Positions 1 through 64,000 of a stretch of DNA of 64,000 nucleotides are shown here, piece by piece (position 1 is the first letter of the stretch; every line of letters begins with the position of its first letter). The position numbers and the translations under genes are program-made. The DNA comes from Candidatus Omnitrophota bacterium (GTDB taxonomy: Bacteria; Omnitrophota; Gorgyraeia; JAHIPI01): assembly GCA_016783745.1 (NCBI GenBank), contig JADHVZ010000002.1, forward strand, positions 12,012 to 76,011. Reading direction: 5' to 3'. The notes beneath the pieces are model-generated. The model was not told the origin of the DNA and ran no database searches. It worked only from the letters and a program-made list of their open reading frames with translations.

Positions 1-1235
1 TCCTTCGCCCCCATAAGAGACATGTATAATGTCCTGGGAATGGGCGTAGCTGTCATGGTCAAAACATCAAGGATAAAACGCAGTTTTTTTAGTTTTTCCT
101 TGTGGTGGACGCCGAATCTCTGCTCTTCGTCGATCACCACAAGGCCAAGGTCTTTAAAGGCCACATCTGAAGATAACACGCGGTGCGTGCCGATGATTAT
201 ATCGACAATTCCCTCTTTCAGGGCCTTAAGGATGAGGGACTGCTCAGATCTAGACCTGAAGCGGCTCAGCATAGCCACTTCCACCGGATACTTCTTCATC
301 CTTTCCTTAAAATTATTATAGTGCTGCTCCGCCAGGATGGTTGTGGGCACTAATATCACCACTTGCCTGTTGTCCATAACAGCCTTAAACGCAGCGCGGA
401 TGGCCACCTCTGTTTTGCCGTAGCCTACATCGCCGCATATAAGACGGTCCATGGGCCTTGATGACTCCATATCATTTTTTACTTCTATAGTCGACCTGCT
501 CTGATCCGGAGTTTCTTCAAAAGGAAAATCCTCTTCTAATTCCTTTTGCCAGTCCGTATCGGCGGAGTAACTAAAACCTTGACGGGACTCTCTTTTAGCG
601 GCCAATTCAAGCAGATCAAGGGCAAAGCTGTTTATGCCCTTCTGTGCCAGCTTCTTAGCGCTTCCCCATACCTTGCCGCCAAGTTTATGTACCTTCGGCC
701 TCTTTTCAAAGCCGATATATTTCTGAATAAGATTTAAGTCTGAAAACGGAACATGCAGATTATCGCCGCCGGCATACTCGATCACGATGTGGTCTACAAT
801 AGATCCGCCCATCCTATGCCTTTCAAGCCCGCGGTAAACGCCTATACCGTGATCTACATGCACTACCCTGTCTCCGGATTCTATGTCTACGAATGAGTCT
901 ATGGGGGATCGCTCGGTGAATTTGGCAGCTAATGATCTTAACTTCTTTTTGTAGACACCTTTTATAGGCAGGATTATGGCTATGTTATGATCTTCCAGCG
1001 GACGCCCACTTTCGATATCATAACTTTTTATCTTTTCTATAAGGTCATCTTTTAGCTCAATGCGTATCGGATCGCCGAAAGTCACTGGAAACACGGAAAC
1101 CGCCCCTCCCCGCTGGTCAAATTCCCCTGCCCCGGATATTCGCACTACGCGCTCATATCCGTAATTATAGAGGCGCTGAAAAAAATCCTCCAGATCCAGT
1201 TTTTCGCTTTTATAGACCTTTATCGCTTCAAACAT
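1..1235 (-). CDS. mfd: Transcription-repair coupling factor Mfd (superfamily-2 translocase). The 3' end runs off the window and the N-terminus appears short.
   Basis: Minus-strand translation from the ATG at 1235 reads MFEAIKVYK... It contains DHGIGVY (an RNAP-interaction-domain-like motif), helicase motifs GDVGYGKTEVAIRAAF and LGLVVIDEEQRFGV, and TATPIPRTL. The frame stays open to position 1. Confidence 0.8.
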   Translation of the reverse strand, partial: MFEAIKVYKSEKLDLEDFFQRLYNYGYERVVRISGAGEFDQRGGAVSVFPVTFGDPIRIELKDDLIEKIKSYDIESGRPLEDHNIAIILPIKGVYKKKLRSLAAKFTERSPIDSFVDIESGDRVVHVDHGIGVYRGLERHRMGGSIVDHIVIEYAGGDNLHVPFSDLNLIQKYIGFEKRPKVHKLGGKVWGSAKKLAQKGINSFALDLLELAAKRESRQGFSYSADTDWQKELEEDFPFEETPDQSRSTIEVKNDMESSRPMDRLICGDVGYGKTEVAIRAAFKAVMDNRQVVILVPTTILAEQHYNNFKERMKKYPVEVAMLSRFRSRSEQSLILKALKEGIVDIIIGTHRVLSSDVAFKDLGLVVIDEEQRFGVHHKEKLKKLRFILDVLTMTATPIPRTLYMSLMGAK

Positions 1236-1281
1236 AGGATTTTATCCTATCACCTACAACCTATAACCTACCACCTATTAT

Positions 1282-2976
1282 TTACATTGTCTCCGGGCTG
1301 GAGACACCAAGAAGCGTCAGTCCGTTCGATATGACAATGCGGATTGCAAGACATAGGAAAAGCCGTGCTTCTGTCTGGCGAATATCATCGGATATTATGC
1401 GATGTTTATCATAATAGCTGTGAAAGGCCGCGGCTACTTCCTCAAGGTATGATATGAGAGGGAACACCTCAAGTCTTTTCGAGCACATTTCGATGACGTA
1501 AGGAAAACTTCCGAGCAGCTTCATTATTTCTATATCTTTCTCCCCGCAAAGATATCTTTTATTCAGAGCTGCTTTTGCGCCGCTGCCTTTTTCTGTACGA
1601 AATTTTAATATGCTGGATATTCTGGCGTGCGCGTACTGTATATAGTAAACAGGGTTATCCATGGAATGTTTTTTCGCCAGTTCCATGTCGAAATCCAGAT
1701 GGGAGTCCCTTCCCCTCCTTAAAAAAAAGAATCTGGTTACATCCTTGCCGACTTCTCCGATCAACTCATGAAGGGTTATAAACTCTCCTTCACGGGTGGA
1801 CATCTGAACGGCTTTACCTTCTTTGTGCAGCGTGCACAGTTGGACCAGCAGTACCTGAAGAGAGTCCCTATTTTTCTCAAATGTCTTTACGGCAGCCTGC
1901 AGCCTTGAGATATATCCGTGGTGATCCGGGCCCCAGATATCGATGAGGGTGTTAAAACCCCTCTTGACTTTACTTATATGGTAAGCTATGTCCGGGGCAA
2001 GGTAAGTGTATTCGCCCGTACTTTTCACTACCACCCTGTCCTTATCATCTTTGAATGCGGTAGACTTAAACCAGACAGCGCCGCCTTTTTTATAAAGCAG
2101 CTTTTTTCTCGATAAAAAATTAAGGGCGCTTTTGATCCTGCCGGATCTGGCCAATTTTTTCTGGCTAAACCAGACATCAAACCTTACGTTAAAGCTCTCA
2201 AGGTCTTTTTTTATGTTATCGGTTATCCAGCGGCAGCCGAAATCACAGAAAAAAGGCAGCGACTCCCGCTTTAGAAAACGCGCGCCGTATTTCGCCTTGA
2301 TGGCCGTAGCAATGTCAATGATATATTGGCCCTTGTATCCCCCTTCGGGCAAGGCGGGCTGCTCGCCGAACAGCTCCAGATATCGCGCCCTTACAGATTC
2401 CCCGAGAAGAGTTATCTGGTTGCCCTCGTCATTCAGATAATATTCTCTGGTTACTTTGTGGCCGGCGAATTCAAGGATGTTAGCTAATGTATCGCCAAAG
2501 GCGCCTTGCCGGCCATGCGCAATGGTAAGAGGTCCCGTTGGATTGGCGCTTACAAACTCTATATTTACCTTGGACTGCTTTTCGCGGTCTATGCGGCCGA
2601 ATTTGTTTTTCTTCTCCGCTATAAGCCCCAGCGTATCAAAGAGCCTTTTATTTGAATACCAGAAATTGATGAATCCCGGCCCCTTGGCTTCGACCTTGAC
2701 TATCTCGTTCTTAAACGTGCAACCGCCGATTTTTCGGCCTATCCGTTCGCATAACATCTGAGCGAGATCCATAGGATTAACTTTTGCCTGCTTTGAAATA
2801 CGTAGAGCTATGTTTGTGGATATATCCCCGTGGCTTCTGTCTTTCGGCGGTTCCAGCTCTATCCCAGGCATATGGCTATCCTTGGGCGGATCCGCGGCCT
2901 CCATCTCGTGAAAAAACTCCCGGAGACACTTTTCTATGATATTTTTAAGGCCTTCTTCGAATTTCCTTGTAAGCAT
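1282..2976 (-). CDS. argS: Arginyl-tRNA synthetase
   Basis: 564-aa ORF. It has a class I aaRS signature SANPTGPLTIAHGR (a HIGH-motif variant), a DALR anticodon-binding C-terminus, and the typical ArgRS C-terminal Met. Confidence 0.95.
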   Translation of the reverse strand: MLTRKFEEGLKNIIEKCLREFFHEMEAADPPKDSHMPGIELEPPKDRSHGDISTNIALRISKQAKVNPMDLAQMLCERIGRKIGGCTFKNEIVKVEAKGPGFINFWYSNKRLFDTLGLIAEKKNKFGRIDREKQSKVNIEFVSANPTGPLTIAHGRQGAFGDTLANILEFAGHKVTREYYLNDEGNQITLLGESVRARYLELFGEQPALPEGGYKGQYIIDIATAIKAKYGARFLKRESLPFFCDFGCRWITDNIKKDLESFNVRFDVWFSQKKLARSGRIKSALNFLSRKKLLYKKGGAVWFKSTAFKDDKDRVVVKSTGEYTYLAPDIAYHISKVKRGFNTLIDIWGPDHHGYISRLQAAVKTFEKNRDSLQVLLVQLCTLHKEGKAVQMSTREGEFITLHELIGEVGKDVTRFFFLRRGRDSHLDFDMELAKKHSMDNPVYYIQYAHARISSILKFRTEKGSGAKAALNKRYLCGEKDIEIMKLLGSFPYVIEMCSKRLEVFPLISYLEEVAAAFHSYYDKHRIISDDIRQTEARLFLCLAIRIVISNGLTLLGVSSPETM

Positions 2977-3338
2977 TATTGATTTTTTTCGTTCAACTTT
3001 TTTTGAGGGGCGTCATACCAGAGCTTTTCCAGATTATAAAAGGCCCTCGTATCCTTGTAAAAGACATGGACGACGATGTCGCCGCAGTCAAGCAGGATCC
3101 AGAGGGCCTCTCCCTTGCCTTCTTTATGCAAGACTCTGCAATTGTGGCTTAAAAGCTCACTTTCAATATTATCCGCGATAGCTTCGATCTGAACGGTGGA
3201 TTCACCGCTTGCTATGATAAAATGATCCGAGATAGATCCGAGTTTCCTTAGATCTATCGCAATAAGGCCTTGAGCTTTCTTTGCCGAAGCCGCGTTTGCG
3301 ATGACCTCTATCTTTTCCTCTGCCGAGATCTCTTTCAA
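2976..3338 (-). CDS. rsfS: Ribosomal silencing factor RsfS (Iojap family)
   Basis: 120-aa ORF. Its length and motifs fit the RsfS/Iojap family (…GDIVVHVF…). It sits between nadD and argS, as in many bacteria. Confidence 0.85.
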   Translation of the reverse strand: MKEISAEEKIEVIANAASAKKAQGLIAIDLRKLGSISDHFIIASGESTVQIEAIADNIESELLSHNCRVLHKEGKGEALWILLDCGDIVVHVFYKDTRAFYNLEKLWYDAPQKKLNEKNQ

Positions 3339-3349
3339 TGAAATTTTTC

Positions 3350-3499
3350 TTAGGAGGATTTCAGTATCTTGTACATGCCGGTTCCGCAGTCAGGGCAGCA
3401 GCCCTTCATCGCGGGCCTGCCGTTTTTCATGGTGACTTTCTTGCCGTCCTTGATCTCTTTCTTGTCCTTACACTTTACGCAGTACCCTTTTTCACCCAT
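3350..3499 (-). CDS. Small zinc-ribbon protein of 49 aa, DUF5679-like (family name from memory).
   Basis: Not in the ORF track because it is under 60 aa. The minus-strand translation is MGEKGYCVKCKDKKEIKDGKKVTMKNGRPAMKGCCPDCGTGMYKILKSS. It has CxxC…CPxCG spacing typical of a small Zn-ribbon. An RBS-like GGAG lies upstream, and the ORF fills a gap that is otherwise empty. Confidence 0.55.
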   Translation of the reverse strand: MGEKGYCVKCKDKKEIKDGKKVTMKNGRPAMKGCCPDCGTGMYKILKSS

Positions 3500-3579
3500 T
3501 TTCCGCTCCTTTTGTTTTTTTTGTTAACTCCCAATGATATAAATTATCATAAATATGCCCTGCCGTCAAGATTAAGTAT

Positions 3580-4146
3580 CTATTTATAGAGCCTGTGTTT
3601 TTGTATGAATCGCCTGACAGGTTCCGGCACTAAATATCTTATTTCTCCCGATTTCCTGATGATCCGCCTGATCGAGGATGAAGATATATCTACGGATGCC
3701 ATTTTTATACGCCTTACCCCTCTCGTTCTTCCCGATCGCGATCCGGACCGGTTTGCTACAACGAAATCCGCCAGATCAAGGGCCTTTTTTATATCTTTCC
3801 ATGTGCCCAGCTTATTGTCCGCCCCTAACAGAAAAAAGAGCCTGGTGTTTTTCCCGTATTTTTTCTTCAGCGTCTTTAACGTTTCTATCGAGTAAGAGAC
3901 GGATCGTTTTTTCATCTCTATGGGGGAAGCCTCAAACACCGGGTTCCCCTGGCAGGCAAGTACAGTCATCCTGTACCTCATATCCGCGCTGCAGTCCGGG
4001 ATTTTCTTATGGGGAGGTATGTAGGCCGGTATGAATATCACCTTGTCGAGGCCGAGCCTTAAAGCGGCCTCCTGCGCTAATACAAGATGCCCGATGTGGG
4101 GCGGATTAAAAGTGCCGCCAAGTATACCGATCCTCTTGCCCTTCAA
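3580..4146 (-). CDS. nadD: Nicotinate-nucleotide adenylyltransferase
   Basis: 188-aa ORF. The N-terminal GILGGTFNPPHIGH nucleotidyltransferase motif (HxGH) is present. Confidence 0.9.
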   Translation of the reverse strand: MKGKRIGILGGTFNPPHIGHLVLAQEAALRLGLDKVIFIPAYIPPHKKIPDCSADMRYRMTVLACQGNPVFEASPIEMKKRSVSYSIETLKTLKKKYGKNTRLFFLLGADNKLGTWKDIKKALDLADFVVANRSGSRSGRTRGVRRIKMASVDISSSSIRRIIRKSGEIRYLVPEPVRRFIQKHRLYK

Positions 4147-4150
4147 TTTT

Positions 4151-5407
4151 CTATCTCCTGACCTGACCTTTTCCCAGGACTACATATTTATAAGTAGTGA
4201 GTTCCCGTATTCCCATCGGGCCGCGGGCATGAAGCTTATCCGTGCTTATGCCGATCTCAGCGCCGAGTCCGAATTCAAATCCGTCTGTAAATCTTGTGGA
4301 TGCGTTCAAATATACGCACGCCGCGTCCACCCTTTTTAAGAATTTTGCGGCGGTGCCATCATCACTTGTGACAATAGCATCGGAATGCCTGGAGCCGTAT
4401 TTATTTATATGGGATATGGCTTCCTCTACGCTTGTGACGATCTTTACGGAGAGGATCAGGTCCAGATACTCCTCTGTCCAGTCACTTTCACCAGCCCTCC
4501 TGGCCCACTTTAATATCGCTCTAGTTTTCTCGCAGCCCCTTATCTCCACCCCTTTATCTTTCAGCGCGGCCGCGGCTATCGGCAGGAACCTCGGAGCAAT
4601 ATCCTCATGGACGAGCAGCGTCTCCATAGCATTGCAAACGCCCGGTCTTTGCACTTTCGCGTTCAGCGCTATCTTGTGCGCCATATTCAGGTCAGCTTCT
4701 TTATCCACATAAACATGGCATACACCCTTATAGTGTTTTATGACAGGTATAAGAGAGTTTGAAGCGACTTCCCGTATAAGCCCCTCGCCTCCCCGGGGTA
4801 TTATAAGGTCTATGTGTTCAGTAAGCTTTAAAAGCCTTCTTACCGCATTTCTCGAAGCAGTCGTTACAAGCATAACGGAATCTTCGGGTACCCTTGTTCC
4901 TGAAATACCTCTTTTTATGCATTTTAATATAGCCTTGTTTGAATTAAGCGCTTCACTGCCGCCTTTCAGGATAACGGCATTGCCTGATTTTACGCATAAT
5001 CCCGCGCAGTCACTCGTTACATTAGGCCTCGACTCATAAATGATGCCTATGACTCCTATCGGGACTATCATCTTTCCTATCAGAAGGCCGTTTGGCCTTC
5101 TTTTGGCTTCCTCCATTCTGCCTACGTGATCTTTGAGATTTGCGACCGCGTTTAATGAGGCAGCCATGCTGTCTATTCTCTTTGAATTGAGCCGGAGCCT
5201 GTCAATAAGCGAGGATTTGAGTTTTTTAAGCTTTGCCTTTCTTATATCCTCGCGGTTGGCTCTTAATATGCTTCCCTTGCCGCGCTCAATAGCCGCAGAC
5301 ATCTTTCTTATGGCCGCGTTTTTTTCCTTCGAAGACAGTTGGGCCAGTATATAACTCGCCCGTTTCGCGGCCTTTGCGATACTTAGGACATCGGATTTTG
5401 TGCTCAT
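4151..5407 (-). CDS. proA: Gamma-glutamyl phosphate reductase (glutamate-5-semialdehyde dehydrogenase)
   Basis: 418-aa aldehyde-dehydrogenase-fold protein. It overlaps proB by 4 nt, the classic proBA arrangement. Confidence 0.95.
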   Translation of the reverse strand: MSTKSDVLSIAKAAKRASYILAQLSSKEKNAAIRKMSAAIERGKGSILRANREDIRKAKLKKLKSSLIDRLRLNSKRIDSMAASLNAVANLKDHVGRMEEAKRRPNGLLIGKMIVPIGVIGIIYESRPNVTSDCAGLCVKSGNAVILKGGSEALNSNKAILKCIKRGISGTRVPEDSVMLVTTASRNAVRRLLKLTEHIDLIIPRGGEGLIREVASNSLIPVIKHYKGVCHVYVDKEADLNMAHKIALNAKVQRPGVCNAMETLLVHEDIAPRFLPIAAAALKDKGVEIRGCEKTRAILKWARRAGESDWTEEYLDLILSVKIVTSVEEAISHINKYGSRHSDAIVTSDDGTAAKFLKRVDAACVYLNASTRFTDGFEFGLGAEIGISTDKLHARGPMGIRELTTYKYVVLGKGQVRR

Positions 5408-6519
5408 AAAATCACCAAATTATCCCTATGGATGACTTCGTCATAATACTTATAACCAAGGGCTTTTTCTATCTCTTTAGTTTTCAGCCCTTTGATCTTG
5501 TTTAATTCTGAAGACGAATAATTGGCTATACCTCTGGCAAACTCCTTGCCGTCCTCTCCGATAATGATCACAGCGTCCCCGACGCCGAATCTTCCGCTGC
5601 ACTCGATCACGCCCGAAGCAAGCAGGCTTCTGTTCTTGTTTATCAGTACGTCTTTAGCCCCCGAGTCCACCTTTACCTTGCCGGCTGTTTTTGAAGAATA
5701 CGCTATCCAGCGCTTCCTGGCGCTTATTTTCGGCTGCCTGGCGAGGAAAAGCGTACCTATACACTTGCCCTCAATGACATCTGCGATCACGCCTTTTCGT
5801 TTACCGTTTACGATCACGCACTCTATTCCGGCATTAGTGACCAGCTTGGCCGCCTCGAGCTTGGTGCCCATGCCTCCGACACCGAATCTGCTGCGGCCAT
5901 CATCGGCCATCATCTCTATATCTTCTGTCACATTATGTATCTTACGGATCACTTCTTTTCTTGTTTTATCTTTTCTATCAAATCTATACAAACCATCGAC
6001 ATTTGACATGATTATCAGCTTGTCCGCCTCTATTAAACTGGCTACAAGGCTTGAGAGCCTGTCGTTATCCCCAAACTTTATTTCCTCGGTCGAAACCGTA
6101 TCATTTTCGTTGACTATCGGGACAATGCCCCGTTTCAGCAAAGCTAAAAGAGTATTGCGCGCATTAAGGTATCTGGCCCTGTTGTTTATGTCATCCTGAG
6201 TAAGAAGTACCTGCGCTGTCAGGTGATTCAATTTCTTGAATTGCTCGTCATATGATCTCATAAGTTCCGCCTGGCCCGTGGCCGCGCAGGCCTGTACTTC
6301 AGGCAGGTATTCCGGCCGCTTATCCAGTCCTATGATGCGCATACCCACTAATATTGCCCCGGAAGTGACTATTATGACACCAAAGCCCATCTTTTTTACA
6401 CGATCTACCCCATCAGCTATATTCTTTAATACATCAGTATCAAGAGTGCTCTGCTCACTTGCGAGAACAGACGTGCCTACTTTGATGACTATCGTCTTAT
6501 TGCTATTCTTTTGAGCCAT
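5404..6519 (-). CDS. proB: Glutamate 5-kinase with a C-terminal PUA domain
   Basis: 371-aa protein with an amino-acid kinase fold (VIKVGTSVL…) plus a C-terminal PUA-like region. It lies immediately upstream of proA. Confidence 0.95.
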   Translation of the reverse strand: MAQKNSNKTIVIKVGTSVLASEQSTLDTDVLKNIADGVDRVKKMGFGVIIVTSGAILVGMRIIGLDKRPEYLPEVQACAATGQAELMRSYDEQFKKLNHLTAQVLLTQDDINNRARYLNARNTLLALLKRGIVPIVNENDTVSTEEIKFGDNDRLSSLVASLIEADKLIIMSNVDGLYRFDRKDKTRKEVIRKIHNVTEDIEMMADDGRSRFGVGGMGTKLEAAKLVTNAGIECVIVNGKRKGVIADVIEGKCIGTLFLARQPKISARKRWIAYSSKTAGKVKVDSGAKDVLINKNRSLLASGVIECSGRFGVGDAVIIIGEDGKEFARGIANYSSSELNKIKGLKTKEIEKALGYKYYDEVIHRDNLVIL

Positions 6520-6521
6520 GG

Positions 6522-7487
6522 TTAAATTACCTTTTTTAGTTCGGCCGCAAGGCCTTTAAGAAAATCACTGATGCCCTCACCCGTCATCGCCGATATCCGG
6601 TAAACCTTGCCTACCCCCTTCGGATCAAAGAACTTTATTGTTTCTTTTGACTGCGGCATATCCATTTTATTCGCTACAATGACCTGCTTTTTCAGCGTAA
6701 GTTCCTTACTGTAGAGCCCAAGTTCCATATTGAGTTTTGAAAAACTGACTTCGGGATCCCGCCCCTCGATACCCGACATATCGATAAGATGTACAAGGAT
6801 CCTTGTCCTCTCTATGTGACGCAAAAATCTGTCACCCAGTCCCCGGCCCGAGTGCGCGCCCTCTATAAGGCCGGGAATATCCGCTATAACAAAACTAAAA
6901 TCACCGAGTTGAGCCACACCCAGGTTCGGATTTTTTGTAGTGAATGGAAAACCGGCTATTCGCGGCCTTGCTGAGGTTATCTTTGACAACAGTGTGGATT
7001 TTCCGGCATTGGGATAACCGATGATCCCGACATCGGCTACCAGCTTGAGCTCAAGTGAAAGCTCTCTGGATTCACCTGCTTCGCCGGGCGTAGCCTCCCT
7101 TTTTCTGCTGTTTCCTCTTCCGCCGGCTCCGCCCCTGGCTATTATGACTTGCTCACCGGTTTTGCTCAGGTCCCGAAGGATCGCACCTGTGTCCGAATCG
7201 CGGATAATGGTACCCGGAGGGACTCTTAAGAGACATTCCTTGCCGTCTTCGCCTTTTTTATTGTTTGAGCCGCCGTGTTTGCCGGAAGTGGCTTTAAAGT
7301 GTTTGTTGAACCTGAATTCTATTAGGGTCTGACGATTATTGTCAGCCAGGATCACTATATTACCGCCCTGGCCTCCGATTCCCCCGTTGGGGCGGCCGTA
7401 TTTTTTGCCGCGCGTAGTCTCAAAGCTGGCGCAGCCTCCCCCGCCGTTACCTGCCTTGACAGATATTTTGGCTTCATCAACAAACAT
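6522..7487 (-). CDS. obg: GTPase Obg/CgtA
   Basis: 321-aa protein. The N-terminal glycine-rich Obg fold starts MFVDEAKISVKAGNGGGG, and the G-domain motifs GYPNAGKST and DIPG are present. It lies downstream of rplU-rpmA. Confidence 0.95.
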   Translation of the reverse strand: MFVDEAKISVKAGNGGGGCASFETTRGKKYGRPNGGIGGQGGNIVILADNNRQTLIEFRFNKHFKATSGKHGGSNNKKGEDGKECLLRVPPGTIIRDSDTGAILRDLSKTGEQVIIARGGAGGRGNSRKREATPGEAGESRELSLELKLVADVGIIGYPNAGKSTLLSKITSARPRIAGFPFTTKNPNLGVAQLGDFSFVIADIPGLIEGAHSGRGLGDRFLRHIERTRILVHLIDMSGIEGRDPEVSFSKLNMELGLYSKELTLKKQVIVANKMDMPQSKETIKFFDPKGVGKVYRISAMTGEGISDFLKGLAAELKKVI

Positions 7488-7493
7488 TTATTT

Positions 7494-7736
7494 TTAGGCT
7501 GGGATTATATTGATGGATCGGTTTTTTTTAAATTGCACAACGCCTTCTATCCTGGCAAAAAGAGTGTCATCCGAACCCCGCCCTACATTAAGCCCGGGCT
7601 TAAATGACGTTCCTCTCTGCCTTACAATAATACTTCCGGCCTTTACTGTCTGGCCGCTATAACGCTTTACACCCAGGCGTTGAGCGTTGCTGTCTCTTCC
7701 ATTACGGGAACTGCCTAGTCCTTTTTTATGTGCCAT
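7494..7736 (-). CDS. rpmA: 50S ribosomal protein L27
   Basis: 80 aa. The N-terminus [24 protein letters not shown] matches L27. Confidence 0.95.
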
Positions 7737-8050
7737 TACGTTATCTCCTTCACCTTCAGAGTGATAAAATTCTGCCTATGCCCTTTCTTAAACTTCGAGC
7801 TTTTACGCCTTTTGTATTTATAAGCTGTTACCTTCTTTGTCTTCCCTGCTCCCAGCACATCGCATGATATATTAGCTCCCTTGATATGCGGATCACCTAT
7901 TTCTACTTTCTTGCCTAAGTGCCGCATGATCACTTTGCCGAGCTTTAAAGTCTTTTTACTATCGCTTAAAACAATATCAGCATTGATGACATCGCCTTTT
8001 TTGACCTTTACCTGACTTCCGCCTAATTCAATGACCGCGTATTCCATCAT
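7736..8050 (-). CDS. rplU: 50S ribosomal protein L21
   Basis: 104 aa. The N-terminus reads [21 protein letters not shown]. The stop overlaps the rpmA start. Confidence 0.95.
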
Positions 8051-8132
8051 GTCTCCTTATATTATGCTGAGTATATATAAATCACATTTAAGCGGAACAT
8101 CATATCATAATCGCATTATAAAGTCAAGGTCC

Positions 8133-9635
8133 TTATTTAACATTTATACTGCAGTCTTCTATGTGTAGATGTGCATCTTCAGCGAATGCGATCCTGCATC
8201 TAGAGCTTCTTGCCAATGCCTTTAAAGTCGAGGTATAACTTTTCAAAAGATATTCCTTAAGTGCAGGGCTCACAACAAGTTCCACTCTTTTATGCCTTAC
8301 AGTCTTTAGCTTTTTCTCAAGCTGCCTTATCAGCTCTATGGACATTGTCAGCGCGGATTTTACCGTACCCCTTCCACTGCAATAGGGGCAGCTTTGATAT
8401 GAGACACCTTCAAGGCTTCTGCGCATCCTCTGCCTTGTCAGCTCTACAAGCCCGATAGAGGAAAAGCCCAGGACCTTACTTCGGGCCTTATCCTGCTTCA
8501 TGGCCGTTATTAATGTGTGAAATACCGCATCCCTGTGACCGCGCTCCTCCATATCAACAAAATCTATTACGATTATCCCGCCTATATCCCTTAGCTTAAG
8601 CTGCCTTGCTATCTCCAGCGCAGCCTCCTTGTTGACCGTAAAGGCTGTATCCTCCAGGTTTTTCCCGCCAAATCCGCCTGTGTTGACATCTATGGCCACA
8701 AGGCTCTCCGTCTGTTCTATCACTATATGGCCCTTGGAGCGCAGCTTGACCCTTCTCTTGTATATCTTTTCGATCTCCTCGGCGATATTGTATTTTTCAA
8801 ATATGGGTATATGTCCTTTATAGAATTTTAATTTTGCTCTCATTTTAGGCGATATGGCTCTTAATAGCGATAATGTCTTTTTGAATTCCAGCCTTGAATC
8901 GACTACCATCGAATTTGTGCTCTCTGAGAAATTATCTCTGGCCATACGCTGGATAAGCCCGTATTCTTCATGGATCAGCGAAGGCGCTGACTTTTTTGAA
9001 GCTATTTTTTCGATATGCCTGTAAAGTGAGTACTGGTGAGAAAATTCTCTCTTCAGTTCGTCTCTGGAGTGGTTAGCAGCCGCTGTTCTGGCGATCACCC
9101 CCACATCCTTAGGCACATTCAGCTGCTCGATCACTGTCTTTAATCTTTTCCGCTCTTTCTGATCCGCTATTTTTCTGGATATACCCGTATGAGTATCATG
9201 GGCCATGAACACAAGATATCTTCCGGGAAGCGTTATATGAGCCGAAAGCCTGGCCCCCTTTGTGCCTATCGGTTCCTTGACGATCTGCACCAGTATCTCC
9301 TGCCCCTTTTTCAGCACATCGGTTATTTTCTTTTCGCCGTGCGGCAGGTCTTTCTTTTTAAAGCTGCCCCCCATTTCCTCTTTCACGATATCGCTGTAAG
9401 ATGAACCCTCTTCCAGGACGTCATCTATGTACAGAAAACCGTTTTTCTCAAGCCCGATATTCACAAAGGCCGCGCCTATACCTGACATCACAGACTCCAC
9501 CCTGCCTTTATATACGCTGCCCACGAGCCTTCTTGCGATAGTCCTCTCAACATAAAATTCGTCAAGCTTGTTGTTATCTAATATAGCTACCTTACTTTCC
9601 TCGGCCGTGGCATTTACTATGATATCTTTTCCCAT
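8133..9635 (-). CDS. rng: Ribonuclease G/E family endoribonuclease
   Basis: 500 aa. An N-terminal S1 domain is followed by the RNase E/G catalytic core (DNase-I-like and Zn-link CPxCxGxG motifs: CPYCSGRG). Confidence 0.9.
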   Translation of the reverse strand: MGKDIIVNATAEESKVAILDNNKLDEFYVERTIARRLVGSVYKGRVESVMSGIGAAFVNIGLEKNGFLYIDDVLEEGSSYSDIVKEEMGGSFKKKDLPHGEKKITDVLKKGQEILVQIVKEPIGTKGARLSAHITLPGRYLVFMAHDTHTGISRKIADQKERKRLKTVIEQLNVPKDVGVIARTAAANHSRDELKREFSHQYSLYRHIEKIASKKSAPSLIHEEYGLIQRMARDNFSESTNSMVVDSRLEFKKTLSLLRAISPKMRAKLKFYKGHIPIFEKYNIAEEIEKIYKRRVKLRSKGHIVIEQTESLVAIDVNTGGFGGKNLEDTAFTVNKEAALEIARQLKLRDIGGIIVIDFVDMEERGHRDAVFHTLITAMKQDKARSKVLGFSSIGLVELTRQRMRRSLEGVSYQSCPYCSGRGTVKSALTMSIELIRQLEKKLKTVRHKRVELVVSPALKEYLLKSYTSTLKALARSSRCRIAFAEDAHLHIEDCSINVK

Positions 9636-9767
9636 AAGTTCATCCCTCTATATAAGAAAAAGCGCTCTTCTTTGCTTTTGATTCCCCGCCGATGAAGTGA
9701 TGCAAAATAAGAGCACCTTGACCTATAATTTTAATTAAAGTGTTTATAGTTAAAAGGGAAGCCCCTT

Positions 9768-11327
9768 TTATTGGTCCAGTTCGATTGAAAGCGGCACATT
9801 GGCGCTTGACGTAAGATCTGCGCCTTTGAAGTCATCCTTCAGGATGTTGACCGTCATAAAGATGATAAGCTCTGTTTTTTCCACATACTGTTCGGTTTTC
9901 TTAAACCACCAGTCGCCTATTCCCGGGATATCGCCTAAAAACGGGACCTTGTTTTCGTAATCCACGTTATTTTCCTTGATAAGCCCGCCTATCATAAGGG
10001 TATCGCCGTCCCGCACCATGACCTGGGTCGCCGCCTGGCGCACCGAATACCTGGGAGCCGTTATGCCCCTCGCCGCATCAAGCACATCATACCCAAGAAG
10101 GTCTGATACCTCCGGTATCAGGTCAACTACGATGTCTCCCACATCATTGATGTGGGGAACGACAAAAAGTTTTATGCCAAGTTCCTTTTCCGTATATCCT
10201 GTTATCTCAATGGTGCCGGTATCAGGGTTACGCTCAAAGGTAGGGATGGCTATTATTATTCCTACAAGTATCGTGGCCGGTTTATTATTCAGTGTGGTAA
10301 CGCGCGGATTGGATACGATCTCGGTGTTCCTTCTGGATTTTAGATATTCCAGCACCGCCGCGAATTGAGAAAAATCAAGGGTTCCCATGGTAAAACTGCC
10401 TGTGGTCGCAAGAGGCATAGAGCTCATTGAAGTGGAGTGGAAGTCATCCGAAGGTACAGTACTCTGGTTTTCGAGTCCGCCGGTCTCAGCCCCCTTTCCT
10501 ATCGGTAAAAAATCACCCAACTCAAACTTTCCCAAGAGCCTCGAACCGGCCGTCTCAAAGGGGAATACCCATGGCCTGCTCGCGCCGGTTGCAGTGATCT
10601 TCGCATTCCAGTCAATACCAAGCTTCTCATCGCCGTCCAATGTGGTCTCTATGATCTTCGAGGAAATCAGGACCTGTTGCGTCTTCGCGTCCAGCTTGCC
10701 TATTACCCGCCTTATCTTGTAAAGGTTAGTCGGAATGTCAGTGACGATCAAGACATTCGTCCTCTCGTCGAATTTTATTTTATCTTTGCCGCGGTCGGTC
10801 AACATCTCTTTTATCGATTCCGCGACCTCCGCAGACTTAGCGTAATTAAGGGTGAACACCTCGGTAGTAAGCTCTTCCTGCTGGAGATTTTCGAGCGTAG
10901 TCACTCTTATGATGTTCTCATTTTTTTCATAAGCATAGCCGTAATTTTTGCAAATGATCTCAAGCGCTGTCTCCCAGTTTACGTTGCTTAATCTTATCGT
11001 TACAAATCCCTCAACGTCTCTTCCGGCTACAATATTGACACCGCTTTTTTCCGCCAGTACCCTCAATACTGTTTTTATGTCCGCGTCCTTAAAGTCTATG
11101 GTGATATTACCGGGCGCTATCTTCTTGGCAACCAATTTTTTTTCGGATGATGCCGCATCCTCAACCGGCGTGATGACTTTAGCGTCCTCTTCTGGGATGG
11201 GATCGCTGTCTTGAGGAACTTCTTCTTCAGCGTGACACGGGGCGCTGTCCATGTAAAAAAACGACATGGCCATAAATGAAAGAAATAAAACTATGACACC
11301 GGATAATAACATTTTCCCGCTTCTCAA
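9768..11327 (-). CDS. pilQ: Type IV pilus secretin PilQ
   Basis: 519 aa. It has a signal peptide and N0/secretin domains, including the secretin signature VSNPRVTTLNNKPATILVG. Confidence 0.85.
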   Translation of the reverse strand: MRSGKMLLSGVIVLFLSFMAMSFFYMDSAPCHAEEEVPQDSDPIPEEDAKVITPVEDAASSEKKLVAKKIAPGNITIDFKDADIKTVLRVLAEKSGVNIVAGRDVEGFVTIRLSNVNWETALEIICKNYGYAYEKNENIIRVTTLENLQQEELTTEVFTLNYAKSAEVAESIKEMLTDRGKDKIKFDERTNVLIVTDIPTNLYKIRRVIGKLDAKTQQVLISSKIIETTLDGDEKLGIDWNAKITATGASRPWVFPFETAGSRLLGKFELGDFLPIGKGAETGGLENQSTVPSDDFHSTSMSSMPLATTGSFTMGTLDFSQFAAVLEYLKSRRNTEIVSNPRVTTLNNKPATILVGIIIAIPTFERNPDTGTIEITGYTEKELGIKLFVVPHINDVGDIVVDLIPEVSDLLGYDVLDAARGITAPRYSVRQAATQVMVRDGDTLMIGGLIKENNVDYENKVPFLGDIPGIGDWWFKKTEQYVEKTELIIFMTVNILKDDFKGADLTSSANVPLSIELDQ

Positions 11328-11713
11328 TTTATTCCTCCTTCCACCTCAAGATCTATGGTATGAGTCTCCCCGTGGATCTTAAGCGTAATAGCTTTTTCCA
11401 TAATTTTAATGATCTCGACATTATTGATCTTATCGCCCTCGCCCACTATCTCGCTGTTTAAAACCGCGACAGAGTTTCCGTAGGGGTCAAATATCACCCC
11501 TTCAAACTTAACGTCTTCCACGCTCTCTATACCGTCAATGCCCAGTGATAATCTTTTCTGTCCGGTTACCAGCGGCATAAAAGGGTCTCTCCTGTCGCCT
11601 ATCTTATAAACAAAAACCTCTTCGCCGGAGGGCTGTGTGTTTCCTGCCGGCAGTGACGCGGTTATAAAAAAAATGATAAATAAGACCGGAAATCTTCCGC
11701 GCATTCTACTCAC
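11324..11713 (-). CDS. pilP: Pilus assembly protein PilP (lipoprotein-like)
   Basis: 129 aa. It carries the conserved RDPF motif typical of PilP. Its position is between pilO and pilQ. Confidence 0.6.
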   Translation of the reverse strand: MSRMRGRFPVLFIIFFITASLPAGNTQPSGEEVFVYKIGDRRDPFMPLVTGQKRLSLGIDGIESVEDVKFEGVIFDPYGNSVAVLNSEIVGEGDKINNVEIIKIMEKAITLKIHGETHTIDLEVEGGIN

Positions 11714-12302
11714 CTTTCAAGATGAATGTTTTTACAACAAGCTGCACATTGTGACGTTTAGGATTCAGCGGGTTAGCAGCTATCTCTATATCCGATACTT
11801 CCATAAACCTCTTACCGCTTTCCAGCGCCGCGATAAAGGTGCCGAGCTGATGGTAGCCGCACAGAGCTTTTATAAGGATCCTTTGCTGGCTATAGATATC
11901 GGACGAATTCATATCAGCCTCATCCAGTTCTTCTTTTACGGGTATTATCTCAGTGATCTTGACTCCGGTGTCCATGGCCATCTCAGAGAGACGCTCAAGC
12001 ACCTCAGGGAATTCCTCCTCTTTGGGCAGTTTATTAAGGTAAAAATCCGCCTTCGCCTTAAGTTCGCCTACCTCTTTTTTTATAACAGGCATTCTGTCGA
12101 TAGAAAGCTCGGCCTTGGCTATCCGGCTCTCTGTTCTGGATACCTCGCGAAACGCGGAAAGGAATTTCGCTACTATCGGAGAAATAAAAAATAGATAATA
12201 GCCGGCAAGCGCCAGAAGGCATATTATAAGGGCTATGGCCATGATCTCACGCTTCTTTGCCTTCTTCAAAAAACTCAATGGATCAAAATTTATCTTCTTC
12301 AT
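11706..12302 (-). CDS. pilO: Pilus assembly protein PilO
   Basis: 198-aa bitopic protein with a single N-terminal TM segment and a coiled-coil. Its position is between pilN and pilP. Confidence 0.6.
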   Translation of the reverse strand: MKKINFDPLSFLKKAKKREIMAIALIICLLALAGYYLFFISPIVAKFLSAFREVSRTESRIAKAELSIDRMPVIKKEVGELKAKADFYLNKLPKEEEFPEVLERLSEMAMDTGVKITEIIPVKEELDEADMNSSDIYSQQRILIKALCGYHQLGTFIAALESGKRFMEVSDIEIAANPLNPKRHNVQLVVKTFILKGE

Positions 12303-12310
12303 AGCGCCTT

Positions 12311-12943
12311 CTATTTAAAATAGCAGATCAGCTCAAAATCCATAATTTCGATATCTTTTAAGCGCGATCGCTGTATGGAGGTAGCCTCGACTTCTTCATA
12401 GTCTGCAAAAAAAGACTTGTTATTCTTAAGGCTTTTAATAAACTTACCTATAGCGGCGGTCTCTTCGCCGCCTTTTGCGATAACGCTGCCGTTAATATGC
12501 AGCGTTTTGATTATTTTTTTTCTGGTGATCGTCTGTGGCTGCTGGTCCTCACTGCCCGAACGCTTAAGCTCCATTCTTTCCAGCAGCGTCTCCTGCTCAA
12601 GCCATAATCTATTAAGCCAGACTCCGGGGGTCATGACATCGCTCAGGTCGCTTAACTTCTTCGCCCAGCTCATCCTGCCTTGGATCAGGCTGTCAATAGC
12701 ATCTATCTTTACCCTCTTAGTGGTAAGCTCGTCTGTGAGTTCATCGGCGATTTTTTTTTCCGGCTGAAGCGCTTGCCACTTATCCTCCAGCTCAGCAAGG
12801 CTCTTCTCTTTCATATTCGTGGAAAATCCGAGGATAATATGCACCAGAACAACTATAATAACAAGCGGGAGAAATGATATATTCGGAAGCTCGACCTTTT
12901 TTACTCTTAATTCTTTAGGAAGCAGGTTTATTTTAATCATCAT
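12311..12943 (-). CDS. pilN: Pilus assembly protein PilN
   Basis: 210 aa. It starts MMIKINLLPKE (the PilN INLLP signature) followed by a TM helix. Confidence 0.75.
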   Translation of the reverse strand: MMIKINLLPKELRVKKVELPNISFLPLVIIVVLVHIILGFSTNMKEKSLAELEDKWQALQPEKKIADELTDELTTKRVKIDAIDSLIQGRMSWAKKLSDLSDVMTPGVWLNRLWLEQETLLERMELKRSGSEDQQPQTITRKKIIKTLHINGSVIAKGGEETAAIGKFIKSLKNNKSFFADYEEVEATSIQRSRLKDIEIMDFELICYFK

Positions 12944-12947
12944 AGGT

Positions 12948-14015
12948 TCACCTCAAGGCCAGTCCTATCGCCACGCCCAGCTGATCCTTTATCCTGGAAA
13001 GCAATTCCTTGTCAATGGCAGGGTCTATTTCCATGCCGGCGATCGGGTCCCATTGAGCGACTTCTATGTCAAGGGTTTCCTTGAACAGGCCCGATACCTC
13101 ATTTATCCTGGCCCCTCCTCCGGTCAGAAACGCGCTCTCTATTCCCTTGCCCGATTGATTTTCATAGTAACTAAAGGAAAGCCTCACCTCATCGATAATA
13201 TTATGTAAAATAGCCTTCATTTTTTCATCGACCTTATCTGAGCGGGCGCCGGGATTTAATTTCATGTCCTCTGCTGCGGCCAGATCTACGGACATGGCTT
13301 CTGAAATTGATTTAGTAATATCGTTTCCTCCGAGCTGAATGACTCTGGAAAAATAGAGGATCCCCTCATCAAGTATATTAATATCAGTTGCCGTTGCCCC
13401 GATGTCGATTAAAGCGGAAGCTCCGGCCTTATCCCTATCCGCGCTATTGAGAAAGGCATTGACATTCGCGAACGAGGCGATGTCCAGCATTCCTATGGAT
13501 AATCCCGCTTCAGCGATCATCTTTGCCCGCTCATATACAGCGGCTTTTTTCGCGGCTGCAAGCAAGACACGCATCTTATTTTCGGTGCCTATACGCGGCT
13601 GTAGAAGCTGATGATCAATAAAAACCTCATCAATTGTAAAGGGTAGATATTTTTCAGCTTCAAACGGGATAGCGTTTTTAAGCTCTTCAGGTGTCATGTG
13701 CGGTAATTCTATAAATCTGACTACTACTGACGGGCCTGAGAGTGCGGTATTGACTTCTTTGCCCGTGATCTTCGTTTTAAAGATCACTTCCTTTAACGCG
13801 CTAAGCCGGTTGTCGTTGTAGGGCGCGGATATCTTCTTATAAAAAAGATTTTTTATCTTCAGGCCGTCCCGCTCTTTTGAGAGTTCGACATATTTTATCG
13901 CTTGCGAACCTATGTCCAGCCCTATTTGACTTACTTCGGCTTTTGGCCCGAAAAGTTCTATTTTCCCGAATTTTTTTAGGATATTATTCATCATGTAGTG
14001 AATGCCCCCCGACAT
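12948..14015 (-). CDS. pilM: Type IV pilus assembly ATPase-fold protein PilM
   Basis: 355-aa actin-like (FtsA/MreB fold) protein. It lies directly upstream of pilN. Confidence 0.85.
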   Translation of the reverse strand: MSGGIHYMMNNILKKFGKIELFGPKAEVSQIGLDIGSQAIKYVELSKERDGLKIKNLFYKKISAPYNDNRLSALKEVIFKTKITGKEVNTALSGPSVVVRFIELPHMTPEELKNAIPFEAEKYLPFTIDEVFIDHQLLQPRIGTENKMRVLLAAAKKAAVYERAKMIAEAGLSIGMLDIASFANVNAFLNSADRDKAGASALIDIGATATDINILDEGILYFSRVIQLGGNDITKSISEAMSVDLAAAEDMKLNPGARSDKVDEKMKAILHNIIDEVRLSFSYYENQSGKGIESAFLTGGGARINEVSGLFKETLDIEVAQWDPIAGMEIDPAIDKELLSRIKDQLGVAIGLALR

Positions 14016-14337
14016 CGCAGCTGACGGGAGACGATGTACCCGTTACTCCTATAGTGTAAGTTCCGTTTGCGGGACATAAAGGCTTGCCTCCGCGCAGGTA
14101 ATTGTATATCTCCTCCTCCTGTGTCGAACTTACCGCAACCCCTTCGTTAATATTGTTTTCAAAAATCCATCTGTCTACGGCGCCTTCTATCTGCCTCAGG
14201 TTATTCTGGCAGACAGTCTGTCTTGTCAGGATACGGGTCCTGTAAAAATTAGGTATCGCCATTGTGGTAAGAACTGCGATGACGGTTATGACAATAATGA
14301 GTTCTATAAGTGTAAATCCTGCCCTCTTTTTTATCAT
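13984..14337 (-). CDS. Prepilin-type N-terminal cleavage/methylation domain protein (small pilin or pseudopilin)
   Basis: 117 aa. The N-terminus MIKKRAGFTLIELIIVITVIAVL is a class III signal with the G|FTLIE cleavage motif. The C-terminus carries CPANGTYTI…SC Cys pairs shared with its two paralogues. It overlaps the pilM start. Confidence 0.8.
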   Translation of the reverse strand: MIKKRAGFTLIELIIVITVIAVLTTMAIPNFYRTRILTRQTVCQNNLRQIEGAVDRWIFENNINEGVAVSSTQEEEIYNYLRGGKPLCPANGTYTIGVTGTSSPVSCDVGGHSLHDE

Positions 14338-14432
14338 ATTATATAAATACGATTAGTTCCTAATTAAAAAATATATCTTTAGTTAAAGGTACCATATAAC
14401 AATGGATAAGTCAAGAGAAGGCGGGATAAAAA

Positions 14433-14476
14433 CGAAAAATAAAAAAAGGCGATGGAAAAATACCAAATCCATCGCC
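14433..14476 (-). terminator. Rho-independent terminator downstream of the pilin gene at 14512-14853
   Basis: A perfect 9-bp inverted repeat (ggcgatgga at 14448-14456 and tccatcgcc at 14468-14476) has an 11-nt loop. On the plus strand an A-run at 14433-14447 precedes it, which gives a U-run after the hairpin on the minus-strand RNA. Confidence 0.7.
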
Positions 14477-14511
14477 TTTTCATTTACAAGGTCCGCTATT
14501 ACCTTAAAATA

Positions 14512-14853
14512 TTAATAGCCGGCCGGTAAAGCGCCGTGCTGGCTGCATGAAGGAGCGGTATTGACGTCATTTATCGTATAAGTACCGCTAGCAGGACAGT
14601 TTGGGTACCCGCCGCGCACATAATCACCAACGTTAGCCGTAGATGGAGTTGGTGTGCCGGACTGCCTTGTTTCAAGCGCCCACTGCTGCTTACCTGAATC
14701 GATCTGCCTCATATTATTGAAACATGCATTTTGCTGGGCCGTTGTTCTGGCTCTTACAAAATTAGGTATAGCTATAACCGCCAATAGACCTATAATTGCT
14801 ACAACTATCATGATTTCGACAAGCGTAAAGCCCTTTTTGTTAAGCCTTCTCAT
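14512..14853 (-). CDS. Type IV pilin (PilA-like), the likely major pilin
   Basis: 113 aa. The N-terminus MRRLNKKGFTLVEIMIVVAIIGLLAVIAIPNF is a prepilin signal. Alone among the three pilins it has its own upstream intergenic region, a sigma70-like promoter and a strong terminator. The C-terminus carries CPASGTYTI…SC. Confidence 0.8.
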   Translation of the reverse strand: MRRLNKKGFTLVEIMIVVAIIGLLAVIAIPNFVRARTTAQQNACFNNMRQIDSGKQQWALETRQSGTPTPSTANVGDYVRGGYPNCPASGTYTINDVNTAPSCSQHGALPAGY

Positions 14854-14930
14854 GTTAATCCCTCCTCTCGTGCCAATTTGGCAACTGTACAGTTAGAGAA
14901 CACCGTCACCCCTTAGGTAGGAGGTATTTT

Positions 14931-14960
14931 ATTATAATCTACCCCTGGCAATGACTTCAA
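14931..14960 (-). promoter_or_regulatory. Candidate sigma70-type promoter for the pilin gene at 14512-14853
   Basis: On the minus strand, TTGAAG (plus 14955-14960), an 18-nt spacer and TATAAT (plus 14931-14936) sit about 70 nt upstream of the pilin start codon. Confidence 0.35.
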
Positions 14961-15081
14961 GCATACCCTCTAATCTTGTACTCAACGTAGTATATCATAC
15001 CGTTGAACAAAAGTCAATATGTCAACAATAAAATTACTGTATCTTTATTGCTTACAAAGAGATACGTGAATAGCAAAATTT

Positions 15082-15405
15082 TTAAAATTCACCGTGCTCG
15101 CTGCAGGAGGGAGGTGTATCTATATTGTTTATCGTGTATGTACCTCTGCCGGGACATGCAGGAAACCCTCCACGAATATATGTGCCTACCTCACCCTCGC
15201 TGGGTGAATCAGATCCTGTCTTATTATCGAGGATCCCCCAATTCTGTTTCGCGTAATGTATCTGTCTCATACTGTTGATGCACGAACTCTGCTGGGCCGT
15301 GTTCCTGGATCTTACAAAATGAGGCACAGCAATAACGGATAAGAGGCCGATAATAGCGACTACGATCATTATTTCGACGAGAGTAAAACCTGCCCTGTAT
15401 TTCAA
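15082..15405 (-). CDS. Type IV pilin paralogue
   Basis: 107 aa. The N-terminus MKYRAGFTLVEIMIVVAIIGLLSVIAVPHF is a prepilin signal, and the C-terminus carries CPGRGTYTI…SC. It lies 19 nt downstream of pilC. Confidence 0.8.
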   Translation of the reverse strand: MKYRAGFTLVEIMIVVAIIGLLSVIAVPHFVRSRNTAQQSSCINSMRQIHYAKQNWGILDNKTGSDSPSEGEVGTYIRGGFPACPGRGTYTINNIDTPPSCSEHGEF

Positions 15406-15424
15406 TGTTACCTCACTCCCACTT

Positions 15425-16636
15425 TTACATCGTGATAATAGTCGATATTTTAAAGATCGGCAAAAACATGCAAATAACGATAGTACCTATGATCACTCCT
15501 AAAAAAGCGATGATTACGGGCTCTATTATGCTCGTCAACCCGCTTATGGCGGTATCTACCTCCGCGTCATAGAAATCAGCTATTTTAGAAAGCATCTTCT
15601 CGAGTTGACCGGTCTGCTCGCCAACATTTATCATCCTGACTACCATGGGAGGAAATACAGCGCTTTTCGAAAGAGGTTCGGCTATATTTTCTCCGTTTTT
15701 TATGCTTGCTCTTACGTTAGAAACGGCGCGCTCTATCACTTTATTGCCGGCTGTCTTGCCTACTATCTCAAGCGAGTTTAAGATCGGCACACCGCTTTTT
15801 ACCAGAGTGGAGAGTGTTCTTGTAAACTTACTGACAGCTACTTTTCTAAGTAATATACCTATTATAGGCATATTCAGTGTGAGTTTGTCGAATCGTAGAG
15901 CCCCTCTCTCTGTCTTTTTATACCGGGATATGAGTATCATAAAGACTGCCATTCCGGAAATGGTAAAAATGAAATACCTCCTTAAAAAATCGCTCACAGA
16001 TATAAGTACCTGGGTAGGCATGGGAAGCGCTGCGCCGAATCCTGCGAATATCTCCTTAAAAACAGGGATGACTTTTAAAAGTAAGATAGCCGTTATAACC
16101 ATCGCCATACCGGTGATGATGGCCGGATAGATCAGGGCCGACTTGACCTTCTTCTGGAGGATGCTCGTTTTTTCAAGGTATGTCGCCAGCCTGTCAAGGA
16201 TCTCATCAAGCATGCCGCTTGATTCACCGGCCCTTACCATATTCACAAATAAGCCGGAGAATACCTTCGGCTGCCTTGAAAGCGCCTCTGACAGACTGGA
16301 GCCGGTTTCAACATCATCCCTGATCCGGAGAATAGCGACTGAGAACCTTTTATTATCTAACTGCTCTCCTAATATATCGAGCGCGCTGACCAGAGGTATG
16401 CCCGCGTCAACCATTGTAGCCATCTGCCTGGAAAATATGACAATATCATCAAGCCCTATTTTTTTCTGGAAAAATGAGGATCCGCCCCCTGCCGATTCCT
16501 TGCTTTTCGTTAAGGAGACAATGACCAGGTTCTTTTCGCGCAATTTTTTTATGAGGGCGGGCCTGTCCGGGGCATCCAGCGCCCCGGTCACGGTCTTGCC
16601 GTCCTCACTCTTAGCCACATATTTGAATGTTGCCAC
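15425..16636 (-). CDS. pilC: Type IV pilus inner-membrane platform protein PilC (GspF family)
   Basis: 403 aa with two GspF repeats and three TM segments, in the conserved position downstream of pilB. Confidence 0.9.
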   Translation of the reverse strand: MATFKYVAKSEDGKTVTGALDAPDRPALIKKLREKNLVIVSLTKSKESAGGGSSFFQKKIGLDDIVIFSRQMATMVDAGIPLVSALDILGEQLDNKRFSVAILRIRDDVETGSSLSEALSRQPKVFSGLFVNMVRAGESSGMLDEILDRLATYLEKTSILQKKVKSALIYPAIITGMAMVITAILLLKVIPVFKEIFAGFGAALPMPTQVLISVSDFLRRYFIFTISGMAVFMILISRYKKTERGALRFDKLTLNMPIIGILLRKVAVSKFTRTLSTLVKSGVPILNSLEIVGKTAGNKVIERAVSNVRASIKNGENIAEPLSKSAVFPPMVVRMINVGEQTGQLEKMLSKIADFYDAEVDTAISGLTSIIEPVIIAFLGVIIGTIVICMFLPIFKISTIITM

Positions 16637-16640
16637 TCTG

Positions 16641-18362
16641 CTACCCCCCCGTAGTTATCCTCAATACCTCCTCTAATGTAGTATTGCCGTCTAAAAATTT
16701 TCTCAACGCGTTTTGCCTTAAAGTCTTCATCCCCTGTTTCATCGCGTATGCTTTTATCTGATCAGATGGCACGCGCCTTATCACCATATCCCTTATCGTG
16801 TCGTCTATGTTCAGTACCTCAAGTGTCCCCATGCGGCCGCAGTATCCTGTGTCGTCGCAGCGCTGGCAGCCTTTACCGGCAAAAAAATCCTTCGCGCCGG
16901 CATTTTCCAGCTCCGAACTGCCTATTCCCATTCTATCGAAAACTGATTTTGGAATGTCTACTTTTTTCTTGCAATCCGGGCATATCTTACGGCATAACCT
17001 TTGCGCGGCGACCAGGATAAGGCTTGAGGCTATCAAAAAAGGTTCTACTCCCATGTCTACCAATCTTGTGATCGAGCCGACCGCGTCATTTGTATGCAGT
17101 GTGCTCAATACCAGCTCGCCGGTCAAGGATGCCTTTATAGCTATATCGGCAGTCTCAAAATCACGTATTTCGCCTACCATTATTATGTCAGGGCTCTGCC
17201 TTAGGAGTCCGCGTAAGCCGTTGGCGAAAGTCAGGCCTATATCAGGATTGGCCTGGATCTGAGTAATTCCCTCGACCTGATATTCGACAGGATCCTCTAT
17301 CGTTATAATGTTTTTGGCAGCCGTATTAAGAGAGTTCAGGATAGAATACAGAGTCGTTGATTTTCCGCTGCCGGTCGGCCCGGTAAGCAGAATCATCCCG
17401 TAAGGCTTTTTGATGGCCTGGTTAAAAAGCTCAAGATTATCTTTTAAAAAACCGAGCTTTTCGAGGCCGACTCCTAAATTGGCTTTATCAAGTGCCCTCA
17501 AAACGACTTTACTGCCGTACGCGATGGGTAAGACGGAGACTCTGAAATCGATCTCCTTGCCCTCCAGCCTTATCTTGAATCTTCCGTCCTGCGGCAGCCT
17601 GGACTCAGTTATGTCAAGATTTGACATTATTTTTAATCTTGCCAGTATGGCATTCTGATTTCGCTTTGGCATGACCAGGGCTTCCTGAAGCGCGCCGTCG
17701 ATCCTGTATCTTATCCTTAGCTCTTTCTCGCAAGGCTCGATGTGGATATCGCTTGCTCTTTTTTTCAGGGCCTCGACCAGTATCAGGTCGACCATTTTGA
17801 CGATAGGGGCTTTTTTGCTCTCCTCGGTAAGCTGCGTGACATCGATTTCTTCTTCCTCGACTACCTCAATATCCTCTTCGCCTCCCCCATCTTCAGCCTC
17901 CTTGACAAGCTCTGCCATTTCGCTATGGCCGCCGTAATAACCTGCTATAGCTTCCTTTATATCCTGTTCTGTGGCTATCACAGGGTCTATTCTATATTTG
18001 GTCAGCATCCCTACGTCATCGATCGCGAATATATTCAGCGGGTCAGCCATCGCCAGAGTCAACGTCTTTCCGATCGCGGAGACTGGCAGGACATTATACT
18101 GCCTGGCAGTCCTCTCCGGAACTATTTTTAATACGTCGGGGGCTATCTTGTATTTGGAAAGGTTGATCGGCGGGATATTCAACTCCTGGCTCAACAGCAC
18201 CATAAGGTCTTTCTGAGAAATAAGGCCCTGCAGTATCAGTATCTCGCTTATGCTGCACTTTCTCTTTTTTTGTTCTTTGATGGCAAGATCAAGCTGCTCT
18301 TTTGTGATATATTTATTTGTCAAAAGCAGCTCCACAAATTTGTCCCTGAGTGATTTTTTCAT
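16641..18362 (-). CDS. pilB: Type IV pilus assembly ATPase PilB (GspE family), copy 1
   Basis: The ORF track extends it to 18416, but the start is better placed at MKKSLRDKF (the ATG at 18362 overlaps the upstream TGA as ATGA). It has an N-terminal MshEN-like domain, Walker A GPTGSGKST and a tetracysteine CxxC…CxxC motif. Confidence 0.9.
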   Translation of the reverse strand: MKKSLRDKFVELLLTNKYITKEQLDLAIKEQKKRKCSISEILILQGLISQKDLMVLLSQELNIPPINLSKYKIAPDVLKIVPERTARQYNVLPVSAIGKTLTLAMADPLNIFAIDDVGMLTKYRIDPVIATEQDIKEAIAGYYGGHSEMAELVKEAEDGGGEEDIEVVEEEEIDVTQLTEESKKAPIVKMVDLILVEALKKRASDIHIEPCEKELRIRYRIDGALQEALVMPKRNQNAILARLKIMSNLDITESRLPQDGRFKIRLEGKEIDFRVSVLPIAYGSKVVLRALDKANLGVGLEKLGFLKDNLELFNQAIKKPYGMILLTGPTGSGKSTTLYSILNSLNTAAKNIITIEDPVEYQVEGITQIQANPDIGLTFANGLRGLLRQSPDIIMVGEIRDFETADIAIKASLTGELVLSTLHTNDAVGSITRLVDMGVEPFLIASSLILVAAQRLCRKICPDCKKKVDIPKSVFDRMGIGSSELENAGAKDFFAGKGCQRCDDTGYCGRMGTLEVLNIDDTIRDMVIRRVPSDQIKAYAMKQGMKTLRQNALRKFLDGNTTLEEVLRITTGG

Positions 18363-20101
18363 CAAACTGCCCCTATGTCCTGGTCTCCGACAGTAAGCCG
18401 CACGACCTCTTCCCATGTCGTTATCCCGCCAAGCGCTTTCTTCAGCCCGTTCTGCCTGAGGGTCGTCATGCCTTCTTTTCTCGCGGCTTTCTTTATTTCA
18501 TGTTCCTGGGCCATACCAGCTATCAACTCCTTTATCTTAGGCGTTAACACAAGTGTCTCCGCTATTCCGATCCTGCCCTTATATCCGGTTTGAAAGCAGT
18601 GCTTACAGCCTCTTCCCCTGAAGAGCGTCACTTTATCTTTGCTTATATCCATACTCACATCCTTGAAGGCCGACTTGCTTACCTCATATTCCTCTTTACA
18701 GCTCGGGCATATCTTTCTTGCCAGCCGTTGCGCGGCAACTAAAAATATAGAGGATGTGATTAAAAACGGCTCTATCCCCATATTTACCAATCGCACCACT
18801 GAACCGGCAGCGGTAGTAGTATGCAGTGTGCTTAACACTAAGTGTCCGGTCAGCGCCGACTTAATAGCTATATCAGCGGTATCATAATCTCTTATCTCAC
18901 CCACCATTATTACATCGGGGTCCTGCCTCAAAATACTGCGCAAGGCCCCGGCAAAGGTAAGGCCGATACCCGGCTTTATTGTCACCTGGTTTATTCCGCG
19001 CAGGTCATATTCTATGGGGTCTTCGACCGTCACTAAATTCTTATCAGGAGTATCTATAGTCTTAAGGATCGAATACAATGTCGTCGTTTTTCCGCAGCCG
19101 GTCGGACCGCACACCACTATCATCCCGTGCGGCCTCTTAGATTCCCTTTTTATATCCTCCAGGGGCTTGTCTTCAAAACCCAATTTATCCAGATCGAGCA
19201 TGGCCTGGTCTTTATCAAGGACTCTCAGCGCGGCTTTTTCTCCGATACTCGAAGGTAAAACCGATATTCGGAAATCGACCTCTCTATTATGGATCTTTAT
19301 CTTGAATCTTCCATCCTGAGGGAGCCTTCTTTCGGCTATCTTCAGGTCGGACATGACCTTCAACCTCGATACTATTGCTTCATGCATAAAACGGGGAGGG
19401 CTCTTAGCCTCTCTTAATACCCCGTCTATCCTGTAGCGGATTCTTAGCTTATTCTCCATTGGCTCTATCAGTATATCGCTGGCTTTGACCCTTACGCCGT
19501 CGGACAGAATGAGGTTAGTCACCTTGACAATAGGCGTCTCTTGCGTCATCCGGATGAGATCGGTAGTAGCAAGGCTGTCTTTGCGCTCGTGCTCCACCAC
19601 CATCTCCACTTTATCATCGGCCTGCGCCATACCGGCCATTATCTCTTCAATGGCCTCGTGGGCGGCTTCACCGTAGTACTGGTCTATCGCCGACTGGATG
19701 TCTTTATCTGTTGTTATCAATACGCCTATCTGAAAACCGGTCAATGCCTTTATCTCATCTATGGCGAAGACATTGAGGGGATCGGCCATTGCCACTGTCA
19801 ATGTATTGCCTATCTTAGAAATAGGTATGATCTGGAAGTGTTGGGCGGTTTTGCGCGGTATTAATTTTGCGACGGTCGGATCTATCCTATACCTCGCGAG
19901 ATTTATAGGAGGGACTCCCAGTTCTTCAGAGAGAACGACCATCAGGTCTTTTTTGTCGACAAAGCCCTTTTCGGATAAAATATCGCTAAGCTTACCGCCT
20001 TTTCCCCTCTGAATCTTTAGGGCTTCATCGAGTTTTTCCGGAGTGATAAGGCCCTTTTCAAGCAATATCTTATTTATACGCGCTTTTAGCGGTAAGGCCA
20101 T
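18362..20101 (-). CDS. Second PilB/GspE-family secretion ATPase (PilB paralogue, MshE-like)
   Basis: 579 aa. The N-terminus carries an MshEN-type motif, RINKILLEKGLITPEKLDEALKIQ. It also has Walker A GPTGCGKTT and a tetracysteine motif. Confidence 0.9.
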   Translation of the reverse strand: MALPLKARINKILLEKGLITPEKLDEALKIQRGKGGKLSDILSEKGFVDKKDLMVVLSEELGVPPINLARYRIDPTVAKLIPRKTAQHFQIIPISKIGNTLTVAMADPLNVFAIDEIKALTGFQIGVLITTDKDIQSAIDQYYGEAAHEAIEEIMAGMAQADDKVEMVVEHERKDSLATTDLIRMTQETPIVKVTNLILSDGVRVKASDILIEPMENKLRIRYRIDGVLREAKSPPRFMHEAIVSRLKVMSDLKIAERRLPQDGRFKIKIHNREVDFRISVLPSSIGEKAALRVLDKDQAMLDLDKLGFEDKPLEDIKRESKRPHGMIVVCGPTGCGKTTTLYSILKTIDTPDKNLVTVEDPIEYDLRGINQVTIKPGIGLTFAGALRSILRQDPDVIMVGEIRDYDTADIAIKSALTGHLVLSTLHTTTAAGSVVRLVNMGIEPFLITSSIFLVAAQRLARKICPSCKEEYEVSKSAFKDVSMDISKDKVTLFRGRGCKHCFQTGYKGRIGIAETLVLTPKIKELIAGMAQEHEIKKAARKEGMTTLRQNGLKKALGGITTWEEVVRLTVGDQDIGAV

Positions 20102-20110
20102 ATTGTGATT

Positions 20111-20560
20111 TTATTTTTTTTCGTAGTATTGGTTTAAGGCGTTGTTTATATCAGTCATAGTACTTACGAAGGCCTGGACCTTACAGCCTGACATAAGCTC
20201 TATATCCTCGACTGCCTGCAAATTGAGAGGATTCGCCATAGCAATAGTCATGGTATTTCCTATTTTATCTACAACGATCAGACAATACTGCCTGGCGACA
20301 TTTTCCGGTATTATCTTGATCAGGGCCGGATCCACCTCATAGCTCTGAAGCGGTAGGTATGGAAAGCCATACTGGATAGTTATGGCCTGAGCTATCTGCT
20401 CTTCAGTCACGTATCCTAATCCCACAAGTATCGTGCCTAATAGCCCGCTCTTTTGCTTCTGGATCTTTAACGCCTTGTCCAACTGGTCTTTCTTTAATAT
20501 TCCCTTTTCAAGCAGAAGCTCTCCCAGTTGCTTGGATACTACTCTTCTTATCGGCGACAT
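20111..20560 (-). CDS. Standalone GspE-N / MshEN-domain protein, a putative c-di-GMP receptor
   Basis: 149 aa with no ATPase domain. It contains two tandem 24-residue segments, QLGELLLEKGILKKDQLDKALKIQ and LLGTILVGLGYVTEEQIAQAITIQ. Both fit the MshEN c-di-GMP-binding motif (R)LGxxLLxxGxIxxxxLxxALxxQ. Confidence 0.75.
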   Translation of the reverse strand: MSPIRRVVSKQLGELLLEKGILKKDQLDKALKIQKQKSGLLGTILVGLGYVTEEQIAQAITIQYGFPYLPLQSYEVDPALIKIIPENVARQYCLIVVDKIGNTMTIAMANPLNLQAVEDIELMSGCKVQAFVSTMTDINNALNQYYEKK

Positions 20561-20573
20561 ATTTACCTATTCC

Positions 20574-21644
20574 TTAAAGGCTTCCCTTTGCGTATTTCGC
20601 GAGCTCGCTCGGATCTGAAGACCGCGCGAAAGCGTCATCGTATGAAATAATGCCTTTTTTATAAAGCGTGGCAAGCGCCTGGTTCATCGTGCGCATGCCT
20701 TCCCTTTGCCCTGTCTGTATCTGAGAATATATCTGATGGACTTTAGATTCTCTTATCAGCGCCCTCACTGCGGGATTGGCGATAAGGATCTCATTCACCA
20801 GCACCCTGCCCGGCGGCGTTTTTTTGGGCACCAGAAGCTGCGCTATTATTCCTACTAACACAAAAGATAACTGCGTCCTTATCTGCTGCTGCTGATGTGA
20901 CGGAAACACATCTATGATCCTGTTTACGGTCTGCACGCTATCTGATGTATGCAGAGTAGCTAACACGAGGTGGCCTGTCTCCGCGATTATAAGCGCGGCC
21001 GCTATAGTCTCAAGGTCCCGCATTTCCCCTATGAGTATGACATCCGGATCCTGCCTCAAAACGTACTTAAGCGCCGCGCCAAAGGTATGGGTATCGTGAT
21101 GGACCTCTCTCTGGTCTATTATAGCTTTTTTATTTTTAAAAACAAATTCTATCGGGTCTTCGATGGTTATGATATGGCATTCCCGCTCATCATTGATAAA
21201 ATCGACCATTGCCGATAAGGTCGTGGATTTTCCTGTTCCGGTTGCCCCTGTTATCAGCACCAGCCCCTTAGGTTTACGGCATAACGCCTGCATTACGCCC
21301 ATGGGAAGGCCCGCTTCCTCAAAACCCATTACCTCAAACGGGATAAGCCTGATGGCTATGCCCACGTTTCCCCGCTGAAGGAATACATTGACTCTGAACC
21401 TGCAAAGGTGGCTTATCTCAAAAGAAAAATCGAGCTCTTTTTCCTTTTCGAATATCGCGATCTGTTCTTCTGTTAACATCCCGTAAGCTATTTTTTTCGT
21501 TTCTTCGGGCGTAAGTACCTTCTCGTCCGCGTTAACCAGCTTTTCATCGATCCTCATCTTCGGAGGATAGTTGGCGCCAATATGAAGGTCGGATGAATTT
21601 TTCTCTAACAGTTGCTTTAGGATGACGTTTATATCGATCGACAT
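20574..21644 (-). CDS. pilT: Twitching-motility retraction ATPase PilT
   Basis: 356 aa with Walker A GATGTGKST, the PilT AIRNLIRE-like motif (ALIRESKVHQI) and a short N-domain. Confidence 0.9.
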   Translation of the reverse strand: MSIDINVILKQLLEKNSSDLHIGANYPPKMRIDEKLVNADEKVLTPEETKKIAYGMLTEEQIAIFEKEKELDFSFEISHLCRFRVNVFLQRGNVGIAIRLIPFEVMGFEEAGLPMGVMQALCRKPKGLVLITGATGTGKSTTLSAMVDFINDERECHIITIEDPIEFVFKNKKAIIDQREVHHDTHTFGAALKYVLRQDPDVILIGEMRDLETIAAALIIAETGHLVLATLHTSDSVQTVNRIIDVFPSHQQQQIRTQLSFVLVGIIAQLLVPKKTPPGRVLVNEILIANPAVRALIRESKVHQIYSQIQTGQREGMRTMNQALATLYKKGIISYDDAFARSSDPSELAKYAKGSL

Positions 21645-21662
21645 TTCAGCTCCTGTCCTTTG

Positions 21663-23072
21663 TCAAATGATCTTATTTTTGCCCTGCGTTTTCGCGGCGG
21701 CAACCGAATCCGCGGCTTTCTTCTTGAGTGATTCCGAAGAAGAACCGTCTATGGGATTCTCGCTGACCCCGCCGCTTATTGTCAGGCGCCTTCCTGATCC
21801 GCTACCCAGTTCAATATTTTCAACAGTTTTTCTTACGGCCTCGGCTATTCTATAAGCCTCTTTTTTATTCTTCTCCGGAAGTAATAAAGCGAATTCATCT
21901 CCGGAAAGCCGCGCTGCCCTGCCTATTTGAGTGACATGCTCTTCTAGCACGGAGGCTATCATCTTAAGCGCCTTCTCCGTCACGAGCTCGCCGTTATCAC
22001 TTCTGAACTTATCGAATCCGTCGACATTAAACATGACATACGAACAAGGCCTCTGATAAAGGACACCTCTTTTGATCTCCTCACCAAGCCTTAAGGTGAC
22101 ATAGGCCTCGTTGTATAAGCCGGTGAGATCATCCTTTATGGCCAACTCCCTGGCCTTTCTGATAAGTATCTCTCTGTCATAAGCTATAGCGGCTTGTTTA
22201 GAGAAGATCTTCAGCACATCCATATCGTCGGAATTAAATGTATAGTCACTTTCCCTGCTTCCCGCGAGCATCATCCCGACCGCCTTACCGCGCGATATGA
22301 TGGGAAATGCGGCGAAGTTTTCAACGCCAACGTCTTCCATGAACATTTCCGTATCCTTCGAGCGCTTAGTGCCGGAATCGGCATATACAATAGCGCCTTT
22401 TAATAAAGCTTCCCCGAGTAAGTCTTTCCCGGGACGTATTTTGAGATCGCGAAGCTTTTCGTTTGTAAGATTATTCTCTACGGCCGATTCCAGGGTCCCG
22501 GCTTCGATAGGCCTCGGTAAATAGATCACCGCGTAACCCGCGTTCATAATCTCGACGGTCTTATCGGCTATAAGAGCCATAACGCCATCAAGGTCAGACG
22601 CCATGGAAATTTCTTCGCTTATTTGCAGCAAGCTGGATAAGGCAAGGACTTTTTTATGGATCTCTATATTTATCAATTTCGTCTTTTCCCCATACGAGTT
22701 AAGCTCATCCATGTCCCGCCTGATACGTGATGTCAGGCTGTTGATCGAACTCCCAAGCTCGCCTATCTCGTCTTCGGAAGATACGGAGATTCTGCGGTCG
22801 AACATCCCTCCGGCTATAAGTTTTGATTCTATCGCCATATCGATGACCGGCATTATAAGCTGCCGCGCCAGCACAAGGCCTAACAGAGCCAAGATGACAC
22901 TAAAGAAAAGGATCCACGATGTCTCTATTATATCTCCTGTGGGGGGAAATATCTTATCCCGGAGGAGGTAGGCTGCTACAAGCAAAGGTATCATTGCCAT
23001 AAGGCAAAAAGCAACCGTAAATTTGCGGCGTATCCCTTTTGGCGCCAGGGATAATTTTTTGAGAAGATCCAT
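21663..23072 (-). CDS. Membrane-anchored HAMP-GAF-GGDEF protein, a putative diguanylate cyclase with an SGDEF active-site variant
   Basis: 469 aa. An N-terminal TM pair is followed by a HAMP-like linker, a GAF domain and a C-terminal GGDEF domain (…DGFDKFRSDNGE…RLSGDEFALLLP). Confidence 0.85.
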   Translation of the reverse strand: MDLLKKLSLAPKGIRRKFTVAFCLMAMIPLLVAAYLLRDKIFPPTGDIIETSWILFFSVILALLGLVLARQLIMPVIDMAIESKLIAGGMFDRRISVSSEDEIGELGSSINSLTSRIRRDMDELNSYGEKTKLINIEIHKKVLALSSLLQISEEISMASDLDGVMALIADKTVEIMNAGYAVIYLPRPIEAGTLESAVENNLTNEKLRDLKIRPGKDLLGEALLKGAIVYADSGTKRSKDTEMFMEDVGVENFAAFPIISRGKAVGMMLAGSRESDYTFNSDDMDVLKIFSKQAAIAYDREILIRKARELAIKDDLTGLYNEAYVTLRLGEEIKRGVLYQRPCSYVMFNVDGFDKFRSDNGELVTEKALKMIASVLEEHVTQIGRAARLSGDEFALLLPEKNKKEAYRIAEAVRKTVENIELGSGSGRRLTISGGVSENPIDGSSSESLKKKAADSVAAAKTQGKNKII

Positions 23073-23179
23073 AAATGACTCCCCTATAATTATTGTACTT
23101 TTTTTACAGAAAAAGTATACATTATTACACGCTAATTGTCAATATAGCATGCCGATTATAATAATTACAATGCGCGGCG

Positions 23180-24277
23180 CTAAAAAACCGATCTGTGCAT
23201 ATCTACATTGATCACAAGTGCCAGAGATAACCATGTAGTTATAAGGCTTGACCCCCCATAGCTGATGAGAGGCAGGGGCAGTCCTACGACCGGCATAAAA
23301 CCGGCAGCCATTGCGATGTTGACTATGACCTGGAAGGATATCATCGCGGCTACGCCTGAGACGATAAGCCTGCCGTAAATATCGTTTGACCTGCTCGCGA
23401 CAGATAATATGCGGATTATAAGCAGACAGAAAAGCAGTATCACCAAAAAACTGCCCGCAAAGCCCCATTCCTCTCCTACTACGGAAAATATAAAATCAGT
23501 ATGGCGTTCCGGTAAAAAATTCAGCTGATTCTGAGTCCCGCTTGTCCACCCTTTTCCGAACAACCCTCCTGAGCCGATAGCGATCTTTGACTGGATCACA
23601 GTGTAACCTGCCCCCAGAGGATCCATATTGGGATTCATAAATACAAGCAGTCTTCTTTTTTGATAATCCTTTAAGAAATTCCAGAAAAGTGGTGACGCTA
23701 TGAGACCCGCCAATATCGTCCCAATAATAAACCTCATTGGCGTCTCCGAGCACAGCAAGATGGCAAATAGTATGGGCAGGAGCGCTATGGCGCTGCCAAG
23801 ATCCGGCTCCTTGAATATGAGCAGGCAGAAAAGGCCTGTTATGCCTAATGCCGCAAGAAATGTGCGTATGTCTCTTATGGAATGACGGTTATTGCCTAGA
23901 AAATATGACAATGTCAATATCATGGCGAGTTTAGCAAACTCGGATGGCTGGAATGTCAGCCATCCGAAGCTCAGCCATCTGCGCGCGCCCATCCTTGATC
24001 CACCGATAAAAAGTATCAGGATAAGCGCTAAAGCGATCAAGACGTAAAAAAGGTAAGACCAGTCAAGTATGCGGCGAAAATCTATATTGATGATGACGAC
24101 AAGCATCACAATGCTGACCGCCAGCCACGCAACCTGCCTGAACATGAAGTTGATCCCCTTTATCTCCCCCATGCCGCGTGAGGCGCTATAAAGAAAAAGA
24201 AGGCCTATTCCGAATATAAGTAACGGCAATATGATCAGAAAAGGGTCGAAGCCTCGTTTATAACTTATATTGTACAT
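23180..24277 (-). CDS. rodA: Rod shape-determining protein RodA (SEDS family)
   Basis: 365-aa polytopic FtsW/RodA/SpoVE protein. It lies immediately downstream of mrdA in the mreBCD-mrdA-rodA cluster. Confidence 0.9.
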   Translation of the reverse strand: MYNISYKRGFDPFLIILPLLIFGIGLLFLYSASRGMGEIKGINFMFRQVAWLAVSIVMLVVIINIDFRRILDWSYLFYVLIALALILILFIGGSRMGARRWLSFGWLTFQPSEFAKLAMILTLSYFLGNNRHSIRDIRTFLAALGITGLFCLLIFKEPDLGSAIALLPILFAILLCSETPMRFIIGTILAGLIASPLFWNFLKDYQKRRLLVFMNPNMDPLGAGYTVIQSKIAIGSGGLFGKGWTSGTQNQLNFLPERHTDFIFSVVGEEWGFAGSFLVILLFCLLIIRILSVASRSNDIYGRLIVSGVAAMISFQVIVNIAMAAGFMPVVGLPLPLISYGGSSLITTWLSLALVINVDMHRSVF

Positions 24278-24278
24278 C

Positions 24279-25997
24279 CTACAGGTAGTCCAGTTCTTTT
24301 AACTTTTTGAAAATTTTAGCGGCGATCTTGCAGGGTTTATCCCCGCCACTTCCGCCATACTCTAAAAAGACTACTAACGATATTTTGGGCCTTCCTGCCG
24401 GTGAGTAACCCGCAAACCAGGCGTGAGTGCCGGCCGGCCCGGCCTGAGCTGTCCCGGTCTTTCCGGCTATCTCTATGCCGGGAACACCGGCATGTTTTGC
24501 TGTCCCTTGATCATCCTCTACAGCCCGCCTGGTTCCTTCTTTTATCACATTAAAAGTCCCGCCTGAGATATTGAGCCAGCTCTTATGGGAACCGGATACA
24601 TCGATATCGCCTATTTTTTTTACAATAAACGGACTGATCATCTGGCCTTCAAGGGCAAGCGCGTTTATCATCCTGGCTATCTGGATCGGCGTTACCAGAA
24701 GATAGCCCTGGCCTATGGCATAATTTACGGTATCGCCCTCGTACCACTTTTCCATTTTTTCGCGCTTTTTCCATGACCTGCCCGGCACGATTCCTTCTGA
24801 CTCATACGGAAGGTCTATCCCGGATTTGCTTCCGAATCCATAAAGTGCGGCGAAATGCTCTATTTTATCTACGCCTGTCTTCCTGCCGGCCTTATAAAAA
24901 AATACGTTACATGAGTTCTTTATGCCTTCCGCCATAGTCTGCAGTTTATGGCCTGATTTTTTCCAGCAGCTGAATGTTCTGTAGCCGAGCGCATAAGAGC
25001 CTTTACAATCCAGTTGCTCATCATGTTTTATACTTCCGGAATCAAGCGCGGCCGAAGCAGTTACTATCTTAAAAACGGAACCCGGGGGATATGTGCCGGA
25101 AATGGCTCTGTTGACCAGAGGATAATCACTTCTCCCGAGCAGATCCGTCACCTTGCGGTAGCCGGATGATGAAACAAATATATTAGGATTAAAATCCGGT
25201 TTACTTACAAGCCCGATCACTTCCCCGTCCTCGGCATCCATGACCACTACAGCGCCATTATGTTCTTCCAGCAGTGAATCTATAAACGCCTCAAGCTCGA
25301 TATCTATGGTAGTAGTAATATCCCTTCCCTTACTTGGCTCCCTTATGCCGAGCACCCTTAATTCCCTGCCTTTTGCGTCGACCTCTATCTGCATGCCGCC
25401 GCTTTCACCTTTAAGATAATCGTCGTAATAAAATTCGATGCCGCCTCTTCCTACAAGATCCATCGGCTTGTATCCGTACTCCCTCAAGACATCGAGTTCC
25501 TCCTCGGATATTTTGCCCACGTACCCTGCTATATGCCCGGCTACATTGGAATTCGGATAATGCCTTGTAGGATAGGTCTGTATGATGAGCCCGGGGAAAT
25601 CCACGCTTCTCTCAGAGATCGATATAGCGGTTTCTTTGCCTATATCTTTCTTGATAATAAGGGGAATGAATGGCGCGACAAAGTCTTCTTTCAGCTTTTT
25701 CTTTAAATCCGCCTCGGACAGCTCTAACAATCCGCTTAAACGGCTTAGGCCTTTATCGTCGACATTAAACTCCTGAGGTATCACGGCGCAATCAAACGCC
25801 AGACGATTGCCGGCTAAAAGCTTACCGTTACGGTCATATATATTTCCGCGGGGCGCGATCAGCGGGAGGAGCCTTATCCTGTTTCTTTTTGATAGTTCGG
25901 AATAATGGTAACTCTGCAGGCACTGGATGTAAAATAGGCATATGACCAACGCGATGAAGAAAAACACGATCATAATTTTCATAATGCGTATCCTCAT
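24279..25997 (-). CDS. mrdA: Penicillin-binding protein 2 (elongasome transpeptidase)
   Basis: 572 aa. It has a PBP dimerisation domain and a transpeptidase domain with SxxK (STFK-like), SxN and KTG motifs. Confidence 0.9.
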   Translation of the reverse strand: MRIRIMKIMIVFFFIALVICLFYIQCLQSYHYSELSKRNRIRLLPLIAPRGNIYDRNGKLLAGNRLAFDCAVIPQEFNVDDKGLSRLSGLLELSEADLKKKLKEDFVAPFIPLIIKKDIGKETAISISERSVDFPGLIIQTYPTRHYPNSNVAGHIAGYVGKISEEELDVLREYGYKPMDLVGRGGIEFYYDDYLKGESGGMQIEVDAKGRELRVLGIREPSKGRDITTTIDIELEAFIDSLLEEHNGAVVVMDAEDGEVIGLVSKPDFNPNIFVSSSGYRKVTDLLGRSDYPLVNRAISGTYPPGSVFKIVTASAALDSGSIKHDEQLDCKGSYALGYRTFSCWKKSGHKLQTMAEGIKNSCNVFFYKAGRKTGVDKIEHFAALYGFGSKSGIDLPYESEGIVPGRSWKKREKMEKWYEGDTVNYAIGQGYLLVTPIQIARMINALALEGQMISPFIVKKIGDIDVSGSHKSWLNISGGTFNVIKEGTRRAVEDDQGTAKHAGVPGIEIAGKTGTAQAGPAGTHAWFAGYSPAGRPKISLVVFLEYGGSGGDKPCKIAAKIFKKLKELDYL

Positions 25998-26506
25998 AAT
26001 GCGGTCTCACTTAATCCAAGCACTCTCGTCAGGAAAGCGAAGATCCATATGGCAAGAAAAGAGTTTAACAATGATATCAAGACAACGGGAGAATTAAATA
26101 AGAGCCTCGATCCGGCCCAATGTGACACGGAGGGCCCCCGCGCGCTGACGATGATGAAATATGCCGAAAGGACGATAAAAGACAGTGTGAACGTCAGGAT
26201 GAAGTGCGTGATCATACTGTCTCTATAAAATTTGGTGTTGCTCTTGCCTATTATGTATCCGCCGGCGGCGAAAAGCATGGCATTCAGGCCGAATAGCCTT
26301 ATGGAGAAAATATCAAGCAGTAGGCCGCAAAAAAAACCCGTCTCAGCGCCGAACTTTCCGCTGGAAAAAAGAGCGAAAAAAGCGGTTACTATGATCAAGA
26401 TGTTCGGCTTCACGGTGCCTGATCTTAAAAGATCGCTGATCACCAGTTGTAAAAAAAATCCCAGCAGTATTACTGTGTAGGCTTGCCCGCGTTTTACTCT
26501 ATGCAT
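25994..26506 (-). CDS. mreD: Rod shape-determining protein MreD
   Basis: 170-aa polytopic membrane protein between mreC and mrdA. Confidence 0.7.
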   Translation of the reverse strand: MHRVKRGQAYTVILLGFFLQLVISDLLRSGTVKPNILIIVTAFFALFSSGKFGAETGFFCGLLLDIFSIRLFGLNAMLFAAGGYIIGKSNTKFYRDSMITHFILTFTLSFIVLSAYFIIVSARGPSVSHWAGSRLLFNSPVVLISLLNSFLAIWIFAFLTRVLGLSETAL

Positions 26507-27267
26507 AGGACTTCTTCTAATTTCGAAAACTTACCCGAAGGCTGTATGATAGCGAATTTATACAACCTTCCCTTTTCCTTTGCCACTTTTATTATTTCGC
26601 CTATCAATAGGCCCTTTGGATAGATACCGCCCATGCCGGAAGTCAGGACCTTATCCCCGGCGCTGACTTCTGATTCCAGCGAAAGATATATGAGTTTACA
26701 CTCGCCCTGGGCGGTGCCTGTTAAAAGTCCGGTCTCGCGGCTGTTCTGCACTATCGCGCCCACCTTTGAGTCTATATCATTGATCAGCATGACTTTACTC
26801 ATAGCCTCGCCGGGCTCCCTGATCCTTCCTATAAGCCCATTTCCGGATATGACTACCATATCATTCCTGATGCCGTCTCCCCTGCCTTTATCTATGAAAA
26901 CAACGGACGACCAGTTATTCGGATCCCTTCCTATGACAGAGGCCGGGATAGACTGCTTTTCGATCTCCTTCTTGAAACCCAGAAGTTCGCGCAGCCGCTC
27001 ATTCTCAAGGGCGATCTCATCCAGTTTTACGGTCTTGTTCTGTAATTCCACGATCCTTCGCTTAAGCCCTGTCTTCTCGCTGTCTGCGTAAGGCAGGCGC
27101 GAGATCTTTTCAAAATAATCAAATAAGTTATCGAGAGCTTTAAGCGGAGATCTTGCGGTGCTATAGATGGCTCTTTTGAGATGCTTGACAGGCTCCGGGG
27201 GGGCGAACATGGACCAGATAAGAATCGCGGTTATAACGATTACGACGATTAACCTGGGCCTCAACAC
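26494..27267 (-). CDS. mreC: Rod shape-determining protein MreC
   Basis: 257 aa with an N-terminal TM segment, a coiled-coil and a C-terminal beta domain. It lies downstream of mreB. Confidence 0.85.
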   Translation of the reverse strand: MLRPRLIVVIVITAILIWSMFAPPEPVKHLKRAIYSTARSPLKALDNLFDYFEKISRLPYADSEKTGLKRRIVELQNKTVKLDEIALENERLRELLGFKKEIEKQSIPASVIGRDPNNWSSVVFIDKGRGDGIRNDMVVISGNGLIGRIREPGEAMSKVMLINDIDSKVGAIVQNSRETGLLTGTAQGECKLIYLSLESEVSAGDKVLTSGMGGIYPKGLLIGEIIKVAKEKGRLYKFAIIQPSGKFSKLEEVLCIE

Positions 27268-27288
27268 AATGATTCGCCTTTAGATTTT

Positions 27289-28371
27289 TTAAGATTCAAG
27301 CTTTGGGATGACCGCGACTTTTTTCAGATATCTTAGTTCTCCGAGGACCTTCCCTGTTCCCAGGGCGACTGCGGTCAAAGGATCGTCAGCAAGGTGAACA
27401 GGCAGGCCCGTCTCCTCAGAAATCAGTTTTGATAATCCTTTGAGCAGCGATCCGCCTCCGGCCATGACTATACCTCTCTCTATGAGGTCCGCTGAGAGCT
27501 CCGGCGGGGTGCGCTCAAGCGTTATCCTTACGGATTCCACGATCTGGGCTATGGGCTCTGCCAGCGCTTCACGTATTTCCTCGCTTGAGATCGTGATCAT
27601 CTTAGGCAAGCCCGCTACAAGGTCCCTGCCGCGGACTTCCATGGTCAATTCCTCTTCCAGGGGGTAGGCGGAACCGACCTTCATCTTTATGTCCTCGGCC
27701 GTTCTTTCTCCGACCATCAGATTGTAGGTCTTCTTCAGATAATCGATTATCGACTCGTCCATTTCGTCGCCGCCGATCCTTATGCTTCTTGAAAAGACTA
27801 TTCCCGCCAGAGATATCAGGGCTATCTCGGTTGTCCCTCCGCCGATGTCTATGATCATGTTACCCGCGGGCTCCTGTATCGGCAGCCCGACTCCGATCGC
27901 GGCCGCGACAGGTTCTTCGATCATGTGCACCTCTCTCGCGCCGGCATGCAGGGCGGAATCCTTAACCGCTCTTTTTTCCACTTCCGTGATCCCGGAGGGT
28001 ATAGCGATCACCATACGCGGCCTTACAAAAAATCTTCTTGAGTTGTGGGCCTTTTTGATGAAATACCGCAGCATGCTCTCCGTTATCTCAAAATCCGCTA
28101 TGACTCCGTCTCTCATCGGCCTTATCGCCACTATGTTGCCGGGTGTACGGCCAAGCATCCTTTTGGCTTCTTCGCCGACCGCCAGGACATTTGAAGTCCC
28201 CTTTTGAATAGCCACTACAGAGGGTTCACACAGGACTATCCCCTGCCCTTTGACGTAGACAAGCGTGCTTGCCGTTCCCAGGTCGATTCCCATATCATTT
28301 GAGAAAAACGCAAGCACATAATTGAATAACCACATAAAACCGTCAGAAATTTTTTTGACCTTGTCTTTCAT
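27289..28371 (-). CDS. mreB: Actin homologue MreB
   Basis: The [25 protein letters not shown]-terminal phosphate-1 motif and the actin-fold ATPase motifs are present. The true start may be the internal Met at MWLF. Confidence 0.95.
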
Positions 28372-28474
28372 TTTTTTTCTCCTAACATGTCCTGAGGCTG
28401 AGGTTTTTAATATGAATTGCAGTTAATATATAAGATTGATAATGAAATAATTATAACAAAAAAGAGCCGGGATG

Positions 28475-29767
28475 TCAATAGATGGAGACCGATTTCAGGA
28501 TATTAAAAAATTCCGGGAAGGAAGTGTTTACGCAGGAAACATCATCTATAACGCTTTTCTCAGAGGCAAATAGAGCCGCGATCGAAACAGCCATCGCGGT
28601 TCTGTGATCGCGGAAGCTTGATAGGTCCGACCCGATGAGCTTGCCGGGGCCATCGATCACAACATCGTCTCCTTTAGAGCGTATGACGGCTCCCATCCTG
28701 GAGAGGTTATGCTGCATGGATCGTATGCGGTCTGTTTCCTTGACTCGAAGTTCGCCGGCGCCTTTTATAACAGTCTGCCCTTCGGCAAAGGCCGCGGCTA
28801 TCATCAGTGCCGGCAGTTCATCGATAGAACCCGGTATTTCAGATCTTTCTATGGTAGCCGGCCTGAGCTTGCTGGAACGGATAATGAGATCACAGACAGG
28901 TTCCCATCCATCGATCTTTTTATTAATTTCGATATTTGCGCCCATTTCCTTCAGGATCTCAAGGGCCCCCGTACGCGTCTTGTTGCAGCCAACGTCCTTG
29001 ATGACGAGCTCTGAATCCTCCCCAAGCAGCGCCGCGACGATAAAAAAAGCCGCTCCTGATATGTCCCCCGGAACCCTCATGTTTTTGCCCTTTAAAGACC
29101 GCCCTTTTTTTATTGTCGTCTTAAGGCCGTCTGAAGCAATATCCGCGCCGAAGAGCTTAAGCATCCTCTCGGAGTGGTCCCGCGACTTAAACGGCTCTGT
29201 CACGGAAGTAACGCCGTCGGCGTGAAGCCCCGCGAAAAGGATGGATGATTTTACCTGCGCGCTGGCTGCAGGCGATATATGATCTATACCCTTAAGCCTT
29301 CCTCCGTGTATTGTAAGAGGGGCGAGATCGGCGTCATCCCTGCCTTCTATGCGGGCCCCCATCTGTCTAAGCGGCTCGGTGACTCTTTTCATGGGCCTTC
29401 GGCTCAAAGAGTCGTCACCGGATAAAGTGCATTCAAAATCTTCTCCGGCGAGGATCCCAAGTAAAAGCCGCATGGTCGTTCCCGAATTGCCAAGATAAAG
29501 TTCCGCGGCAGGTTTTTTAAGTCCGCCGGACCCGGCCCCATTGACCGTTACAGTAGAGCCGCTCAAACCGATCCCTACTCCCAAATTTTTAAAGGCCGCC
29601 ATAGTTGAAAGGCAATCCTCGGCATTTAAAAAATTTTCGATTTTTGTGACGCCTTCCGAGATAGAGCCCAGCATTACCGCCCGGTGGGATATTGATTTAT
29701 CTCCCGGCAGGACTATTTCGCCTCTGATCGACTTTGCGGGATTTATCGTCTTGCTATTGTTGCTCAT
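28475..29767 (-). CDS. aroA: 3-phosphoshikimate 1-carboxyvinyltransferase (EPSP synthase)
   Basis: 430-aa EPSP synthase fold (…LPGDKSISHRAVMLG…). Confidence 0.95.
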   Translation of the reverse strand: MSNNSKTINPAKSIRGEIVLPGDKSISHRAVMLGSISEGVTKIENFLNAEDCLSTMAAFKNLGVGIGLSGSTVTVNGAGSGGLKKPAAELYLGNSGTTMRLLLGILAGEDFECTLSGDDSLSRRPMKRVTEPLRQMGARIEGRDDADLAPLTIHGGRLKGIDHISPAASAQVKSSILFAGLHADGVTSVTEPFKSRDHSERMLKLFGADIASDGLKTTIKKGRSLKGKNMRVPGDISGAAFFIVAALLGEDSELVIKDVGCNKTRTGALEILKEMGANIEINKKIDGWEPVCDLIIRSSKLRPATIERSEIPGSIDELPALMIAAAFAEGQTVIKGAGELRVKETDRIRSMQHNLSRMGAVIRSKGDDVVIDGPGKLIGSDLSSFRDHRTAMAVSIAALFASEKSVIDDVSCVNTSFPEFFNILKSVSIY

Positions 29768-29847
29768 AAGAGAGCCGCCATATTAATTTAAAAGGCCGGG
29801 TATTTACGATGCCCGGCCAGGTCATTTATCATTGTCATACTGAAAAA

Positions 29848-30612
29848 CTAATCACTTCGCACAACAACATTGTCGTTCACCATCATAGAGCCTGGCTTGA
29901 GCTCTTTTAAGATCGCCGCCGCGGCCATTGTATCGTAGATCTTTTCTACCTTAGCTTCGCCGACATACTTACCGCCCCTGAACACCGTTAACATATTTCC
30001 CAGGCGGATATCGTCTCTGGTGCCTATATCCACCACTATAAAATTATACTCCCTGTTGATGATAAGTACCTTGCCCTCAAGCTCGCCCGCCGCCCTTACG
30101 ACTATACGCTCCAGCTCTATGCCCTGCTTGTTTACTATATCGCGGACCTTGTCTTCCAGGACATCCTTGACCTCTGCCAGTTTATCAATGCGCCCCTTAA
30201 GCTCACTGTATTTTGTTTTTTCTTCATCAAGTGTACCTTGTATCTTACGCTTTTCGCTTAAAGCGGAGTTTAATTTTGACCTGATCCCTTCTATCTCGCT
30301 GTCTTTCTTGCTGAGCCTGGACCTTATGATGTCGTTCTGCGATTTTTCCTTCTCATAGGTCTCCTCGAGCACTTTTTTTTCCGTCTCAAGGGCGTTTATA
30401 TTCATATCGAGGTCTTTCTTTATCAGCTCAAGCTCCTCTACCTCAAGAGACAACCTTTTTCTCTCTTTCATGGTCTGAGCAAGCTCGTTCTGAAGGGCGA
30501 TTTTTTCCTCTTTTTCGCTTTTTAGCGACATAGACAATACTAAAGAAACTACTATTAAAACCACCGCGACCGCCAGCGAAACGATAGTGACAATTTTATT
30601 TTCTTTTAACAT
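29848..30612 (-). CDS. Hypothetical membrane-anchored coiled-coil protein
   Basis: 254 aa. An N-terminal TM segment is followed by about 150 aa of heptad-rich coiled-coil and a C-terminal beta-rich domain of about 70 aa. I do not recognise the family. Confidence 0.5.
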   Translation of the reverse strand: MLKENKIVTIVSLAVAVVLIVVSLVLSMSLKSEKEEKIALQNELAQTMKERKRLSLEVEELELIKKDLDMNINALETEKKVLEETYEKEKSQNDIIRSRLSKKDSEIEGIRSKLNSALSEKRKIQGTLDEEKTKYSELKGRIDKLAEVKDVLEDKVRDIVNKQGIELERIVVRAAGELEGKVLIINREYNFIVVDIGTRDDIRLGNMLTVFRGGKYVGEAKVEKIYDTMAAAAILKELKPGSMMVNDNVVVRSD

Positions 30613-30675
30613 AAGTCCCCTATTTATTTACATGTTGTATCAATTATACCATAGGTTCATAAAAATGCAAACTAA

Positions 30676-31593
30676 TTAACTTTCATTTTTTAGTTTATCG
30701 ATCACTTCCTTCAAATCAGCCGGTAATGGAGATGTAAAATGCTGCGGCTGTTTGGTCGTCGGATGCAAAAAAGATATCTCAGAGGCGTGTAACGCCTGGC
30801 GGGATATCAATTTTTTCTTTCTTTTTACCCCGTAGGTCTCATCGCCAAGCACAGGATGGCCAAGATAGGCCAGGTGGACCCTTATCTGATGCGTCCTGCC
30901 TGTCTCCGGCTTGATCTCAAGAAGGGTATGGTCCTTAAGCCTATCAATGACTTTGTATCGGGTGATCGCCTCTTTTGAATCGGCAAACTTTACCGCCATT
31001 TTTTTTCTGTCGCGGTGGTGGCGCCCTATTGGCTCAGAGATGACGCCGTTATCCAGCTGTACAACACCTTCTACAACGGCTATATATCTTTTATCAGTCG
31101 TCCTTCTGCTGAATTGCCGGGATATAAACGCGTGAGCCTGTTCGTCCTTTGCGACGATCAGGAGCCCTGATGTGTTTTTGTCAAGGCGGTGGACGATCCC
31201 GGGCCTTCCTTCATCCGAGGTAGAAAGTTTACTTACATGATAGACGAGGGCGTTTACCAGTGTTCCGGTGTAATTGCCGGGCGCAGGGTGAGCCACCATG
31301 CCAGCAGGCTTATCGACAACAAGAAGCTTATCGTCCTCGTATATTATATTAAGGGATATATTTTCAGGCGCGATCGTAAGTTTCCGGGGCTTTAGTATTT
31401 CGGCCTCTATTACATCCCCCGCCTCGACCTTATGATTGCTTTTGTGGGACGCCCCGTTCAGAAGGACCTTTTTTCCCTTTATCAGCTTCTGCAGGCGAGT
31501 CCTGGATATTGACCGGGGGAGGTGATTTACCAGATATAGATCAAGCCTCCCTCCGGCCTCACCTCCGGTCACCGTAAATTTGTAGTTTTCCAT
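30676..31593 (-). CDS. rluD: 23S rRNA pseudouridine synthase, RluA/RluD family
   Basis: An S4 domain is followed by the catalytic motif HRLDKNTSGLL. The start is better placed at MENYKF (the ATG at 31593) than at the ORF-track Met. Confidence 0.85.
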   Translation of the reverse strand: MENYKFTVTGGEAGGRLDLYLVNHLPRSISRTRLQKLIKGKKVLLNGASHKSNHKVEAGDVIEAEILKPRKLTIAPENISLNIIYEDDKLLVVDKPAGMVAHPAPGNYTGTLVNALVYHVSKLSTSDEGRPGIVHRLDKNTSGLLIVAKDEQAHAFISRQFSRRTTDKRYIAVVEGVVQLDNGVISEPIGRHHRDRKKMAVKFADSKEAITRYKVIDRLKDHTLLEIKPETGRTHQIRVHLAYLGHPVLGDETYGVKRKKKLISRQALHASEISFLHPTTKQPQHFTSPLPADLKEVIDKLKNES

Positions 31594-31597
31594 GGGA

Positions 31598-32335
31598 TCA
31601 GGCCTTTTTACTGCGGAGTAATAATAAAAGTGATGAAGCAAAGAATATTGCCATAGATATGAATTGAGATATGGACAACCCGTAAAGAACGGCCGTCAGA
31701 TCACCTCTAAAAAAATCAATAGCGAATCTGCCTGAGGAAAAGAGTATGAGGTATGTGAAAAATATCATTCTGCCATTCCTGCTTTTTTCATATATAAACC
31801 TGAGCGCGATGAACATCAGCAATAGATATACGGATATATAAAGCTGGGTTGGATGTATAGGCTGAATAATACGGCCATCCGCGTAAAATCCGAAGAAAGA
31901 ATATGTCGGTTTTCCGTAGCAGCAGCCGTTTAAAATACATCCTATCCTTCCGATCGCCTGTCCGAGGGCTATATACGGCATGATCAGGCCGGCCGTTTTC
32001 CATAAAGGCAGGTTGTTCTTATTTATCAAATACCAGGCTGTCAGGATCCCCGCGAAAAGGCCTCCGTGGATCGCAAGGCCCCCCTCATTGATCATAAAGA
32101 TATTCAGCGGATTGCTTATGTATGGCCTCGGATTAAGGATGACATGCAATACCCTTGCCCCCGCTATACCCCAGATCAGCGAGTACAGAAAGATGTCGCA
32201 TATCACGCCGGAAGGCAGGCCGTCGCGCCTCGCTGTACGGCTCGCGAGAAATACAGCGAGAAGAAATCCGAGCGCCACCATCACGCCATATGAATATATC
32301 TTGAGGTTGCCTATTTCAAATAATATCGGGTGCAT
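31598..32335 (-). CDS. lgt: Prolipoprotein diacylglyceryl transferase
   Basis: 245-aa polytopic protein with the Lgt signature region (…GGLAIHGGL…). Confidence 0.9.
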   Translation of the reverse strand: MHPILFEIGNLKIYSYGVMVALGFLLAVFLASRTARRDGLPSGVICDIFLYSLIWGIAGARVLHVILNPRPYISNPLNIFMINEGGLAIHGGLFAGILTAWYLINKNNLPLWKTAGLIMPYIALGQAIGRIGCILNGCCYGKPTYSFFGFYADGRIIQPIHPTQLYISVYLLLMFIALRFIYEKSRNGRMIFFTYLILFSSGRFAIDFFRGDLTAVLYGLSISQFISMAIFFASSLLLLLRSKKA

Positions 32336-32786
32336 TCTTTGACTTATCCTTTATCGACATCATGATGTGGTAAGCAAGAAGAGCCCCGCCGATAGTAATG
32401 GTCGTATCCGCGACATTGAAAACCGACCAGAATCGAATATCGATAAAATCTATTACATAACCAAAGCGAAGGCGGTCTATAAGATTTCCTGTCGTCCCGG
32501 CAAGTATGAGCAATAGCCCCGCCTTAAGATACAACGAGCTACTGCGCAGCTTTCTTGAGTTCAGGACGATTATGAATATCGTAAGGATTGAAAGGAGGAT
32601 GAAGACGGGCAGCATCCCTTTAAACATACCGAATGCCGCGCCGCTATTATGGATCAGGGTGATGTGGAACACCCCCTTTAATATAGGTATGGTCTCGTTT
32701 AGCTTCAGGTTCGATGATGCAAGAAATTTAGTGGCTTGGTCCAGCGCGATTAACGCGCCGGCGATTAACGCGGATCGCGGCCTCAC
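32316..32786 (-). CDS. lspA: Lipoprotein signal peptidase II
   Basis: 156 aa with NSGAAFG and FNVAD motifs. It lies downstream of ileS, as in the classic ileS-lspA arrangement. Confidence 0.9.
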   Translation of the reverse strand: MRPRSALIAGALIALDQATKFLASSNLKLNETIPILKGVFHITLIHNSGAAFGMFKGMLPVFILLSILTIFIIVLNSRKLRSSSLYLKAGLLLILAGTTGNLIDRLRFGYVIDFIDIRFWSVFNVADTTITIGGALLAYHIMMSIKDKSKNAPDII

Positions 32787-32789
32787 CTG

Positions 32790-33161
32790 CTATTTCTCCT
32801 CTTCCTTCTTTTTGCACGGTATGCAAAGTTGCGCGTGAGGTATGGCGGCTAACCGTCTTTTACTGATTTTTTTTTCGCATGAAAGGCACTTGCCATAATT
32901 ATTTTCCTTTATTCTCTTCAGCGCCTCATCTATCATTATCAGTGTCTTGTGCTCACCGGAGGCAAGATTGAGCGAGAACTCGCGTTCATAATTGTCAGAA
33001 GCCATATCTGCCATATGAAGGGTGTATCCTGATAAGTCTCCGGCGGCGTCTTTCTGCGACAGCCGTCGTGTTTCCCCGGTAATGTGGCCGACGTTGGAGA
33101 CCAGCTCCTCCCTTTTTTTGATCAGCAGTATCTTATATTTCTCAAGTTCCCTCTTTGTCAT
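32790..33161 (-). CDS. DksA/TraR-family C4 zinc-finger protein
   Basis: 123 aa. A coiled-coil N-terminus is followed by the C-terminal CLSCEKKI…CIPCKK zinc finger. Confidence 0.75.
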   Translation of the reverse strand: MTKRELEKYKILLIKKREELVSNVGHITGETRRLSQKDAAGDLSGYTLHMADMASDNYEREFSLNLASGEHKTLIMIDEALKRIKENNYGKCLSCEKKISKRRLAAIPHAQLCIPCKKKEEEK

Positions 33162-35999
33162 TTATTTTCTCCTTTTGAGACCCCTTACTACTTCCCCGCA
33201 TTTCAAGCAAAGCCCGGGGTGTTCCTTATCCGCCCCTACAGTGGATGCGTAATTCCAGCACCTCTGGCATTTATTACCGTCCGCCTTTGAGATCCTTATG
33301 CTTACCGGGATCTCATCGGCTTTTCTGCTTCCGGATGGCGGGTCTTTAGCTATTTCGACAGATGATACTATAAAAAGTGTGTTGAATAGTTTCGTTTCCT
33401 GGTCAAGGGTGTCCAGCCACTCTTTATTATCGCTGTACAGAACTACTTTTGCGTCAAGCGAACTTCCGATCACACCTTCGCCTCTGGCTTCCTCCAGCAT
33501 CTTCAGGACAGAATCCCTCAACGGTAAAAGCCTATCGCTCCATTTCCGTATATAAGATTCCCCGAACGCGCCTGAGGTCATCTGCTTCAGCTTTTTCAGG
33601 TCCGGCCAGTCTTCAAGATAAATGCTTTCGGCCTTTACTCCGGGAAGAGAGCGCCAGACTTCTTCCGATGTGTACGCTAAAACAGGCGCCATGACCCTGG
33701 ATAGAATGCTGATTATCTCATAAAGAGCGCTCTGGGCGCCCCTCCTTAAGCGAGATTCCCTGCCGGCTGTATATAAAGTGTCTTTAAGCACATCGAGATA
33801 TATCGAAGACATATCCACGACGCAGAAATTATAGATCGAGTTAAAAACTTTATGGAACGCGAAATTCTTAAAATTACTCTCGGCCGTCTCGAGTAACCGG
33901 CACGCGCGCCACATCGCCCACTTGTCTATTTCAGACATATCTTCTATTGGTACGGCATTATTTGCCGGATCGAAATCATAGAGATTGCCGAGCATATACC
34001 TCGATGTGTTTCTTATCTTTCTGTAGGCATCGGCAAGCCTGGCCAGAATGACCTCTGATAAACGCACATCGTCTCTATAATCGCAGGAGGCGACCCAGAT
34101 GCGCAATATGTCGGCCCCGTATCTTTTCATCACGTCTTCCGGAGATATGACATTGCCAAGCGACTTGGACATCTTTTTTCCCTCGCCGTCCACTACGAAC
34201 CCGTGAGTCAAGACCGACTTATATGGCGCGCTCCCGTCGATAGCCGTAGAGGTAAGGATGGCTGACTGAAACCACCCGCGATGCTGGTCACTGCCTTCGA
34301 GGTAGAGGTCGGCCGGGAATTCCTTTCTCGGCTTCAAAACAGCCTGATGGCTTACCCCTGACTCGAACCATACATCTAATATATCAAGTTCTTTTTCGAA
34401 CTCATCGGATCCGCATTTTTTGCATTTTGTCCCGGCAGGAATAAGCTCCGAGGCCGCTTTAATGAACCAGGCGCCGGAACCTTCCTTTTCAAATATACCC
34501 GCTACATGATTTATAATGTCTTTATCCAATAGCAGCTCATCGCATTCAGCGCAGTAAAGCGCGGTTATGGGAACTCCCCAGAGGCGCTGCCTTGAAAGGC
34601 ACCAGTCAGGCCTGTTCCGGACCATCGTCGAAATGCGGCCTTGGCCCGCCTCAGGCACCCACTTAACAGACTCTCCGATGAACTTGCCTACCCTGGTTCT
34701 CAGGCCGTCATGGTCCACGTTCATAAAATATTGAGCGGTCGCCCTGAAAATAATAGGGCTCTTACACCTCCAGCAATGCGGATACGAATGCCCCGCGTCT
34801 TCACTGTGCATCAAGGAATTTATACTTTTGAGCTTCTCGATTATTTTTTTGTTTGCGTCAAAGACGTGTAAGCCCTTAAATTCCGCGGCGGTTTCATCAA
34901 ACCTGCCTTTTGAGTCTACGGGCATTACTGTCGGTAGTCCGTATTTTTTCCCGGTCAAATAGTCTTCATGGCCATGTCCGGGAGCGGTATGCACACATCC
35001 TGTGCCCTCTTCATGCGATACATAATCCGCCAGCACGATTTTCGACGTTCTGTCAATAAACGGATGAGCGCAATCAAACCCTTCGAGATCCCTTCCTTTG
35101 AATGTAGAGATAATCGAAGGTTCCGCCAGCTTCAGTTTTTTACTTAAGGCTTCAAAGAGGTCCTGGGCGAGTATCAGATATGAACCACTGTTTTCCACAA
35201 GAACGTATTTCAAAGTCGGGGCGAGCGCTATTGCTACATTAGCCACGAGCGTCCATGGCGTAGTCGTCCATATGAGGACATGGGCATCTCCCTTTACGCG
35301 CGCGGCTGCTTCACTGCCCAACGCCTTTTTAAACCGGCCCGTTTCGTTTAGCTTAAATTTTACAAAAACGGACGGGGATGTGCGCGGATTATATTCGATC
35401 TCTGCCTCCGCCAGCGCGGTCTCACATTTATAGCACCAGTTTACCGGCTTAAGATCTTTGTAGATATAACCCTTACCGACAAGTTCCGCGAAAGACCTTA
35501 TGATGGCTCCCTCATATTCCGGATTCAGCGTCAAATAAGGATTTTCCCAGTCCCCGAATATCCCCAGCCTCTCGAATTGAGCCTTCTGTATCTTCACGAA
35601 TTTAAGAGCAAAATCCCTGGCCTTGTTCCTGAACTTCACCTGGGGGATATCGCCCTTTTCTATGCCGAGCTTTTTCATCAGCTGGTGCTCGACCGGCAGG
35701 CCGTGGCAGTCCCAACCCGGGATATACGGCACATTATATCCGGCAAGGGTATTGAACTTTATTACAATATCTTTGAGGATCTTATTGAGCACATGCCCCA
35801 TGTGTATATCGCCGTTGGCGTACGGCGGGCCGTCGTGCAGGACATATTTAGGGGCCTTCTCTCTCTTTTTCGACATAAGGCGGTAAATATCCTGTTCCTT
35901 CCAGCGCTTCAGCATCTGGGGTTCGCGCTGAGGCAGGTTGGCCTTCATGGGGAAGTCCGTCTTCGGCAGATTTAAGGTATCTTTGTACTCCATTACCAT
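33162..35999 (-). CDS. ileS: Isoleucyl-tRNA synthetase
   Basis: 945 aa with the class I signatures HMGH and KMSKS (KMSKSLGN) and a C-terminal zinc-binding CxxC pair. Confidence 0.97.
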   Translation of the reverse strand: MVMEYKDTLNLPKTDFPMKANLPQREPQMLKRWKEQDIYRLMSKKREKAPKYVLHDGPPYANGDIHMGHVLNKILKDIVIKFNTLAGYNVPYIPGWDCHGLPVEHQLMKKLGIEKGDIPQVKFRNKARDFALKFVKIQKAQFERLGIFGDWENPYLTLNPEYEGAIIRSFAELVGKGYIYKDLKPVNWCYKCETALAEAEIEYNPRTSPSVFVKFKLNETGRFKKALGSEAAARVKGDAHVLIWTTTPWTLVANVAIALAPTLKYVLVENSGSYLILAQDLFEALSKKLKLAEPSIISTFKGRDLEGFDCAHPFIDRTSKIVLADYVSHEEGTGCVHTAPGHGHEDYLTGKKYGLPTVMPVDSKGRFDETAAEFKGLHVFDANKKIIEKLKSINSLMHSEDAGHSYPHCWRCKSPIIFRATAQYFMNVDHDGLRTRVGKFIGESVKWVPEAGQGRISTMVRNRPDWCLSRQRLWGVPITALYCAECDELLLDKDIINHVAGIFEKEGSGAWFIKAASELIPAGTKCKKCGSDEFEKELDILDVWFESGVSHQAVLKPRKEFPADLYLEGSDQHRGWFQSAILTSTAIDGSAPYKSVLTHGFVVDGEGKKMSKSLGNVISPEDVMKRYGADILRIWVASCDYRDDVRLSEVILARLADAYRKIRNTSRYMLGNLYDFDPANNAVPIEDMSEIDKWAMWRACRLLETAESNFKNFAFHKVFNSIYNFCVVDMSSIYLDVLKDTLYTAGRESRLRRGAQSALYEIISILSRVMAPVLAYTSEEVWRSLPGVKAESIYLEDWPDLKKLKQMTSGAFGESYIRKWSDRLLPLRDSVLKMLEEARGEGVIGSSLDAKVVLYSDNKEWLDTLDQETKLFNTLFIVSSVEIAKDPPSGSRKADEIPVSIRISKADGNKCQRCWNYASTVGADKEHPGLCLKCGEVVRGLKRRK

Positions 36000-36856
36000 T
36001 AAATATATTTTCCTATTATTAAATCCAGCTTCTTCCTTGTCTCAGCCGGGATCATGTCCTTCGAGGTTATGATAGCGTCTTTCAAGCTTGAACCGCAGGA
36101 GCAGCTCCTTTTCACAGGGATGCCCTGGATCGCGTTCTTCACAGTCGTTTTTGCGGCTTCGCTGTTTTTCATCAGATTCCGAACGATCATCTCTATTGTG
36201 ACGTCTTCCGAGACGTGCCAGCAGTCATAGTCTGTCACCATCGCAAGCGTCGCGTAACAGATCTCGGCTTCCCTCGCGAGCCTGGCTTCCGGCATATTCG
36301 TCATTCCGATAATGTCGATCCCCCAGCTTCTATACAAAAGCGATTCCGCTCTTGTGGAAAAAGCCGGGCCCTCCATATTGATGTACGTGCCGCCTTTATG
36401 TACGGTGACACCCGCTTTTTTTCCCGCTGTGAACAGCGCGCCGCTTAGTTCACCGCATACAGGATCCGAAAAAGCTATATGAGCCGCGACACCTTCTCCA
36501 AAAAATGTGGTCTTCCTTGCCTGGTTAGTCCTGTCAATAAACTGATCCGGTATGACCATATCAAGCGGCTTAAGCCCTTCTTTCAGGCTTCCGACCGCGG
36601 CGACCGATATTATTCTATCGACGCCCAATTTTTTCATACCGTATATATTCGCGCGGTAATTTAATTCACTCGGCAGTATTTTGTGGCCTGTCCCGTGACG
36701 CGGCAGAAACACCACAACCTTGCCTTCCAGTTCGCCTGAAATAAAACTATCCGAAGGATCGCCGAATGGCGTAGTCACTTTCTCTTCCCGGCGGTTTTTT
36801 ATTTCATCAATATTATATACGCCGCTTCCCCCTATGACTCCTATTTTGCCCATCAC
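35999..36856 (-). CDS. mtnP: S-methyl-5'-thioadenosine / purine nucleoside phosphorylase (PNP-I family)
   Basis: 285-aa PNP/MTAP fold (GVIGGSG…, phosphate-binding region). Confidence 0.8.
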   Translation of the reverse strand: MMGKIGVIGGSGVYNIDEIKNRREEKVTTPFGDPSDSFISGELEGKVVVFLPRHGTGHKILPSELNYRANIYGMKKLGVDRIISVAAVGSLKEGLKPLDMVIPDQFIDRTNQARKTTFFGEGVAAHIAFSDPVCGELSGALFTAGKKAGVTVHKGGTYINMEGPAFSTRAESLLYRSWGIDIIGMTNMPEARLAREAEICYATLAMVTDYDCWHVSEDVTIEMIVRNLMKNSEAAKTTVKNAIQGIPVKRSCSCGSSLKDAIITSKDMIPAETRKKLDLIIGKYI

Positions 36857-36961
36857 TATTCTCCCATAGAGATTATTTTATTTTTTGACCTTGCCCCCTT
36901 GATGATCGCTATTCGGCTTATTGCGCGAAGCCCTTGTTTTTACCCTAACGGATATCTTCAT

Positions 36962-37264
36962 TTATCGCAGCATACTTCCCAGCTGGTACAAGCTTGAGAC
37001 CAGAAACATCCTCAGAAAAAAAAGAGCCATTATCGCCAGTATCGGCGATATATCTATCCCTATGTTATGGGCAGGGATAAGCCTTCTGAAAGGATAGAGT
37101 ATAGGTTCCGTCAGTTTAGATAAAAGCTGGACTAAAAAATTATACGGGTCAGGGCTGAACCAGCTTATAACGGCTCTTATGATGATCAACCATGAAAGAA
37201 AACGTATAGCCATTTCCAGGACACCGGCGACAGCTATAAAAAGATTACCGAGAATAAACATCAT
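36962..37264 (-). CDS. yggT: YggT-family membrane protein
   Basis: 100 aa, two TM helices, and the YggT motif ISWF.PD…L..LTEP.L.P.RR..P..G.D.SP. Confidence 0.7.
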   Translation of the reverse strand: MMFILGNLFIAVAGVLEMAIRFLSWLIIIRAVISWFSPDPYNFLVQLLSKLTEPILYPFRRLIPAHNIGIDISPILAIMALFFLRMFLVSSLYQLGSMLR

Positions 37265-38088
37265 TTATCTCCGTCGCTAAGTTCCCTTGAGCGCTTTTCG
37301 GCGGCCTTTATCCCATCCCTGATGATGCCATCGAGCCTTCTATCCTCAAACACCTTGAATGCCGCCTCCGTGGTTCCGCCTTTAGACGTAACACGCTTTC
37401 TCAGGCTTTCGGCGTTATAACCGCTGTCTCTAAGCAGGATAGCGCTGCCCAGCGCTGTCTTAAAGGCCAGATGCCTTGCCCTGTCCTCGCCTATTCCCAT
37501 TTCTACGGCGCATTTCTCCAGCATCTCAGTCAGATAGAAAAAGTACGCCGGGCCGCTTCCCGAGACCGCTGTTACCGCGTCCATAAGCCGCTCTTCGATC
37601 TCGATAACGTCACCGATCGACTTAAATATTTGAGTCACTAATCTCTTATCCTGATCGATGACTTCTGAGTCAAAACTTAAAGCGGACATACTTTGATTTT
37701 CAAGCGCCCCCATGTTTGGCATGACCCTTGCTACGCGGACATCAACGTCAAGTATCTTCTTTATCTTTTCTATGGAAATGCCGGCGGCTATGGAAATTAC
37801 CAGCTTGGAGGAATTCAGAAGGTGTGAGACTTCTCTTAAAAGCTCTTTGGCATCCTGAGGCTTTACGGCAAATAAAATAGCGTTACAGGAATTGATCAGC
37901 TCTTCGGAGGAATTGGCCACGTTTGCGCTAAGGCTTCCGCTGACAAAACTGCTCTTCTCAGTCAAGTGATCATACAGATAGAGATTCCCGGAATATATTG
38001 ACCCCGAGGCTACAACGCCTTTCGCGATAGCCTCCCCCATGTTCCCGCATCCGATTATACCGAGCTTAATATCTCTCTCGAATTCCAT
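37261..38088 (-). CDS. proC: Pyrroline-5-carboxylate reductase
   Basis: 275 aa with an N-terminal Rossmann motif GIIGCGNMGEA and a P5CR C-terminal dimerisation domain. Confidence 0.9.
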   Translation of the reverse strand: MEFERDIKLGIIGCGNMGEAIAKGVVASGSIYSGNLYLYDHLTEKSSFVSGSLSANVANSSEELINSCNAILFAVKPQDAKELLREVSHLLNSSKLVISIAAGISIEKIKKILDVDVRVARVMPNMGALENQSMSALSFDSEVIDQDKRLVTQIFKSIGDVIEIEERLMDAVTAVSGSGPAYFFYLTEMLEKCAVEMGIGEDRARHLAFKTALGSAILLRDSGYNAESLRKRVTSKGGTTEAAFKVFEDRRLDGIIRDGIKAAEKRSRELSDGDK

Positions 38089-38111
38089 ATTATTGTCCCC
38101 TTAATATTTCT

Positions 38112-38807
38112 TTATTTAAAAATGGCGGAACCGATTCTTACGATATCGGCGCCCTCTTCGATAGCTACTTCAAAATCACCCGACATCCCCATCGATAGAT
38201 GCTTCATGTTGATATTGTCGCGATTATAAGGCTTTAGATCCCCCAGCAGTTCTTTTAACTTCCTGAAATGAGGCCTTGAATCCTCCGGATCGTCTGAATA
38301 CGGCGCCAAAGTCATTAGTCCGAGCAGCATAATGTTCTTCATGCCGGCTATTGACCCCACAAGGCCCCTGACGCCGTCAGGGCTGATCCCGAACTTAGAG
38401 CCTTCACCGGAAACGTTTACCTGGACCAGGATACTTTGCGCTTTATTAAGCTTTTCCGCCTCTATCTGAATTCTTTCGGCAAGATGCAGGCTATCCACAG
38501 AATGTATCAGATCAAACAGCTGAACCGCCTTTTTAACTTTGTTTGTCTGAAGGTGTCCTATAAAATGCCAGCGGACAGCCTGCGCCCCGCTAAGCCGGCT
38601 GTATTTTTCCTCGGCGTCACGGACTCTATTTTCGCCAATATCCGTTATGCCTGACTTTATCGCCTCTTCCGCCTCATCGATGCCGGCCTCTTTTGTAACG
38701 CAGACAAGGACGATATCAGAGGCGCTTCTGCCGCAAGCCAATGCCGTTTTTTCGATCTTCGAATTGATATTACTAAGTTTATTCCTGATCATCTTTTTTA
38801 TTGGCAA
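38112..38807 (-). CDS. yggS: YggS-family pyridoxal-phosphate homeostasis protein
   Basis: 231 aa with an alanine-racemase N-terminal-like TIM barrel (…VTKEAG…HFIGHLQTNK…). Confidence 0.85.
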   Translation of the reverse strand: MPIKKMIRNKLSNINSKIEKTALACGRSASDIVLVCVTKEAGIDEAEEAIKSGITDIGENRVRDAEEKYSRLSGAQAVRWHFIGHLQTNKVKKAVQLFDLIHSVDSLHLAERIQIEAEKLNKAQSILVQVNVSGEGSKFGISPDGVRGLVGSIAGMKNIMLLGLMTLAPYSDDPEDSRPHFRKLKELLGDLKPYNRDNINMKHLSMGMSGDFEVAIEEGADIVRIGSAIFK

Positions 38808-38889
38808 AACAGAATAGCATAATAGTCACATATTGTCAACGCAATTAAGGTGTAAAGAGGCTGGAATATGAGGCAGATAAACGAAGATA

Positions 38890-39942
38890 CTAAAAATAAT
38901 CGCTAATAAAGTCGCCTACGCTTCTTGAGATCTTTTGCAGTATCCTGGGCCGGCCTTTTCTGCGGGTCAGGCCTTCAAGCCTTCGCTCTGCGCCGTACAG
39001 CGCAAGGCCGATCGATGTCAGATGGGAAGTGTTTTTAATGTCTCTGGCTCTTCCTTTTGCGTTACGCACATATGATGTCTCGGACGGAATACCAAATATC
39101 AAATTCACTTTTTCAACGAAATCCTCATGGATAAAACCTCCGCCTGTCAAATATATCTTAGAGACCGTTTTATCACGGCGGATCTTATCGAGTTTCGACT
39201 TTAGCTCCTCAAGCACGCCGTCCTGTATCACGCTTTTCTCCACAACAGCTGTACCCCTCAACAAGTTGTCGTAAAACAGGCATCCGGAGGTGTAGCTGTT
39301 ATCGATCTCCAATAATATTACGCCTTTTTTCTCAGTTTCCGCCGACAGCAGGCACTTCGAACTCGCGATCCCGGAAAAAACAATATCTTCCATGTCGATA
39401 CCCGCGAGGTTCATCGCCTTGACTATATTCTGCAGGAACGGGACATGTGCCATGACAAGCAAGGCCTCTATCTCCAGCTTTACGCCGTAAAGCCCTACTG
39501 GATTCTCGATATCACTCTGGCCGTCTACCACAAAATCCTGAGGTATCGAATGAATTATTTCTTTCTCAATATTGATCGGCATGGTATTGGCTACCTTAAG
39601 CGCGTCTTTTATGTTTTTGTCGGTGATCTCTTCTCCCCGCAGGTTAAGCTTTGCTATGCCGCGGCTTTTCTCGCTGAATATATTGCCTCCGGAGACTGAG
39701 ATAAAAGCCTTTTGTCCTTCAGATCCGGATTCCTCGCGAGCCATGCGGAGGGCCTTGCGAATGGCACGGCTCAAAACGTCTATGTCGAGGACTCCTTTGC
39801 CGCCCAGGAGTCTTCCTTCCGATTTTCCGAGCCCGGTTACAAGCAGGCCTTCCTCCTTACTTAGGGCCGAAATACATGCCGACACCCTGGAAGAATGAAC
39901 ACTTATGGCAGTAATAATATTGTCTTTTTTTATCTTTTCCAT
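38890..39942 (-). CDS. ftsA: Divergent FtsA-like actin-fold cell-division protein with eroded nucleotide-binding motifs
   Basis: 350 aa, collinear with FtsA (…IENPVGLYGVKLEIEALLVMAHVPFLQNIVKAMNLAGIDMEDIVFSGIASS… aligns with the E. coli FtsA sequence [51 protein letters not shown] recalled from memory). The phosphate motifs are degenerate: DIGGGT is replaced by EIDNSYT, and EIGT by the corresponding N-terminal segment ISVHSS. Confidence 0.7.
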   Translation of the reverse strand: MEKIKKDNIITAISVHSSRVSACISALSKEEGLLVTGLGKSEGRLLGGKGVLDIDVLSRAIRKALRMAREESGSEGQKAFISVSGGNIFSEKSRGIAKLNLRGEEITDKNIKDALKVANTMPINIEKEIIHSIPQDFVVDGQSDIENPVGLYGVKLEIEALLVMAHVPFLQNIVKAMNLAGIDMEDIVFSGIASSKCLLSAETEKKGVILLEIDNSYTSGCLFYDNLLRGTAVVEKSVIQDGVLEELKSKLDKIRRDKTVSKIYLTGGGFIHEDFVEKVNLIFGIPSETSYVRNAKGRARDIKNTSHLTSIGLALYGAERRLEGLTRRKGRPRILQKISRSVGDFISDYF

Positions 39943-40742
39943 TTCGGGCCGATCACCGGTTCTTTAAAGCGAAGGTCTATGTATCTTATGTCTTCGGGCC
40001 TGATCTTAGTGTCCTGCAGTATAGTCTTGAGATTGTTCAGCCTGGATGCGTATTCCTCATGCCCTATCTTGATCTCAAGCCCGTCCTCCAGAAAAAATAT
40101 TGTATTCCTGATGCTTGAGACATCGATTTCCACAAGCTTATGCTCACCAAGTATACCCGATGAATCCAGCTCTTTCAATAAATACAAGGCCTTTTTAACT
40201 CTTTTTGATTCAGCCTTCGACCCGACTTGCATGGAAACATCCATGCGGATACCACTGATTATGGGCAGGTTATTATCGGGTGATTCCTTTACTTTCGACA
40301 GCAAAACAGCATCAGAATCTACAGGGTAGTATAGGCCTTTATGTATCTGCGCTATAGGGTATCTTAGTATCACTTTCGCCATTACTGTGGCCGGAAACGC
40401 CCTGCTAAGCCTCAGATCAGATAACTCCGGATAATCTTGCAGCATGCGCCGCCGGATGCCGTTCAACCCTAACATAAATATATTTTTCCCGACTATCATT
40501 TCCTGAAGGTCGGTATAATTTACGGTAGAATCCGCTGTCTTCCCGGCCAATATAAGTTCCCGCACTACAAAATGAGAGCTTTTAAAATAAAACAGGTAAA
40601 AAGATGTGGCCGTCAGGGCAAGCGCGAACAAGATCGCAAGCGACACTATCAGCTTCTTGCGGGAGGCCGTACCGCCCGGCCCCCTGGCCTTATCACGTTT
40701 CTGCTTACCGCTTTTCGCTATCTTTGCTTTAAAGTATGGCAT
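39930..40742 (-). CDS. ftsQ: Cell division protein FtsQ/DivIB
   Basis: 270 aa with a basic N-terminus, one TM segment, and POTRA and beta domains. It sits between ddl and the ftsA-like gene. Confidence 0.75.
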   Translation of the reverse strand: MPYFKAKIAKSGKQKRDKARGPGGTASRKKLIVSLAILFALALTATSFYLFYFKSSHFVVRELILAGKTADSTVNYTDLQEMIVGKNIFMLGLNGIRRRMLQDYPELSDLRLSRAFPATVMAKVILRYPIAQIHKGLYYPVDSDAVLLSKVKESPDNNLPIISGIRMDVSMQVGSKAESKRVKKALYLLKELDSSGILGEHKLVEIDVSSIRNTIFFLEDGLEIKIGHEEYASRLNNLKTILQDTKIRPEDIRYIDLRFKEPVIGPKWKR

Positions 40743-40757
40743 TTTCTATATCTCCCC

Positions 40758-41690
40758 TTATTTTTTCTTCCCCTTGTTTTCCGTCGCAAGCCGCAACAGC
40801 TTCACGCACAGCTTACCAAAACTTATCCCCGCGGCTTCCGCGGCTTTCGGCATTAGGCTTCTTTCGGTAAGCCCCGGTATTGAGTTGACTTCAAGCACAT
40901 ATATCGCGCCGTCCGGGGAGAGCAGCATGTCAACTCTCGAAAAATCACTGCAGCCCAGAGACTGATGGGCGGCGAGTGCGAGCGCCTGCGCTTTTTCAGC
41001 CAGGCCTTCCGGCAATTCTGCCGGCACCCTGTATTCTGTTTTCTTATTCTTATATTTCGCGTCAAAATCATAGAAGACATTTTCCGGTATTATCTCGACT
41101 ACAGGCAGCGCGGTCTCTTCTAAAATCCCTACTGTTATTTCTCTCGCTTTTATAAATTTCTCGACTATGATGCTGGGTGAGAACATAAACGCATTTCTGC
41201 ACGCGTTATCAAATTCATCTTCATTCCGGGCCATCGACAGCCCGATACTTGAACCTTCATTTTGCGGCTTCACGACAACCGGCAGCGACAAAGAGCCCAG
41301 CGCCTCACGGGACGGTTTGTTAAGTATCTTGTAGTCAGGCACTGGTATATTGTTTTCTTCGAATATCTTTCGCGAGGCTATCTTATCCAGCGCAAGTCGT
41401 GAAGCATTGGCCCCGGAACCTGTATACGGTATGCCCATAGCCTCCAGGATCTTTTGCACGGTCCCGTCTTCGCCGAATCGTCCGTGAAGTGCTATAAAAG
41501 CTATATCCGGCCGGCGGCGCTTCAATTGATTTTCAGCATCTCTTCCGTCAAGTTCCACCAGCTCAGCATCAAGTCCTTCAAGCCTCAGCGCCTCATATAC
41601 AGCCCTGCCTGATCTTAATGAAATATCGCGCTCGTTCGACGGCCCGCCCGCGATAATAGCTACCTTTCCCATGCCTTCAGCATTAGACAA
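40758..41690 (-). CDS. ddl: D-alanine--D-alanine ligase
   Basis: 310-aa ATP-grasp protein with Ddl N-terminal and C-terminal domains. Confidence 0.95.
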   Translation of the reverse strand: MSNAEGMGKVAIIAGGPSNERDISLRSGRAVYEALRLEGLDAELVELDGRDAENQLKRRRPDIAFIALHGRFGEDGTVQKILEAMGIPYTGSGANASRLALDKIASRKIFEENNIPVPDYKILNKPSREALGSLSLPVVVKPQNEGSSIGLSMARNEDEFDNACRNAFMFSPSIIVEKFIKAREITVGILEETALPVVEIIPENVFYDFDAKYKNKKTEYRVPAELPEGLAEKAQALALAAHQSLGCSDFSRVDMLLSPDGAIYVLEVNSIPGLTERSLMPKAAEAAGISFGKLCVKLLRLATENKGKKK

Positions 41691-42606
41691 TTTTTATCTC
41701 CGTTGACAGCTCGACGCCGCTTTTATTCCTGACGCTCTTTTTCGCAAGATAGATAAGGCTCATAACATCGCTGGCGCTGGCCCTTCCCCTGTTCACTATG
41801 AAATTAGCGTGTTTTGGCGAGATCAAAGCGCCGCCCGAGGACTTGCCTTTAAGCCCGCATTCATCTATAAGGGCGCCGGCGGACCTATCGAGATCAACAG
41901 GATTTTTAAAAATGCAGCCGGCGCTCGCTATTCGAAGCTCCTGGGTCTGCTTCTTTTTTAACAAATAATTATCGCATTCTCTCCTGATATCGCTTTCGCC
42001 TTTCTTTATCAAATTAAATTTTACTTCAAGGATCATACTGTCTTTAAGGCTGACTGACTTGTTGCTGAACGAAAATTCGAGCTTATTTAATAGCTTGATC
42101 CCGCCGTCACGCTCCATTACCCTGATCTCTTCGACAAAATCTCCGATATTATGCCACTCAACGGTATTTTCATAATGCCTTGACGCGGCATTCGTCATAG
42201 TGGCTCCGCCGACTGATCCGGGGATACCCGAAAGAAACTCCAGTCCGCCCAACCCTCTGTCGCCGCAGAACCGCAAAAATTCATTAAGAGATACTGAGGA
42301 GGAAACGCATACCTTTTGGCCGCTCCAGAAGATATAATTCAAACTGGGAGAACTCATATTTATGACAACACCCTTTATGCCTTCGTCTCTGACCAGAATA
42401 TTTGTTCCGTTGCCCAGTGGAATAACCGGAATATTATTTTTTCTGGCAGTCAGAGCGCACTTCTTCAGATCGTCGATGTCTTGAGGTTCGAACCATATCT
42501 CGGCAGGCCCGCCTATCCGGAATGACGTGTGTCTATACATCGGCTCACCGTAACGCACCTTTCCTCTCACATTTGATCTTATGATCTTTTTTATGTCATT
42601 TGTCAT
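41683..42606 (-). CDS. murB: UDP-N-acetylenolpyruvoylglucosamine reductase
   Basis: 307 aa with FAD-binding PCMH and MurB C-terminal domains. Confidence 0.9.
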   Translation of the reverse strand: MTNDIKKIIRSNVRGKVRYGEPMYRHTSFRIGGPAEIWFEPQDIDDLKKCALTARKNNIPVIPLGNGTNILVRDEGIKGVVINMSSPSLNYIFWSGQKVCVSSSVSLNEFLRFCGDRGLGGLEFLSGIPGSVGGATMTNAASRHYENTVEWHNIGDFVEEIRVMERDGGIKLLNKLEFSFSNKSVSLKDSMILEVKFNLIKKGESDIRRECDNYLLKKKQTQELRIASAGCIFKNPVDLDRSAGALIDECGLKGKSSGGALISPKHANFIVNRGRASASDVMSLIYLAKKSVRNKSGVELSTEIKIV

Positions 42607-43958
42607 ATCTTAGACTTAAGCTCCTCCGCGACTTCGTTTATATCTCCGGCGCCGAGCACAAGAACCATATCACCGCTTCCGGCTATCTTTCTTATATGCG
42701 GGCTGATCTCTTCTTTTTTCATATACTCGACGTTCTTGATGCCGCTTCTCTTCATCTCCAGATAAAGATTCTTTGAGCTGATATCCGGAATAGCCTTTTC
42801 GCTTGCCGAATAAATATCAGCCAGAATAGTATGCCCGGCCGCCCGAAAACATCCTATATAATCCTTAAAAAGATCTTTTGTCCTGGTATACCTATGAGGC
42901 TGAAAAACCACTATTACATTTTTCTTCAAAGGCAGGCACGCCCTCAGAACTGCTTCGATCTCCGCTGGATGGTGAGCGTAATCCTCTATCACCATCATAC
43001 CGCCCTTTGTTTTTTTGATCTCGAACCTTCTCTTAGTGCCCTTGTACGCGGCCAACGCGGCCTTTATAACATGAAAATCTATTCCGGCGTCATGGGCCAC
43101 GGATATCGCGGCTAAGGCGTTTGTCACATTGTGCGATCCCGGCGTAGTGAATTTTATGTCTCCGGGCATGGCCTTCCCGTCGATAGAACATTTGAACATC
43201 ATATCAAGGCCTGATTGCCTTATTCCGGCGGCCTGTACTCTGGCGTTTTTAGCCGTTCCGAAGCCGGATTTATTTCCCGGATATTTTGCGCATGATCCCG
43301 CCAGCAGCGCATCATCGGTATTATAGTAAAGCATCCCGCCCTTTTTGATATTATCCGTGAATCTTTCGTAAATATCGACCGCGTTTTCTATTGACTTAAA
43401 ATAATCCAGATGCTCCCTGTCTATGTTCAGCAACACCGCTTTATCAGGGTAAAATTTGAGAAAAGAGCCGTCACTTTCGTCCGCTTCGAATATAAAATGA
43501 TCGCCGTCTCCGGATAGGATGTTAGAATGAAAATTCAGGACTTCACCGCCGATAGCCGCGGACGGCTTCAGTCCGGCGGCTTCAAAGATCAGCGCTATAA
43601 AAGCTGTGGTGGTGGTTTTGCCGTGCGCCCCGGTAACAGCAATACTCTTTTTGGGCTCTGCCAGCTTCGACAGCATATCAGCCCGGTGTATGACAGGTAT
43701 ACCCGTCTTGCGGGCTGATTCAAGCTCCGCGTTGTCGCCCGGTATGGAACTTGAATACACTACCAGATCACATCCTTCCAGATTTCCGCTGTCATGGCCT
43801 ATCCGGCAGCGTATACCTTCGGCCTTCATCTCCTTGATTATACTGTTTTCCTTCGTGTCGGAACCCGTCACTTCATATCCCCGGCGCTTCAATATCCTGG
43901 CGATACCGCTCATGCCTATTCCGCCGATTCCCACAAAGTGGATCTTATTATACGTCAT
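42603..43958 (-). CDS. murC: UDP-N-acetylmuramate--L-alanine ligase
   Basis: 451-aa Mur ligase with GIGGIGMSG and GTHGKTTTT motifs. Confidence 0.95.
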   Translation of the reverse strand: MTYNKIHFVGIGGIGMSGIARILKRRGYEVTGSDTKENSIIKEMKAEGIRCRIGHDSGNLEGCDLVVYSSSIPGDNAELESARKTGIPVIHRADMLSKLAEPKKSIAVTGAHGKTTTTAFIALIFEAAGLKPSAAIGGEVLNFHSNILSGDGDHFIFEADESDGSFLKFYPDKAVLLNIDREHLDYFKSIENAVDIYERFTDNIKKGGMLYYNTDDALLAGSCAKYPGNKSGFGTAKNARVQAAGIRQSGLDMMFKCSIDGKAMPGDIKFTTPGSHNVTNALAAISVAHDAGIDFHVIKAALAAYKGTKRRFEIKKTKGGMMVIEDYAHHPAEIEAVLRACLPLKKNVIVVFQPHRYTRTKDLFKDYIGCFRAAGHTILADIYSASEKAIPDISSKNLYLEMKRSGIKNVEYMKKEEISPHIRKIAGSGDMVLVLGAGDINEVAEELKSKI

Positions 43959-45091
43959 AGTGATCTCGTCTTAAGTTTCATCAGCCTTCCTATCTCATTC
44001 GAAAGGGCCTTTGCCGCGTCAGTTTTAGCCAGCGAACCCATGGCTGCTTTCATGGAATCTCTGAGGCCGCCGTCTTTCATAAGTTCGGCTAGCTTTGAAA
44101 GCAGGGTTTCTTCTGATAGGTCCTTCTCATCTATGACGCAGGCGGCGCCTCTATCACCGAGAAAGGAGGCGTTCCGCGTTTGATGCCTTTCCGCGAAGGG
44201 ATACGGTATCAAGATACAAGGTATCCTGTGCGCGCACAATTCAAAGATCGCCGACGAACCTGCCCTGCTGATCGCGACGTCCGCGGCGCTGTAAACAACA
44301 CCCATACCCTTGAAAAAAGGATACACTACGTGCCGCATACCGGTCTTCCCGTATTCCGCTTTCACGTTCTCATAGTCACTCTCTCCGCAAATATGCACTA
44401 CCTGGATTTTATTCTTCGATCCGGCGTCCATATTCTTAAACATGTCAACGGTTATTATATTGATGCCGCTGGAACCCTGGCTGCCGCCCATCACAAGAAC
44501 CGTAAATCTATCGGTCTCAAGGCTCAAAAACTCCCTGCAAACACCTTTGTCCTGAACATTTACCGCTAATGCGCTTATGGGGTTGCCGGTGACAACTGTG
44601 TTTTTCGACGGTTTTCCGGTATCGTCCGGAAAAGATAGCGCCACCTTTGTAGCGAAGGCCCGCATCATCCTGTTGGCCCTGCCCATTGCGGCATTCTGCT
44701 CATGTATCAAAGTAGGTACGCCCAATAGCGAAGACGCCACAAACGGAGGCCCGGCCACGTATGCGCCGAATCCGACAAAAAAATCCGGCTTGCCGGAGAA
44801 TATTATCCGCATGGATTTCAGTGACCCTTTTATCAGCGAATAAGCAAAACTAAACAACTTTCCGGGCGAACGGATATTCAGGCCCTTGACCGGCAGTGTA
44901 TGGAAATCAAAGCGGCTCTCCCTTAAAAGAGACTTGCCAAGGGCATTATCGGTAGTTAAAAAAGATACCTCGACGCTGTCCCCGTAATCCTTTATTATCT
45001 CCTCTGCCAGCGCAAGCCCCGGAAAAATATGGCCGGCGCTCCCGCCGCAGGCTATGAATATCTTTTTTTTATCTCGCATTACCCCTTCCAA
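43955..45091 (-). CDS. murG: UDP-GlcNAc:undecaprenyl-PP-MurNAc-pentapeptide GlcNAc transferase
   Basis: 378-aa GT28 protein. The N-terminus carries GGSAGHIFPGLA. Confidence 0.95.
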   Translation of the reverse strand: MEGVMRDKKKIFIACGGSAGHIFPGLALAEEIIKDYGDSVEVSFLTTDNALGKSLLRESRFDFHTLPVKGLNIRSPGKLFSFAYSLIKGSLKSMRIIFSGKPDFFVGFGAYVAGPPFVASSLLGVPTLIHEQNAAMGRANRMMRAFATKVALSFPDDTGKPSKNTVVTGNPISALAVNVQDKGVCREFLSLETDRFTVLVMGGSQGSSGINIITVDMFKNMDAGSKNKIQVVHICGESDYENVKAEYGKTGMRHVVYPFFKGMGVVYSAADVAISRAGSSAIFELCAHRIPCILIPYPFAERHQTRNASFLGDRGAACVIDEKDLSEETLLSKLAELMKDGGLRDSMKAAMGSLAKTDAAKALSNEIGRLMKLKTRSL

Positions 45092-46166
45092 GATTCAGTA
45101 ACATGCCTATCAGCATCATATGAGTCACAAGCGAAGTCCCTCCGTAACTGAGAAACGGTAACGGCAGGCCTTTTGTCGGCAGACTTCCGGTGGACACACC
45201 TATGTTTATTATCGCTTCAAGTCCTATTATAGACGTGATCCCGAATGCCAGCAAGCGTGAAAATTCAGAACCCTTTTTAAAAGTTATCCTCATCCCGTTC
45301 CATATCAAGACACCAAACAAAATAACGATCAATCCCGCGCCTACGAAACCCATCTCCTCCCCGATTATGGAAAATATAAAGTCCGTATGGGATTCCGGCA
45401 GATAAAAAAGTTTCTGCTTTGAATTGCCAAGTCCGACGCCAAAGATGCCTCCGGATCCCAGAGCGGTAAAGGACTGTATCATCTGAAATCCCGTGCCTTT
45501 TGGATCCTTCCACGGATCAACGAAGGCCATGATCCTGGCAAACCTGTATGGACTGCTTATGATCAATAGTCCGACCAGAGGCAAGCCGGCGATAAAGGTC
45601 ATAAAGAGATGTTTTATTTTAGCTCCGTACGCATACAGCAATATAATACCTACTACAGCCAGCTCGACCGAACTGCCCAGGTCAGGCTGTATGATGACCA
45701 GGCCGCTCAACGCCGAGATAACAAAGAGGGCAGGCAGATATACCCTTACAAGCGAATCACCCGCGAGCGATTTCCTGTCCAGGAAATCAGCAAGATATAT
45801 TAAGAGGGCCGGCTTAACGACCTCAACAGGCTGAAAATTCAAAAAACCGATTTTGAGCCATCTCCTGGCGCCGCTTACAGATAACCCGACTCCGGGGATC
45901 AGGACCAGGATGAGCATCACGAAGGCAAAGAACATCATTTTTTTCGAATGAGCCCTTAATATATTAAGATCGATAGTCATAAAAATAAATGCAGCGAATA
46001 GGCCTATCAATAGCGATATGATATGGCGCTTTAAAAAAAATAGATTATCGCCGAACCTATCATACGCGTAAACCGCGCTCGAGCTGTATATCATCACTAC
46101 GCCTATAGATACCAGCGTCGCCGTAACTGCGAATATAGATATCCTGGCCCCTCTCAAGCTTTGCAT
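45069..46166 (-). CDS. ftsW: Cell division protein FtsW (SEDS glycosyltransferase)
   Basis: 365-aa polytopic FtsW/RodA-family protein between murD and murG. Confidence 0.9.
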   Translation of the reverse strand: MQSLRGARISIFAVTATLVSIGVVMIYSSSAVYAYDRFGDNLFFLKRHIISLLIGLFAAFIFMTIDLNILRAHSKKMMFFAFVMLILVLIPGVGLSVSGARRWLKIGFLNFQPVEVVKPALLIYLADFLDRKSLAGDSLVRVYLPALFVISALSGLVIIQPDLGSSVELAVVGIILLYAYGAKIKHLFMTFIAGLPLVGLLIISSPYRFARIMAFVDPWKDPKGTGFQMIQSFTALGSGGIFGVGLGNSKQKLFYLPESHTDFIFSIIGEEMGFVGAGLIVILFGVLIWNGMRITFKKGSEFSRLLAFGITSIIGLEAIINIGVSTGSLPTKGLPLPFLSYGGTSLVTHMMLIGMLLNLGRGNAR

Positions 46167-46179
46167 ATATCACTCATTT

Positions 46180-47526
46180 TTAGGAAAGTGCCCTGCGGAA
46201 GACGGATGCCTTGAATTCATCCCCCCGCTCTTTATAATTTTTAAACATATCGAAGCTGGAGCACATGGGCGAGAGGATCACCGCGTCGCCACTTTGAGCG
46301 GCCTTTCCGGAAAATGTAACGGCTTCCTGCAGTGTACCGCATTCATGTATCCGCACATCTTGACCGTTTAACGCGCTCCTTATTTTGGATCTCGTTTCGC
46401 CTATTAAAACAGCATATTTTATTTTTTTTGCCAGCTCGATTATAGGGCTGTAATCGCTGCCCTTATCCCTTCCTCCGGCTATCAGAATGACACTCTGCTC
46501 GGGGAAATCCCTCAGCGCCTTCATTGTGCTGTCAACAGTAGTGCTCTTAGAATCGTTTATATATTTTACACCGTCTATTTCGTACACCAGTTCAAATCTA
46601 TGAGGAAGGGCCTTAAAGCTTCTTATAGCATCCAGCATATCTGCGTTGCGGATGTTCAGCTTTAAAACCAGAAAGGCCGCAAGGGCGTTTTGAATATTAT
46701 GAATTCCGCGCAGGCCGGTTTCGCTCCCGCCGCATACATCGACCGGGCCGCTTCCTGTATCAATGAATATTCTCTGGTTTGACAAATAGCTGCCTCTGAC
46801 CTTTTCTTTGACGCTGAAATAGAAGCATTCGGCTTTCACGCCATCCGCCATTCTTCTTACCGCGGGATCATCGTGATCGAGGATCGCGTAGTCTCCGGAT
46901 CCCTGATTCTCGAATATCCGCGACTTTGCTTCACGGTATTTCTTCATGTTTTTATATCTATCCAGATGGTCCTGCGTGACATTAAGTAAAACTGATATTT
47001 TGGGCCTGAATCTCTCTATCGTCTCGAGTTGGAATGAGCTTACTTCAAGAGACACTACAGAGCCGGGTGAGATATCCAGGACCTCTTCGCATATCGGCCT
47101 GCCGATGTTGCCTAAAAGATGCGATCGCATTCCGTTAACGCCAAGCATATGGTGGATCATGGACACAGTCGTGCTTTTGCCGTTTGTGCCCGTCACAGCC
47201 ACTATAGGTGAGCGGCAGAAACGATATCCTAATTCAAGCTCGCTGATCACAGGTATGCCGGCATCCCTGGCCCACTTTAGCGGCTCCGCGTCAAAGGCGA
47301 CTCCGGGACTCGTGACCACAAGGTCGCTTTTTTCGATAAAGCCTTTTGAATGCGCTCCCATTTCACTCTCGACTTCACCCAAGGCTTCAAGCTTGGCCCG
47401 GATGGCGTCATCGTCGCGGGATTCGCTGATGCGCGCGCTCGCGCCAACACGCTTTAACAGCTTCGCCGCGCTAAACCCACTCTCCGATAATCCAATAACT
47501 GTTACCCGCTTATTCGCTATATCCAT
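46180..47526 (-). CDS. murD: UDP-N-acetylmuramoylalanine--D-glutamate ligase
   Basis: Mur ligase with the motif VTGTNGKSTT. The start is better placed at MDIANKRV (the ATG at 47526, preceded by a GGAGG RBS). The ORF-track N-extension (SPNDTSPNDT…) merely translates a 15-bp tandem repeat. Confidence 0.9.
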   Translation of the reverse strand: MDIANKRVTVIGLSESGFSAAKLLKRVGASARISESRDDDAIRAKLEALGEVESEMGAHSKGFIEKSDLVVTSPGVAFDAEPLKWARDAGIPVISELELGYRFCRSPIVAVTGTNGKSTTVSMIHHMLGVNGMRSHLLGNIGRPICEEVLDISPGSVVSLEVSSFQLETIERFRPKISVLLNVTQDHLDRYKNMKKYREAKSRIFENQGSGDYAILDHDDPAVRRMADGVKAECFYFSVKEKVRGSYLSNQRIFIDTGSGPVDVCGGSETGLRGIHNIQNALAAFLVLKLNIRNADMLDAIRSFKALPHRFELVYEIDGVKYINDSKSTTVDSTMKALRDFPEQSVILIAGGRDKGSDYSPIIELAKKIKYAVLIGETRSKIRSALNGQDVRIHECGTLQEAVTFSGKAAQSGDAVILSPMCSSFDMFKNYKERGDEFKASVFRRALS

Positions 47527-47538
47527 ATATCCTCCAGA

Positions 47539-47613
47539 GGGGGACGTGCCACTTGGGGACGTGTCATTAGGGGACGTGTCATTAGGGGACGGTCCAAAAG
47601 GGGACACACCATA
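47539..47613. repeat. Tandem array of five imperfect 15-bp repeats (consensus GGGGACGTGTCATTA) just upstream of murD
   Basis: Read directly from the sequence: ggggacgtgccactt, ggggacgtgtcatta, ggggacgtgtcatta, ggggacggtccaaaa, ggggacacaccatac. Confidence 0.8.
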
Positions 47614-47686
47614 CTAACTAAGCGATCTGCCCCCTCCTTACTCATCATCTTAAGGTTTTTCATTTTTATCATTATGGTATGTTGTA

Positions 47687-47925
47687 AAGCAATGTTGATC
47701 TTCTCTCGCTCCATAAAAATTTTTAACGCCTCTCACGGCGCAAAAAATCGGGGTCGGTCAACTCGCTCGACACTGCCGTGTCGGCTCGTACTTTCGCTTC
47801 GTTTTACGAATCGAAAGTACCGGAGCGTTGCGGGTGCGGCCGGACAATGTGACCGCCCTTTTAGAAACCGATTTTTTGCTTGTTCGAGGCTAAATTTTTG
47901 AGTCGCTCGAGAATGATCAACATTG
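47687..47925. repeat. Nested palindromic element of about 240 bp, a MITE-like or structured-RNA candidate, in the mraY-murD intergenic region
   Basis: The terminal inverted repeats are aagcaatgttgatc…ctctcgctc (47688-) and gagtcgctcgag…gatcaacattgctt (-47925). The inner inverted repeats are gcaaaaaatcgg (47742) / ccgattttttgc (47866) and a central hairpin gtactttcg…cgaaagtac. Confidence 0.6.
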
Positions 47926-47934
47926 CTTATAGCC

Positions 47935-49023
47935 CTATCTCAATTTTAATGTCGCCAGCGCAAACAGCGCAAGTATCGCAGAGATGATCCAGAAGCGGAT
48001 CGTGATCTTAGGCTCCGGCCAGCCCTTAAGCTGATAGTGATGATGCAAAGGCGCCATCAGGAATATCCTTTTTCCTTTGAGTTTGAAAGACGCCACCTGC
48101 AGGATCACTGAAAGCGCCTCGATAACAAATACTCCCCCCACGAATAGCAGCAGCACTTCCTTCTTTATCAGCACTGCCACCGTTCCTATAGCGCCGCCGA
48201 GGGCGAGTGAGCCCGTATCACCCATAAATATCGAAGCGGGATGTGAATTAAACCAGAGGAATCCCAGTCCGCCGCCTAAGATGGACGCGCAAAAAACCGT
48301 CACTTCTCCGGCCTGCGGGATAAACGGTATACCCAGATAATCGCTTACCGCAAAATGGCCGGTAACGTAGCACATAGCGCTATATGCGGCGGCGATCATG
48401 ATGACGCATCCTATGGCCAGGCCGTCAAGTCCGTCTGTCAGATTTACGGCATTACTTGATCCGACGATCACTATGATGACAAAGGGGAGGTAAAATATAC
48501 CCAGATCGATGATAAGTTTTTTAAAAAAAGGAAAATGTAAAAGCGTGCTCGCGCCTGATGAAAAATATAAAAAAAGCGCAACGACCGCGCCCATGATCAG
48601 CTGGCCGGTAAATTTGGTCTTTACCCTCAACCCTCCGCCGTCTCTACCGGACAACTTTATAAAATCATCCATAAACCCGACTACTCCAAGCCCCAGAGTC
48701 ACCCCAAGCACCAGCCATATATACGCGTTATCCCAACGCGCCCATAAAAGAGTTGAGATCAGTATGGCGGTGATGACAAGGACCCCGCCCATAGTAGGCG
48801 TTCCGGATTTATTGCCGTGAAACTTATCCAGAGTCGGAGCGTGAGGCCTGTAGGTCTTTTCCCCTATTTCCAGGAAAGATAAAAGTCTTATTATGATCGG
48901 CCCCAGCGCCACGCAGATAATAAACGCGCTGATAGCCGCAAACGCGGTCCGAAAGGTGATGTACCTGAATACGTTAAAGCCGAACCATAATTCTCTTAGC
49001 GGATAAAAGATGTGATAAAACAC
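47935..49023 (-). CDS. mraY: Phospho-N-acetylmuramoyl-pentapeptide transferase
   Basis: The MraY polytopic topology and conserved DD/GxxGxx motifs are present. The start is uncertain: the ORF-track Met at 49131 would overlap murF by 135 nt, so I propose the GTG at 49023 (VFYHIFYPL…). Confidence 0.9.
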   Translation of the reverse strand: MFYHIFYPLRELWFGFNVFRYITFRTAFAAISAFIICVALGPIIIRLLSFLEIGEKTYRPHAPTLDKFHGNKSGTPTMGGVLVITAILISTLLWARWDNAYIWLVLGVTLGLGVVGFMDDFIKLSGRDGGGLRVKTKFTGQLIMGAVVALFLYFSSGASTLLHFPFFKKLIIDLGIFYLPFVIIVIVGSSNAVNLTDGLDGLAIGCVIMIAAAYSAMCYVTGHFAVSDYLGIPFIPQAGEVTVFCASILGGGLGFLWFNSHPASIFMGDTGSLALGGAIGTVAVLIKKEVLLLFVGGVFVIEALSVILQVASFKLKGKRIFLMAPLHHHYQLKGWPEPKITIRFWIISAILALFALATLKLR

Positions 49024-50414
49024 TTGATCACGTCCTCCATTTTCGACCCGCGCGAGCCCTTGACAAGCACCACGTCGTCCGCCCGGGTGAATTTTTTTAG
49101 TATCAAAGCCGCTTCCTCCTTTGTCGCGCATGAGGCGGCCTTTTTCATGCCCGACCTTCTTGCCGCGAGAAAGCTTTTATGAGACTGCCGTCCTACAGTC
49201 AAAAAAAAGTCTATACCGGATCCGGCAACGGCCTTACCGAATCTCTTATGATAATACCCTGACCTTTGCCCCAGCTCAAGCATATCTCCGGCCACAAGTA
49301 TCCTCCTGCCGTTTGTCTTGTATCCGGCAAGCGCCTTAACAGCGTTTTTAAGAGACGCGGGATTCGAATTATATGTATCATCGATGATCTCGACTCCGCG
49401 GTAAACGCTCATGGACATCCTTTTATCAAGCGGCCTGTACTTTTTTAATGCCGTGGCTATCTCCTTGTGCCGCAGATCAAATATCCTGCCGACCGCGATA
49501 GCTGCCAGCGCGTTATATATATCATGATACGCGGCCGAGGTCACAGTATACGGATTTCCTTCAACAGTAAACCTCCAGCTATTAGCCTGTTTCTTCAATT
49601 CCTTCGCTCTGAAGTCTGATTCCCGCTTGATACCGAAGGTGACCGCTCTCAGCCCTTTCTTAGAGTAGCTTCTTAAGAATAAATCGTCATTATTCAAGAC
49701 CGCGATATCGCCTGCGCCCAGGTGATCAAGTAATTCCTTTTTAGCGCGGAATACCCCTTCTAGGTTCTTCAGATATTCCAGGTGAGACGGCCCTATATTA
49801 GTTATCACCCCTATATTAGGCATTGATATCAGGGCCAGTCTTTTTATCTCACCCGGAGCATTCATGCCCAGCTCTATTACAGCGCTTTTATTTTTACCGG
49901 ACAGCTTAAGCAAAGTCAAAGGCACGCCGATAGAATTGTTTAGCGTGCCGGAGCTCTTTAACGGATACCACCCGTTATCAAGAACGCGGGATATCATGTC
50001 TTTTGTGGCCGTCTTACCATTAGAGCCGGTGACCGCCACAAGAGGTATATCAAACCTGCTTCTGTAAAAATGAGCTAAGTCACCCAGCGCCTTTACCGTA
50101 TCTTTGCAGGCGGCGATAAATGGCTTTACCTTCCAGGCCCCGGATTCAAACTCACGCGCAAAAGAGCTCTTAGAGCAAAGCAATATTCCGGATGCGCCCT
50201 TATTAGCCGCTTCACGAGCGAAGCTATGACCATCAAATCTCGGACCTTTTATCGCTATAAAAAGATCGCCTTTGCGGATAGCCCTGCTGTTTGTAGAAAC
50301 ACCCTTTACAACGGCACCCGCGTTTCCGGCGAGAAGCCTTCCTTTTGTGGCCTCTATTATTTCGCCCGCTTTAAACATCTTCCTTAAACGCTTTCCTGAC
50401 CGCCTCTTTATCAT
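48996..50414 (-). CDS. murF: UDP-MurNAc-tripeptide--D-alanyl-D-alanine ligase
   Basis: 472-aa Mur ligase (VTGSNGKTATK). Confidence 0.9.
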   Translation of the reverse strand: MIKRRSGKRLRKMFKAGEIIEATKGRLLAGNAGAVVKGVSTNSRAIRKGDLFIAIKGPRFDGHSFAREAANKGASGILLCSKSSFAREFESGAWKVKPFIAACKDTVKALGDLAHFYRSRFDIPLVAVTGSNGKTATKDMISRVLDNGWYPLKSSGTLNNSIGVPLTLLKLSGKNKSAVIELGMNAPGEIKRLALISMPNIGVITNIGPSHLEYLKNLEGVFRAKKELLDHLGAGDIAVLNNDDLFLRSYSKKGLRAVTFGIKRESDFRAKELKKQANSWRFTVEGNPYTVTSAAYHDIYNALAAIAVGRIFDLRHKEIATALKKYRPLDKRMSMSVYRGVEIIDDTYNSNPASLKNAVKALAGYKTNGRRILVAGDMLELGQRSGYYHKRFGKAVAGSGIDFFLTVGRQSHKSFLAARRSGMKKAASCATKEEAALILKKFTRADDVVLVKGSRGSKMEDVIKCFITSFIR

Positions 50415-51831
50415 TAAACGGAAATCTGTTATCTCCGATTATTTGATAGTCCTCGTGCCCTTTACCCGCGATGACCACAATATCTGAGGCGTTTCTATTT
50501 TTAAGCGACTTTTCTATCGCCTTAGATCTATCCGGTATCTTCTCATATGATTTAAATCCGCGCCCTAATCCGGCTTCGATCTCTTTTAATATACGGCCGG
50601 GGTCTTCCTTCCTCGGGTTATCATTGGTCAATATGACATGGTCAGCGATCTCGCTTGCTATTCTGCCCATCTTCGCCCGCTTGGTCCTGTCTCTGTTGCC
50701 TCCGCACCCGAATACGACTACAAGCTCCCCGCCGCTCAAGTTCCTTAACTCAGTCAGAATATTCTTAAGCGCGTCATGGGTGTGAGCGTAATCTATGAAG
50801 ATCTTAAAGCGCTGTCCCATATCAACGCTCTCCAGCCTGCCCGGCACACAAAAGAGCCGCCCTACAGCCTCTTGTATAACGTCGGCCTTTATACCCTCAG
50901 CGTATGATATCGCGGCGGCGGCAAGGACATTATAGACATTGTGCCTGCCGATCAAAGGCGTCCTGATATTAATCGTTCCCCCGGGCATATCCAGAAAAAA
51001 ACGGGTGCCGTTTATGTCCGCTTCAATATGCCTGGCTGTAAAGTCTGCCTTATTTCTTATTCCGTAACTTAGGACCTTCGCTTTAGTAGATTTTTTAAAC
51101 CGGTCATAATACTTGTCGTCTCTATTCAATATGGCGGCGGAATCCGATTTTAATGAACGGAATAAATGCTTTTTTGAATCAATATAATCACTCATGGTCA
51201 AGTGATAGTCTAAATGATCCCCGGTTATATTTGTCAGGGCTGCCACGTTGTAACTTATGCCTGATACCCTGGACTGCTTCAACGCATGACTTGAGACTTC
51301 CATTATCACATACTTACATCCCCGCCCCGACATATCCTTAAGAAGCGAATGCAATTTTACCGGGCCGGGAGTCGTGTGAGAGGATCCGATCACACTTTGC
51401 CTGATCCTATGCTTTATGCTGCCAAGGAGCGCGGGCGACCTTCCGGATGCCTTGAAGATCTCATAGGCCAGGTGCGTTGTGGTGGTCTTGCCGTTAGTGC
51501 CGGTAACACCCGCGAACTTTAACCGCCTTGACGGTTTACCGTAAAAGCGAGCCGCTAATTCAGGCAGGATCAGAGATGTGTCCTTTACGAGAATAGTCTT
51601 CCCGCCACTCAAACCATCAATTAGTCTTGTAGCGCAAACACAAGCTGCCCCCCGCCTTACCGCATCGCGGATAAAAGTATGGCCGTCAGCCTCATACCCT
51701 TTTACCGCGATGAATAAATCGCCTTTTTTAACAGCCCGCGAGTCGACCGCGATCCCGCTTATCACGAATTCGGGGCTGAGGTTTAGGGTTTTATGCTTGA
51801 TGTTCTTGAATAATTTTTTGATTGTAATCAT
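50371..51831 (-). CDS. murE: UDP-MurNAc-L-Ala-D-Glu--2,6-diaminopimelate ligase
   Basis: 486-aa Mur ligase (VTGTNGKTTTT) with a DNPR motif (TNDNPRKE), which suggests meso-DAP specificity. Confidence 0.9.
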   Translation of the reverse strand: MITIKKLFKNIKHKTLNLSPEFVISGIAVDSRAVKKGDLFIAVKGYEADGHTFIRDAVRRGAACVCATRLIDGLSGGKTILVKDTSLILPELAARFYGKPSRRLKFAGVTGTNGKTTTTHLAYEIFKASGRSPALLGSIKHRIRQSVIGSSHTTPGPVKLHSLLKDMSGRGCKYVIMEVSSHALKQSRVSGISYNVAALTNITGDHLDYHLTMSDYIDSKKHLFRSLKSDSAAILNRDDKYYDRFKKSTKAKVLSYGIRNKADFTARHIEADINGTRFFLDMPGGTINIRTPLIGRHNVYNVLAAAAISYAEGIKADVIQEAVGRLFCVPGRLESVDMGQRFKIFIDYAHTHDALKNILTELRNLSGGELVVVFGCGGNRDRTKRAKMGRIASEIADHVILTNDNPRKEDPGRILKEIEAGLGRGFKSYEKIPDRSKAIEKSLKNRNASDIVVIAGKGHEDYQIIGDNRFPFNDKEAVRKAFKEDV

Positions 51832-51840
51832 GGTCTTCTT

Positions 51841-52007
51841 ATTCGTTGTTGTTATTAGATTTAAACCGTTAATCGTATTTCACTTCGATTACCTTTGTTC
51901 GGTTTTCGGTTCACGGTTTTCGGTTTACGGAACATCCAAGGGATTGTAAAAACCGTAAACCGTACACCGTAAACCGTACATACGATCAACGAAATAACAA
52001 CTAATTC
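51841..52007. repeat. Palindromic intergenic repeat element, family copy 1 (REP/MITE-like)
   Basis: About 165 bp between the ftsI stop and the murE start. A 28-nt core aaaaccgtaaaccgtacaccgtaaaccg and the flanks cgttaatcgtatttc…cgatcaacga are shared with a second copy at 61010-61165. The arm cggtttacgg is complementary to ccgtaaaccg, so the element folds into a long hairpin. Confidence 0.75.
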
Positions 52008-53707
52008 AAATCCGGTCGAACCCCCATGTACCTCAAGGTATTGCCGGCTATATCCGCGAATACGGGCGCGGCTACCGTCCCTCCGTAATGAAATGGCTGG
52101 GGCTCTACAAACGCCACAGCGATAGCAAGCTCAGGCTCATCCACAGGAGCGAATCCTACAAAAATAGCGTTATATTTTGTCTTGGAGTATGCCCCGTTCT
52201 CTTCTACGCGTTGCGCGGTTCCTGTCTTACCGGCTGAGGAATATCCATCTATAGACGCCATTTTTCCGGTACCGCTTTCTACAACCATTTTGAGTACGTC
52301 CTTCACCTTTAGAGCCGTCTCTTTGGATATCACCCTCCTGATAAACTCAGGTTCAAACTCTCTTATGTTTTCTCTGTTTTGATCAAGCAATCCTTTTACG
52401 ACCCTGGGACGCATAAGTATGCCGTCGTTGGCAATACACGAGATAGCTGCCGCCATCTGAAGAACGGTGACTGCTATCTCCTGTCCTATCGGAACTGATG
52501 AAATAGAGCATTTAGACCACTTTGACACTTCCCTGACGATCCCGCTGGCTTCGCCTGGCATATCAACATCAGTCTTCCCTCCGAAGCCGAATTTTGTAAT
52601 ATATTTATATAATCTCTCTTCGCCAAGCACTTCCGCCGCCTTAACAGTGCCGATATTGCTCGACTTTACTATCACGTCTTTAAATTTAAGCGTTCCGTAA
52701 GGCTTATGGTCATGCAGTATGCGTCCTCCAACGTAATATCTGCCGTTTTCGCAGTAGAATTCATCGTTTAATGAGATCAGCTTTTCTTCCAGCGCCGCGC
52801 TTGCCGTAACGATCTTAAAGGAGCTTCCCGGTTCCAGCATATCTGTCACGGCCCTGTTCCGCATCGCCTCAACCGTGGATTCCCCGCGCTTATTCAGGTC
52901 ATATGAAGGCCAGTTGCTAAGCGCCAGTATGTCTCCTGTCGAGGCGTTCATCACCACAACGCTCGCCGATTTTGGGTTGTGTTTTTTTACGCCTGCCTCC
53001 AGGGCCCGCTCCGCGATATGCTGAACTGTCTCATCAATAGTAAGCACAACATTATATCCGTCACGCGGCGGTAAGTAATGATCCTCGACCGAACTCACTT
53101 GACGTCGCTTTGCGTCGAGAACGGCGACTTTATAACCTTCCTTACCTTTTAATTCTCCGTCATAATACTTCTCAATACCCTCTAAGCCGTTGTTATCTAT
53201 ATCAACAAAACCAAGGATGTGAGACGCCAGTTCATTATTGGGATAACTTCTTTCGCTTTCAGGGACAAAGTCAATACCAGGCAGGTTTTCGGCCTTGATC
53301 TTTCGCGCTGCCTCATCAGGAAGTTTTCGTGAGATCCATACGAAAAGCTTATCGTTTGAGATCCTTTCCAGTATGCCTTCCTTGCTTAGGCCAAGTACCG
53401 AAGAAAGAAATCCGGCTGTCCCGCTCTTATCCGTGATAAAACGCGGCGCCGCATATAGAGAATATCTTGGCACATTTATAACAAGTTCTCTAAGGTTCCT
53501 GTCAAATATCACACCCCTTTTCGGGGGAAGCGTTACAACAACATTCCTGTTATTCTCCGCAATATCTCTGTAGTATTGGTGCCTGGCTACCTGGATGTAA
53601 AGCAGCCTTGCCGCCAGGCCCGTTAAACATGATATAAGTACTATAAAAACGGCGAATAACCGCCCCCTGCTGTATTTTTTATACCGATAATCCAGATTTT
53701 TTTTCAT
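52001..53707 (-). CDS. ftsI: Penicillin-binding protein 3 / FtsI (divisome transpeptidase)
   Basis: 568 aa with an N-terminal TM segment, a PBP dimerisation domain and a transpeptidase domain with SxxK/SxN/KTG motifs. Confidence 0.9.
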   Translation of the reverse strand: MKKNLDYRYKKYSRGRLFAVFIVLISCLTGLAARLLYIQVARHQYYRDIAENNRNVVVTLPPKRGVIFDRNLRELVINVPRYSLYAAPRFITDKSGTAGFLSSVLGLSKEGILERISNDKLFVWISRKLPDEAARKIKAENLPGIDFVPESERSYPNNELASHILGFVDIDNNGLEGIEKYYDGELKGKEGYKVAVLDAKRRQVSSVEDHYLPPRDGYNVVLTIDETVQHIAERALEAGVKKHNPKSASVVVMNASTGDILALSNWPSYDLNKRGESTVEAMRNRAVTDMLEPGSSFKIVTASAALEEKLISLNDEFYCENGRYYVGGRILHDHKPYGTLKFKDVIVKSSNIGTVKAAEVLGEERLYKYITKFGFGGKTDVDMPGEASGIVREVSKWSKCSISSVPIGQEIAVTVLQMAAAISCIANDGILMRPRVVKGLLDQNRENIREFEPEFIRRVISKETALKVKDVLKMVVESGTGKMASIDGYSSAGKTGTAQRVEENGAYSKTKYNAIFVGFAPVDEPELAIAVAFVEPQPFHYGGTVAAPVFADIAGNTLRYMGVRPDLN

Positions 53708-53782
53708 GAGATATTTTTACCACTATCCAGGATGAAAGAGAGGACGCAGCGTGCTGCTGGCGGCAAGTGTTCGGAAAAAAGT

Positions 53783-54169
53783 CTACATTGATGCGGGCTT
53801 ATTAGCAAGGGATCGGGCCTCTGTCTTTCTGTCTATGAAGCTAAAAAATCTTTCTAGCACCACACTCCGCCTCTCCGAAACCGTCGCTACTCCCATAACG
53901 GGCGTTTCCCTTTCCGGTGCTACAGCCCACTCGCTAGGGATTGCGTATTTCATCCCGTTATTCTTTAATCTAATCTCAAGGCTGGCGGGCGACTCTAATG
54001 TGGCTACATTATACATCAATGTTTTATAACGGTCAAGTAATTGTGAGAGCATGACCTCATCGCTTTTTATAATATAATTAGCTTTTATGAGTAGAAACTG
54101 TTGATGCGCGTAGAGTAAGCTGCAGCATGTTAATAAAACTAATGCTGTTAGGTATTTTGAAAGCCGCAT
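53783..54169 (-). CDS. ftsL: FtsL-like cell division protein
   Basis: 128-aa bitopic protein with an N-terminal TM segment. It occupies the canonical position between rsmH and ftsI. Confidence 0.55.
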   Translation of the reverse strand: MRLSKYLTALVLLTCCSLLYAHQQFLLIKANYIIKSDEVMLSQLLDRYKTLMYNVATLESPASLEIRLKNNGMKYAIPSEWAVAPERETPVMGVATVSERRSVVLERFFSFIDRKTEARSLANKPASM

Positions 54170-54171
54170 AT

Positions 54172-55080
54172 TTATTTAACCCTCTCTGCTACCCGCAGTT
54201 TGGCGCTTCTTGCTCTGGGGTTTTTGCTTGCCTCAGACTGCGCGGGCACTACAGGTTTTTTTGTGATAATTTTTAACATACCTGATTTCGAATATGCCTT
54301 AAAAAGGTTTTTTACGATCCTGTCTTCTATCGAGTGAAACGATATAACGCACATCCTCGCCCCGGGCGCTAAATACGGTATGATATTTTTTAGCCCTTCT
54401 TCTATGCTTTCGATCTCCTTGTTCACGGCTATCCGTATAGCCATGAAGATCTTGGTCGCGGGATGTATCCGCCTGAACCTGAAGCGGTAAGGAAGGGCTT
54501 CCGTGGCTATCTCCGCCAGGGCCTTTGTGCTTTTTATTCGACCACTCCTTCTTGCTTCCACGATTTTTTGCGCTATTTTATGCGCGAATCGCTCTTCCCC
54601 GAATCTTCTAAAGATCGATATCAGCTCATCCTTCGTACAGCTGTTGACGACATCAGAGGCCGTTATGGGCTCGTCTCTGTCCATGCGCATGTCAAGCGGC
54701 CCGTCATGCTTTATGCTGAATCCTCTTTCCGGTTGGCTCAACTGAAATGACGATACTCCAAAGTCAAAAAGGGCGCCGTCTATTTTTTTTATCCCGGCTT
54801 TTTCAAATATCAGGTCAATATCCCTAAAATTCGATTTAAAAAGCCTAAATCTTCCGGAGACCTTATGAAGCCTTCTCCTTGCCTCCTCAAGCGCCTCCAT
54901 ATCCCTGTCTATTCCGATCACAAATCCATCGCCGCCCACTTTTCTTAAAAACTCACTGGCATGACCGGCCAATCCTACGGTGCAATCCGCTATTACCATG
55001 CCTTTTTTTAAGTCCAAATAAGTGATCACGTCGTCCAGGAGTACCGGGGTATGTAAGATAATGTCTTTGTCCATCGTCAC
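54172..55080 (-). CDS. rsmH: 16S rRNA (cytosine1402-N4)-methyltransferase
   Basis: 302-aa SAM-dependent methyltransferase (…DCTVGLAGH…DFGVSS…). Confidence 0.95.
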   Translation of the reverse strand: MTMDKDIILHTPVLLDDVITYLDLKKGMVIADCTVGLAGHASEFLRKVGGDGFVIGIDRDMEALEEARRRLHKVSGRFRLFKSNFRDIDLIFEKAGIKKIDGALFDFGVSSFQLSQPERGFSIKHDGPLDMRMDRDEPITASDVVNSCTKDELISIFRRFGEERFAHKIAQKIVEARRSGRIKSTKALAEIATEALPYRFRFRRIHPATKIFMAIRIAVNKEIESIEEGLKNIIPYLAPGARMCVISFHSIEDRIVKNLFKAYSKSGMLKIITKKPVVPAQSEASKNPRARSAKLRVAERVK

Positions 55081-55089
55081 TCGAGAGCC

Positions 55090-55275
55090 CTACCTGTGCC
55101 TGGCTTTATCAATGGAAAAACTTCGCCATCTGTATTGAGTCAGCCCTATGTTTTCAGGTTCCCTGTTTAAGGCACGCAGCCTCTTGAGCCTTTCGATCAG
55201 TACTGACATCTCGATTAATTCATCCGTATCGTTCTTGTAATGTGTTGCCATACATTTTGCGGCCATCCCGATCAC
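55090..55275 (-). CDS. Hypothetical small ORF (61 aa) in the 244-bp mraZ-rsmH gap
   Basis: It is the only ORF in an unusually long intergenic gap. I recognise no motif, and it may be non-coding. Confidence 0.2.
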   Translation of the reverse strand: MIGMAAKCMATHYKNDTDELIEMSVLIERLKRLRALNREPENIGLTQYRWRSFSIDKARHR

Positions 55276-55324
55276 CTCCTATTCATCGCGCGCAGTGGGG
55301 CATATCACGTGCGCGGATCTATCG

Positions 55325-55774
55325 CTAAGTAGAGTGGCCCCCTTCCAGCAGGTCCTCGGCAATACTTTCAAAAGATCCTCTTTCGCTATTATAAAATTCT
55401 TTCCATTTGCTACAGTCCCATATCTCGATCCTATTTGCTACGCCTATTATCATCACATCGCGTTTTATGCCGGCGAAATCCTTCAGGTACTTCGGAAGCA
55501 GTATCCTGCCTTGCTTGTCGAAGGCCGCCTCCTGCGCGCCGGAGAAAAACAGGCGGTTGAATTTTCTGGATTGAGATCTGGTAAACGGCATGGATTTGAA
55601 TTTTGTCTCCTGCTGCTTCCACTCTTCCTCCGAAAACATGAAGAGACAGTTATCAAGGCCGCGGGTAATATAAAATTTTTCTATATAATTAACCTTGGCT
55701 TGGTCGCGAAATTTCGCGGGAAGTATCAACCTCCCCTTTTTGTCCAGCGAATGCTCGTACTCACCGTAAAACAT
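55325..55774 (-). CDS. mraZ: Transcriptional regulator MraZ
   Basis: 149 aa with a duplicated MraZ/SpoVT-AbrB-like domain, starting MFYGEYEHSLDKKGRLILPAKFR. Confidence 0.9.
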   Translation of the reverse strand: MFYGEYEHSLDKKGRLILPAKFRDQAKVNYIEKFYITRGLDNCLFMFSEEEWKQQETKFKSMPFTRSQSRKFNRLFFSGAQEAAFDKQGRILLPKYLKDFAGIKRDVMIIGVANRIEIWDCSKWKEFYNSERGSFESIAEDLLEGGHST

Positions 55775-55966
55775 ATTCCACTTCCCTCCACTTTACTCCA
55801 TTTCACAGCAAGTATACATCACTGCGCAGGCTTTTGTCAATAGCATAAAGGGACTTTATAAATAAAACTTAATAAGCTGCGGGGTAATAGGTTACGCTAA
55901 CACAATGTCTGGTATGGAGGGGTCGATAGGAATCTATATATAGTGGGCTTTAGTATATAGATATTA

Positions 55967-56383
55967 TTATTTATTATGGCTAATTTTATCCAAAAGAATA
56001 TTGATATCTTCGATGAGAGGCTTAAGGGTATCTCTTTTTCTCAGCTTCAGCTTTTTTATCTGATTCCTGGAGACTATTTGCCTCAATTCACTTTCCAGTC
56101 TTTCAATCGGCCCTACGAGATTGCGTGTCAGAACGAGGCCTATCCAAAATAAGATGACGAATACGACCGGTAAAGAAATCGCTAATGCCATGTTGACCTT
56201 TCTTAAGACAGGCAATAGGTGGTAGGCGATGATCTCGGGTATGCCAAGCTGTTCGGCCATGAGATTGAATATGACATAGTAAAGGCAGCAACCCGTTATC
56301 AAGGTAGGCAGCATAAGAGATAACGCGATCAGTATTAGATACCGGCGCTCAAGCTTGTTACGCACAAGGAAAAATTGTCTCAT
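55967..56383 (-). CDS. Small membrane protein with two TM helices and a HAMP-like cytoplasmic linker
   Basis: The start is better placed at MRQFFLV (the ATG at 56383 with an AAAGGAGG RBS) than at the ORF-track 56476. Two TM segments are followed by LVGPIERLESELRQI, an amphipathic HAMP-like helix. Confidence 0.55.
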   Translation of the reverse strand: MRQFFLVRNKLERRYLILIALSLMLPTLITGCCLYYVIFNLMAEQLGIPEIIAYHLLPVLRKVNMALAISLPVVFVILFWIGLVLTRNLVGPIERLESELRQIVSRNQIKKLKLRKRDTLKPLIEDINILLDKISHNK

Positions 56384-56399
56384 AACGGTCCTCCTTTGT

Positions 56400-57125
56400 T
56401 CATTTTTGCTCTTTATAAAAAACCTTGATATCGTCGAAAAACGCCTCGGCGCTGGAGCCCGTACTGTCTGAATCACACATAAAAGCTATCGCGCCGATCT
56501 TCGCCTTTGGTTTTGATTTAAACGCGAGGAGATAATCCACGTAAATATTTCTTTCCTCAGTAACCCATTTATCCTCCGCGGACGGCCCGGATTCCACTAC
56601 CATAAGTTTAATATTGTCGGAATACGGGCTGGAAGATATCTCACCCGCCTCGAGATCCCTGGCCCAGACATACTCCAGGACTTTGGTATTGGAAAAAAAG
56701 ATCGCCGGAAATATCACGTACACACGCGCCGCGAAATCATCCTCTTCCTGATTTAGAAGATCCTCCGGAAGCCTTTTGTCGGGAAAATCTCCGACGCGCC
56801 ATTTCCACGAGATAAAAGGCCTGCCCTTGACATCGAGATTCATCTTGTGATAGAGGGCTGAGCAGGAGCGCCTACTCATGGCGCGTACATATGACTCATC
56901 ATCTTTAGTCTCAATGGAATAGTCTACCCTCTTGTGTAATATTTTTTTATCCCACTCTTTAAGCGAGTCATCGGAAGAGAACGGAAAATACTTTATTACG
57001 TCTACTTTTTTTTCGGGAAAAATATGGGATGCGAGATCAAAGCGGATGGATATAAAAACAAGGAAGATTGCGAAAACGGTTATAACCACATATATCGTTA
57101 AGCGCTTATTTTTTTGTGCGCACAT
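56400..57125 (-). CDS. Membrane-anchored, probably periplasmic protein with weak resemblance to the DUF3047 family
   Basis: 241 aa with an N-terminal signal anchor and then a W-rich beta domain (WKWRVGDFP…AARVYVIF…). The family assignment is from memory only. It overlaps the upstream GGDEF-PilZ gene by 20 nt. Confidence 0.5.
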   Translation of the reverse strand: MCAQKNKRLTIYVVITVFAIFLVFISIRFDLASHIFPEKKVDVIKYFPFSSDDSLKEWDKKILHKRVDYSIETKDDESYVRAMSRRSCSALYHKMNLDVKGRPFISWKWRVGDFPDKRLPEDLLNQEEDDFAARVYVIFPAIFFSNTKVLEYVWARDLEAGEISSSPYSDNIKLMVVESGPSAEDKWVTEERNIYVDYLLAFKSKPKAKIGAIAFMCDSDSTGSSAEAFFDDIKVFYKEQK

Positions 57126-58944
57126 ATTCGTCTATGAGCTCTTTATCACTCTGGCTGATCCATATGAATGAAATGGCGACATTAAAACATTTTCCCCCGT
57201 CAGCCTCACAGCGTAAGACCTTTCCGATCGCCGCTATAAGCCTGTCAGAGGATGGTATCCTTATACGTAATTCAAGGAAGGATCCCATCGGCACTCTTTT
57301 ATTTGAAACAAATTTCACGCCGGTAGCGCTGATATTCTTTGAATAGCTGTCTTCTACCACATTATAGGCGGGTTTCAAGTCATCGGAAAGCCGCACATAA
57401 TCTACGGCGCAGTCTGTATGCAGCCGCATGTAAGTCCTGTTCTCCGGGCCTCTGTAATCGTCACTGTTGATCATTTTGTCTAACTCATTGGTATTGAGCG
57501 CCCATTCTCCGCCCTTGGCATAGACGATCTTATTGACAAACATACGCCTTATCAGCGACTCCACCCGCACGGGGATGCCGCTACAGGCGGCAAACATCTT
57601 CTTTTTAAAATCCTGAGATATTAACTCGCATGAAAACACAGCATCAAAGAATTCGGACACATCATTATCTTTGAGGGGTTTTAACTCCAAAACATCACAA
57701 GTCTTGGCAAGGTCATTTTCATTCATAAATATGGAAAAAGGTGTCCTTGGCGCCTGTTTTATATCTACCATGTCGTCGGAAATGCTGCCTGCGATAAGCA
57801 TCCCCCATTCTGTGCCGCGCTCTTTGATGGCCCCTTTTATTATTTCCAGGCTGCCGCTGTCTATCCAGATAATATCGTCGGCCAGCACAGGGATGATCTT
57901 TATCTTAAGCTCTTTCATAAATCGCAGAAAGGCGTTAACAATATCCTCGTCTTTCAGGTCTTCGGCCTTGGGAGATTTATGCCCTGAATATTTTACGGGA
58001 AGATCCCGTATCTTGCGCACCATCGAAAAAAGAGCCGCTTTATGGGCATCATCCAGCGAATTGAGCGCGTCTAATACTTTACCGGCATCCATAAACTCTA
58101 AAAAACTGCTGAAGGCGTCAGCTATAGATCCATACTTTTTATTGATATCTTCTCTGCTGCACATAAGAAGCAGGCTGGGATAGATCTTGTCCGGGCTGAA
58201 AAGCTCAAGCATAAATCTTGTCTTGCCTATACCCTGCGGGCCCTTGACAAGTACGAATTTTTTTGCTCCTTTTTCCGCGTCCTTATATGACGCCTGGATG
58301 TGCGCCAATTCCTTCTGCCTGTCGATAAACTTTTTGCACGGAAGGGCGTTGGCCAGCAAATCCCTGCCTCTGACCTCTGCCATAATGTCCTTCACTGTTG
58401 AGACCCTGTTCCTACCCGTCCTTTTTGAAGAATACAGAGCCTGGTCAGCCTTTTCCAGGAGGCCGCTGGCGCTATCGGCGTCATCGGGGTATACGGCGAG
58501 GCCCATACTCATCGTCACACTTATGTTCTTTGCCCCCCGCTTGTCCTCTACTTTATTATCCTTGATCAATTTCAATATTTTACCGGCTGTATCAACGGAC
58601 TCATCGAGCCCTTTATCAAAAAATACTAAGGTAAATTCATCGCCGGCGTATCTGACTATGGTAGCTTCCTCACCGATGACGCTCCTTAAAATATCCGCGA
58701 TGTTCACAAGCACTTTATCGCCGCTGAGATGACCATAGGAATCGTTGATTTTTTTCAGGTTGTCACAGTCCATCATGAAGATAGAGATGCTTTTGTTTTC
58801 ATTTTTTGCCCTTGAGATCTCCCTTATGAGGACCTTATTGAGGTACCGCCTGTTGAACAAGCTGGTTAGATCATCGACGTAAGCCAGATCTACACTCTGC
58901 GGCTTGCTTTCCGCGCCGGTCCCTTTATGATTTTCTTCTGGCAT
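57106..58944 (-). CDS. Multidomain c-di-GMP signalling protein: degenerate GGDEF (AGDEF), a P-loop STAND/AAA-like NTPase, and a C-terminal PilZ
   Basis: The N-terminal GGDEF domain (DDLTSLFNRRYL…DCDNLKKINDSYGHLSGD…RYAGDEFTLVF) is followed by Walker A LVKGPQGIGKTRF and Walker B-like IIPVLADDIIWID. The C-terminus carries the PilZ motifs RTYMR and NISATG (RxxxR … D/NxSxxG). Confidence 0.75.
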   Translation of the reverse strand: MPEENHKGTGAESKPQSVDLAYVDDLTSLFNRRYLNKVLIREISRAKNENKSISIFMMDCDNLKKINDSYGHLSGDKVLVNIADILRSVIGEEATIVRYAGDEFTLVFFDKGLDESVDTAGKILKLIKDNKVEDKRGAKNISVTMSMGLAVYPDDADSASGLLEKADQALYSSKRTGRNRVSTVKDIMAEVRGRDLLANALPCKKFIDRQKELAHIQASYKDAEKGAKKFVLVKGPQGIGKTRFMLELFSPDKIYPSLLLMCSREDINKKYGSIADAFSSFLEFMDAGKVLDALNSLDDAHKAALFSMVRKIRDLPVKYSGHKSPKAEDLKDEDIVNAFLRFMKELKIKIIPVLADDIIWIDSGSLEIIKGAIKERGTEWGMLIAGSISDDMVDIKQAPRTPFSIFMNENDLAKTCDVLELKPLKDNDVSEFFDAVFSCELISQDFKKKMFAACSGIPVRVESLIRRMFVNKIVYAKGGEWALNTNELDKMINSDDYRGPENRTYMRLHTDCAVDYVRLSDDLKPAYNVVEDSYSKNISATGVKFVSNKRVPMGSFLELRIRIPSSDRLIAAIGKVLRCEADGGKCFNVAISFIWISQSDKELIDEYVRTKK

Positions 58945-58965
58945 TTTTACCTCTCGCGCTGTCCA

Positions 58966-59400
58966 TTACCTGCCTGGCTTCGCCCTGACACAGGAAGCGG
59001 CTTCTCTCAGGGTAAGATTTATTTTTTTTGAATTGAATTTACCGTCACTTACGGCCGTAAACGCGATCGCGTGTGTATTGGAATGAGTGAGGCTCAAGGC
59101 TATATTAAAACAAGACACATTTTTGAATTTTTTCTTGTCTAAACATATTTCAGGCTGTTCGTTACTTCCCTTTTTAACCTCTATGTCAGCGTAGAATGGC
59201 CTCGCGATATTGTTTAAGGCCTTGATGGTCGCTTCCTTGGCGGCAAATCTGGCGGCAAACCTGGGATATGGATCCCTGAAAGACCTGCAATATTTTATTT
59301 CCTGCGGGGTAAATATCTTTTTGTAAAATCTCTTGTTCCTGCCGTAAGATAATCGCCTGAATCTGGATATCTGCTCACAGTCTACGCCGACCTGTAACAT
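58966..59400 (-). CDS. acpS: Holo-[acyl-carrier-protein] synthase (4'-phosphopantetheinyl transferase)
   Basis: The start is better placed at MLQVGVDCEQISRF (the ATG at 59400). The motifs GVDxxxIxRF and FAAKEATIKAL are present. The longer ORF-track frame would run into the RNase P RNA gene. Confidence 0.8.
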   Translation of the reverse strand: MLQVGVDCEQISRFRRLSYGRNKRFYKKIFTPQEIKYCRSFRDPYPRFAARFAAKEATIKALNNIARPFYADIEVKKGSNEQPEICLDKKKFKNVSCFNIALSLTHSNTHAIAFTAVSDGKFNSKKINLTLREAASCVRAKPGR

Positions 59401-59420
59401 GCTTCTCCTGCGGATATTAA

Positions 59421-59838
59421 GTGGGTTTAAACAAGCTGACCTGTAAGCCGAGTTCTGTGCGCAGGCCCTAAGCCTGCCGGTAATCATTTCTCTTGCCCCA
59501 TCATTACTGATGAGGTCATAAGCGACCTTACCCGTCCCGACACCGTTGACTCTCCGTGCCTACGGCCCGGAGAAGTCTTCGACTCCACTACTTTATCGGT
59601 GAGTCTTATCCGGTAGAAGCGAGCAGCTTCTGATTCGGGACCTATTTGGTCTTGCTCCGCGTAGAGATTGCTCGTTTCACCCGCCTACGCTTGAGGCGTA
59701 GGCGACTCGTCTCTGTAGCTCTGATCCTATCCTTCCGGATGGCGGGCATTACCCGCTACGCCGCTCATCGGAGCTCGGACTTTCCTCCCTATCTTTTTTT
59801 AAAGAAAGAGCGATTACCCGATCTGCTTGTTTAAACCC
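59421..59838 (-). ncRNA. rnpB: RNase P RNA, bacterial type A
   Basis: The minus-strand RNA carries GGAAAGUCCGAGCUCC (CR-I), GGGUGAAAcGAG, and ACAGAACUCGGCUUACAGG (CR-IV/V). The P1 helix is formed by GGGUUUAAACAAGC (5' end at about 59838) pairing with GCUUGUUUAAACCC (3' end at about 59423). The length is about 416 nt. Confidence 0.8.
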
Positions 59839-60239
59839 GATAGATTTATCGCCTTATTGGCTAACTTATCGGCTTCTTTATTGTTTTCTCTATCGATTTT
59901 TATGATTTTGACGCTATTCATGCCGTTTATCAGAGTCACGGCCTTTTCAAATAAAGGCTTTATATTGCTCTTCCTTACCCTGAAATCCCCTTTTAGCTGA
60001 TTGGCGACAAGTTCACTGTCCAGATAAAGCTTAGCATTTTTGTATCCTAGAGTGATAGCCTCTTCTAATCCTGAGATAAGCGCTCTATACTCGGCCACAT
60101 TATTAGTAGCCTCACCCAGATACTCATATGCCGTCTTTATGATTTTATCATCTTCCTTTAGGACCACCCCCGCGCCCGCAGGGCCGGGATTGCCTCTTGC
60201 GGCTCCGTCTACATATATAGATACTGTATTCTCGCTCAA
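59814..60239 (-). CDS. rnhA: Ribonuclease HI
   Basis: 141-aa RNase H fold with the catalytic DEDD pattern (IYVDGAARGNPGPAG…AEYRAL…D…D). Confidence 0.85.
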   Translation of the reverse strand: MSENTVSIYVDGAARGNPGPAGAGVVLKEDDKIIKTAYEYLGEATNNVAEYRALISGLEEAITLGYKNAKLYLDSELVANQLKGDFRVRKSNIKPLFEKAVTLINGMNSVKIIKIDRENNKEADKLANKAINLSGLNKQIG

Positions 60240-60248
60240 GTGAATCTC

Positions 60249-60989
60249 CTACTTCTCTTCCTCGGCATAGAGTATCCTCGCGCACCGCTCGCAGGCCATC
60301 ACTCTCTTCTTTAATCTTATTTCGTCTATGATCTGCGGCGGAAGGTTCATAAAGCATCCTCCGCAGTTTTCTCCCACCACAGGTACCAGCGCAACGCCTT
60401 CTTTGCCGCTTAAGATCCTCTCGTACCTGGAAAGCATCTTCTTATCTATGAGGGGGGTGATGTTTTTTCTTTTACCGTCAAGCTCGCTAAGGCTTTTATC
60501 CGTCTCTTTCTTTTCATCTTCGATCTTTTTTTTCTCGATTTCGATCTTCTTCTCTTCATCCTCCAGCTCTTTCTTCGCTTCCTCGAGGGCCTTTTCAGCG
60601 GTTTCGATCAGGTCAAATATAGACAGGATATCTTCCTCCAGCACAGACTTATCCGCTTCGAAGCCGGATATTTCATGTTCAAGAGCGTTGTATTCCTTGT
60701 TGGTCTTGACCTGATAAAGCTGGGACTGGAGCTTTTTTATGTTGTTTTCCTTTTGTTCCAGATCGAGCTCTCTCTCTTTTCGCTTAAGCTGAAGCCTTTT
60801 CAGCTCATCATCCTTCTCTTTTGACTTGGAGCTTGCGGCTTCCATTTCATCATCAAGGGCATTGAGTCTGGCGGGCATCTCGCTGATCCACTTTTTCATG
60901 TCATAGATATCTTTGTCGAGGATCTGAAGATCGATCAGATTTTTCAGGAGTTCGGCTACTGACATTTTTTCCTCATTACTTTTTGGCAA
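60249..60989 (-). CDS. COG1579-type coiled-coil protein with a C-terminal C4 zinc ribbon
   Basis: 246 aa with a long Glu/Lys-rich coiled-coil and then CGGCFMNLP…CERCARIL. Confidence 0.75.
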   Translation of the reverse strand: MPKSNEEKMSVAELLKNLIDLQILDKDIYDMKKWISEMPARLNALDDEMEAASSKSKEKDDELKRLQLKRKERELDLEQKENNIKKLQSQLYQVKTNKEYNALEHEISGFEADKSVLEEDILSIFDLIETAEKALEEAKKELEDEEKKIEIEKKKIEDEKKETDKSLSELDGKRKNITPLIDKKMLSRYERILSGKEGVALVPVVGENCGGCFMNLPPQIIDEIRLKKRVMACERCARILYAEEEK

Positions 60990-61009
60990 TGAAACGTAAC
61001 GTTACAGCT

Positions 61010-61165
61010 CTTTGGTTGTTCATATATCGTTAATCGTATTTCGCTCGATTAGCTTAGTTTGGTTTACGGTTCATGGTTTACGGAAAAACCCCGGATTTTA
61101 AAACCGTAAACCGTACACCGTAAACCGGAGAAACGATCAACGATATACGATAAACGAATTATAAG
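61010..61165. repeat. Palindromic intergenic repeat element, family copy 2
   Basis: It shares cgttaatcgtatttc, ggtttacgg…ggtttacgg, a 28-nt identical core aaaaccgtaaaccgtacaccgtaaaccg, and cgatcaacga with copy 1 at 51841-52007. Confidence 0.75.
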
Positions 61166-61219
61166 CGTCTCTGCGAGATAACAAACAATTCAAGAGCACA
61201 TGCAATATATGTTGAATCC

Positions 61220-61296
61220 TGGTGGGCGGTAGAGGACTTGAACCTCTGACCTCGTGCATGTGAGGCACGCGCTCTAACCAGCTGAGCTAACCGCCC
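61220..61296 (-). tRNA. tRNA-Val (anticodon CAC), CCA encoded
   Basis: The minus-strand sequence is GGGCGGTTAGCTCAGCTGGTTAGAGCGCGTGCCTCACATGCACGAGGTCAGAGGTTCAAGTCCTCTACCGCCCACCA. It folds as a cloverleaf with the anticodon loop CUCACAU. Confidence 0.9.
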
Positions 61297-61397
61297 ATAC
61301 CTTTGCTTCGCAAAGGACACACCAAAATCAGCCTTTTAGGCCACAAAAATTAAGCTACATGAAGTCTCTTTTAGTACATTAGCAGGCTAGGCAAATC

Positions 61398-61568
61398 TTA
61401 CTGTTTTCCATTTTTACGCAAGGCTTCGCGGGCTGACATGTGTATCAGTTTGTCATTTTGCCAAATCGCAAGGGAACGACCCGTTTCTTTATGTCTTTTG
61501 ATAACCTCGCGTATCGCTTCTTTAAGCGCCTTAAAAGCCTTGTCATGTAAAGACTGCCTTTTTCTCAC
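61398..61568 (-). CDS. Hypothetical small protein (56 aa), translationally coupled to the upstream zeta-like gene
   Basis: The GTG start at 61568 overlaps the upstream TGA stop as GTGA. The sequence is VRKRQSLHDKAFKALKEAIREVIKRHKETGRSLAIWQNDKLIHMSAREALRKNGKQ, basic and helical. There is no ATG. Confidence 0.35.
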   Translation of the reverse strand: MRKRQSLHDKAFKALKEAIREVIKRHKETGRSLAIWQNDKLIHMSAREALRKNGKQ

Positions 61569-62146
61569 AACCTTCTCCCTTTTTCTGTAATTTTCTCAAA
61601 TAAATATTTATCAAAGACTGCAACCTTTCCATTTTTTTCCTCAGCAATCAATTTAGGAACAATGCTCTCGTTATTGAATAACATCCACGAATCCAGCAAT
61701 GGCATGTAAAACCTAAAAAAGTTAATACTGCTACGGATAAACCGACGACGCACATCTTGCAACGGAACATCATGCCCGCCATCAGCGACTCTGTCCTTGA
61801 TTCGCGCTAAAGCCAATTGCACATTCGGAATCCATAAAAAGAAAAGATGTAGATGATATCCCTTTCTTCTTAAATGCTTAAAAAGTTTAATGTATGATTT
61901 CCCTGCAAGTGTTGTTTCAAAAGCAAAATCAACGTTTTTGCCTGCCATTTCATAAATTTGCTTTAAAACGAGCCTTCCGGCTTTCATCGCAGCGATTCGC
62001 GGAGAAAAGGGAGATAACCCTTGAGCAATAAGATCGGCATTAATAAAATGCTGACATTTTGCATAGTCGGGTAAAAACTTCTTTGCAAATGTAGTTTTAC
62101 CTGATCCGTTAGGCCCGGCTATTATATAGATATTTTTATTCTTCAT
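61565..62146 (-). CDS. Zeta-toxin-like P-loop kinase / ATPase (COG4185-like)
   Basis: 193 aa with Walker A IIAGPNGSGKTT and the motifs INADLIA and FAFETTLAG, typical of the zeta-toxin/UNAG-kinase fold. Confidence 0.7.
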   Translation of the reverse strand: MKNKNIYIIAGPNGSGKTTFAKKFLPDYAKCQHFINADLIAQGLSPFSPRIAAMKAGRLVLKQIYEMAGKNVDFAFETTLAGKSYIKLFKHLRRKGYHLHLFFLWIPNVQLALARIKDRVADGGHDVPLQDVRRRFIRSSINFFRFYMPLLDSWMLFNNESIVPKLIAEEKNGKVAVFDKYLFEKITEKGRRL

Positions 62147-62349
62147 ATTTTCAAATATTTATGACTTCGTGCTTTTAATTTTGTCAAAATTCGTGGTGGC
62201 CAGGCCTGCTGTCTCAGGGCGTCATTTTATGGGACACTGCAAGGCTCAAAATGAGCACCACCCTCAAGGGACACACAACAATTAGCCTTTTAGACCGCGC
62301 AATTGAGCTAACTGAAACCCATTTGGGTACACCTACAGGCTAGACCTTA

Positions 62350-62688
62350 TTATTTAGTGCTTTTTAGGATGCGCGATACATGCTTTTTGAAAATGGGTAA
62401 TTTATTTTCTATAATATCCCATAAAATGTCTACATCTATGCCGAAGTATTCATGCGCCAAAATATTCCTCAGCCCTGCTATTTTTTTCCATTCGATTTCT
62501 GAATATTTTTCTTTTATGCTGGTTGGGATATTCTTCGCGGCTTCTCCGATAATCTCCAGATTACGCACAACGCCGTCAATCACTAGGTTATTCGTCTTAA
62601 GCTTTTCAAGAGATAATCTATCGGTATATTCTTCGATCCGGCGAAGCGCTTCCAGAATATCATCTATGTAAAGTCTGTGATCACGCAT
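62350..62688 (-). CDS. hepT: HepT-family toxin (DUF86, RNase)
   Basis: 112 aa with the Rx4HxY motif RNILAHEY. It overlaps the upstream mntA by 8 nt. Confidence 0.85.
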   Translation of the reverse strand: MRDHRLYIDDILEALRRIEEYTDRLSLEKLKTNNLVIDGVVRNLEIIGEAAKNIPTSIKEKYSEIEWKKIAGLRNILAHEYFGIDVDILWDIIENKLPIFKKHVSRILKSTK

Positions 62689-62974
62689 ATTTCACATCCG
62701 AAAGAACTTCTCTTTTTATCCTCGCCTTCAAGGCATCTTTTATTACCAGATCAACCTTGTGACGAAAGAGACTTTCCAGATAAAACTTAAGCTCCATATA
62801 ATTATCAAATGTCTTGCTATTCTTATCAAACTCAACGAGAATGTCTATATCGCTTTTGGCATGTTGGCTCGAGCGCACAAAAGAGCCAAAGATGCCTACT
62901 TTTTTCACGCCGTAAGCCTTTAGCTCATCTGAATGCTGCTTCATTGTCTTTAGTATTTTATTTTTGGGTGACAT
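62681..62974 (-). CDS. mntA: MntA-family nucleotidyltransferase antitoxin
   Basis: It has the GSx10DxD motif GSFVRSSQHAKSDIDIL. The start is better placed at MSPKNKIL (62974) than at the ORF-track 63004. Confidence 0.85.
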   Translation of the reverse strand: MSPKNKILKTMKQHSDELKAYGVKKVGIFGSFVRSSQHAKSDIDILVEFDKNSKTFDNYMELKFYLESLFRHKVDLVIKDALKARIKREVLSDVKYA

Positions 62975-63122
62975 ATTTATTCCTCTTTCTGAACAATGGT
63001 TCAATTTTTTTCAAATGACATTGATCCCATATAAGATTACATCCTTCTTGCCTTTGGTATATCTTAAGTCTCTGACTATCGTTAATTATCCAGAAACAAG
63101 AAAATTGCTATCAAAAAATTCA

Positions 63123-63199
63123 TGGTGGGCCCGCCTGGACTTGAACCAGGAACCCTCTGATTATGAGTCAGATGCTCTAACCAATTGAGCTACGAGCCC
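63123..63199 (-). tRNA. tRNA with a CAU anticodon (elongator tRNA-Met or lysidine-modified tRNA-Ile2), CCA encoded
   Basis: The minus-strand sequence is GGGCTCGTAGCTCAATTGGTTAGAGCATCTGACTCATAATCAGAGGGTTCCTGGTTCAAGTCCAGGCGGGCCCACCA. Positions 1 and 72 pair and the anticodon stem lacks three G-C pairs, so it is not an initiator. Confidence 0.85.
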
Positions 63200-63274
63200 C
63201 ACCCCTACGAAACTCTTTTATGGCTCAGTGCCCCGAGGGGTACGAGCCCCACTTCTACGAAACTCTTTTATGGC
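63191..63274. repeat. Tandem 34-bp direct repeat (period 50, 2 mismatches) that includes the first 9 nt of the tRNA-Met 5' end
   Basis: The copies are tacgagccccacccctacgaaactcttttatggc (63191-63224) and tacgagccccacttctacgaaactcttttatggc (63241-63274). Confidence 0.8.
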
Positions 63275-63379
63275 GAAGTCTCTCCGAAGCCTGTCGGCGC
63301 AGGAGGACCTTTAATTAATATAATTAGAGAGCAATTATACATTATTTTGTATATGTTTTCAAGGTAATAATATGAGTAC

Positions 63380-64000
63380 TTAGTCTTTCGCGACGTATTC
63401 AAACCAGTCAAAAAAAGCAGGCGTAGTGCTCTTCTTCCCGTTTCCCGTTGCATACATACCCAGGTACACGCCGGTCCATCCTCCGGCGACTTCCGTAGAC
63501 AAATATCTCGTTTGCGCCTGAGCCGCTGCCTTGAACTCCCTGCCATCCAGGGAGTAAGAGAAGTGGTATGTATCGCGATCCGCGGTTATTCTCAGACTTA
63601 CGGGCCCGCTGTCAATTTTATCATAGTCCATTCTGGTGACAAGACCGCCTACGCGCCTGCTTACCACAATAAGCCTCTCGCCTTCAATACACTTAACAGC
63701 AAGCTCATAATGATGCCTTTCGTTCATATACACCGCAAGGCCGGCTTCTTCATTTTCGCGCGAGGGCGAAAAATCCATAAGTGTTGTCGCTGTAAGGCAA
63801 AAATGCTCCTGCCTGCGTCCCAGAAAAGCCGGTGAGTCAGTATCGTTAAGCGATACCTCTGATCCGGATAATCTCAACCAGCCCGGACGCTCAGAGGTCG
63901 AGTAATGTTCATCACGCGGATTCCTCAAAAAATTCCACTCAAGCCCCCAGCCTCCGCCATCAAAGTCGTCTCTTGCAGGCGCATCATCCCATTTATGAAT
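63380..64000 (-). CDS. C-terminal beta-sandwich domain of a GH43-like glycoside hydrolase (xylosidase/arabinofuranosidase-like). The 5' part lies beyond the window edge.
   Basis: The frame is open to position 64000 (…IHKWDDAPARDDFDGGGWGLEWNFLRNPRDEHY…), and the C-terminus ends AFFDWFEY, typical of the GH43 C-terminal domain. Confidence 0.55.
   Translation of the reverse strand: MHKWDDAPARDDFDGGGWGLEWNFLRNPRDEHYSTSERPGWLRLSGSEVSLNDTDSPAFLGRRQEHFCLTATTLMDFSPSRENEEAGLAVYMNERHHYELAVKCIEGERLIVVSRRVGGLVTRMDYDKIDSGPVSLRITADRDTYHFSYSLDGREFKAAAQAQTRYLSTEVAGGWTGVYLGMYATGNGKKSTTPAFFDWFEYVAKD

What the first reader, a model, noticed from the sequence alone, without database searches (positions are those of the whole stretch)
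55967..58944. Operon encoding a GGDEF*(AGDEF)-NTPase-PilZ fusion, a DUF3047-like periplasmic protein and a HAMP membrane protein: a putative novel c-di-GMP effector system
The 612-aa protein combines a GGDEF domain with a degenerate active site (RYAGDEF, probably inactive or a receptor), a central P-loop NTPase (GPQGIGKT Walker A and hhhhDD Walker B, STAND/AAA_16-like), and a bona fide PilZ domain (RTYMR … NISATG). This potentially gives it two c-di-GMP-binding modules flanking an NTPase switch. Two genes follow with 20-nt and 17-nt overlaps or spacers, which implies co-translation. One is a signal-anchored W-rich beta protein (DUF3047-like) and the other a 2-TM HAMP-like protein. The architecture suggests a c-di-GMP-gated ATPase that signals to or through the envelope. 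I am not aware of a characterised system with this domain order.
Basis: partly seen in the sequence, partly recalled or inferred. Interest (0 to 1): 0.7.

Follow-up and report, generated by a model that had tools for sequence, protein, structure and literature searches.

The report
STAND-type diguanylate cyclase fused to PilZ
An uncultured Omnitrophota bacterium encodes a rare, shortened c-di-GMP synthase in which an NTPase switch is fused to a c-di-GMP receptor domain, next to a widely conserved two-gene envelope module of unknown function; this is a new variant of known signalling parts, not a new kind of system.

Summary
On the minus strand lie a 612-aa GGDEF–AAA_16–PilZ protein, a 241-aa DUF3047 protein and a 138-aa 2TM-HAMP protein. 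They are tightly packed behind acpS and ahead of the mraZ promoter.

The "degenerate" RYAGDEF is not decay. It is the family signature of STAND-coupled GGDEF proteins (33 of 36 diverse representatives). All other catalytic residues are intact, and AGDEF is a proven active site in V. cholerae VCA0965. The RxxD I-site is absent, so the GGDEF domain is not a second c-di-GMP receptor.

Close relatives are 820–1300-aa GGDEF–STAND–HEAT proteins with a separate 131–133-aa PilZ gene immediately downstream. The window protein has lost the HEAT arm and fused to PilZ. Only six such proteins turned up among 5.8 billion.

DUF3047+HAMP is an independent, Omnitrophota-wide gene pair (77 of 77 informative loci), usually next to lpxA. 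Only 3 of 80 species-level loci also carry the cyclase.

Best reading: an oligomerisation-gated active cyclase whose PilZ domain senses its own product, recently placed beside an envelope module. Any coupling between the two is unproven. It is a new variant of a known kind, of moderate interest.

The parts
57106..58944 (-). g1: 612-aa GGDEF(AGDEF)-STAND NTPase-PilZ protein
   Evidence: ORF. Pfam GGDEF, AAA_16 and PilZ all above gathering score. Identical to an NCBI Omnitrophica MAG protein annotated 'diguanylate cyclase'.
58405..58884 (-). GGDEF domain (residues 21-180)
   Evidence: Pfam E 1.9e-41; TIGR00254 E 1.5e-42. Aligns along its whole length with the active cyclases DosC and GacA.
58633..58647 (-). 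AGDEF signature (A100-F104). The I-site-equivalent position, GEEA, lies at 58663..58674.
   Evidence: AGDEF is conserved in 33 of 36 GGDEF-STAND representatives. There is no RxxD.
57466..58365 (-). STAND-type nucleotide-binding oligomerisation domain (residues ~194-493). Walker A at 58219..58242, Walker B at 57874..57891, GIP/winged-helix motif at 57559..57582.
57109..57438 (-). PilZ domain (residues 503-612). RTYMR at 57424..57438, NISATG at 57319..57336.
   Evidence: Pfam PilZ E 2.4e-8. A profile of the clade hits MotI/YpfA 5vx6 at E 4.5e-8 with both motifs aligned. Both motifs are conserved in the fused and the stand-alone copies.
56400..57125 (-). g2: membrane-anchored periplasmic DUF3047 protein (TM about residues 9-31; beta-sandwich 57-233)
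55967..56383 (-). g3: 138-aa 2TM protein with a conserved 25-residue outer loop (AEQLGIPE...) and a C-terminal HAMP domain, with no output domain
   Evidence: ATG with AAGGAGG RBS. Alignment A2. HAMP in 16 of 30 orthologues. Directly downstream of DUF3047 in 77 of 77 informative loci.
58966..59400 (-). acpS (holo-ACP synthase), probable first protein gene of the same transcription unit
   Evidence: Pfam ACPS. Gaps or overlaps to g1 of 1-56 nt in seven loci.
55811..55840 (-). Promoter-like site TTGACA-18-TATACT upstream of mraZ, which marks the downstream boundary of the unit
   Evidence: 11 of 12 match. MraZ confirmed by Pfam.

Best explanation
g1 is a compact member of a large, uncharacterised family of diguanylate cyclases. 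In this family a GGDEF domain with a family-typical RYAGDEF signature is the N-terminal effector of a STAND (AAA_16) NTPase.

The long relatives carry a HEAT/TPR sensor arm. In the closest sister lineages a separate small PilZ protein is encoded immediately downstream. In the window lineage a deletion removed the arm and fused PilZ directly to the winged-helix end of the NTPase module.

Inferred mechanism: nucleotide-dependent oligomerisation of the NTPase module brings GGDEF domains together, which catalysis requires, and c-di-GMP is made. The PilZ domain has intact RxxxR and NxSxxG motifs and binds the product in cis. It replaces the missing RxxD I-site as the feedback or gating element, and perhaps also serves as an output adaptor.

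g2 and g3 are a separate, ancient, Omnitrophota-wide envelope module: a periplasmic lectin-like beta-sandwich plus a HAMP stub without an output domain. The cyclase was placed in front of this module in one clade. Co-translation there makes a coupling between the PilZ/NTPase part and the HAMP plausible, but it is not shown.
For: Shown:
- Domain matches.
- Catalytic residues: D in MMDCD, N in KIND, D in GDKVL, R98, D102-E103 and KRTGRN all align with the active cyclases DosC and GacA.
- AGDEF is active in VCA0965 (PMC3974145).
- RYAGDEF is present in every clade member (36-65% identical) and in 33 of 36 representatives from the exhaustive search. That is purifying selection, not decay.
- The NTPase module is STAND-like by fold. 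Its relatives are AAA_16 proteins with GGDEF, kinase or cyclase N-termini and HEAT/TPR C-termini.
- Split and fused forms both occur. PilZ is a separate gene right after the long GGDEF-STAND-HEAT gene in L005, L009, L011, L090-92 and L095-97. It is fused in the window, L001-L004 and L007.
- None of the 11 PilZ-linked members has RxxD, against about half of the rest of the family.
- The PilZ motifs align with c-di-GMP-binding MotI.
- DUF3047+g3 are adjacent in 77 of 77 informative loci across varied contexts.
- The g1/g2 overlap of 17-20 nt is conserved in the window, L001 and L002.

Established knowledge:
- GGDEF domains must dimerise to act (abstract of PMC7825114).
- STANDs switch from an ADP-bound closed monomer to an ATP-bound multimer when the sensor is triggered (abstract of PMC6468293).
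Against: - No biochemistry exists for any GGDEF-AAA_16 protein in the searchable literature.
- The sensor-1 arginine after Walker B is replaced in this clade and in many AGDEF-STAND-HEAT members. The NTPase may bind nucleotide without hydrolysing it.
- AGDEF activity is extrapolated from a single enzyme.
- The PilZ part of the AF2 model has low confidence (pLDDT 30-60).
- The absence of RxxD in PilZ-linked members may be a single phylogenetic event.
- The g3 HAMP sequence shows no clade-specific changes that would indicate adaptation to g1.
- L008 keeps the pair in the same locus without g1.
Confidence: 0.55

Rival explanations
1. The AGDEF domain is catalytically dead and acts as a second c-di-GMP receptor. 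g1 is a c-di-GMP-gated ATPase, and the three genes form one dedicated effector machine that signals through the envelope.
For: - The first Gly of the GGDEF signature is replaced.
- The genes overlap or nearly abut.
- The three-gene order is conserved in L001-L005 and L007.
Against: - All other catalytic residues are intact.
- AGDEF is a conserved family signature and is active in VCA0965.
- There is no RxxD I-site, and this is the known way GGDEF domains bind c-di-GMP as receptors.
- DUF3047+g3 is independent of g1 in 74 of 77 informative loci.
- GGDEF-STAND-HEAT+PilZ occurs without DUF3047.
Confidence: 0.12
2. Neighbours only. g1 is a self-contained cyclase-receptor with no functional link to g2-g3. 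Its position reflects insertion of the GGDEF-STAND+PilZ module into a permissive site of a housekeeping operon between acpS and the DUF3047 pair.
For: - The pair is autonomous and keeps the same sequence features with or without g1.
- L008 has acpS-DUF3047-g3-mraZ without g1.
- The sister module is followed by unrelated genes elsewhere: an AMP-binding enzyme in L095/L096 and a convergent gene in L091.
Against: - The 17-20-nt g1/g2 overlap is conserved in three lineages.
- In the split forms, PilZ abuts DUF3047 with a 6-nt gap in L005.
- The HAMP stub has no output domain of its own and so needs some cytoplasmic partner.
Confidence: 0.3
3. A conflict or defence system: a STAND NTPase with a nucleotide-signal-generating effector, like Avs/NLR-type antiphage proteins.
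For: - The STAND fold resembles Avs3, Avs5 and NLRs.
- Cyclase- and GGDEF-bearing NTPase conflict systems have been described (PMC7159879).
Against: - No PADLOC hit for any of the three proteins.
- The genes sit in a conserved housekeeping locus (rnpB-acpS ... mraZ-dcw) with stable synteny across genomes.
- No mobile-element signature lies next to them.
Confidence: 0.03
4. The AGDEF domain makes a product other than c-di-GMP, for example cGAMP as Hypr GGDEFs do.
For: The best PDB match is the Hypr GGDEF enzyme GacA, 6d9m (the identification of 6d9m as GacA is from my own knowledge). The conserved Ala could alter the active-site loop.
Against: - The specificity position is Asp (GDKVL), as in c-di-GMP-specific PleD. 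Hypr enzymes have Ser/Thr there (alignment: GSQVL in 6d9m).
- The partner domain is PilZ, a dedicated c-di-GMP receptor.
Confidence: 0.05

Closest known systems
VCA0965 of Vibrio cholerae (AGDEF diguanylate cyclase; PMC3974145)
   Same: AGDEF in place of GGDEF, with an otherwise intact active site. It makes c-di-GMP in vivo and in vitro.
   Different: VCA0965 has an RxxD I-site and no STAND or PilZ domain. In the present family AGDEF is a signature of the whole family, not a one-off.
STAND ATPases with repeat sensors (MalT, PH0952; mechanism summarised in PMC6468293) and class III cyclase-AAA_16-TPR proteins such as M. tuberculosis Rv0386 (own knowledge)
   Different: - The effector is GGDEF.
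- The repeat sensor arm is deleted and replaced by PilZ.
- The sensor-1 Arg is missing.
Long GGDEF(AGDEF)-AAA_16-HEAT proteins with an adjacent stand-alone PilZ gene (uncharacterised; L005, L009, L011, L090-92, L095-97)
   Same: Direct homologues (37-48% identity), with the same AGDEF, no RxxD, and the same PilZ with the same motifs.
   Different: They are two genes and carry a 300-800-aa HEAT-like arm. The window protein is the fused, arm-less derivative.
PilZ receptors MotI/YpfA (5vx6) and YcgR, and the PilZ fusions to GGDEF/EAL/HD-GYP listed by Amikam & Galperin 2006 (cited in 10.1101/814665)
   Same: Canonical PilZ with RxxxR and (D/N)xSxxG. Fusion of PilZ to c-di-GMP enzymes is a known theme.
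   Different: No described architecture has a STAND NTPase between GGDEF and PilZ. None was found in the literature searches.
LapD-LapG and YfiBNR (own knowledge)
   Same: A HAMP-containing inner-membrane protein links cytoplasmic c-di-GMP chemistry to a periplasmic partner protein.
   Different: - Here the HAMP protein has no GGDEF/EAL output and the receptor is on a separate polypeptide.
- DUF3047 is unrelated to LapG and YfiR.
- The coupling is hypothetical.
Af1503 of Archaeoglobus fulgidus, a 2TM receptor ending in a HAMP domain without an output domain (own knowledge)
   Same: The same 2TM + HAMP topology, with nothing after the HAMP.
   Different: g3 has only a ~25-residue outer loop and is always paired with a DUF3047 gene.

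Membership tests
GGDEF diguanylate cyclase (PF00990 / TIGR00254) | Domain HMM above the curated threshold | tested here: met
   142 bits against 23.8; 145 bits against 37.4
GGDEF diguanylate cyclase (PF00990 / TIGR00254) | GG(D/E)EF signature | tested here: not met
   The motif is AGDEF, with A100. The substitution is tolerated in VCA0965 and is the rule in this sub-family.
GGDEF diguanylate cyclase (PF00990 / TIGR00254) | Metal-, guanine- and phosphate-binding residues (PleD D327, N335, D344, K442, R446 equivalents) | tested here: met
   MMDCD, KIND, GDKVL and KRTGRN align with DosC and GacA
GGDEF diguanylate cyclase (PF00990 / TIGR00254) | RxxD allosteric I-site five residues before the signature | tested here: not met
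   GEEA at residues 91-94. Absent in all 11 PilZ-linked members.
GGDEF diguanylate cyclase (PF00990 / TIGR00254) | Synthesis of c-di-GMP from GTP | not testable with these tools
   Needs an enzyme assay
Hypr GGDEF (cGAMP synthase) | Ser/Thr at the PleD-D344 specificity position | tested here: not met
   Asp in GDKVL, against Ser in 6d9m GSQVL
STAND NTPase (AAA_16, MalT-like) | Walker A GxxxxGK[ST] and Walker B hhhhDD | tested here: met
   GPQGIGKT at 235-242 and PVLADD at 352-357. Both conserved in the family.
STAND NTPase (AAA_16, MalT-like) | P-loop, helical and winged-helix module with a STAND-like fold | tested here: met
STAND NTPase (AAA_16, MalT-like) | Sensor-1 arginine after Walker B | tested here: not met
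   LIAGSISDD, where relatives have YR(D/E)xE. Also lost in many AGDEF-STAND-HEAT members.
STAND NTPase (AAA_16, MalT-like) | C-terminal repeat (TPR/HEAT/WD40) sensor arm | tested here: not met
   Absent. PilZ follows the winged helix directly. The arm is present in relatives.
PilZ c-di-GMP receptor (PF07238) | Domain HMM above threshold | tested here: met
   34.7 bits against 22.5. A clade profile hits MotI 5vx6 at E 4.5e-8.
PilZ c-di-GMP receptor (PF07238) | RxxxR and (D/N)xSxxG binding motifs | tested here: met
   RTYMR at 503-507 and NISATG at 537-542. Conserved in the fused and the stand-alone copies.
PilZ c-di-GMP receptor (PF07238) | c-di-GMP binding | not testable with these tools
   Needs DRaCALA or ITC
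DUF3047 (PF11249) | Domain HMM above threshold | tested here: met
   145 bits against 27. The fold is a ConA-like beta-sandwich.
HAMP (PF00672) | Domain HMM above threshold, located after TM2 | tested here: inconclusive
   The window protein scores 15.2 bits against 25. 16 of 30 orthologues match, best E 3e-8. The GP..R start and the 2TM topology are conserved.
LapD-type inside-out c-di-GMP receptor | HAMP fused to degenerate GGDEF-EAL that binds c-di-GMP, with a periplasmic domain that binds a LapG-type protease | tested here: not met
   g3 ends after the HAMP. There is no EAL anywhere in the unit. DUF3047 is a lectin-like sandwich, not a protease.
Known antiphage defence systems (PADLOC-DB) | Match to any defence-protein model | tested here: not met
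   No hits at E <= 0.01 for g1, g2 or g3

The most novel reading that the evidence does not exclude
There are two linked claims.

First, the DUF3047/HAMP-stub pair is a phylum-wide outer-envelope (possibly LPS/lipid A-linked) sensor. Its HAMP has no output domain and signals by docking to soluble partners. In this clade it docks to the PilZ end of a STAND-type cyclase. The result would be a split, modular transmembrane c-di-GMP relay, working either outside-in or inside-out like LapD.

Second, AGDEF-STAND cyclases with their dedicated small receptor partners would be an unrecognised class of oligomerisation-gated 'local' c-di-GMP signalling hubs.
Probability: 0.2. Interest if true: 0.7.

Novelty: new variant of a known kind. 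Interest (0 to 1): 0.42.

Why it matters
If the model holds, the locus gives three testable points for c-di-GMP biology.

1. A large, unstudied family of cyclases is controlled by a STAND NTPase switch rather than by the usual REC, PAS or GAF inputs. Its conserved AGDEF signature challenges the habit of scoring such proteins as "degenerate".
2. The split and fused forms show that a PilZ receptor is the dedicated partner of this cyclase. That points to hard-wired local signalling, or to PilZ taking over the I-site's feedback role.
3. DUF3047 plus a HAMP stub is a nearly invariant gene pair in Omnitrophota, usually next to lpxA and an outer-membrane barrel gene. This gives DUF3047 its first contextual lead.

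Omnitrophota are largely uncultured, so all tests would have to be done heterologously.

Tried and rejected
- **Defence system:** PADLOC gave no hits. Rejected.
- **Hypr/cGAMP synthase:** suggested by the best PDB hit, 6d9m. Rejected because the specificity residue is Asp.
- **DUF3047 linked to c-di-GMP in general:** tblastn of the GGDEF and PilZ segments against 86 loci found the cyclase only in the acpS/mraZ clade. The small gene most often just upstream (cluster c16) is a TM protein, not PilZ. DUF3047 genes on proteobacterial and Fusobacteria plasmids have no GGDEF or HAMP neighbours.
- **A different receptor partner elsewhere:** a 1387-aa AGDEF-STAND-HEAT protein is followed by a stand-alone MshEN protein. 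Both of its RLG motifs lack the essential Arg, so I treat this only as a lead.
- **A 558-aa "arm-less, PilZ-less" form (P0007):** the reading frame continues in another frame like the long form. It is probably a frameshifted long form.
- **Sequence searches of PDB:** the DUF3047 profile and the single PilZ sequence found nothing. Only the PilZ profile worked.
- **Literature:** nothing on DUF3047 function. Nothing on GGDEF-AAA_16, GGDEF-PilZ with an NTPase, or c-di-GMP signalling in Omnitrophota.
- **afdb50 fold library:** unavailable.
- **AF2 of the PilZ part:** low confidence with only 11 sequences, so I draw no conclusion on how the domains pack.
Full report
**1. Observation.**
The minus strand carries three close-packed ORFs.
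- g1: 57106..58944, 612 aa.
- g2: 56400..57125, 241 aa.
- g3: listed mechanically as 55967..56476. The ATG at 56383 is preceded by AAGGAGG, so the likely product is 138 aa.

g1 and g2 overlap by 20 nt. g2 and g3 are 16 nt apart.

Pfam places three domains in g1, all above the curated cut-offs: GGDEF (21-180, E 1.9e-41), AAA_16 (206-375, E 7.9e-10) and PilZ (524-608, E 2.4e-8). It places DUF3047 in g2 (E 2.1e-42). For g3 it gives only a sub-threshold HAMP match (E 0.028). NCBIfam agrees for GGDEF.

acpS ends 21 nt upstream of g1. It is itself preceded by the RNase P RNA gene at 59428..59829. Downstream of g3 there is an 11-of-12 sigma-70-like promoter, followed by mraZ-rsmH-ftsL-ftsI. The unit is therefore most likely acpS-g1-g2-g3. 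The protein is identical to one annotated "diguanylate cyclase" in a Candidatus Omnitrophica MAG.

**2. Is the GGDEF domain dead?**
The evidence says no.
- The alignment with the active cyclases DosC and GacA is gap-free across the catalytic core. The metal-binding Asp (MMDCD), the guanine-binding Asn and Asp (KIND, GDKVL), R98, D102-E103 and the KRxGRN phosphate-binding residues are all kept. Only the first Gly of the signature is changed, to Ala.
- That same AGDEF motif supports c-di-GMP synthesis in vivo and in vitro in V. cholerae VCA0965 (PMC3974145).
- RYAGDEF is invariant in all clade members, which are only 36-65% identical overall.
- An exhaustive HMMER search of 1.84 billion cluster representatives with the NTPase-PilZ part returned 36 GGDEF-STAND proteins. 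Of these, 33 read RYAGDEF and only 3 read RYGGDEF.

A substitution kept across so divergent a family is a signature under selection, not decay.

The guanine-specificity position is Asp, so this is not a Hypr (cGAMP) enzyme, even though the best PDB hit is 6d9m.

The RxxD I-site position reads GEEA. The GGDEF domain therefore lacks the known site through which such domains bind c-di-GMP, and the idea of "two c-di-GMP-binding modules" is not supported.

**3. The NTPase.**
Walker A and Walker B (hhhhDD) are conserved. An AF2 model of residues 194-612 is confident over the NTPase part (pLDDT 80-93). It shows a P-loop alpha/beta domain, a helical domain and a winged helix.

Pfam scanning of 38 of the relatives found gave these counts:
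- AAA_16: 38
- GGDEF: 23
- HEAT_2: 19
- TPR_12: 10
- Pkinase: 7
- Guanylate_cyc: 3

This is the classic STAND layout of effector, oligomerisation module and repeat sensor.

One caveat applies. The sensor-1 Arg (YRxxE) is replaced in this clade and in many AGDEF-STAND-HEAT members, so hydrolysis may be impaired.

**4. PilZ, and the split and fused forms.**
The PilZ domain has both c-di-GMP-binding motifs (RTYMR, NISATG). A profile of the clade's PilZ sequences hits B. subtilis MotI/YpfA (5vx6) at E 4.5e-8, with both motifs aligned.

Full-length GGDEF-NTPase-PilZ proteins are extremely rare.
- The word-indexed search of 5.8 billion proteins found six: P0001-P0005 and P0241.
- In the exhaustive representative search, only one representative matched NTPase plus PilZ as a single stretch.

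The nearest relatives are long proteins followed immediately by a separate 131-133-aa PilZ gene with the same motifs.
- L005 has an 823-aa protein. L009 and L011 have 1216- and 1300-aa proteins.
- More distant stand-alone PilZ homologues also sit directly behind GGDEF-AAA_16-HEAT genes: P0247 (37% identical) and P0245 (45% identical).

In the fused form, the sequence passes from the winged helix (…GGEWALNTNELDKM) straight into what is the N-terminus of the stand-alone PilZ (…Y(K/R)GPE(R/N)RTYMRL). A single deletion therefore removed the arm and the intergenic region.

None of the 11 PilZ-linked members has RxxD, while about half of the remaining family does. This fits PilZ taking over product sensing. 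Because these members form one clade, it may also be a single evolutionary event.

**5. g2 and g3 form a separate module.**
A scan of one genome per GTDB species with a DUF3047 alignment returned 80 loci. All are Omnitrophota, although some records are titled Planctomycetia.

In every one of the 77 loci with enough downstream DNA, a g3 homologue follows DUF3047 on the same strand. The surrounding genes vary.
- The commonest arrangement is an Alginate_exp-like outer-membrane barrel, sometimes a small TM protein, then DUF3047, g3, lpxA, and further on a HEAT protein and an M48 peptidase. lpxA is present in 41 loci and the barrel in 39.
- Several loci have quite different contexts.

Only L007, L009 and L011 among the 80 have the GGDEF-NTPase gene. 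L008 has acpS-DUF3047-g3-mraZ without it.

Conversely, the GGDEF-STAND-HEAT+PilZ pair occurs without DUF3047. It is followed by an AMP-binding enzyme in L095/L096 and by a convergent gene in L091.

Two independent two-gene modules have therefore been juxtaposed in one clade.

**6. What g2 and g3 look like.**

*g3.* It has a basic N-terminus, two TM helices, a ~25-residue outer loop with the highly conserved motif AEQLGIPExIAxNLxPV, and a C-terminal HAMP beginning at the invariant GP..R. HAMP is detected in 16 of 30 orthologues. Nothing follows the HAMP.

The HAMP region shows no changes specific to the g1-bearing clade. This argues that its usual partner is not g1.

Both acpS (this clade) and lpxA (most other loci) act on acyl-ACP and lipid A chemistry. 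That hints at an outer-membrane role, but it is association only.

**7. Mechanism.**

*Shown:* the domain identities, the intact catalytic and binding motifs, the STAND fold, the split and fused PilZ forms, and the independence of the DUF3047-HAMP pair.

*From established knowledge:*
- GGDEF domains act only as dimers (abstract of PMC7825114).
- STANDs convert from closed ADP-bound monomers to ATP-bound multimers when their sensor is triggered (abstract of PMC6468293).

*Inferred:*
- NTP-dependent oligomerisation of g1 assembles active GGDEF pairs.
- PilZ occupies the sensor position and binds the product, so it gates the switch. The sign of the feedback is unknown. It may also pass the signal on.
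- Because g1 and g2 are translationally coupled in three lineages, and the HAMP stub needs a cytoplasmic partner, a contact between the PilZ/NTPase part and the HAMP is plausible. I put it at about 0.35-0.4.

**8. Comparison and novelty.**
Each part belongs to a known family. PilZ fusions to GGDEF have been listed since 2006 (10.1101/814665). Cyclase-STAND-repeat proteins are a known architectural class.

The new points are these:
- the arm-less GGDEF-STAND-PilZ fusion;
- AGDEF as the hallmark of STAND-coupled GGDEF proteins;
- the dedicated PilZ partner gene;
- the invariant DUF3047-HAMP pair.

I found no paper on any of them. It is not a defence system by PADLOC.

**Verdict.** This is a new variant of a known kind, with interest about 0.4.

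Noticed in passing
window 21663..23072 (-): A second cyclase-type protein: TM-HAMP-GAF-GGDEF with an SGDEF signature (RLSGDEF). It lies between a PilT-like T2SSE ATPase (20574..21644) and an FtsW/RodA gene (23180..24277). Its HAMP region is weakly similar to that of g3 orthologues.
   Followed up: partly
window 59428..59829 (-): RNase P RNA class A (210 bits), directly upstream of acpS. It overlaps the 5' end of the mechanically listed acpS ORF, so the real acpS start is near 59400.
   Followed up: partly
window 61565..63004 (-): A HepT/MNT (HEPN-nucleotidyltransferase) toxin-antitoxin pair at 62350..63004 and a Zeta-toxin-like P-loop protein at 61565..62146. They are flanked by tRNA genes at 61223..61296 and 63126..63199. 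G+C is lower here (0.39-0.41).
   Followed up: no
window 63380..63928 (-): An ORF consisting only of the C-terminal ConA-like domain of GH43 beta-xylosidases (GH43_C2, E 1.5e-59). It is possibly truncated or a remnant. L001 has a full GH43 gene in the equivalent region.
   Followed up: no
L099/L100 5001..9637: A 1387-aa AGDEF-AAA_16-HEAT protein sits inside a type II secretion/type IV pilus-like cluster with MshEN-T2SSE ATPases. After a 2-nt gap comes a 156-aa stand-alone MshEN-domain protein whose two RLG motifs lack the Arg (LLG, FLG).
   Followed up: partly
L013, L016, L022 and about 40 other loci (e.g. L013 3477..7192): In most Omnitrophota the DUF3047-HAMP pair lies between an Alginate_exp-like outer-membrane barrel gene and lpxA. 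A HEAT-repeat protein and an M48 peptidase often lie further downstream.
   Followed up: partly
L078 80..5464 and L079 26..5569; L078 6657..8057 (-): In two loci the pair is preceded by a giant ORF of about 1800 aa. It is followed, on the opposite strand, by a 466-aa PilZ-PilT-like ATPase.
   Followed up: no
L006 2100..2375: P0007 (558 aa) appears to be cut short by a frameshift. Another frame continues with sequence like the long GGDEF-STAND-HEAT proteins.
   Followed up: partly
record titles (L007, L009, L013 and others): Many MAG records that carry this Omnitrophota-type locus are titled 'uncultured Planctomycetia bacterium'. This is probably a taxonomic label inherited from an automated pipeline.
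   Followed up: no
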